NCBI GenBank assembly: GCA_045660605.1
Contig: JAZREC010000007.1
Coordinates: forward strand, 1 to 26,834
Direction: 5' to 3'
Origin: Clostridia bacterium
GTDB lineage: Bacteria; Bacillota; Clostridia; UMGS1810
DNA: 26,834 bases
Shown here: positions 1-26,834 of the stretch, one piece after another
Position numbering within the stretch: position 1 is the first letter of the stretch
Layout: every line of letters starts with the position of its first letter
Notes under the pieces: model-generated
Database searches by the model: none
The model's input: only the letters and a program-made list of their open reading frames with translations
Told to the model about the DNA's origin: nothing
Program-made: the position numbers and the translations under genes

Positions 1-70
1 AAAAGATGTGGTAAAATTATAATATAAGAAGAACATCTTCTTAAAATTATCAGCGAAAGAGGGTATCAGT

Positions 71-592
71 ATGAAACTTAAAATCACCGGAAGAAAAATT
101 GACATCACCGAGGGTCTCAGAGAGTATACTACAGGCAAGCTTTCCAAGCTTGACAAATTTTTTGGAGACGAGGTAACTGCTGATGTCACAATGTCCGTTC
201 AAAAGGATAACCATATAATAGAAGTTACAATCCATCACAGCGGAATAATATACCGTGCAGAAGTCAGCGAACCTGATATGTATGCATCCATAGACAGAGT
301 CGAGGATGTGTTGGAAAGACAGATAAGAAAGCAAAAAACCCGTCTCGAAAAGCAATTAAGGGCAGGTGCATTCGAACAGCTTCCCGAATTTGGGGACATA
401 GAAGAAGAGGCGGAATTCAAGGTAGTAAAAACCAAAACATACTCCGCAAAACCGATGAATGTTGAAGAGGCAATACTTCAGATGAACCTTCTCGGCCATG
501 CCTTTTATATATTCCAAAACTCCGACACAATGGACAAAAATGTTGTGTACAAGAGAAAAGACGGAAACTACGGACTTATAGAACTGGAATAA
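71..592 (+). CDS. hpf: Ribosome hibernation promoting factor (long HPF / RaiA family)
   Basis: N-terminal S30AE-like domain (ITGRKIDITEGLREY...KLSKLDKFF, DMYASID...LERQIRKQK) plus long-HPF C-terminal domain (KPMNVEEAILQMNLLGHAFYIF...VVYKRKDGNYGLIE). Confidence 0.95.
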   Translation: MKLKITGRKIDITEGLREYTTGKLSKLDKFFGDEVTADVTMSVQKDNHIIEVTIHHSGIIYRAEVSEPDMYASIDRVEDVLERQIRKQKTRLEKQLRAGAFEQLPEFGDIEEEAEFKVVKTKTYSAKPMNVEEAILQMNLLGHAFYIFQNSDTMDKNVVYKRKDGNYGLIELE

Positions 593-596
593 ACAC

Positions 597-631
597 ACAG
601 AAACCGCATGAAAATGCGGTTTCTGTTTTTT
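597..631 (+). terminator. Intrinsic terminator of hpf
   Basis: ACAGAAACCGCAT-GAAA-ATGCGGTTTCTGT perfect 13-bp stem followed by a T tract. Confidence 0.9.
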
Positions 632-638
632 ATCTTGG

Positions 639-669
639 AAAAAAAAGCAGGACGATGTTGACATCGTCC
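639..669 (-). terminator. Intrinsic terminator of the convergent murA-MBL transcript
   Basis: GGACGATGT-tg-ACATCGTCC stem (650-669) with an A run at 639-646, which is a U tract on the minus strand. Confidence 0.75.
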
Positions 670-705
670 CTATACTTGATGATTATTTATAAATATCGCT
701 GTAAT

Positions 706-1491
706 TTACAATATTTCCGTAATCTCATTTGCACCTGCAACAGTAAGAAACACATCCCTGCCAACCTCAAAGCCGTTATCCGAAAGCATAGTATGTACTG
801 CCTTATATGCTTTTTCACTCGTATTGTTGTTTTCGCTTAAGTGTCCAAGAACAATATGCTTTGTGCCCCAGAGAGCAAGCTGGGTGGCAAGCCACGCACA
901 ATTTTCGTTACACAGGTGACCGCTGTCGGAAAGTATTCTCTTTTTTAATGGGTATGGATACATACCGCTGTTAAGCATATCCACATCGTGATTTGCTTCT
1001 ATAACAACCGCCTCGCTTCCTGCAAGTGCGGTAAGCATACTCTTTGTAACACAGCCTGTATCGGTTGCTACGGCCAGCTTTCTTCCGTCCATTGTAATTG
1101 TATAGCCTACGGACTCCGCAGAATCGTGCGGTGTCCCAAAAGCTCTTACAACGGCACTTCCGACTTCAAATTCCATGCCCGTTACAATCGGTCTTATGCA
1201 ATCTGAGCTTGGTGCATACGGTCCGCTTGCAAAGCCATCTAATGTAGCGTGGTTGGCATACACGGGTATGGAATACCTGCGGGTGAGAACACCCAGTCCC
1301 GACACATGGTCTGAGTGCTCATGTGTTACGAGTATACCGTCTATTTCGCTTGGCAAAACACCGATTTCTGAAAGCGAGCTTATTATCTTTGATGCACTTA
1401 CACCTGCATCTACAAGAAGATTGGTCTTCCCGTCCGATACATATATCGAATTGCCCTTGCTTGAGCTAAATAATGTGCAAAAACTAATCAT
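706..1491 (-). CDS. MBL-fold metallo-hydrolase, YycJ/WalJ-like
   Basis: SSSKGNS, LLVDAG, THEHSDH (HxHxDH), TPHD, EANHD, GHL and HLSENNN motifs typical of YycJ/WalJ. Confidence 0.85.
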   Translation of the reverse strand: MISFCTLFSSSKGNSIYVSDGKTNLLVDAGVSASKIISSLSEIGVLPSEIDGILVTHEHSDHVSGLGVLTRRYSIPVYANHATLDGFASGPYAPSSDCIRPIVTGMEFEVGSAVVRAFGTPHDSAESVGYTITMDGRKLAVATDTGCVTKSMLTALAGSEAVVIEANHDVDMLNSGMYPYPLKKRILSDSGHLCNENCAWLATQLALWGTKHIVLGHLSENNNTSEKAYKAVHTMLSDNGFEVGRDVFLTVAGANEITEIL

Positions 1492-2740
1492 CTATCCGTT
1501 TGATATCGGCGCCGAGTGCCTCGAGCTTTTCCACTATATGCTCATATCCTCTGTCGATATGGCGAAGCTCCTCTATCTCCGACACTCCGCTGCACGCAAG
1601 AGCCGCAATAACCATACTCGCTCCTGCTCTTAAGTCTGTTGCAACAACCTTTGCAGGTGTAAGCGGTGCACCGCCCTTGATAACAGCATTTCTGCCGTCT
1701 ATAGAAACCTTGGCGTTGAATTTGACAAGCTCGTCCACATACTGAAATCTAGTATCCCATACACCCTCAGTAACCACGCTTGTACCGTTTACGGTTGCAA
1801 GCATAACTACTGCCTGAGGCTGAAGATCTGTCGGAAATCCGGGATAGGGCATTGTCTTGATATTTATGGGACTTACGGGACCGTCTGTATATATACGGAC
1901 TTCCTCATCGCCCTCTTCTACACCGAAGCCCATTTCCATGAACTTGGCAGTTATTGCATCAAGGTGCTTGGGGATTACATTCTTTACTACAACATCTCCC
2001 CTTGTTGCCGCAGCGGCAAACATATATGTTCCCGCTTCTATCTGGTCGGGAATAATTGAATAGGTTCCTCCGTTTAGCTGAGGTACACCTGTAATTTTGA
2101 TTACATTGGTTCCTGCACCTCTTATCTGTGCTCCCATAGAATTTAAGAAGTTTGCAAGGTCAACTACATGCGGTTCTCTTGCAGCGTTCTCAAGTATGGT
2201 TCTTCCCGGGGCAAGCACAGCTGCTAAAATTGCATTGATTGTAGCTCCTACAGACACCACATCGAAGTAGATATTACCGCCTCTTAGTGATGATGCATCT
2301 ATCTTAAGGAACGGGTCGTCCTCTACCACACGGCAGTTGAGCATCTTAAATGCCTTGACATGCTGGTCTATGGGTCTTACACCGAAGTTACATCCTCCCG
2401 GGGGCGGAACATGGGCGTTTTTAAATCTGCCCGCAAGTGCACCCATAAGGTAGTATGAAGCACGCATCTTGGATGCAAGCACAGGATCTGCAACATATGT
2501 CTTAAGCTCGGTTGAATCTATGATAAGGGTGTTTTTATCCTCTCTCTCAACCTTTGCGCCGAGGGAGGTAATCATCCTGAGTATACTGTCTACATCGCTT
2601 ATATCAGGAACATTCTCTATACGGCAAACTCCCGTTACAAGAAGAGTGGCAGGAATTATCGCTACTGCCGCATTTTTGGCACCGCTTATTTCCACACTGC
2701 CCCTGAGTGGCTTGCCGCCGTTAATAAGAAGTCTTTCCAC
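1484..2740 (-). CDS. murA: UDP-N-acetylglucosamine 1-carboxyvinyltransferase
   Basis: GAKNAA, MRASYY, PGGCNFGVRPIDQH (active-site Cys), NAAREPHV, PGFPTDLQ, TDLRAGA, HIDRGYE; GTG start with AGGAGG RBS. Confidence 0.97.
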   Translation of the reverse strand: MERLLINGGKPLRGSVEISGAKNAAVAIIPATLLVTGVCRIENVPDISDVDSILRMITSLGAKVEREDKNTLIIDSTELKTYVADPVLASKMRASYYLMGALAGRFKNAHVPPPGGCNFGVRPIDQHVKAFKMLNCRVVEDDPFLKIDASSLRGGNIYFDVVSVGATINAILAAVLAPGRTILENAAREPHVVDLANFLNSMGAQIRGAGTNVIKITGVPQLNGGTYSIIPDQIEAGTYMFAAAATRGDVVVKNVIPKHLDAITAKFMEMGFGVEEGDEEVRIYTDGPVSPINIKTMPYPGFPTDLQPQAVVMLATVNGTSVVTEGVWDTRFQYVDELVKFNAKVSIDGRNAVIKGGAPLTPAKVVATDLRAGASMVIAALACSGVSEIEELRHIDRGYEHIVEKLEALGADIKRIDD

Positions 2741-2773
2741 AACAATCCTCCTCTTTTTTGAGATTATGAAAAA

Positions 2774-3496
2774 TTATTCTTCCCAGTTGTGGTAAATTTC
2801 CTGAACATCGTCGTTGTCTTCAAGGCTTTCTATAAGCTTTTCCATCATAAGAATATCGTGCTCATCGGTAAGCTTTATTGTGTTCTGGGGAATCTTTTCC
2901 ACACTTGCGGATTCAAACACATAGCCCTTTTCTTCAAGTGCGTCTCTTACACTTCTTAAGTCCTCGGGTGTGGTGGAAATCTCAAAGAATTCTCCCTCTC
3001 CGTTAAAGTCCTCTGCACCGCAGTCGAGAGCATCCATCATAAGAGTATCCTCGTCTGTATCTCCCTTTGCTACGATAATCATTCCCTTGGTATCGAACAT
3101 CCAGCTTACAGAGCCGTTTGTACCGAGGTTACCGCCGAATTTATCAAAATAGTGTCTGAGGTCCCCTGCGGTACGGTTTCTGTTATCGGTAAGAGTCTCT
3201 ACAATTACCGCCACTCCGCCTATGCCATAGCCCTCGTAGGTGATATCCTCATAGTTATCGGTATTGAGGTCGCCTGCAGCTTTTTTGATAACTCTTTGAA
3301 TGTTATCATTGGGCATATTGAAGGAACGAGCCTTTGCAATAGCGTCCTTAAGTCTGCCGTTTACCTCGGGGTCAGCACCGCCTGCTTTTGCGGCAACTGC
3401 AATCTCTCTGCCCATTTTTGTAAATATCTTGGCTTTCTGGGCATCGGATTTTTCTTTCTTGTGCTTTATATTATTCCACTTGGAATGTCCTGACAT
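2774..3496 (-). CDS. yebC: YebC/PmpR (TACO1) family protein
   Basis: MSGHSKWNNIKHKK, YEGYGIGGVAVIVETLTDNRNRT, DDVQEIYHN; start corrected from the ORF track (3589) to the ATG at 3496. Confidence 0.95.
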   Translation of the reverse strand: MSGHSKWNNIKHKKEKSDAQKAKIFTKMGREIAVAAKAGGADPEVNGRLKDAIAKARSFNMPNDNIQRVIKKAAGDLNTDNYEDITYEGYGIGGVAVIVETLTDNRNRTAGDLRHYFDKFGGNLGTNGSVSWMFDTKGMIIVAKGDTDEDTLMMDALDCGAEDFNGEGEFFEISTTPEDLRSVRDALEEKGYVFESASVEKIPQNTIKLTDEHDILMMEKLIESLEDNDDVQEIYHNWEE

Positions 3497-3577
3497 TTTT
3501 TCTGCCTCCTTAAAGGTTAAATAACCCCATTTTTTGCGGGCGGAACAGAGCCCCGCCCCTACTGATACTAACAATAT

Positions 3578-3607
3578 ATTATACCTCATATACTGTTATA
3601 TTGTCAA
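3578..3607 (-). promoter_or_regulatory. Sigma-A promoter for yebC(-murA-MBL)
   Basis: Minus strand TTGACA (3607-3602), 18-nt spacer, TATAAT (3583-3578). Confidence 0.65.
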
Positions 3608-3609
3608 GA

Positions 3610-4851
3610 TTAACCTTTGATAAGTCTTGCCTCTACATAAAATCTCTTGTCGCATGCCTCACCCATGGAAAATGTCTTTCGGGGAAGTGCACCGTCTATT
3701 GCAACAGTCTTAAAAAGGTCGTTCTTATCCATCGCATCAAGTATTATTCCATAGTTTTCACCGCACGAGAGTTCTCTTACTACATCCTCTCCGTGTATGT
3801 AATCCACCTTGCCTTTTTGTGTCTTAAGATACTCATCTATAAAGTTCTGAATAGACCCTACAGTTATATTGGCTGTGGGATTTGTAATGTGCCATACGGT
3901 TTCCTCGCCATTATGAACAAGAACAAAGCTCTGGTCTCCCTCACCCATCTTTGCAACCTCTTTGAGTGCATTTTCAAACAGTGCACAGTCAACATCAAAA
4001 ACAACCCTGTGTATAGCCTCAAATTCCAGAGATTCATCATGTAAGTTTACAAGCTCGCAAAGTGCATAGCGGGCAAGATTTGCATCTCCGTCTATTACTT
4101 TGTCCTTAACCTTGTTATAATATTCCTTTGCTGTTGCAAGAGAATGGTTTCCGTCTCCCATTGCATATACAAGAGGTGTTTTTTCGTTAAGACCGTACCT
4201 TGAATTAAACACCTCTGTATCATCGAGTGCACCGAGCTTTTCCTCAAGATAGCGGGAAGTATCTTCGTCTATCTTATAGCCTGTTATATGACCCGAATTC
4301 ATCATAAGGTCAAAATCATAGAGCTTTTGGAAGCTGTCCTTTCTTCTTCCGACCTCTTCTATTATATCCTTTTCGGGATTGTCTGCCAGAATCATAATAT
4401 GCGGAAGCTCTACACACGCATTTTCCCTCACCTTGAGTCTGGGGGGAATTCTTTCTACAACTGTCATTTCGGTTGCGCGGACCTTGGATGAGCTTCCCTT
4501 TGAATAGTCATATTCCTCAAGGTCAATTGCACCTACTATTCCCTTTCGCACAGAGCCGTTATTTAAGGTTCTTTCCACATATATAAAGCACTTTCCTGTG
4601 CTTTCAAAAACACCGTCATCGAGGTATTTCTGCATGTTTTTGTTAAGCGAAGAAATACGCTCGGAAACATCGTCCGCCTCAAGATAAACCTCGGGAAGAA
4701 TAAGCCTCATGGCAGAGGGGCTGTCCCCCGCAATCTTGTCCGCCTCGTCCCAGTACAGTGGCTCGGATGTGTACTGGTCGCAGGCAACAACTGCCCACTT
4801 TTTCATATCTGCATTTTTTGGCAGAAGTATATCAGCTTTTGAAAAAATCAT
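3610..4851 (-). CDS. DUF1015-family protein
   Basis: VVACDQYTS, VRATEMT...RIPPR, GDGNHSLATAK, LPRKTFSMG motifs recalled from DUF1015 proteins; not confirmed by an HMM search. Confidence 0.75.
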   Translation of the reverse strand: MIFSKADILLPKNADMKKWAVVACDQYTSEPLYWDEADKIAGDSPSAMRLILPEVYLEADDVSERISSLNKNMQKYLDDGVFESTGKCFIYVERTLNNGSVRKGIVGAIDLEEYDYSKGSSSKVRATEMTVVERIPPRLKVRENACVELPHIMILADNPEKDIIEEVGRRKDSFQKLYDFDLMMNSGHITGYKIDEDTSRYLEEKLGALDDTEVFNSRYGLNEKTPLVYAMGDGNHSLATAKEYYNKVKDKVIDGDANLARYALCELVNLHDESLEFEAIHRVVFDVDCALFENALKEVAKMGEGDQSFVLVHNGEETVWHITNPTANITVGSIQNFIDEYLKTQKGKVDYIHGEDVVRELSCGENYGIILDAMDKNDLFKTVAIDGALPRKTFSMGEACDKRFYVEARLIKG

Positions 4852-4945
4852 TATATTACCTTCTTTATATATTTTATTACTATAATTATACTAAATTTTT
4901 CTATATATATCAAGAAGCTTTTTATGTTTTGTGTTATAAAATTTA

Positions 4946-4972
4946 AGAGGCCGGTTATATAAACCGACCTCT
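4946..4972 (-). terminator. Probable terminator after rnc
   Basis: AGAGGCCGGTT...AACCGACCTCT imperfect stem just downstream of the rnc stop; weak U tract. Confidence 0.5.
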
Positions 4973-4981
4973 GCCAAACAA

Positions 4982-5665
4982 TTAAATACATTTAATGTAC
5001 GCCAAACGCGCAGCCTCCTGCTCAGCCTTTTTCTTACTGCTTCCCTTGCCTCTGGCAATTTCCTTGCCGTCTACAAGTGCAGACACCTCAAAGCATTTGG
5101 CATGCTCGGGACCTGTCTCTGTTATGACCTTGTAAGAAAGCGACATCCCCCTCGACTGTACAAGCTCCTGAAGACCAGACTTATAATTTGTCACGGTGTT
5201 AAGCTCGGTATATTCTTCTATGTCACTCAAAAGATTGTCTATGACAAGCTTTCTTGCACACTCATATCCGCCGTCTATATACACCGCGGCAATTACCGCC
5301 TCCATGGCATCGGAAAGAGTTGATGAGCGTTCTCTTCCGCCCGACTTTATCTCACCCTTGCCAAGCTCCAGATACTTTCCCAAATTAAGCTTTCGTGCCA
5401 TTTTTGCAAGCGAATTTTCGCAAACAAGTCTGGCTCTCAGCTCCGTAAGTCTGCCCTCGGGATATGTCTTAAGATTAGTAAAAATATATTCGCTTACCGC
5501 CAAGGACAAAACCGAATCCCCAAAAAACTCAAGTCTTTGATTTGAATAAATCCTCTCTACGTTTCTCTCATTGAGATAAGAGGGATGAACCAGAGCATTT
5601 TTAAGAAGCGTCTTATCCCGGAAGGTATAGCCAAGACTTTTTTCCAATTCCTTGATATCAGCCAT
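4982..5665 (-). CDS. rnc: Ribonuclease III
   Basis: NQRLEFFGDSVL signature, DAMEAVIAAVYIDGG, C-terminal dsRBD (YKSGLQELVQ...GKGSSKKKAEQEAA). Confidence 0.97.
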   Translation of the reverse strand: MADIKELEKSLGYTFRDKTLLKNALVHPSYLNERNVERIYSNQRLEFFGDSVLSLAVSEYIFTNLKTYPEGRLTELRARLVCENSLAKMARKLNLGKYLELGKGEIKSGGRERSSTLSDAMEAVIAAVYIDGGYECARKLVIDNLLSDIEEYTELNTVTNYKSGLQELVQSRGMSLSYKVITETGPEHAKCFEVSALVDGKEIARGKGSSKKKAEQEAARLAYIKCI

Positions 5666-5701
5666 ATTAGTCCCCTTGCGTTTTTTCCATTTTGGATAAA
5701 A

Positions 5702-5929
5702 TTATGAATTTGCTTTGATATATTCTACTGCAGCGCCTACTGTTGTAAGCGTTTCTACCTCGTCTTCGGGAATTTCGATACCGAATTCCTCCTCCATAGT
5801 CATAATAAGCTCTACTATGTCGAGAGAATCTGCACCAAGGTCATCAATAAACGATGCGTCCATTGTAATATCAGCCTCATCAATATTAAGCTGGTCTACA
5901 AGAATTTCCTTAATCTTATCAAACTCCAT
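5702..5929 (-). CDS. acpP: Acyl carrier protein
   Basis: [14 protein letters not shown] phosphopantetheine-Ser motif; acidic 75-aa protein. Confidence 0.97.
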
Positions 5930-6002
5930 TCATTTCACCTCCTTAACAATATATAATAGTATATATTGTATATAACAAAAATGCAAGCATTTTATAAATT
6001 TT

Positions 6003-7040
6003 TTAATTAACCTTTACTCTGCTCCATATATCCGTATGCTTCTTTACAAGCTCAGGGTCATAGGTAAATACCTCAAGATTTTCTGTCTTTGATATATCGG
6101 GGTAGCGGAGAGGATTGTTTTTCACCTCATCGGCAAGAAGCTTTCTTCCTTCCTCGTTAGCTGTTGAATAGCCGATATATTCCGCATTCATCTTTGCAAT
6201 TTCGGGTCTGCACATGAAGTCGATGAAAAGCTCTGCTTCCTTCTGATGACGGCTGGTATTTGGAATTACCATGCTGTCAAACCACAGATTTGAGCCCTCC
6301 TCGGGTACGGAGTATCGAAGCGAGTCATTGAGCTCCATGCAGTAGAACGCATCACCTGACCATGCGATAGTCATTGCACCCTCGCCTGCTATCATCTTGT
6401 CCTTAACCTCGTCTCCGCAGTATGCCTTTACAAGCGGTTTTTGCTCTGTAAGTGCCTTTTCTGCTTCCTTAAGCTCCTTATCGTTTGTGCTGTTCATGGA
6501 ATAGCCGAGGCTCTTTAAGGTTATGGATATCATATCCCTTTCAGAATCGAGCATAAAGATTTCGCCCTTATATTTTTCGCTGAATATTGCCTGCCAGCTC
6601 TTTACATCCTCTTTATCAACCATGTCCTTGTTGTATAGTATGCCCATTGTGCCCCACATATACGGAACACTGTATTCTCCTTTTGGGTCGTATGGATGGT
6701 TTTTGTACTGGTCGCCTATATTTTTATAATTGGGAATATTGTCAAGATTGATTTTATTGAGCATTCCTTCCTTTATCATGCGCTCTACCATACAATCGGA
6801 CGGGAACACAACATCATATGCGGTTCTTCCGCTCATAACCTTTGCGTGCATTTCCTCATTGGCATAAAAGGTCTCGTAATTGACCTTGATTTCGGGATAC
6901 TCCTCTTCAAAAAGCGAAATTACCTCTTCGTCTATATAATCGCCTACATTGTACACATATATTGTCGTCTTCTTCTCACAGCCTGTAAAAAGCGATGCAA
7001 GAAGCACAAGGGAGAGAATAGAAGCTAAAATCTTTTTCAT
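6003..7040 (-). CDS. potD: Spermidine/putrescine ABC transporter substrate-binding lipoprotein
   Basis: Lipobox FTGC, VPYMWGTMGILYN, WSGDA, EGSNLWFD; start corrected to ATG 7040 behind GGAGG (7051-7055). Confidence 0.9.
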   Translation of the reverse strand: MKKILASILSLVLLASLFTGCEKKTTIYVYNVGDYIDEEVISLFEEEYPEIKVNYETFYANEEMHAKVMSGRTAYDVVFPSDCMVERMIKEGMLNKINLDNIPNYKNIGDQYKNHPYDPKGEYSVPYMWGTMGILYNKDMVDKEDVKSWQAIFSEKYKGEIFMLDSERDMISITLKSLGYSMNSTNDKELKEAEKALTEQKPLVKAYCGDEVKDKMIAGEGAMTIAWSGDAFYCMELNDSLRYSVPEEGSNLWFDSMVIPNTSRHQKEAELFIDFMCRPEIAKMNAEYIGYSTANEEGRKLLADEVKNNPLRYPDISKTENLEVFTYDPELVKKHTDIWSRVKVN

Positions 7041-7058
7041 AATTTGAATACCTCCGTG

Positions 7059-7335
7059 TAAGCACACGGAAGTCGAACCCCGTATGCCTTAAATTTTTAA
7101 AATTTGCACACTTTTCATTTGTCGTCCTCGCAAGGCGTCAGCCTTCCTTCGTCCTCCGCATAAAAACTATACTAAATTTTATGCATTTAAGGTCGAAGAG
7201 TTTTAAGATAGCCAATCTTGTGTCAAGACAAGTAAAATCTCGCAGGGAATACTTTCGTATTTTCAAGAGATTTTATGCGGGATTGACTAAAATTGTCATC
7301 TTAAAACCATACTGGGTTCAACTCCCGTGTGCTTA
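7059..7335. mobile_element. 277-bp MITE-like structured element, copy 1 (between potC and potD)
   Basis: Terminal inverted repeats TAAGCACACGGRAGTYGAACCC, TA at both ends, ungapped ~90% match to 23174-23450, no credible ORF. Confidence 0.8.
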
Positions 7336-8130
7336 GTTAATAAGTACATTGTCATTGTCCTTGGAAGTCCGCTTATTTATTACAAAAAGCAAAAGCATTA
7401 TCACAAGGAACATAACGGTAGAAAGTGCATTGATTTTTGGATTGAGTCTCTTTGCTGTGGTATATACATAAATAGAAAGATTGCTCACTCCGTTGCCCGT
7501 CGTAAAGAAGCTGATTACAAAATCGTCTATAGACAGGGTAAACGCCATAAGAAGACCCGTAATAATACCCGGCATTATTTCGGGCAGAACGACCTTCTTA
7601 AATGCCTCCCACGGTCTTGCACCGAGGTCAACCGCCGCTTCATACAGATTGTTATCAAGCTGAATGAGCTTGGGTGTTACAGAGAGTATCACATACGGAA
7701 TATTGAATGTGATGTGTGCAAGAAGCATGGTAAGCATACCGCTCGGTATCCTCAGCACTATAAAGAGCATCATAAGCGATACACCGATTACAAGCTCACT
7801 GCTGACCATGGGCAAATTTGTAACTGTATTTATAAAGTTTCTTAGTCTTTTCTTTCTGAAAGCGTGTATTCCTATTGCCGCGGCTGTTCCTATGACGCAT
7901 GATACAAATGCCGACAGAACTCCGACAATAAGAGTTGTGGAAAGTGCAGACATAAGAGAAGAATCATTGAGCATTTCCGCATACCATTTGAGCGAAAATC
8001 CTCCCCAGACTCCTCTGGATTTGGATTCATTAAATGAAAAGACCATAAGCACCGCTATCGGTACATACAGAAACATAAATATGCTGTACAGATATATGCT
8101 TTCAAAAAATTTTCTTAGTTTTCTTTTCAA
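7333..8130 (-). CDS. potC: Spermidine/putrescine ABC transporter permease PotC
   Basis: LYEAAVDLGA EAA motif, FTLSIDDFVISFF, PKINALST; TTG start. Confidence 0.92.
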   Translation of the reverse strand: MKRKLRKFFESIYLYSIFMFLYVPIAVLMVFSFNESKSRGVWGGFSLKWYAEMLNDSSLMSALSTTLIVGVLSAFVSCVIGTAAAIGIHAFRKKRLRNFINTVTNLPMVSSELVIGVSLMMLFIVLRIPSGMLTMLLAHITFNIPYVILSVTPKLIQLDNNLYEAAVDLGARPWEAFKKVVLPEIMPGIITGLLMAFTLSIDDFVISFFTTGNGVSNLSIYVYTTAKRLNPKINALSTVMFLVIMLLLFVINKRTSKDNDNVLIN

Positions 8131-8148
8131 ATTACTGTCTCACTCCTG

Positions 8149-8997
8149 TCAGAATATATCCATCTGTTTGTTTCCTTTGTTAAAAAGATTCATAATTCCC
8201 ATAGAGAAGAACATGAGAATCATCATAACTATAGCCATTGCCGAACCGTAACCCCAGTCGCTTGCTCCGAGAAACTGTCTTTCTATGAGGTTACCCACAA
8301 GCATTGTATGCCCTCCGCCGAAAATGTTTGAAATATAGAAGGTTGTAATTGACGGAAGAAAAACCATTGTTATTCCCGAAACCACACCCGGAAGGCTCAT
8401 AGGAACGGTTACCTTAATAAATACCTTTAAGGGATTTGCTCCAAGGTCTTCGGCGGCTTCCTTGATGCTTGAATCTATCTTGATAAGCACCGTATATATC
8501 GGAAGTATCATAAAGGGTATAAAGTCATATACCATTCCGAGTATTACTGCACCCGTAGTGTACAAAATATTGACATCGGGAAGACCCAGAAATCTCAGTA
8601 CCGTGTTGAGAAGTCCGTTTGTCTCCAGAATTGTAAGCCATGAGTAAGTTCTGAGCATCATGTTCATCCACATGGGCATGACAAAAAGAAGAAACATGGT
8701 ACTGCTTTTTTTGCCCTTTTTCTGCCGTTCTCTTTCTCTGCTGGCAAGTATGTATGCAACAGGATATCCGAGACCGAGGCAGAAAACCGTACTGAGAAGT
8801 GCTATCCAAAGCGAATATCCAAATGTTCTTAAATACAGAGTATCTTCAAAAAGCTTTATGTAATTATTTAAGGAAAAATCTCCCGTGCCGTTTGGTGTAA
8901 GAATGTTTATGCTGTAAAGGAGGATTATTACCATGGGTACAAGCACAAAAACAAGCATCCACGCAAGATGGGGATATGCAAGAGACTTCTTATACAT
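8149..8997 (-). CDS. potB: Spermidine/putrescine ABC transporter permease PotB
   Basis: GYPVAY, PFMILPIY, EAAEDLGA; start corrected to ATG 8997 after AAGGAGG. Confidence 0.92.
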   Translation of the reverse strand: MYKKSLAYPHLAWMLVFVLVPMVIILLYSINILTPNGTGDFSLNNYIKLFEDTLYLRTFGYSLWIALLSTVFCLGLGYPVAYILASRERERQKKGKKSSTMFLLFVMPMWMNMMLRTYSWLTILETNGLLNTVLRFLGLPDVNILYTTGAVILGMVYDFIPFMILPIYTVLIKIDSSIKEAAEDLGANPLKVFIKVTVPMSLPGVVSGITMVFLPSITTFYISNIFGGGHTMLVGNLIERQFLGASDWGYGSAMAIVMMILMFFSMGIMNLFNKGNKQMDIF

Positions 8998-9011
8998 GCT
9001 GTCCCTCCTTA

Positions 9012-10049
9012 TCAAGACTTGTTCATTACATGGATATCAAAGGGCTTAACAAGAATTCCGACCTCTGTACCCGCAGGGAAAAGCGTTGTATCGTGAACAA
9101 GCCACCTTCCTCCGCCGTCTGTAATAACACACATTTCGTAGTGAACACCTTTGAAAATTGCACTCTCAACAGTGCCCCTGAGCTTGCCCTTATCGGGTTC
9201 GACAAGGTATATATCTTCGGGACGGACAACCACATCTACAGCGGTGTCTCTTCCAAAGCCCTTATCAACACACTCAAAGTCAACACCCTCGATATTTACA
9301 AGACAGTCCTCTTTCATAACCGAAGAGACAATATTGCTCTTACCTATGAAATCCGCAACATAAGCGTTTACGGGTTCGTTGTATATATCAGTGGGCTTTC
9401 CTATCTGCTGGATTGTGCCTTCCTTCATAACCACAACCGTATCGGACATGGTGAGGGCTTCCTCCTGATCGTGAGTTACATATATAAAGGTTATTCCAAG
9501 CTCCTTTTGCATATTCTTGAGCTCGAGCTGCATAGCCTGTCTGAGCTTTAAGTCAAGTGCGGCAAGAGGCTCGTCAAGCAGAAGCACGGACGGCTCGTTT
9601 ACAAGCGCCCTTGCAATTGCAACTCTCTGTTGCTGACCGCCTGAGAGTGCATTTATACTGCGTTTTTCATACCCCTTGAGGTTGACAAGCTCCAGCATTT
9701 CGCTAACCTTTTTTTCGATTTCTTTTCTGTCGGTATTTTTGAGCTTGAGTCCGAATGCAATATTGTCTGCCACATTGAGATGCGGAAACAGAGCATACTT
9801 CTGAAAGACAGTATTTACCGTTCTTTCATAAGGGGGTGTACTTAAAATACTCTTGCCCTCAAATATTACATCGCCTGAGTCGGGGGTTTCAAATCCGCCA
9901 ATAATTCTGAGTATTGTGGATTTACCGCAGCCGCTCGGTCCAAGAAGGGTAACAAACTCGTTTTTATCTATATATAAATTGATGTCGCTGAGCACCTGAG
10001 TATCATCAAAGCTCTTGCACAGATTTTTGAGTTCAATAAGATGTTCCAT
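9012..10049 (-). CDS. potA: Spermidine/putrescine ABC transporter ATPase
   Basis: [40 protein letters not shown]-terminal TOBE-like region. Confidence 0.95.
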
Positions 10050-10064
10050 AGGCTTACTCCTTAA

Positions 10065-10604
10065 TCAAAAATTTGGTGGTGTAGACACCCAAAGCACCGT
10101 GGCAGTTGTCTTGCCGTTATTGACAATGTGATGTGCCTGATTGGTCTTGTAATAAAAGCTCTCATGCTTTTTGACACGGTATTTATCGCTTCCAAGGTGG
10201 AGTGTAATATTTCCCGACAGAACAAAGCCGAATTCCTCGCCCTCATGCGGGTCATCAAGATACGATGTACCCCCCGGATGAAGCGTAATTATGATAGGCT
10301 CCATTGTATGCTTCTGGGAATTTGGGACTATCCAGTTGACAATGCTTTTTTCTTCTTTGTTTTCCTTAATAAAAACATCTTCCTTGGTAAATACAACATT
10401 GTTGTCCTGAGCATCGTTAAAAAAGTCCTTGAGGTCTGTGCCGAGGCACTGCAAAAGGTCTGACAGGGTGGAGATAGACGGAGATGCAAGATCACGCTCA
10501 ATCTGTGATATAAATCCCTTTGACAGCTCGCAACGGTCTGCAAGCTCCTCTTGAGTAAGATTGTTTTTTATGCGGAGTCTCTTGAGTTTACTTCCGATTT
10601 CCAT
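10065..10604 (-). CDS. XRE-family HTH plus cupin transcriptional regulator (PuuR-like)
   Basis: IGSKLKRLR...LTQEELADRCELSKGFISQIERDLASPSISTL HTH and HEGEEFGFVLSG cupin; start taken as ATG 10604. Confidence 0.9.
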   Translation of the reverse strand: MEIGSKLKRLRIKNNLTQEELADRCELSKGFISQIERDLASPSISTLSDLLQCLGTDLKDFFNDAQDNNVVFTKEDVFIKENKEEKSIVNWIVPNSQKHTMEPIIITLHPGGTSYLDDPHEGEEFGFVLSGNITLHLGSDKYRVKKHESFYYKTNQAHHIVNNGKTTATVLWVSTPPNF

Positions 10605-10739
10605 GTGGGTCAAATATCCTTCCGTTATGTGACGGCAGGGTATTTGTCGCCTCCTTTCGCTTGGCTCCGATGCCAAAAAGTTTTGAATTTTCAAATAAAA
10701 AGTTTAGTATTTGTGTTAGTTTTTATTAGTAAGGCGAAA

Positions 10740-10756
10740 GTTTAGTTAAACTAAAC
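10740..10756. promoter_or_regulatory. Candidate operator palindrome downstream of the pot promoter
   Basis: Perfect GTTTAGTT-A-AACTAAAC; a related half-site AAAGTTTAGT lies near 10698-10708. Confidence 0.5.
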
Positions 10757-10773
10757 CCTCACACACAGAAACT

Positions 10774-10802
10774 ATTATAATATTATTTTATATCCATGTC
10801 AA
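10774..10802 (-). promoter_or_regulatory. Sigma-A promoter of the regulator-potABCD operon
   Basis: Minus strand consensus TTGACA (10802-10797), 17 nt, TATAAT (10779-10774). Confidence 0.85.
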
Positions 10803-10855
10803 TAGGCAAATAGAAAAAGAGTAGTTTTTTTGTAATTTTATGTTGAATATAAATA

Positions 10856-11382
10856 ATTTTGTAAAGGGTGAAATTCATGATGAGCTTCACCAGAGGATAT
10901 TCAATCGTTGCTAAGTGCGTATTTCAAGAACATCTGTCTAAAATCTGCACAAAAACGAAGCCGCGCTGACAAGCTCACTCAGAGCTTGGCAGCGCTAAAA
11001 TTACCGAAACCGCAGCGGGAATTGATTTTCGGCAATTTTGCTCCGTTTTTTGCTTGATTTCAGGCATATGTTTTGTCTTGAAATCCGCAAGACGCAACTT
11101 ATTGAATATCCTTACGATATGCGATATCCCGCATAACACGCCTTATGAATTTTGGGGCAAAACCTACGGCACAAATCAAAGTAAAAATTCCGTAAAATCG
11201 ATGGAAATCCATTACTGCTGCTGTCCGTCGATTTTAGCGATGCCTCGCTCTGAGTGAGCGTGTCATCGCGACGGGATTTTTACACAGATTTGGGTCGGAG
11301 GTTCCCAAAATTCATACTAAGTGTTTGGCGGGATATCGCATATCGTACGAAGCTATCGTATTGAATTCACCCTCTGCAAAAT
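10856..11382. repeat. ~527-bp non-coding doubly palindromic element (terminal stem plus two homologous Y-shaped arms)
   Basis: Terminal IR ATTTTGYARAGGGTGAA; arm 1 closed by AGGATATTCAAT/ATTGAATATCCT; arm 2 closed by a perfect 20-bp IR (11113-11132 / 11328-11347); arm 2 reverse complement aligns to arm 1. Confidence 0.85.
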
Positions 11383-11389
11383 CGCTCAT

Positions 11390-11442
11390 AAAACAAAGCA
11401 AGCCAAACCATAACAAAAGCTATGATTTGGCTCTTTTTGTTT
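11390..11442 (-). terminator. Intrinsic terminator after iorB
   Basis: AGCCAAACCATA...TATGATTTGGCT stem (11401-11432) flanked by A-rich and T-rich tracts. Confidence 0.8.
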
Positions 11443-11452
11443 AATAGTGCTA

Positions 11453-12019
11453 TTATATATTGTATCCAAGTTCAAATGCCTTTAAGTTTACATCAAGAAA
11501 CTTTGGCGGTACGGTAGTCTTAATGGTTTCCACCCAGCTTTCGTAAGGGATATCGGTATTTTTTGCCATAACACCGATAAGAACCACATTGACCGCTTTG
11601 ATGTTTCCTGCCTCCTTGGCAAGAGAAAGTGCATCTACTGTCTTGATATTTGCCTTTTCGCTTATCTTCTTTTCTATATCCTTTGGATATTCCTTTGCAC
11701 CGATAATTACGGGCATGGGGTCGATATTCTGATTATTTGCTATTATCTGTCCGCCCTTTTTGAGATAAGGAAGCGCTCTGTATGCTTCAAGCATTTCAAA
11801 GGCAAGTATAATATCTGCCTCGCCCTCATCTATTATCGGAGAGTAAACCCTGTCGCCGTACTTAACATAGGTAACAACACTTCCGCCTCGCTGGCTCATG
11901 CCGTGCACCTCGCACACCTTTACATCATAGCCCTGATTTATAACTGTATTTCCGAGTATTCTGCTTGCAAGAAGTGTGCCCTGACCGCCGACACCTACAA
12001 TCATTATATTCTTTGTCAT
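11453..12019 (-). CDS. iorB: Indolepyruvate:ferredoxin oxidoreductase beta subunit
   Basis: IVGVGGQGTLLAS, EVHGMSQRGGSV, AVNVVLIG, NLKAFELG. Confidence 0.93.
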   Translation of the reverse strand: MTKNIMIVGVGGQGTLLASRILGNTVINQGYDVKVCEVHGMSQRGGSVVTYVKYGDRVYSPIIDEGEADIILAFEMLEAYRALPYLKKGGQIIANNQNIDPMPVIIGAKEYPKDIEKKISEKANIKTVDALSLAKEAGNIKAVNVVLIGVMAKNTDIPYESWVETIKTTVPPKFLDVNLKAFELGYNI

Positions 12020-12027
12020 ATTGATAT

Positions 12028-13758
12028 CTACCTCTTTTCTATTGCGTTAAAGGGACATACATTGATACAAAGTCCGCATCCGTTGCACTGTGTCTGATCT
12101 ATGATAACCTTGCCGTCCTTTACTGTGATTGCGGGACAGCCAAGCTTCATGCACATTTTGCAGTTTTTGCACTTATCGGTAATTTCGCAGTGACCCACAT
12201 ACTTTACGCTCTTAAGGAGTGCGCAGGGTCTCTGGGCTATAATTACAGACGGCTCTTCTCTCTGTGTTTCTGTCTTTACTACCTCTTCAAACTTCTTAAT
12301 GTCAAAGGGGTCGCAAACCGTAACATGCTCTATTCCGAGAGCCTTGCAGAGTGAAACAAGATTAACCTGCTTGGTCTCTTCCTTGCGGATTGTGTAGCCT
12401 GTTGTCGGATTGTCCTGATGTCCTGTCATACCTGTTATGGAGTTATCAAGAATAATTACTGTGTTGTTGCCCTTGTTGTATACAATGTCTGCAAGACCTG
12501 TAATACGCGAATGCATAAAGGTGGAACCACCGATTACGGAAACCAGCTTTTTGTTGAATTCCTCTCCTCTTGCCTTTGCCATACCATGTGCCGCGCTTAC
12601 AGAAGCACCCATGCATATTGTAGTGTCAACAGACTGAAGAGGTGCAACTGCACCGAGTGTATAACAGCCGATATCTCCCGATACCACAAGTCCGAGCTTT
12701 TTGAGTACATAGAATGTTCCTCTGTGGGGACAGCCTGCACACATTACGGGCGGACGAACGGGGATTTCTTCCTCGGCACGCTGAGAAGGCTCGCACACCT
12801 CACCGAGTACTGCTTTCTTTATCATAGACGGTGTGTATTCGCCAAGAAGTGTAAAGCACTCCTTACCGCATACAGATGCGCCTATTGACTTGCAATGTTC
12901 TTCTATTACGGGGTCTAATTCCTCTATAACATATACCTTGTCATAGTTTTTGCAAAAATCAAGAATTTTCTTCTCGGGAAGCGGATAAACCATACCGAGC
13001 TTTAAGTAATCTGCATTTTCTCCGAGTGCTTCTTTAGCATACATATATGCAATACCTGCAGTTATTACACCGATTTTTGAGCCGTTTTCTTCTATTGTAT
13101 TAAGCTCTGAGGTTTCGGCAAATTCCTTTAATGCCTTTATTCTGTCTTCGACAACTACATGTCTCTTTACCGCATTTGCAGGCATCATTACAAACTTTGA
13201 TATATCCTTTTCATAAGGCTTAAGCTCTATATTTTCTCTCTCGCCAAGTTCCACAAGGCTCTGCGAGTGGGAAACTCTTGTTGACAAGCGTATAAAACAA
13301 GGTGTGTCAAACTTTTCCGAAAGCTCAAATGCAAGCTTTGTATAATCTCTGCATTCAAGCGAGTCGCCAGGCTCGAGCATCATAATTTTTGACGCCTTTG
13401 CGTAATGTCTGGAGTCCTGCTCATTCTGTGAAGAATGCATTCCGGGGTCGTCTGCCACGCAGAACACAAGTCCTCCGTTTACTCCTGTGTAGCTTACTGT
13501 AAATACGGGGTCAGCCATAACATTAAGTCCCACATGCTTCATACAGCTCATGGCTCTTGCACCGCCTATTGATGCACCTATTGCAACCTCTGCGGCTACC
13601 TTTTCGTTAGGGGACCATTCTGCATATATTTCGGGGAATTTAACAATTTCCTCTGTGATTTCTGTACTGGGTGTGCCGGGGTATGAAGCAACCACATTTA
13701 CGCCTGCCTCGTATGCACCCTGAGCAACTGCAGCATTGCCAAGCAATAACTTTTTCAT
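12028..13758 (-). CDS. iorA: Indolepyruvate:ferredoxin oxidoreductase alpha subunit
   Basis: YPGTPSTEI, EWSPNEKVA, MKHVGLNV, DDPGMHSSQNEQD, PPVMCAGCPHR, GDIGCYTLG, C-terminal 2x[4Fe-4S] ferredoxin motifs; the TPP motif is altered (see findings). Confidence 0.93.
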   Translation of the reverse strand: MKKLLLGNAAVAQGAYEAGVNVVASYPGTPSTEITEEIVKFPEIYAEWSPNEKVAAEVAIGASIGGARAMSCMKHVGLNVMADPVFTVSYTGVNGGLVFCVADDPGMHSSQNEQDSRHYAKASKIMMLEPGDSLECRDYTKLAFELSEKFDTPCFIRLSTRVSHSQSLVELGERENIELKPYEKDISKFVMMPANAVKRHVVVEDRIKALKEFAETSELNTIEENGSKIGVITAGIAYMYAKEALGENADYLKLGMVYPLPEKKILDFCKNYDKVYVIEELDPVIEEHCKSIGASVCGKECFTLLGEYTPSMIKKAVLGEVCEPSQRAEEEIPVRPPVMCAGCPHRGTFYVLKKLGLVVSGDIGCYTLGAVAPLQSVDTTICMGASVSAAHGMAKARGEEFNKKLVSVIGGSTFMHSRITGLADIVYNKGNNTVIILDNSITGMTGHQDNPTTGYTIRKEETKQVNLVSLCKALGIEHVTVCDPFDIKKFEEVVKTETQREEPSVIIAQRPCALLKSVKYVGHCEITDKCKNCKMCMKLGCPAITVKDGKVIIDQTQCNGCGLCINVCPFNAIEKR

Positions 13759-13779
13759 ATCAATTTCCTTTCCTGTATA

Positions 13780-15417
13780 TTATTTTATTTCGTTCTGCTG
13801 TGCTACTACGCTGTCTCCGCAATAAATTTTTCTAAGCTTTGGTTTTTCTATCTTTCCTGTGGGGTTTCTCGGAACATCTGCAAATATAATCTTATGCGGT
13901 CTCTTATATCTCGGAAGCTCCAGACAGAAATCCGTCACATCATCTTCTGTGAGCTGTGTCCCCTCTTTTACCTGAATTATAGCCGCCGCTATCTCTCCAA
14001 GTCTTGCATCGGGAAGCCCTATTACTGCAACATCGCTTATAGCATCATGCTTTCTTAAAAAGTCCTCAATCTGTACGGGATAAAGGTTCTCACCGCCTGA
14101 TATTATGACATCCTTCTTTCTGTCAACAAGGTATATAAAGCCGTCGCTGTCCTCAGATGCCATATCGCCCGTATAGAGCCAGCCGTCCGCAAGAACCTCG
14201 TTTGTTGCCTTTTCGTCCTTATAATATGCTGTCATTACACCGGGACCCTTTACCGCAAGCTCACCGACTTCGCCTCTTGCGACTTCGTTTCTGTTTTCGT
14301 CTACAATCTTTGTTTCCCAGCCAAAGCCTGCTTTGCCTATTGCACCGACCTTATGCTCATTCTCAACGCCAAGATGCACGCATCCGGGTCCGATGGACTC
14401 GGAAAGACCGTAGTTTGTGTCATAAGCGTGATTTGGGAATTTACCTTTCCATCTTCTTATAAGGCTTGGCGGTACAGGCTGTGCACCTATGTGCATAAGT
14501 CTCCATCTGTCAATATCATAATCCGAAAGCTCTATTTCGCCTCTGTCTATGGAATCTAATATATCCTGCGCCCACGGAACAAGAAGCCATACGATTGTAC
14601 ACTTCTCCTCGGATACTGTCTTTAGTATCCATTCGGGCTTGATTCCCTTGAGAAGAACCGCCTTTCCTCCGACAAGGAATGAACCGAACCAGTGCATCTT
14701 TGCACCCGTATGATAGAGGGGCGGTATGCAAAGGAATACATCGTCCTTTGACTGCGAGTGGTGGTTCTGTTCTACCATAGCGGCATGTACAAGACTTCTG
14801 TGTTTATGGATTATAGCCTTTGGAAAGCCTGTTGTACCCGACGAGAAGTATATTGCAGCATCATCATCGTCTGTAAGCTTAATAGACGGGCTTTTTGACG
14901 AGCAGTACGATACAAGCTCATCATAGCTCTCTGCAAATGTCGGACAGTCCTCTCCGAGATAGAACCAAAGCTTAACCCTCTTTACCCGAGAGCAAATCTG
15001 CTCAATTCTTCCTGTAAATTCGGGTCCGAATATTATCGCATCTGCATCGGCAAGCTCGAGACAGTATTTTATTTCGTCTGCGGCATATCTGTAATTGAGC
15101 GGTACTGCCATGGCACCGGCTTTAAGTATACCGAAGTATATGGGGAGCCACTCTATGCAGTTCATAAGAAGAATTGCAACCTTATCTCCTTTTTTTATTC
15201 CTCTCGAAAGAAGAAGATTTGCAAATCTGTTTGCCTGTTTATTGAAGTCGCTCCAGGTTATTTCCTTGCGGTATGCTTCTCTGGGGTTTGCCTCGATAAG
15301 AGAATACTCTCTCCATGTCATACGGCTTTGATTTTCGTTCTTGGGATTTATCTCAACAAGACTTATGTCTGTTGGATAAAAATCTGCATTTTTCTGTAAT
15401 ATCTCTGTTATAGGCAT
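13780..15417 (-). CDS. Class I adenylate-forming acyl/aryl-CoA ligase
   Basis: YFSSGTTGFPK, YGLSES, LYTGD, DRKKDVIISGGEN, PRNPTGKI; substrate cannot be determined from sequence. Confidence 0.9.
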   Translation of the reverse strand: MPITEILQKNADFYPTDISLVEINPKNENQSRMTWREYSLIEANPREAYRKEITWSDFNKQANRFANLLLSRGIKKGDKVAILLMNCIEWLPIYFGILKAGAMAVPLNYRYAADEIKYCLELADADAIIFGPEFTGRIEQICSRVKRVKLWFYLGEDCPTFAESYDELVSYCSSKSPSIKLTDDDDAAIYFSSGTTGFPKAIIHKHRSLVHAAMVEQNHHSQSKDDVFLCIPPLYHTGAKMHWFGSFLVGGKAVLLKGIKPEWILKTVSEEKCTIVWLLVPWAQDILDSIDRGEIELSDYDIDRWRLMHIGAQPVPPSLIRRWKGKFPNHAYDTNYGLSESIGPGCVHLGVENEHKVGAIGKAGFGWETKIVDENRNEVARGEVGELAVKGPGVMTAYYKDEKATNEVLADGWLYTGDMASEDSDGFIYLVDRKKDVIISGGENLYPVQIEDFLRKHDAISDVAVIGLPDARLGEIAAAIIQVKEGTQLTEDDVTDFCLELPRYKRPHKIIFADVPRNPTGKIEKPKLRKIYCGDSVVAQQNEIK

Positions 15418-15433
15418 TATTAAAATTCCTTTC

Positions 15434-16987
15434 TTATTTACCTAGGGATTCTTTCATTGGTACTGTTACCTCTACATCATAGCAAGAGAACATCTGCTCT
15501 GTCTCTTTTGCATCGGGTTTTGGTGTAACAAAGCTTACAATCGGAAGAATAACAAGTCCTCCGAGCATTGCGATAACACCGCAGTTAATGGGCGACTGCA
15601 AAATTACAGGGAACATAGGTCTTGCGAGCATATTCGCAACCATTATAACCGAACCGAAAAGAAGACTTACCCAAACTGCTGTTCTGGTAGCTTTTTTCCA
15701 GTAGAGGCCGTAGAGGAACGGTGCAAGGAACGAGCCTGCAAGAGCACCCCACGAAATTCCCATCATGTCGGCAATCGCGCTGAGCTTATCCTTGTTAAGT
15801 GCTATAAATGCCGAAACGGCAATAAATACAACTATCAGAATTCGTAATATAAGTATCTGTTTTTTCTCGGTCATGTCCTTTATGACATGGTCTTTAATAA
15901 GGTCCAGAGCAAGAGTTGAGCTTGATGCGAGCACAAGCGACGAAAGCGTTGACATAGATGCAGAAAGCACAAGTATGATTACTACTGCTATAAGTATATC
16001 GGGAAGTGTTTCCAGCATAGTCGGAATAATTGCATCAAATCCGCCCTCAATTGAACCGTCGGGGAGGAATGTAAGTCTGTCTGTAAAGAGTCTGCCAAAG
16101 CCTCCGAGGAAGTAGCATCCGCCTGCAACAACAAGGGCAAATACAGTAGAAATTACAGTTCCTTTATTTATATCCTTCTCGCTCTTTATTGCATAGAACT
16201 TCTGCACCATCTGCGGAAGTCCCCATGTACCGAGCGATGTAAGTATTACAACAAACATAAGTCCGAGAGGGTCGGGACCGAAGAAGGAATTGAATACTCC
16301 TGGTGACATTCCCTCAGCTTCAATCTCAGCAAGCCCCTTAAGCGACTCTGTAAATCCGCCGTTTTGGGTAAGCACTGCACCTATAACCGCAACAATACCC
16401 ACAAGCATGATTACTCCCTGTATGAAGTCATTGACAGCAGTTGCCATGTAGCCTCCTGCTATAACATATATACCTGTAAGGATTGCCATTATAATAACAC
16501 AGGCTGAGTAATCAATGCCCGGAAACGCCATGGAAAACAGTCTGGAAAGACCGTTGTAAAGCGATGCGGTATACGGAATAAGAAACACAAATACAATGAG
16601 CGATGCCGCTATCTTAAGACCTGTGCTATTGTATCTTTTGCCAAAGAACTCGGGCATTGTTGAGCTTGAAAGGTGCTGAGACATAAGTCTTGTTCTTCTG
16701 CCCAGTACAATCCACGCAAGAAGAGAACCGAGTACGGCATTTCCTATACCAATCCATGTGGAAGCTATACCGAACTTCCAGCCGAACTGACCTGCATAGC
16801 CGACAAAGATTACAGCCGAAAAATAGGATGTTCCGTATGCAAACGCGGTAAGCCACGGACCCACAGAGCGTCCGCCCAGTACAAAACCGTTGACATCGGT
16901 GGAATGTTTTCTGCAATACAGTCCCACACCTATCATAACACCGAAGAAAATAACCAGCAAACTAACCTTGATAAACACAAAAACCAT
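15434..16987 (-). CDS. Sodium:solute symporter (SSS family)
   Basis: GGRSVGPWLTAFAYGTSYFSAV, MPEFFGKRY, GLPQMVQKFY, SASMSTLSS; about 13 hydrophobic segments. The true start may be GTG at 16978 because the AAAGG RBS directly abuts ATG 16987. Confidence 0.9.
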   Translation of the reverse strand: MVFVFIKVSLLVIFFGVMIGVGLYCRKHSTDVNGFVLGGRSVGPWLTAFAYGTSYFSAVIFVGYAGQFGWKFGIASTWIGIGNAVLGSLLAWIVLGRRTRLMSQHLSSSTMPEFFGKRYNSTGLKIAASLIVFVFLIPYTASLYNGLSRLFSMAFPGIDYSACVIIMAILTGIYVIAGGYMATAVNDFIQGVIMLVGIVAVIGAVLTQNGGFTESLKGLAEIEAEGMSPGVFNSFFGPDPLGLMFVVILTSLGTWGLPQMVQKFYAIKSEKDINKGTVISTVFALVVAGGCYFLGGFGRLFTDRLTFLPDGSIEGGFDAIIPTMLETLPDILIAVVIILVLSASMSTLSSLVLASSSTLALDLIKDHVIKDMTEKKQILILRILIVVFIAVSAFIALNKDKLSAIADMMGISWGALAGSFLAPFLYGLYWKKATRTAVWVSLLFGSVIMVANMLARPMFPVILQSPINCGVIAMLGGLVILPIVSFVTPKPDAKETEQMFSCYDVEVTVPMKESLGK

Positions 16988-17000
16988 CCTTTCCGGACGA

Positions 17001-17280
17001 AAAAAATCCCGTCCTCATGAAATAATCCAGAGGACGAGATATATAAACTCGTGGTACCACCTCAGTTCGCTGCAGCCTCGCGATTGCAGCCTTATCAGGT
17101 ACAAATAATACCTTAGTTCTGTGACGGGAACTCCCGTTGCAGCCTACGCAAAGCCTAAAAGCTCCTTCGGTGCACAGCTAGCGGAATGTATTCGTATATG
17201 CCGTCGTCATTGCCTCGCAGCAACCGGCAACTCTCTCGAGACTAAGAACATAACTACTTGTTTCCGTTCAACGCCTTTGG
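17001..17280 (-). ncRNA. T-box riboswitch, predicted specifier UAC (Tyr)
   Basis: Stem I with AGAGA bulge and GCUG loop; GAA-UAC-A specifier (17190-17188); AGUUCCCGUCACAGAAC stem IIA/B-like; antiterminator GAGG-UGGUACC-ACGAG/CUCGU-CCUC; competing terminator CUCGUCCUC/GAGGACGGG plus U tract. Confidence 0.95.
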
Positions 17281-17296
17281 CTATTAAATTATATCT

Positions 17297-17325
17297 ATTC
17301 TAGCACAAGACTTAACCAAAGTCAA
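17297..17325 (-). promoter_or_regulatory. Sigma-A promoter of the T-box leader
   Basis: TTGACT, 17 nt, TGn-TAGAAT on the minus strand. Confidence 0.75.
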
Positions 17326-17351
17326 TAGCGATTTAAGAATTTTTTTACAAT

Positions 17352-18251
17352 TTATCCTGCTATATCAAAGGTTTCGTCAATATCTGACACATACACATCG
17401 TACACCTCGCTGTACTCAAGCGGATATACAAGCTCATAATAAACTATATTATCTCCCGAAAGAATACACTTGTGGTGGTAGATTATGCCGTCTCTTTCTA
17501 TTGTAACAGAGTATCTGTTATCTCCTGTTTCTGAGGAAATCTGCCTGCCCCCTATATCCTCCAGCGCCTTATCCTTAATCTGAGCTATCGTGAGAGAGGA
17601 TTTGTTTTCAAAAGAGGCTATATCCATATATGCTGCTCCGTCGTTTGAAGCATAGCGGATTTCGCCGTCATTTTCGTATACAAATTCAAATCCTGCGGGA
17701 ACATCGCATTGGTAATCGGAGCCTTTGAGCGTTTTGTACGAAAGCTCTCCGCCCTTTAGCGAAACACCTTTCTTAAACGGATACTCTCTGTCTATGCGCA
17801 CACCATAAACCTCGTCATCAACGCCCACGCTTTCGCCTTCCTTAAGCTCCTCATCTTTTTCTTCCTTTATTTTATCATCATTTGGCTTGGTATCTGTAAT
17901 ATTACTCTCTGTATCCACAGCTTTTGAAAGTGTCTCTCTCGTAAGAAGCACATATACCAATGCCAACGACATACAAACCAACGCAGTAATTAAAAAGGCT
18001 ATAACAAAGCTCTGCCATCTGCCCGTACTGCGCTTTGGCTTGGCTTCAGCTTGCTCCGTCTTTGGCTTGGACGGCGGGGTCTGTCTTACATTATTTACAG
18101 TCTCAGCCTTTCCTGTAGTTCTTACAACGGGGATTGCCATTGTTTTTTCAAGCTCTTCCGTATTGCATGCCTCATCACATACAGTTGCTCCGCACTTTGG
18201 GCAACGGAGTGTGCCTTCCTCAACAAAGAAGTTGCATTTGGGACAATTCAT
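17352..18251 (-). CDS. Zinc-ribbon single-pass membrane protein
   Basis: N-terminal CPKC...CPKC, one hydrophobic helix (FVIAFLITALVCMSLALVYVLL), acidic C-terminal domain. Confidence 0.75.
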   Translation of the reverse strand: MNCPKCNFFVEEGTLRCPKCGATVCDEACNTEELEKTMAIPVVRTTGKAETVNNVRQTPPSKPKTEQAEAKPKRSTGRWQSFVIAFLITALVCMSLALVYVLLTRETLSKAVDTESNITDTKPNDDKIKEEKDEELKEGESVGVDDEVYGVRIDREYPFKKGVSLKGGELSYKTLKGSDYQCDVPAGFEFVYENDGEIRYASNDGAAYMDIASFENKSSLTIAQIKDKALEDIGGRQISSETGDNRYSVTIERDGIIYHHKCILSGDNIVYYELVYPLEYSEVYDVYVSDIDETFDIAG

Positions 18252-18264
18252 TACCTCACCTCCG

Positions 18265-18663
18265 TTAGTTCAGAGGCTTACCGCATCCCTGACAGAATGA
18301 GGCACCTATAGTATTACTCTGTCCGCAACTGCACGAAAAGGTCATGTCCTTTGCCTTGTTCATACCTGCATCGAGCTCTTCAATTGCAAGATTATTCTCT
18401 TTGATTTGTTCATTTCTAACGGCGATTTCTTCTACAAAAGGCATAAATTCATCTCTTGGGATATCTCCCTCGCCGTTTAATGCACACCAATTGTATAGCT
18501 TTGTTCCTATGTTTACGGAAATATCTTTTATCTCTTTTTCGAGTTTTTTGTTATTTGTGATAAGTGCTGACTTTTTGATAACTGTTTTTGAACCTACGCT
18601 TACAGCCTGAGCACCTTTTTCTAATCCGAGTTTTAATTTGCCAAAAATTTCTGCCATTGACAT
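18265..18663 (-). CDS. Coiled-coil protein with C-terminal zinc ribbon
   Basis: CSCG...FCQGCG at the C terminus; AAGGAGG RBS. Confidence 0.75.
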   Translation of the reverse strand: MSMAEIFGKLKLGLEKGAQAVSVGSKTVIKKSALITNNKKLEKEIKDISVNIGTKLYNWCALNGEGDIPRDEFMPFVEEIAVRNEQIKENNLAIEELDAGMNKAKDMTFSCSCGQSNTIGASFCQGCGKPLN

Positions 18664-18679
18664 TACCTCCTTTATTCAT

Positions 18680-18747
18680 ATAGTAATATAAATATTGTTT
18701 TTTGTCAATTTATTTGTGTTGAATTTTAACCGTGTTTGTGATAGAAT
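18680..18747. promoter_or_regulatory. Divergent sigma-A promoters
   Basis: Minus: TTGACA(18708-18703)-17-TACTAT. Plus: TTGAAT(18719-18724)-17-TGnTAGAAT(18742-18747). Confidence 0.6.
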
Positions 18748-18777
18748 AAATTAAATTACTAAACAGAAGGTGAAGCT

Positions 18778-19899
18778 ATGACAAAAATTGATATTTTCTC
18801 TGGATTTCTCGGTGCGGGCAAAACAACCCTTATAAAAAAGCTTATCGGTGAAGCTTACAAGGGTGAAAAGCTTGTGCTTATAGAAAACGAATTCGGCGAA
18901 ATCGGTATTGACGGTGCATTTCTTAAGGATGCAGGAATAGAGATTACCGAAATGAATTCGGGATGTATATGCTGTTCGCTTGTCGGCGACTTTGGCGAGG
19001 CGCTGAAAAAGGTACTTAAGGAATTCAGCCCTGACAGAATACTTATTGAACCCTCGGGTGTAGGTAAGCTCAGCGATGTAATCCGTGCAGTAGAGAGTGT
19101 AGGTGCACAAAATGCTGTACTTAACAGCTATACAACAATTGCTGATGTAAAAAAATGCAAAATGTATATGCGAAACTTTGGGGAATTCTTTGGAGACCAG
19201 ATAGAAAATGCAAAAACCATAATCCTGAGCCATACACAGGATGTTAGCGAGGACAAGATAAATTCCTGTCTTGAACTTATAAGAGAGCACAACAAGGATT
19301 GCACGGTGGTTACAACACCATGGGATAAGCTGGACGGCAAAGAAATACTGTCCGCTATGGAAAATGGCTTTAGCCTCGAAGAAGAAATGGACAAGCTCAA
19401 GGATGAGCATTGCCACGAGCATCATCACCATGACCATGATTGCGATTGTCACGAGCATCATCACCATGACCATGATTGCGATTGCCACGAGCACCATCAC
19501 CATGACCACGATTGCGATTGCCATGAGCACCATCACCACGACCACGATTGCGATTGCCACGAGCACCATCACCATGACCATGATTGCGATTGCCACGAGC
19601 ATCATCACCATCACCATGCAGATGAGGTGTTTACAAGCTGGGGCAAGGAAACTGCAAAGAAATATACACAAAATCAGATACTTACAATCCTTAAAGAGCT
19701 TGAAAACGAAGAAAAATACGGCATAATTCTGCGTGCAAAAGGTATAGTTGCATCGGGCGAGAGTGATGAATTCATTCACTTTGACTATATACCCGCTGAG
19801 CCTGATGTTCGTTTGGGATTACCGTCCGTTACAGGCAGACTATGTGTTATAGGCTCTAAGATTAACGAAGATGCTCTTTGCGAGCTGTTTGGGATTTGA
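18778..19899 (+). CDS. COG0523/CobW-family metallochaperone GTPase with His/Cys-rich insert
   Basis: GFLGAGKTT, ENEFGE, GCICC, EPSGV motifs; CobW-C-like tail (LRAKG...GRLCVIG). Confidence 0.92.
   Translation: MTKIDIFSGFLGAGKTTLIKKLIGEAYKGEKLVLIENEFGEIGIDGAFLKDAGIEITEMNSGCICCSLVGDFGEALKKVLKEFSPDRILIEPSGVGKLSDVIRAVESVGAQNAVLNSYTTIADVKKCKMYMRNFGEFFGDQIENAKTIILSHTQDVSEDKINSCLELIREHNKDCTVVTTPWDKLDGKEILSAMENGFSLEEEMDKLKDEHCHEHHHHDHDCDCHEHHHHDHDCDCHEHHHHDHDCDCHEHHHHDHDCDCHEHHHHDHDCDCHEHHHHHHADEVFTSWGKETAKKYTQNQILTILKELENEEKYGIILRAKGIVASGESDEFIHFDYIPAEPDVRLGLPSVTGRLCVIGSKINEDALCELFGI
19411..19617 (+). repeat. In-frame 36-bp tandem repeat encoding (CHEHHHHDHDCD)x5 plus CHEHHHHHH
   Basis: Units start at 19411, 19447, 19483, 19519, 19555 and 19591 and differ only at synonymous C/T positions. 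Confidence 0.95.
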
Positions 19900-19910
19900 G
19901 GTGACTTAAT

Positions 19911-20858
19911 TTGAAACCGACAATACCGCTTTATATATTCACAGGCTTTCTCGAGGCAGGAAAGACAAAGGCAATTCAGGAAACGATGGAAGATGTCCGC
20001 TTTCACAACGGCGAAAGAACCCTGCTTCTGCTCTGCGAGGAGGGTGTTGAAGAATTTGACACCTCGCGTTTTTCGGGCGGAAATGTGTTTGTAGAAATAG
20101 TGGAAGAAGAAAAGCAGTTGTCCCTTGCCTATCTTTCAGAGCTTCAGCAAAAGCACAACCCCCAAAGGGTAATAGTGGAATACAACGGAATGTGGCTCCT
20201 ATCCTCTCTGGAAAAAGCCCTTCCTCCGAAGTGGTTTATCTATCAGGATATAATGTTTGCCGATGCCGTAAGCTTTGGCACATATAATGCAAATATGCGT
20301 TCACTTATGGTAGATAAGCTCAGTACCGCGGAAATGGTTGTCTTAAACCGTGCAAAAGATACAACAGACAAGGACGAAATACACAAAATTATAAGGGGCA
20401 TAAACCGAAGATGTGCAATAGCCTATGAGAGTGCAGACGGCACAATTGACTATGACGACAAGGAAGACCCCCTGCCTTTTGACATTGATGCTCCCGTCAT
20501 AGAAATTGAAGACCGTGACTATGCCCTGTGGTTTCGCGACATGGCAGAGGATATGAAAAAATACATCGGCAAAAAAATAAAGTTTAAGGGAATAGTTGCC
20601 GTAAGCGACAAGCTCCCCGAGGGAACAGTTGTTTGCGGAAGACATGTAATGACCTGTTGCGAGGATGATATAGAATTTAAAGGTATGATAACCCGCCTGC
20701 CGAAAGGCGTAAGACTTAACAACAGGGATTGGGTTATTATAGAGGCTGTATTTACAAAAGAATTCAATAAGCTCTACCTTGGAAAAGGTCCTACTCTTAC
20801 TGTAACAGACCTTGCACTGACATCAAAACCCGACCAGGATGTAGCTACATTTTATTAA
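19911..20858 (+). CDS. Atypical CobW-like GTPase domain fused to a TCC-motif (DUF1980/TIGR03943-like) C-terminal domain
   Basis: GFLEAGKT, CEEG, EYNG; no CxCC; C-terminal CGRHVMTCCEDDI; TTG start after GAGGTG. Confidence 0.7.
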   Translation: MKPTIPLYIFTGFLEAGKTKAIQETMEDVRFHNGERTLLLLCEEGVEEFDTSRFSGGNVFVEIVEEEKQLSLAYLSELQQKHNPQRVIVEYNGMWLLSSLEKALPPKWFIYQDIMFADAVSFGTYNANMRSLMVDKLSTAEMVVLNRAKDTTDKDEIHKIIRGINRRCAIAYESADGTIDYDDKEDPLPFDIDAPVIEIEDRDYALWFRDMAEDMKKYIGKKIKFKGIVAVSDKLPEGTVVCGRHVMTCCEDDIEFKGMITRLPKGVRLNNRDWVIIEAVFTKEFNKLYLGKGPTLTVTDLALTSKPDQDVATFY

Positions 20859-20859
20859 C

Positions 20860-20902
20860 AAGCAGGCGGTGTAAAAAACTCATTTTTTTACCCCGCCTGC
20901 TT
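20860..20902. terminator. Bidirectional terminator between convergent GTPase and pnp genes
   Basis: AAGCAGGCGG-tGTAAAAAA...TTTTTTAC-cCCGCCTGCTT long stem. Confidence 0.85.
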
Positions 20903-20916
20903 TTATCACTTATCTA

Positions 20917-23007
20917 TTACTCTGAAATTTCTCCCAAAGCATCTTTTCTGGAAAGATTGTTTCTTCCCATCTTGTCTATTTCAACAAGCTTAACAAGGAT
21001 TTCGTCACCCTCGCTTACAACATCCTCCACCTTGTTTACTCTCTTTGTATCAAGCTTGGAGATGTGTACAAGACCTTCGCGGTTGGGCATGAATTCTACA
21101 AATGCACCGAATTCCATAATCTTGGTAACCTTGCCTTTATATATCTTGCCAACCTCGGGTTCTGCAACTATGCCCTCAACGGTAGCAAGTGCTCTCTGTG
21201 CAGCATCTGTATCCTCGGAAAGAATGAACACAGAACCGTCATCATTGATGTCAATCTTAACACCTGTATCTGCAATAATCTTCTGTATAACCTTACCGCC
21301 GGAACCGATAACATCTTTAATCTTGTCTACGGGAACCTTAGTTGTGATAATCTTGGGAGCATACTTGGAAAGCTCTGTTCTGGGTTCGGGGATTGCCTTG
21401 AGCATTACTTCATCAAGAATGTAGTTTCTTGCAATTCTTGTCTTTTCGAATGCTGTCTTTATAATATCATAGGTAAGACCGTCTACCTTGATATCCATCT
21501 GTATAGCTGTGATACCGTCTTTTGTACCTGCTACCTTAAAGTCCATATCGCCGTAGAAGTCTTCTACACCCTGAATGTCTACCATTGTGAGGAAGTCATC
21601 GCCCTTGGTGATAAGACCGCAGGACATACCTGCAACGGGTGCCTTAATCGGAACACCTGCATCCATAAGTGCAAGTGTGCTTCCGCATACAGAGCCCTGT
21701 GATGTAGAACCGTTTGAAGAAACCACTTCGGAAACAAGTCTTATTGAGTATGGGAACTCCTCCTCGGAGGGAATTACGGGCTTTAATGCTCTTTCTGCAA
21801 GTGCACCGTGTCCGATTTCTCTTCTTCCGGGGCCTCTTGAAGGCTTGGTCTCGCCAACGGAATATGAGGGGAAGTTATAGTGATGCATATATCTCTTTGA
21901 TGTTTCTTCATCAATACCGTCTATTGTCTGAGACTCGCTCACAGCACCGAGTGTAGCTATTGTGAGAACCTGTGTCTGTCCTCTGGAGAAGAGACCTGAA
22001 CCGTGTGTTCTGGGAAGTATGCCTACGCTTGCGCTAAGGGGTCTTATCTCATCAATTCCTCTGCCGTCTACTCTCTTGTGGTCTTCGAAGAGCCACTTTC
22101 TTACAATCTCTTTCTGTATCTTATAGAATATTTCGTCTATTTCTGCGTCTCTGCCCTCTGCTTCTTCGCCAAGGTGTGCCATAAGCTCATCTGTGAGGAC
22201 CTTCATTCTTTCGTCACGGATTCTCTTGTCGTCTGTGTCAATAGCCTCGCATACCTTGTCATATGAGAAAGCATAAACCTTGTCATAAAGGTCGTGGTCA
22301 ACCTCATGTGCTGTATAAGGTTCTTTTTCCTTACCTACTTCTGCAACAATTGTATCTATAAAGTCACAAATCTTTTTGATTTCTTCATGTGCATAAACAA
22401 TTGCATTAAACATTACATCTTCTTTGATTTCATTGGCACCTGCTTCTATCATAACGATTTTTTCCTTGGTACCTGCAACTGTTACATACATCTCACTCTT
22501 TTCTCTCTCTTCGAGTGTGGGGTTTATAACATACTGACCGTCTACAAGACCTACGACTACCGCACCTACAGGTCCTGCAAAGGGCATCTGGGATATAGAG
22601 ATAGCGATTGATGCACCGTTCATCGCACAAACCTCGGGGGAGTTGTCGATGTCAACAGACATAACTGTTGTAACGATACCTACATCGTTTCTGTAATCCT
22701 TGGGGAAGAGAGGTCTGATGGGTCTGTCTATAACTCTTGATGTAAGAATAGCCTTTTCGCTGGGCTTACCCTCTCTCTTTAAGAAACCACCGGGAATTTT
22801 GCCAACGGAATACATCTTCTCTTCATAGTCAACGCTTAAGGGGAAGAAGTCTACTCCGTCTCTGGGCTTAGCTGATGCTGTTGCGGTTGCAAGAACTACG
22901 GTATCGCCGTATCTTACCATAGCGGCACCTGATGCAAGCTGTGCAACCTCGCCTGTTTCTACAGTAAATTCTCTGCCTGCAATTGTGGTTGTAAATGTTT
23001 TTTTCAT
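20917..23007 (-). CDS. pnp: Polyribonucleotide nucleotidyltransferase
   Basis: [50 protein letters not shown] and S1 domains. Confidence 0.98.
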
Positions 23008-23030
23008 ACCTGTTTTCCTCCTTTAATATT

Positions 23031-23117
23031 TCGGGAAAAGGTTCCATCAGCAGTTAAATACACTCTCCTACGATGCACAAAAGCATATTTAACTGCTAAT
23101 ACCGACAGATTTCCCGA
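23031..23117 (-). promoter_or_regulatory. Long hairpin in the pnp leader (candidate RNase III site)
   Basis: TCGGGAAA/TTTCCCGA outer stem and AGCAGTTAAATA/TATTTAACTGCT inner 12-bp stem. Confidence 0.55.
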
Positions 23118-23131
23118 TGTTTGTAAAATGC

Positions 23132-23172
23132 AAAAACAGGCAAAGAGGGTTAATGTGTTAATCCTCTTTGCC
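23132..23172 (-). terminator. rpsO terminator
   Basis: GGCAAAGAGG-GTTAA...TTAAT-CCTCTTTGCC stem followed on the minus strand by UGUUUUU. Confidence 0.75.
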
Positions 23173-23173
23173 C

Positions 23174-23450
23174 TAAGCACACGGAAGCCGAACCCCGCAT
23201 GCCTTAAATACATAAAATTTGCACACTTTTCATTTGTCGTCCTCGCAAGGCGTCAGCCTTCCTTCGTCCTCCGCATAAAAATCGCACTAAATTTTATGCA
23301 TTTAAGGTCGAAGAGTTTTAAGATTGTCAATTTTGTGGCAAGACAAATAAAATCTTGCAGGGAATACGCTTGTATTTTCAAAAGATTTTATGCAGTATTG
23401 ACCAAAATTGTCATCTTAAAACCATACTGGGTTTGAGTTTCGTGTGCTTA
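23174..23450. mobile_element. 277-bp MITE-like structured element, copy 2 (between the rpsO stop and its terminator)
   Basis: Same length and ends as 7059-7335; about 27 mismatches by manual count. Confidence 0.8.
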
Positions 23451-23461
23451 AGTGTAGCAAA

Positions 23462-23725
23462 CTACTTTCTGATGTTGAGTCTTGCTATGATAGAACGGTA
23501 TCTTTCGATATCTACCTTTGCAAGATAGTTGAGAAGTGCTCTTCTCTTACCAACCATCTTAAGAAGACCTCTTCTTGAGTGGTGGTCCTTCATGTTGGAC
23601 TTAAGGTGTTCTGTGAGGTGGTTGATGCGGTTTGTAAGAATAGCAATCTGTACCTCAGGTGAACCTGTGTCGCCTTCATGAGTAGCGTACTCTGCAATGA
23701 TAGCCTGCTTTGTTTCCTTTAACAT
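23462..23725 (-). CDS. rpsO: 30S ribosomal protein S15
   Basis: [36 protein letters not shown]. Confidence 0.98.
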
Positions 23726-23809
23726 AGTTAAATCCTCCTTAAATTATATAATCGCCGCAATACAAAGGCATGGTTGGAGTGTCCAAAGCCTTAGCATCGG
23801 GTTAGAAAC
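23726..23809 (-). promoter_or_regulatory. rpsO 5' leader hairpin (probable S15 autoregulatory leader)
   Basis: Branched hairpin at 23755-23800 (CCGAUGC-AAGGC...GCCUU-GUAU-CGG with inner UUGG/CCAA) between the promoter and the AAGGAGG RBS; family assignment inferred from position. Confidence 0.55.
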
Positions 23810-23815
23810 TCTGTT

Positions 23816-23844
23816 ATTATAACATATCTTTTTACTAATGTAAA
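23816..23844 (-). promoter_or_regulatory. Sigma-A promoter of rpsO
   Basis: TTTACA, 17 nt, TGn-TATAAT. Confidence 0.75.
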
Positions 23845-23917
23845 TAGTTTTTTTCAAAATTTTTCTTTTATCCAAAAAATAATTTCCAAAAATATTAAAA
23901 TTTTTTGTATAAATATC

Positions 23918-23946
23918 TTGACAACTAAGAAAAATTATACTATAAT
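23918..23946 (+). promoter_or_regulatory. Sigma-A promoter of tRNA-Met
   Basis: Perfect TTGACA-17-TATAAT with AT-rich upstream sequence. Confidence 0.9.
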
Positions 23947-23984
23947 AAACAAGTCGCACGGCGATGCGGCATAAAATTAAATAC

Positions 23985-24061
23985 GGCGGCATAGCTCAGT
24001 TGGCTAGAGCATGCGGTTCATACCCGCAGTGTCGATGGTTCAAATCCGTCTGCCGCTACCA
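23985..24061 (+). tRNA. tRNA-Met(CAT), elongator type
   Basis: 77-nt cloverleaf GGCGGCA...TGCCGCT-ACCA, anticodon loop TTCATAC, encoded CCA; G1 start and sequence resemble Firmicute elongator Met rather than initiator or Ile2. Confidence 0.93.
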
Positions 24062-24092
24062 AAAATCCGTACACAATCGTGTGCGGATTTTT
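24061..24092 (+). terminator. tRNA terminator
   Basis: AAAAATCCGTACAC-aatc-GTGTGCGGATTTTT. Confidence 0.8.
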
Positions 24093-24244
24093 ACTTATTA
24101 CCTTTTCACTATTCACTAAAATATTTATCCGTATACGGATTTTTGGAAAGTAATAAGTAATAGTTAATAAGGAAGAAGTATGGTACAAACTTGCTTTTGC
24201 AAGTTTAGTTATTATAAAAACCTTCTGAATACATTATATCCACA

Positions 24245-24278
24245 AAACCAGCAAGACTCAACCGAGCCTTGCTGGTTT
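24245..24278 (-). terminator. metY terminator
   Basis: AAACCAGCAAG...CTTGCTGGTTT 11-bp stem immediately after the metY stop. Confidence 0.8.
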
Positions 24279-24282
24279 CTTA

Positions 24283-25545
24283 TTATATATTACCAAGTGC
24301 CTTTTCGATATCTGCTATGATATCATCAACATTTTCAAGTCCTACAGAAAATCTTACCATTCCTGCATCTATACCTGCCGCAACAAGCTGTTCGTCTGTA
24401 AGCTGACGATGGGTTTCGCTTGCGGGATGAAGCACGCATGTGCGGATATCTGCAACATGAACCTCATTTGAAGCAAGCTCCAGAGAATTCATAAATCTCA
24501 TAGCCGCGTCTCTTCCGCCCTTTATTACGATGGATATTACTCCGCTTGCACCCTTTAAGTACTTTTTGCCAAGCTCGTAATCAACATCGCCCTCAAGTCC
24601 GGGATACTTGACACTCTCTATCTTATCGCTGTTTTTGAAGTAATTTGCAACCTTCATTGCGTTCTCGCAGTACTGCTTCATACGGACAGCAAGAGTCTCG
24701 AGACCGAGATTCAAGAGAAATGCGGAATGTGCCGCAGGATATACTCCGAAGTCTCTCATAAGCTGCATTCTTGCCTTGATTATATATGCCGCCTTGCCGT
24801 AGGTCTCTACATAGGATATGCCGTGGTATGATTCGTCAGGCTCTACAAGCTCGGGGAATTTACCGCTTGTCCAGTCGAAGTTACCGCTGTCTACAATAAC
24901 GCCTCCCACCTGAACTGCATGACCGTCCATATACTTTGATGTGGAGTGGATTACTATGTCCGCCCCAAAATCAATAGGTCTGCAAAGGGCAGGTGTTGCA
25001 AATGTGTTGTCCACAATAAGAGGAACATTATTTGCATGAGCAATTCTTGCAAAACGCTCAATGTCAAGCACGGTAAGTGCAGGATTTGCTATAGTCTCGC
25101 CAAACACAGCCTTGGTGTTTGGCTTAAATGCTTTCATAATTTCTTCGTCGCTTGCGTTCTTGTCTATAAATATGCACTCTATACCAAGCTTTTTGAAGGT
25201 ATACGCAAAGAGGTTAACTGTTCCTCCGTATATTTCGGTAGTGCTGATAAAGCTGTCTCCCGCTCTGCAGATATTGAGTATGGAAAGAAGTGTAGCCGCT
25301 TGTCCCGATGATGTGCACATTGCACCTACACCGCCCTCAAGCTCTGCTATCTTATTTTCCACAGCCATAACTGTAGGATTGGCAAATCTGGAATATATAA
25401 GTGATTTGGTAGGCTCGTCAAATACCGAAGCAACCTCCTCTGTGGAATCATATACATATGTAGTGCTCTGTACTATCGGTACAACACGGGGTTCTGTGTT
25501 CTTGGGAGAATATCCCGAGTGAAGACATTTTGTTTCAAAATTCAT
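24283..25545 (-). CDS. metY: O-acetylhomoserine aminocarboxypropyltransferase (sulfhydrylase)
   Basis: YSRFANPT, ETIANP, IVDNTFATP, STSKY (PLP Lys), HPASETHRQL, RFSVGLE. Confidence 0.88.
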   Translation of the reverse strand: MNFETKCLHSGYSPKNTEPRVVPIVQSTTYVYDSTEEVASVFDEPTKSLIYSRFANPTVMAVENKIAELEGGVGAMCTSSGQAATLLSILNICRAGDSFISTTEIYGGTVNLFAYTFKKLGIECIFIDKNASDEEIMKAFKPNTKAVFGETIANPALTVLDIERFARIAHANNVPLIVDNTFATPALCRPIDFGADIVIHSTSKYMDGHAVQVGGVIVDSGNFDWTSGKFPELVEPDESYHGISYVETYGKAAYIIKARMQLMRDFGVYPAAHSAFLLNLGLETLAVRMKQYCENAMKVANYFKNSDKIESVKYPGLEGDVDYELGKKYLKGASGVISIVIKGGRDAAMRFMNSLELASNEVHVADIRTCVLHPASETHRQLTDEQLVAAGIDAGMVRFSVGLENVDDIIADIEKALGNI

Positions 25546-25604
25546 TTATAATCAGTCCTTTCGTTTAATAATTCTGTTAATTTAAAATCAGTAAAAAGTT
25601 TTGG

Positions 25605-25799
25605 CGATATGCAATCTTCGATTGCTCGATATTTTTACCAAAGCAAAATCGATATGTTTGCCCTTCGGTCAAACTCGATATGATATAAATCTCGTTGCCT
25701 TTAGGCAACATATCGAGCCATCAGGCATATCGAGTGCGAAGCACATATCGAAAATCTTGCAAGAGATTTATATCGACTATTTCAAGCTTCGCTTGAAAT
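25605..25799. repeat. CGATAT x4 / ATATCG x4 hairpin ladder in the metY upstream region
   Basis: CGATAT at 25605, 25627, 25650 and 25676; ATATCG at 25710, 25727, 25745 and 25770; short hairpins between them. Confidence 0.85.
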
Positions 25800-25800
25800 T

Positions 25801-25829
25801 ATTCTATCACAGCCAAACACAAGTGTCAA
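25801..25829 (-). promoter_or_regulatory. Sigma-A promoter for metY overlapping the metF stop codon
   Basis: TTGACA (25829-25824), 17 nt, TGn-TAGAAT (25806-25801). Confidence 0.75.
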
Positions 25830-26701
25830 CCCAATATGTCGGAGAGGTTATCCATTATTTTCTGTGCAACCTCGGGTTTGTTCATGGAATACACATGGAC
25901 ATTTGTTATTCCGTTGGCAAAAAGGTCTATAATCTGGTCTGTTGCATATGCTATACCCGCCTGCTTCATGGCATCGGGGCTGTGACCGAACTTATCTACT
26001 AGGCTCTTGAACCTCTGGGGCATAAAGGAACCGGAAAGCTTTATTGCCCTTTCTATCTGATTTGCATTGGTTATGGGCATAATTCCGGGTATAACAGGAA
26101 TGGTAATCCCTGCCTCCCTTATTTTATAAAGGAAGCTATAGAGTAAGTTGTTGTCAAAAAACATCTGTGTAGTAAGAAAGCCAAGTCCCGCATCGACCTT
26201 TTCCTTAAGATAATATATATCCTCTGCCCTGTCGTTGCTCTCGGGGTGGATTTCGGGATAGCATGCACCGCCTATACAAAGGTCTGCACTTATATCCTTT
26301 ATATCTCTTATAAGGTCTATGGCATGGCGGTAGTCCCATCCGCTTCTGTCCTTACCCTCCATCTCGGGAGTAAGGTCACCCCTTAGTGCCATAACATTGT
26401 CAATGCCTGCATTTATGATGTCATTTATTCTTTGTTTCACAGTTTCCTTTGACGAGGAAACGCAGGTAAGGTGTGCAAGGGTAGGCACCTTGTAGGCTTT
26501 CTTGATGTTTGATGCTATTTCAAGTGTGTATTTGCTTGTTCCCCCGCCCGCACCGTATGTAACACTCATAAAAGCAGGGCGGAGCTTTGCTATCTCTTCT
26601 GTTGCATGGCGTACGCTGTCAAAGGCGGTGTCTGTCTTTGGCGGAAACACCTCACACGACAGGGATAGCTTGTCGGTATTTAAGATTTCTGTAAGCTTCA
26701 T
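25826..26701 (-). CDS. metF: 5,10-methylenetetrahydrofolate reductase
   Basis: EVFPPK, SVTYGAGG, HLTC, ALRGD, ACYPE, TQMFFD, PGIMPI, HVYSMNK. Confidence 0.95.
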   Translation of the reverse strand: MKLTEILNTDKLSLSCEVFPPKTDTAFDSVRHATEEIAKLRPAFMSVTYGAGGGTSKYTLEIASNIKKAYKVPTLAHLTCVSSSKETVKQRINDIINAGIDNVMALRGDLTPEMEGKDRSGWDYRHAIDLIRDIKDISADLCIGGACYPEIHPESNDRAEDIYYLKEKVDAGLGFLTTQMFFDNNLLYSFLYKIREAGITIPVIPGIMPITNANQIERAIKLSGSFMPQRFKSLVDKFGHSPDAMKQAGIAYATDQIIDLFANGITNVHVYSMNKPEVAQKIMDNLSDILG

Positions 26702-26728
26702 CGTTTTTCCTCCGATAATTATTGAAAA

Positions 26729-26834
26729 CTATTTTTCGTCTTCTGTAATACCCTCAATCAAATCTGTGACTATCTGATTTAATTCGGTTGCATTTTTCGA
26801 TGTAATAACAGGTCTCCCTGATTTTTCTTCAATT
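26729..26834 (-). CDS. 3' end of an unidentified gene entering from beyond the window
   Basis: Open frame ...IEEKSGRPVITSKNATELNQIVTDLIEGITEDEK-stop ending just before the metF RBS (GGAGG). Confidence 0.5.
   Translation of the reverse strand, partial: IEEKSGRPVITSKNATELNQIVTDLIEGITEDEK

Follow-up and report, generated by a model that had tools for sequence, protein, structure and literature searches.

Bacterial MITEs, exemplified by the Correia elements of Neisseria and RUP of pneumococcus, are small, non-coding elements that are dispersed through intergenic DNA and bounded by TA-ended terminal inverted repeats; they fold into long hairpins, occur as internal-deletion variants and are patchily distributed in related species (PMC3184786). 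Another class, the REPINs mobilized by RAYTs, comprises two inverted imperfect palindromes that probably function in folded, single-stranded form and whose REP units of ~20-25 nt pair mutually (PMC3116915, PMC3337134). Compensatory changes are common in REPINs (PMC3116915). Mobile elements also carry structured RNAs, such as the omega/reRNAs of IscB and TnpB (for instance Rfam HEARO) and the bridge RNA of IS110, in which a covarying module lies near the transposon end with its sense strand running outward to the flank. Parvovirus ITRs and Streptomyces telomeres form T- or Y-shaped terminal hairpins with flip and flop forms, and the ssoA-type single-strand origins of rolling-circle replicons combine a strand-specific ssDNA fold with an RSB site and a CS-6 motif (TAGCGT) in a loop.

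The repeat described here shares features with these systems. One copy lies in the window, that is, the whole stretch of 26,834 nt that was analyzed (contig JAZREC010000007.1 of a Clostridia bacterium). It is most like a TA-ended foldback MITE, and is REPIN-like in having two inverted palindromic units kept by compensatory change. Compared with the bacterial MITEs, however, it is 4-5 times larger, and its interior holds two self-folding inverted modules where a MITE forms one hairpin from both ends; its modules are better conserved than its termini and covary in a strand-specific manner, and neither a parent IS nor a target duplication was found for it. It resembles parvovirus ITRs and Streptomyces telomeres in having a closing stem with two arms, a well-folding 3' part on each strand and occurrence in both orientations, but it is a chromosomal interspersed repeat and not a replicon end, and no Rep or terminal protein is known for it. 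Our preferred reading, to which we assign a probability of roughly 0.45, is that the region represents a copy of a MITE-like mobile repeat, non-autonomous and of the foldback type, with a strand-selected Y-shaped module that acts most likely as RNA.

The first-pass annotation had outlined a 527-bp intergenic element at 10856-11382. Its features are all present at the positions it gave, and the strings it quoted for arm 1 and for the reverse complement of arm 2 are correct when read against the sequence. The true ends, at ~10848 and ~11390, come from aligning 19 full copies, flanks included, and replace the earlier pair; the window copy measures 543 bp and the family consensus 557 bp (Table 1). 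What the repeat finder reports as a 17-nt, 88% terminal inverted repeat (10856-10872 / 11366-11382) becomes, after this correction, an imperfect repeat of ~25 nt with TA at both outer ends. Between these ends lie the two arms, whose closing stems were also called by the repeat finder: that of arm 1 (10894-10905 / 11101-11112) is paired at 12 of 12 positions, and that of arm 2 (11113-11156 / 11304-11347) extends over 44 nt at 86%. A 14-nt inter-arm linker is missing from the window copy and present in all 18 other full copies aligned. The absence of an own promoter and of a credible ORF, both part of the original description, held up: a promoter scan found no promoter-like site inside the element, and the ORFs within it are all shorter than 70 aa and vary among copies by 1-nt indels. 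Its placement between the iorB terminator and the pot promoter was likewise borne out.

Table 1. Features of the window copy and of its immediate surroundings
Feature	Position	Strand	Basis
Whole repeat element	10848-11390		Alignment of 19 full copies with flanks; copies in own genome and relatives
Left terminal inverted repeat, ~25 nt, starts TA	10848-10872	+	Pairs with 11366-11390; mean pairwise identity among copies 0.65 (arms 0.90)
Right terminal inverted repeat, ends TA	11366-11390	-	Repeat finder and family alignment
Arm 1, Y-shaped module, better-folding (sense) strand -	10894-11112	-	Folding energy, wobble variants, paired changes
Arm 1 apex (three-way junction core)	10929-11071	-	Covariance model R1, 151.8 bits on -; 42.8 bits on opposite strand
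Hairpin A of arm 1	10963-10995	-	Inverted repeat 10963-10976 / 10982-10995, 93%; loop 10977-10981 = UGAGU on -
Hairpin B of arm 1, conserved large loop UCAAUUUCCGCUGC	10997-11039	-	Sequence; loop kept between arms and across genera, stem covaries
Arm 2, inverted homologue of arm 1, sense strand +	11113-11347	+	Folding energy, G.T variants, paired changes
Arm 2 apex	11162-11303	+	Covariance model R1, 157.7 bits on +; 41.2 bits on -
Hairpin B of arm 2	11193-11236	+	Inverted repeat 11193-11205 / 11224-11236, 92%
Hairpin A of arm 2, loop TGAGT at 11251-11255	11237-11269	+	Sequence
Intrinsic terminator of iorB, just outside element	11400-11433	-	Terminator at 11433-11400
Consensus sigma-70 promoter of downstream regulator/pot genes, outside element	10774-10802	-	TTGACA-17-TATAAT, 12/12 matches

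The 1.49-Mb MAG to which the window belongs contains six full copies by BLASTN (83-86% identity) together with shorter ones, giving ~9 copies or deletion variants plus fragments. More than 25 copies are present in the closest congener (G010) and a dozen or so in each of two further genomes (G003 and G008), while a fifth MAG species carries the element at 91% identity, which bears out the initial impression of a multi-copy, selfish-looking intergenic element. BLASTN detects it in 4 of the 67 genomes of the family, with no match in 10 other members of the genus or in other genera of the family. When 185,579 species were scanned for exact 18-mers, the element came up only in MAGs named "Clostridia bacterium", and the 18-mer matches beyond the five species are due to chance. 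The isolate labels TS and YK of element-bearing MAGs presumably denote sheep and yak; runs containing the window come from animal-gut metagenomes, bovine and sheep among them. A metagenome scan with a 21-nt core returned two matches, both attributable to chance.

Internal-deletion variants range from 205 to 442 bp, and all keep both terminal repeats of ~25 nt, which define the unit of this small, non-coding, dispersed element. Further TIR-like sites in four genomes proved to be more deletion variants only, and at one locus of the own genome (C209) a two-TIR footprint is all that remains of the element. As regards gene context, 13 copies lie between tandem genes, three between convergent genes and one between divergent genes, often no more than 30 nt from a stop codon. 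Nearly all ends read TA...TA and nothing longer was seen by way of target duplication; none of five candidates in the own genome provided a clean empty site, as they contained diverged intergenic DNA or a two-TIR footprint. Since no autonomous partner, clean empty site or readable target duplication was found, mobility is read from the distribution of the copies. Exact-protein look-ups of flanking genes for strain variants found nothing on record. In G008, the copy in the C125 intergenic region (L028, contig C52) interrupts a terminator-like hairpin, sitting in its loop (ACGCAG ... CTGCGT, then a T-run) just past a stop codon. In the own genome, what looks by eye like the start of an RNase P RNA (GAGGAAAGTCCGAGC, C141 ~10190-10230) lies ~90 nt from the C141 copy; the corresponding G008 site is without the element.

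Searches for a named family or a partner gene delimit what the element could be. Rfam 15 gave no match at gathering score across the whole window, and relaxed searches, with E cut-offs of 10 for the window copy and 0.5 for distant copies, returned chance-level matches only; the element had not been recognized as a named family at the outset, and Rfam names none at any level tried. No gene inside or beside any copy was found to qualify as an autonomous partner with the same ends, and no parent IS sharing the ends was found in the genomes searched. With MAG completeness at 85-96% and IS elements prone to poor assembly, such results mean that a partner was not found, not that it is absent. PF13358 (DDE_3, IS630-type) has no match in four element-carrying genomes. 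PF01797 (Y1/RAYT) has none in the own genome (G000) or G008, both rich in copies, and its matches in G010 and G003 lie away from any copy of the element. TnpB was found in none of four carriers, and the TnpB zinc-ribbon family turned up only in a genome without the element. As a candidate parent, DDE_Tnp_1 was rejected, being present in some carriers without the element ends and not found in G008; a 15/16 TIR-like match within a truncated transposase ORF at C129 was judged to be chance.

On these grounds the element departs from several known classes. In none of G000, G008, G010 and G003 was a single-copy Y1 gene flanked by the repeat found, and the units of ~230 nt (220-235 nt) fold on themselves and lie within terminal inverted repeats, in contrast to the short, mutually pairing REP palindromes; because no RAYT was found for it, the element falls outside the definition of a REPIN. 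The suggestion that it is a REPIN/BIME with an HUH/RAYT link is therefore not sustained, its terminal repeats being MITE-like. Nor does it resemble an IS200/IS605-derived PATE, as it has terminal repeats and arms with opposite sense strands, besides the missing TnpB and, in G000 and G008, Y1 matches. Unlike the omega/reRNA and bridge RNA loci, its copies have no nuclease or recombinase gene beside them, and its stems are longer and more palindromic. The first-pass annotation had left open a selfish element or a large structured ncRNA; a selfish structured repeat is supported, and an ncRNA is possible for the ~140-230-nt module but not for the whole 527 bp.

The fold itself is exceptionally stable against shuffled sequence. 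Between its corrected ends, the window copy folds to -250.4 kcal/mol on the + strand (z = -17.6) and to -244.3 kcal/mol on the - strand (z = -16.7), and none of 100 shuffles was as good on either strand. Aligned by BLASTN to its own reverse complement, the element matches at 67% identity across 377 nt (E 3.5e-20), and the two halves are therefore inverted homologues beyond chance, as first proposed; similarity at chance level, the tested contrary outcome, was not observed. Each arm pairs with itself at 86-100%, versus 73% for arm-to-arm pairing. RNAalifold predicted 155 pairs on 19 full copies, 19 of them with changes at both sides. Covariation within the arms was assessed on 36 distinct arm-1 and 33 distinct arm-2 sequences, a two-sided pair being one with two Watson-Crick types that differ at both positions and the control being partner columns slid by 1-3. 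By this measure, 19 pairs changed on both sides in arm 1 (2-6 when slid) and 22 in arm 2 (3-6 when slid), in agreement with the claim that the Y-shaped fold has been kept through compensatory changes. Likewise, pairing cells, whether Watson-Crick or wobble on either strand, amount to 92% in arm 1 and 93% in arm 2, versus ~50% for both when slid. Hairpin A of arm 2 exists among the copies with two wholly different stems, CGCTC/GAGCG and CGACA/TGTCG, around one TGAGT loop.

The two arms are selected on opposite strands. In arm 1, folding favors the - strand by 13.9 kcal/mol in 18 of 19 copies, and in arm 2 it favors the + strand by 16.8 kcal/mol in all 19. Wobble-type mismatches, counted on a strand-neutral set of helix positions, show the same mirror pattern when shared by two or more copies: arm 1 has 18 pairs with A.C on the + strand (which is G.U on the - strand) and 5 with G.T, whereas arm 2 has 17 with G.T and 3 with A.C. 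Among singletons, by contrast, the counts are 13 A.C and 7 G.T in arm 1 and 9 A.C and 11 G.T in arm 2. Biased shared variants beside balanced singletons are suggestive, given small numbers and related copies, of selection on the copies that propagated. Polymorphic pairs pass through a wobble on the sense strand (UA-UG-CG); for instance, one arm-2 pair is TA in 12 sequences, TG in 12 and CG in 6, and one arm-1 pair is AT in 14, AC in 8 and GC in 10. Folding energy and wobble variants thus agree with the earlier view of one motif copy per strand, the good copy being arm 1 on the - strand and arm 2 on the + strand. From the opposite biases it follows that the selected strand of each arm runs 5' to 3' from the center outward. 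Because the arms are inverted homologues, both strands read alike, the poorer arm first and then the good one.

The module extends well beyond the element. A covariance model (R1; 142 positions, 45 pairs) was built from an alignment, A2, of the apices of both arms in sense orientation (37 sequences). Nearly all complete arms of the element copies reach 108-163 bits on the sense strand, versus ~35-50 bits on the opposite one. Beyond the reach of BLASTN, the model finds full-length matches in eight further genomes of the same family (G066, G054, G055, G051, G063, G046, G023 and G009) and matches in two genomes of a second family (G142 and G034); these distant matches reach 44-64 bits, with per-genome E values of 1e-6 to 1e-11, and four more genomes have weaker ones. 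Counted by genus, full-length modules occur in 5 of the family's 13, besides the second family, and within the family 16 genomes are positive and 51 negative. In most of these additional genomes, a single module lies in intergenic repeats of 250-540 bp present in 2 to 9 or more copies; one such repeat has 36-nt terminal repeats and several break contigs, while G009 has an inverted module pair arranged as in the window element. Genes beside the distant modules are housekeeping ones, such as Spo0A, DUF1385, TPM and amidohydrolase, and scans of the adjoining sequence gave no consistent promoter. Judged by these model matches, the Y-module is older and wider than the 557-bp element, its diverged members being mostly single modules.

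Across 26 distinct module sequences, 42 of the 45 pairs are changed at both sides, 94.4% of cells are paired (36-47% when slid) and the covariation score is 0.80 versus ~0.1, with 0 of 500 shuffles reaching 0.80; as this deep alignment was fitted to the R1 structure, the pair counts are somewhat inflated. Several unpaired parts are conserved as well, namely the large loop UCAAUUUCCGCUGC, the pentaloop UGAGU of hairpin A, which is the same across genera, the junction UUUUAGCG and the GCGG that follows hairpin A. When the strand of the distant members is set by these loops, G.U again outnumbers A.C (21 versus 6).

Two side observations concern individual distant genomes. In G063, a module-bearing repeat 94-99% identical between copies ends at least nine contigs at the same point (for example C175:1-213 and C233:3100-3313). 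This suggests a recently amplified family in that genome, and near-identical palindromic repeats are the best explanation for the contig breaks. Two genomes of different genera, G023 and G046 (L143:860-930 and L147:505-1055, - strand), share a GC-rich hairpin with GGGGGUGUCGGGGGUGC and then a U-rich run, 3' of the module on the sense strand; they are terminator-like by eye, although a simple terminator scan did not call them.

In the preferred reading, the element is a gene-less mobile repeat with ~25-nt TA-ended terminal inverted repeats, and its interior is an inverted duplication of a ~230-nt Y-shaped module, which would be a conserved nucleic acid structure under selection in its folded, single-stranded form. 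A trans-acting enzyme would move it. Because the copies lie mainly just downstream of genes and lack a promoter, they would be transcribed by read-through from upstream genes, and the resulting RNA might protect or process a 3' end, or bind a protein through its conserved loops. As to the level at which the fold acts, we put RNA at about even odds, consider ssDNA a substantial but lesser prospect, and hold it improbable that neither applies. RNA is favored by the tolerance of G.U with avoidance of A.C, by the conserved loops, by the sites just after genes and by the hairpin and U-run in G023 and G046. Contigs derived from the element occur in three animal-gut metatranscriptome runs and are about as deep as neighboring genes, although these data are unstranded, low in depth, drawn mostly from other copies and possibly derived from DNA. 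Against this reading, functional RNAs do not usually have stems of ~100 near-perfect pairs, which are characteristic of DNA palindromes, and the window copy, lying between a terminator and a promoter, may hardly be transcribed.

In a second explanation, the same mobile repeat carries a Y-module selected as folded ssDNA, whether as the substrate of an HUH/Y1-type transposase, as the target of a tyrosine recombinase that acts on folded DNA or as a priming site comparable to a single-strand origin. At each end of the element, the fold would form from the 3' half of a strand, in the manner of a giant REPIN or a parvovirus ITR. We regard this as unlikely, though not by a wide measure, as the element does behave like a mobile element, its stems are long and near-perfect, a promoter is absent, and the sense strands of its arms mirror each other like the two ends of a DNA element. 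The confinement of the wobble bias to shared variants is also as expected if selection acts on propagating rather than resident copies. The junction carries a TAGCG motif, and its sequence TTTTAGCG resembles the CS-6 TAGCGT of ssoA origins; no Rep gene or plasmid context is present. However, G.T is only weakly stabilizing in DNA, so that the strong avoidance of A.C fits RNA better, and in most other genomes searched the module occurs singly and not at two ends. Furthermore, IS200/IS605-type elements use one-strand hairpins without terminal inverted repeats, and the partner searches described above found no Y1/RAYT in G000 or G008, none beside copies in G010 or G003, and no TnpB in four carriers.

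A third explanation, which we consider quite improbable, denies the fold any function. The element would be a decaying palindromic repeat whose stems are kept complementary by templated quasi-palindrome self-correction and by gene conversion among copies, and its strand bias would stem from mutational asymmetry or from inheritance of one ancestral arm. The many deletion derivatives, including the footprint at C209, are what unstable palindromes would produce, and no partner gene was found. Moreover, orthologous copies in G000 and G010 are 85-94% identical while their flanks are 89-94% identical; the copies are no better conserved than the flanks and therefore offer no evidence of selection on resident copies. 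Orthologous copies are also not each other's nearest relatives, the copy tree being star-like. Self-correction cannot, however, give conserved unpaired loops together with fully replaced stems (42 of 45 pairs) across genera and two families, nor does it explain why distant members whose strand is set by their loops show the same bias. As copies lie in both orientations, mutation biases of replication or transcription should cancel.

The orientation of the element was compared between the own genome and its closest congener, G010, at ~10 common loci with flanks ~90% identical. Four loci (C125, C240, C197 and C193) have the same orientation and four to six (C7, C16, C5, C76, and perhaps C141 and C268) the opposite one, so that roughly every second copy orthologous between these two species is inverted in place. 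At C16, both flank junctions align to the base and the entire element, including its terminal repeats, is reversed; at the window locus of G010, the pot-side junction is identical and arm 2 faces that flank. Mean pairwise identity among copies is 0.50-0.65 in the terminal repeats and 0.88-0.90 in the arms, while orthologous terminal repeats are 94% identical. In appearance, the terminal repeats are mosaics of the left-type and right-type sequences, and repeated flipping would explain their low identity among copies. Nearest-neighbor analysis was tried as a way to tell inversion from re-insertion and did not discriminate because the family is star-like. Copies at the C125 locus in G003 and G008 were considered as a case of concerted evolution, which was rejected as they are independent insertions at different positions. 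In the G010 orthologue of the window locus (L064:722-1735), both terminal repeats and arm 2 are kept, and the place of arm 1 is taken by an ORF of 152 aa that has a lipoprotein-like signal and matches no Pfam family.

An invertible regulatory switch of the inverton family, in which an invertase flips the element at its terminal repeats and changes the expression of neighboring genes, is very improbable: despite the flanking inverted repeats, their mosaic appearance and the two orientations at orthologous loci of two species with conserved junctions, promoter scans found no promoter inside, the nearly two-fold symmetric interior means that flipping changes little, the inversion is seen between species, and passive, RecA-independent inversion is known to occur between inverted repeats that lie close together. 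For the preferred reading, that of a MITE-like repeat with an RNA-level fold, the mirrored duplication would place one sense module in a transcript whichever way the element lies, a design that would suit an element able to insert in either direction and to flip where it lies.

Structured bacterial repeats are usually dismissed as palindromic junk. The Y-module has covariation as strong as that of accepted ncRNA classes, conserved loops, a sense strand and an occurrence in at least two Clostridia families, with no entry in Rfam. One could go further and suppose that it represents a new class of structured RNA on Clostridia mobile repeats, with the loops UCAAUUUCCGCUGC and UGAGU and the junction UUUUAGCG as hallmarks, that partners a trans-acting protein as guide, recruiting RNA or processing signal, and that the mirrored dimer is an adaptation giving a sense copy on either strand; we regard this extended version as doubtful. 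Since mobile-element RNAs, namely omega and bridge RNAs, have already given programmable enzymes, a partner protein would be worth finding. Handles on propagation and on the choice between RNA and ssDNA are offered by the mirrored wobble bias, by singletons that are balanced where shared variants are biased, and by how often the element is inverted in place. Practical value is modest for now and lies in the covariance model, which can annotate repeats that break assemblies of ruminant-gut Clostridia MAGs.

Other repeats were noticed in the same genomes. The window itself holds two copies (7059-7335 and 23174-23450) of a second, 277-bp repeat family with TA-flanked terminal repeats starting TAAGCACACGG, of which the own genome has at least nine copies at 88-96% identity. 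A "CGATAT/ATATCG hairpin ladder" in the metY leader (window 25546-25829) is a dispersed repeat with at least 13 further copies on other contigs (74-87%), and is therefore probably another MITE-like element and not a dedicated leader. A further 277-bp element (C168:2370-2646 of the own genome; L041:1570-1845) has the ends TAAGCAGTCGC... and ...GCAACTGCTTA; in G010 it is inserted in arm 1 of the C125-locus copy, with ~5 nt repeated at the junction. Terminal repeats starting TAAG are found in this last family, in the 7059-7335 family and in the G003 and G008 copies of the 557-bp element.

Follow-up and report, generated by a model that had tools for sequence, protein, structure and literature searches.

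The operon studied here is preceded by a tyrosine-specific T-box leader and probably serves tyrosine supply: under the control of the T-box, 4-hydroxyphenylacetate would be converted to its CoA ester, then to 4-hydroxyphenylpyruvate and finally to tyrosine. It lies in a 26,834-nucleotide stretch of Clostridia DNA (the window), and all features described below are on the minus strand. T-boxes activate their genes in response to a shortage of the cognate amino acid, and an anabolic role for the operon is well supported by this regulatory logic.

As a sequence-only reading of this DNA had claimed, one promoter precedes the T-box leader. It is of the sigma-70 type and near consensus (17297..17325), with TTGACT, a 17-nt spacer and a TG-extended TAGAAT (10/12 matches). 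In an Rfam covariance-model search, the leader (17027..17280) matched RF00230 over the full length of the model (1-219) with 109.5 bits (E 1.1e-23; gathering score 93), and it is a class I, transcriptional T-box. Structural alignment to RF00230 places UAC (Tyr), and no other codon, at the specifier position (17188..17190), in a specifier loop that reads GAA-UAC-A (GAA 17193-17191, UAC 17190-17188, A 17187) and in which the codon is followed by a purine. This register is validated by the T-box of a leuA-like gene elsewhere in the genome, where the same position reads CUC (Leu). The antiterminator, which includes the T-box sequence (17030..17063), folds at -8.2 kcal/mol with a 7-nt bulge, UGGUACC, whose UGGU (17059-17056) appears suited to pairing with an ACCA tRNA 3' end (A73). 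The leader terminator (17000..17036) has a stem (17036-17010) followed by 7 U (17006-17000) and folds at -20.3 kcal/mol (z -5.08); its 5' arm shares sequence with the 3' arm of the antiterminator, so the two hairpins compete. Covariance score and structural alignment thus agree on the Tyr-specific T-box, with its UAC specifier and UGGU bulge, that had been proposed, and confirm that the leader is real and complete. The full model, the GAA followed by UAC, the UGGU bulge and the competing terminator and antiterminator are all common to Tyr class I T-boxes of the Bacillus subtilis tyrS type (RF00230). The usual targets of that type are tyrS, tyrosine biosynthesis and an NhaC-type carrier, whereas the targets here are a CoA ligase, an indolepyruvate:ferredoxin oxidoreductase (IOR) and an SSS transporter; neither an oxidoreductase nor a CoA enzyme is mentioned in a survey of T-box regulons (PMC2494555). 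Elsewhere in the genome, a search for a T-box at tyrS gave no match within the only 256 nt assembled upstream of that gene, and tRNA-Tyr is not among the 12 tRNA genes of the assembly.

The T-box is followed, in order, by genes for a sodium:solute symporter (SSS) family protein (15434..16987), an ANL-superfamily AMP-forming acyl-CoA ligase (13780..15417), IorA (12028..13758) and IorB (11453..12019), and by an operon terminator (11400..11433) that consists of a 15-pair hairpin (11433-11400) and a T-rich tail. The gaps between the genes are 16 nt (SSS/ligase), 21 nt (ligase/iorA) and 8 nt (iorA/iorB), and ligase, iorA and iorB each have a separate Shine-Dalgarno sequence, so that the four tightly spaced, co-oriented genes with a terminator past iorB hold as first described. 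The symporter is 517 aa long from ATG 16987, and 514 aa from the in-frame GTG 16978, which is the likelier start because ATG 16987 sits within the ribosome-binding site GGAAAGGA. Among gut metatranscriptome contigs that are 95-99% identical to the operon, one spans the leader terminator into the symporter gene (16771-17063) and the ligase/iorA junction is spanned as well, although as expression evidence these contigs are weak, since a single study supplied all of them and carried-over DNA is a possible source. The source genome is that of a ruminant-gut Clostridia.

Both IOR subunits exceed the cut-offs of their equivalog models. IorA (the alpha subunit, 576 aa) scores 731.6 against 650.9 for TIGR03336, has TPP and 4Fe-4S domains (PF02775, PF01855, Fer4) and is the sole IorA in the genome, and IorB (the beta subunit, 188 aa) scores 294.2 against 230 for NF005325 and carries PF01558. 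The 545-aa ligase has PF00501, PF13193 and all of the ANL core motifs, namely A3 (SSGTTGFPK at 192), A5 (YGLSE at 336), A7 (TGD at 416), A8 (RKKD at 433) and A10 (PRNPTGK at 516, with the catalytic lysine). That it is not a PaaK-type ligase, as had been suggested, was upheld: at E <= 1e-20 the whole genome, this ligase included, has no match to TIGR02155, and a phenylacetate-CoA ligase of that type is rejected. A long-chain fatty-acid-CoA ligase is rejected as well, the best NCBIfam model being the long-chain subfamily NF004837 at 423.8, below its cut-off of 476. Every score against 25 listed ligase models falls under the respective cut-off, and by these scores the enzyme lies outside every characterised ligase subfamily. 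Its closest characterised relatives are fatty-acyl, feruloyl/4-coumarate, malonyl and o-succinylbenzoate ligases, with no arylacetate ligase among them. The best solved relatives, FadD13 of Mycobacterium tuberculosis (PDB 3r44, E 2.6e-73) and plant 4-coumarate-CoA ligase (PDB 5bsm, E about 1e-53), share the fold family and core motifs, but both are distant, act on other substrates and are uninformative about the family's acyl pocket. From its genetic context we predict that the enzyme is a 4-hydroxyphenylacetate-CoA ligase.

These components suggest the following mechanism. When tRNA-Tyr is uncharged, its GUA anticodon would pair with the UAC specifier and its free ACCA end with the UGGU bulge, which would stabilise the antiterminator and allow RNA polymerase to pass the leader terminator and transcribe the four genes. 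At the expense of ATP, the ligase would then activate an arylacetate, most likely 4-hydroxyphenylacetate, to the CoA thioester, and IorAB would carboxylate this thioester reductively to 4-hydroxyphenylpyruvate, drawing on reduced ferredoxin and CO2. From there, one of the four class I/II aminotransferases encoded in the genome may complete the route to tyrosine, and the symporter would import either tyrosine or the acid. We infer that IOR runs in the synthetic, reductive direction because of the T-box logic and the AMP-forming ligase, which at a cost of two ATP equivalents would make no sense in an energy-yielding fermentation. The induction by tyrosine starvation that the T-box predicts and an ATP-consuming ligase beside IOR likewise back the earlier proposal that the operon is biosynthetic rather than fermentative.

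The link between this ligase and tyrosine is conserved. The ligase is present in 190/399 sampled Clostridia genomes, its orthologues are 67-98% identical, and the family is highly conserved. IorA occurs in 183/190 ligase-positive genomes (about 96%) versus 119/209 ligase-negative ones, as counted by eye from two long tables. Wherever a T-box precedes a ligase orthologue, the aligned specifier is UAC (51/51), both at 75-98% identity (39/39) and in other families of the class at 67-75% identity (12/12). In 23/51 cases the T-box lies immediately 5' of the ligase with the transporter absent, and in a few loci (L097, L105, L106) the ligase is the sole gene behind it, which indicates that the tyrosine signal belongs to the ligase itself. 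Together with 13 leaders of stand-alone symporter genes, UAC aligns in 64 orthologous leaders, of which six were re-aligned by cmscan and five carry an extra U (GAAUUAC), with which the specifier could be read as either UUA or UAC. The comparison of Tyr, Phe and Trp specifiers across orthologous operons thus favours tyrosine, with no Phe or Trp specifier among the 64 leaders. The switch is optional, since a T-box is absent from about 35/74 assessable close operons. IorAB lies 3' of the ligase at about 64/76 assessable close loci and 13/40 distant loci; in distant genomes, the ligase mostly does not adjoin IorAB.

The role of the symporter is harder to assign. The protein matches PF00474 (196 bits) and the SSS superfamily model TIGR00813 (188.6 against 184), and none of the PutP, PanF, ActP or MctC equivalogs reaches its cut-off. 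A linear four-gene pathway, in which the symporter imports 4-hydroxyphenylacetate for the ligase, would fit the gap of only 16 nt between the two genes, the adjacency of symporter orthologues (at least 67% identity) to the ligase in about 41/60 genomes with both positions readable, and the carboxylate carriers within the SSS family, whose PanF, MctC and ActP models do give matches. We nevertheless regard this pathway as rather doubtful. The symporter scores place it nearer PutP (208 against a cut-off of 515) and PanF (162 against 328) than the monocarboxylate members MctC (65 against 670) and ActP (40-47 against 750 or more). In addition, 13/20 stand-alone symporter loci are single-gene units with their own UAC T-box and a terminator after the gene, and four of these 13 belong to one genus without a ligase orthologue, where the best match is only 36% over 150 residues. 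Under the rule customarily applied to T-box-controlled transporters (PMC2494555), a lone transporter behind a Tyr T-box would be classed as a carrier of tyrosine. The occurrence of the symporter alone behind its own Tyr T-box, in four cases without a ligase in the genome, suggests that it may import tyrosine itself, which is no less likely to be the substrate than 4-hydroxyphenylacetate. The specific assignment to 4-hydroxyphenylacetate import made in the sequence-only reading is therefore not specifically supported.

It is unlikely that the operon serves a more general salvage, in which ligase and IOR accept phenylacetate, indoleacetate and 4-hydroxyphenylacetate alike and tRNA-Tyr acts as a sentinel for aromatic amino-acid shortage. 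IOR enzymes do have a broad substrate range (Mai and Adams 1994, listed in PMC13768988), and with one IOR and no PaaK-type ligase in the genome, any salvage of Phe or Trp would need these genes. A shared system would, however, be expected to recruit other specifiers sometimes, and 0/64 leaders carry one for Phe or Trp. Furthermore, a separate PaaK-type ligase adjoins iorAB in related genomes, which suggests that labour is divided between ligases; it too is an aryl-acid ligase of the AMP-forming kind and neighbours IOR, but is of about 430 aa, whereas the ligase at this locus is a FadD/4CL-like ANL enzyme of 545 aa. Very improbable is a fermentative, oxidative IOR that degrades aromatic 2-oxoacids beside a ligase of unrelated role such as fatty-acid activation. 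In its favour, IOR was originally reported as an enzyme of peptide fermentation (according to a reference in PMC13768988), and the ligase family, for which most annotations give a long-chain fatty-acid ligase or an unspecified acyl-CoA ligase, is publicly named 'long-chain-fatty-acid--CoA ligase LcfB' among others and has a long-chain subfamily as its best model. Against it, that model stays below its cut-off, induction at amino-acid scarcity is the reverse of what would suit a catabolic operon, the T-box lies immediately 5' of the ligase at 23 loci, and the energy conserved by fermentation would be squandered by an AMP-forming ligase.

The favoured reading, a route from 4-hydroxyphenylacetate to tyrosine, has precedents in other organisms. 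Methanococcus maripaludis has a second pathway to aromatic amino acids that starts from aryl acids and runs via IOR (Porat et al., cited in PMC4162585) and that, as described there, likewise combines IorAB with arylacetate activation to yield aryl-pyruvate beside a de novo route. That pathway is archaeal and was demonstrated by labelling and genetics, whereas the route in Clostridia is bacterial, deduced from sequence, controlled by a riboswitch, equipped with a dedicated ANL-type ligase and subject to Tyr-only regulation. Rumen bacteria form Phe, Ile and Val from phenylacetate, 2-methylbutyrate and isobutyrate by reductive carboxylation, as listed in the references of PMC7356843 (Allison and co-workers, 1960s). 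Habitat (the ruminant gut) and chemistry match that work, which, as represented there, names neither genes nor regulation, unlike this operon. The present genome adds two further T-boxes, with Ile and probably Val specifiers, before acyl-CoA synthetases, and by analogy these pairs would follow the same logic for branched-chain acids. The aro and tyrA genes are not missing, contrary to what had been considered: aroA, aroC, aroE, aroQ, CM-PDT, TyrA and DAHP synthase make up a near-complete shikimate/TyrA route. Given this apparently intact de novo pathway, the salvage route would supplement tyrosine synthesis rather than rescue an auxotrophy. Thus the Tyr specifier, the operon, the non-PaaK ANL ligase and the argument for synthesis stand from the initial interpretation; the check for missing aro/tyrA genes came out negative, and the import of 4-hydroxyphenylacetate by the symporter lacks specific support. 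Our literature search found no paper describing the module. Tyrosine was reportedly formed from 4-hydroxyphenylacetate in rumen contents in the work of Kristensen in 1974.

The formation of amino acids from fermentation acids in rumen bacteria has been known since the 1960s and, to our knowledge, its genes and control have never been assigned. The riboswitch described here, with a specificity that is legible in its sequence, ties an uncharacterised ligase family to tyrosine supply (51/51 T-box leaders). It thereby points to a definite substrate for a gene carried by about half of the Clostridia genomes sampled (190/399). IOR, usually annotated as catabolic, is argued to be synthetic in these organisms. 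There are cultured carriers, which makes the idea open to direct test. We see an even chance that the family is dedicated to forming 4-hydroxyphenylacetyl-CoA and commits the acid to tyrosine via IOR, that many gut and rumen Clostridia use IOR largely for anabolism, and that the symporter represents a new family of tyrosine (or arylacetate) carriers. Such a module would bear on how the nitrogen economy of gut and rumen is modelled, as well as on what becomes of 4-hydroxyphenylacetate, from which p-cresol is formed.

The leader of the operon matches the Rfam T-box model over its whole length (17027-17280, minus strand; 109.5 bits against a gathering score of 93, E 1.1e-23), and structural alignment to this model places UAC in the specifier position (17190-17188, minus strand; context GAA-UAC-A). 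This register is sound because, elsewhere in the genome and on a different contig, the identical register gives CUC in the T-box ahead of a leuA-like gene. The UGGU bulge lies within the conserved T-box sequence (17059-17056, minus strand). In folding, the antiterminator (-8.2 kcal/mol) contains a 7-nt bulge and is overlapped by the leader terminator (-20.3 kcal/mol, z -5.1), which is followed by seven U. A TG-extended promoter, TTGACT-17-TAGAAT (17325-17297, minus strand), precedes the leader, and four genes follow it on the same strand, encoding a sodium:solute symporter (SSS) family protein (15434-16987, with GTG at 16978 as the likelier start), a 545-aa AMP-forming ligase (13780-15417), IorA (12028-13758) and IorB (11453-12019). 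The gaps within this run are 16, 21 and 8 nt, there is a separate ribosome-binding site for each of the ligase, iorA and iorB, and a 15-pair terminator (11433-11400, minus strand) ends the operon. The Rfam match, the folds and the coordinates thus bear out in every respect the sequence-only reading of a Tyr T-box, a promoter, four close co-oriented genes and a terminator. Just 5′ of the promoter are two minus-strand genes (17352-18663) for proteins of 299 and 132 aa, for which Pfam and NCBIfam gave nothing beyond a weak zinc-ribbon match.

The downstream enzymes are recognizable to different degrees. IorA and IorB exceed their equivalog cut-offs (731.6 against 650.9 and 294.2 against 230, respectively) and form the sole indolepyruvate:ferredoxin oxidoreductase (IOR) of the genome. 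The ligase possesses every core motif of the ANL superfamily, including the A10 lysine, and falls below the cut-off of all named ligase families, with a long-chain fatty-acid model as the top scorer (423.8 against 476). Its closest solved structures are FadD13, FadD5, feruloyl-CoA synthetase, malonyl-CoA synthetase and 4-coumarate ligases. As had been proposed, it is of a type other than PaaK, and no PaaK-type gene was found in the genome at E <= 1e-20. Structure searches with the symporter and IorA returned only distant relatives and were uninformative on substrate.

T-boxes switch on their downstream genes when the cognate tRNA is uncharged, and the genes of this operon therefore most likely serve tyrosine supply. 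An AMP-forming ligase costs two ATP equivalents, and is the wrong tool for fermentation and the right one for providing an acyl-CoA that IOR carboxylates reductively. To our knowledge, no acid other than 4-hydroxyphenylacetate would give tyrosine by a single carboxylation and a single transamination. In the most likely route, the ligase would convert 4-hydroxyphenylacetate to its CoA ester at the expense of ATP, IOR acting in the reductive direction would carboxylate this ester to 4-hydroxyphenylpyruvate, and one of the aminotransferases of the genome, of which four belong to class I/II and are available for this step, would complete tyrosine. There is precedent for this chemistry: work by Porat et al., as cited in PMC4162585, describes a second aromatic amino-acid pathway in Methanococcus maripaludis that is fed by aryl acids via IOR, and references in PMC7356843 describe rumen bacteria that form Phe, Ile and Val from phenylacetate, 2-methylbutyrate and isobutyrate.

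The link between tyrosine and this ligase extends well beyond a single genome. The close set comprises 80 loci in different species whose ligase orthologues are 75-98% identical. The contig is long enough to judge the 3′ side of the ligase in 76 of them, of which about 64 have IorAB there, and roughly half of the loci have an SSS orthologue 5′ of the ligase. An upstream T-box is found in 39 of these loci, and the aligned specifier is UAC in every one. Nearly half of the close operons are without a T-box, and an Rfam scan of 12 that gave no nhmmer T-box match returned no known RNA family. Among 40 further loci from other families of the class, IorAB adjoins the ligase in 13, the two enzymes being mostly unlinked in these distant genomes, and 12 loci carry a T-box before the ligase or an SSS-ligase pair, again with UAC in 12 of 12 (two of these leaders score above the gathering score in cmscan). 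Of the 51 ligase-linked leaders, 28 precede an SSS-ligase pair and 23 directly precede the ligase, which stands alone behind the switch in at least three loci. The Tyr signal is therefore tied to the ligase itself, and these 23 leaders rule out a T-box that serves the transporter alone with the enzymes riding along. No Phe or Trp specifier occurs among the 64 orthologous leaders, a set that includes 13 ahead of stand-alone SSS genes, and an extra U (GAAUUAC) makes the register ambiguous in five of the 64.

Across 399 sampled genomes of the class, 190 encode a ligase orthologue, nearly all at 67-90% identity. IorA is present in 183 of these 190 (one of the exceptions is a contig-end cut) compared with 119 of the 209 ligase-negative genomes, a count made by eye over non-independent kin that describes a trend and not a statistic. 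Where IorAB is not adjacent, the genes 3′ of the ligase are heterogeneous and include no aminotransferase or Tyr gene. The complete genome G358 (4.3 Mb) has 2.4 Mb between its ligase and SSS genes, both of which follow a Tyr T-box of their own (L097:4161-4420 and L150:1680-1946); the two leaders are near-duplicates of one another, suggesting that the switch may have been duplicated within that genome.

A possible reason for salvage would be tyrosine auxotrophy, and the sequence-only reading had called for a check for missing aro and tyrA genes. This explanation is ruled out, as the genome has aroA, aroC, aroE, aroQ, CM-PDT, TyrA and DAHP synthase: contig 19 encodes EPSP synthase (cut by the contig end), chorismate synthase, shikimate dehydrogenase and dehydroquinase, and contig 277 encodes chorismate mutase-prephenate dehydratase, prephenate dehydrogenase and DAHP synthase. 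The salvage route would instead add to de novo synthesis, similar to M. maripaludis, in which the two also operate side by side. Another ANL-type ligase (564 aa, 25% identical to that of the operon) is encoded directly upstream of the three contig 277 genes (L135:1906-7017).

Four T-boxes were found in the genome, three of them ahead of acid-CoA ligases. On contig 146, the gene behind an AUC (Ile) T-box encodes a 770-aa HTH-cupin-acyl-CoA synthetase fusion (L134:1503-4121) whose ligase part resembles MbcS, its top model at 470 bits and below cut-off; this protein probably activates 2-methylbutyrate for isoleucine. On contig 277, a further T-box (L135:1-1412) has a specifier aligned as GUA followed by G and is probably Val-specific, with another register possible; the gene behind it, cut by the contig end, encodes a 51% identical paralogue of the 770-aa fusion. 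Judged from these sequences, the logic of the Tyr operon, a T-box joined to an acid-CoA ligase, recurs twice in the genome. The fourth, a CUC (Leu) T-box on contig 20 (L001:43-1741), precedes a short 2-isopropylmalate-synthase-like gene (462 aa) that falls below all leuA equivalog cut-offs. The HTH and cupin domains of the fusions also occur in a stand-alone regulator in the window (10065-10694, minus strand; PuuR-like, below cut-off), upstream of a potABCD-like polyamine ABC transporter. No T-box match accompanies tyrS (L157:257-1459, contig 235) in the genome-wide search; only 256 nt are assembled upstream of it, and a leader may have been cut off there.

The role of the symporter is less clear-cut. 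It exceeds the cut-off of the superfamily model only, and scores 208 bits for PutP and 162 for PanF compared with 40-65 for the monocarboxylate carriers MctC and ActP. The earlier proposal that it imports 4-hydroxyphenylacetate is favored by its position, as an SSS-centred search places an orthologue next to the ligase in about 41 of the 60 cases that could be read. Against this, 13 of 20 loci with the SSS gene away from the ligase have their own T-box, with UAC in 13 of 13 (four confirmed by cmscan), and a terminator 3′ of the gene makes it a single-gene unit. Four such loci belong to one genus in which no ligase orthologue was found (best match 36% over 150 residues) and which encodes two PaaK-type ligases per genome, one beside IorA. 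The rule used for T-box-controlled carriers in PMC2494555 would name the lone unit a tyrosine transporter. Taken together, gene context and scores make tyrosine and 4-hydroxyphenylacetate about equally likely substrates.

The assembly comprises 1.49 Mb in 306 contigs, of which the window is contig 7, and is rated 94% complete, though only 12 tRNA genes are assembled and tRNA-Tyr is absent among them. The near homologues belong to MAGs from the ruminant gut and the rumen that bear the labels Clostridia, Acutalibacteraceae, Oscillospiraceae or Congzhengia. Logan contigs from three gut metatranscriptome runs of one study, from which levels, transcript ends and leader-to-gene ratios are not readable, are 95-99% identical to the locus at low depth, with DNA carry-over possible. 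One covers 16771-17063, which takes in the T-box sequence, the terminator and part of the SSS gene, and three cover the ligase/iorA junction, a weak hint of expression.

Neither the T-box, a typical representative of its class, nor the long-known biochemical pathway is new in itself; the apparent novelty lies in the coupling of a Tyr T-box to an ANL-type ligase and IOR. Our literature searches found no paper joining a T-box with indolepyruvate ferredoxin oxidoreductase or hydroxyphenylacetate, no gene-level paper on acid-to-amino-acid ligases, and nothing relevant on 4-hydroxyphenylacetate-to-tyrosine conversion in the rumen, and the T-box regulon survey PMC2494555 makes no mention of an oxidoreductase or CoA enzyme. 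The lone Tyr T-box on a transporter gene is a result of the present comparison. Ligase orthologues are carried by the cultured Ruminiclostridium herbifermentans (WP_137695950.1), Thermoclostridium stercorarium (AGC68658.1) and Petroclostridium sp. X23 (WHH58609.1), and the model is therefore testable at the bench. Through this coupling, a substrate could be assigned to a large family now annotated only as 'acyl-CoA ligase' or 'long-chain-fatty-acid-CoA ligase LcfB'.
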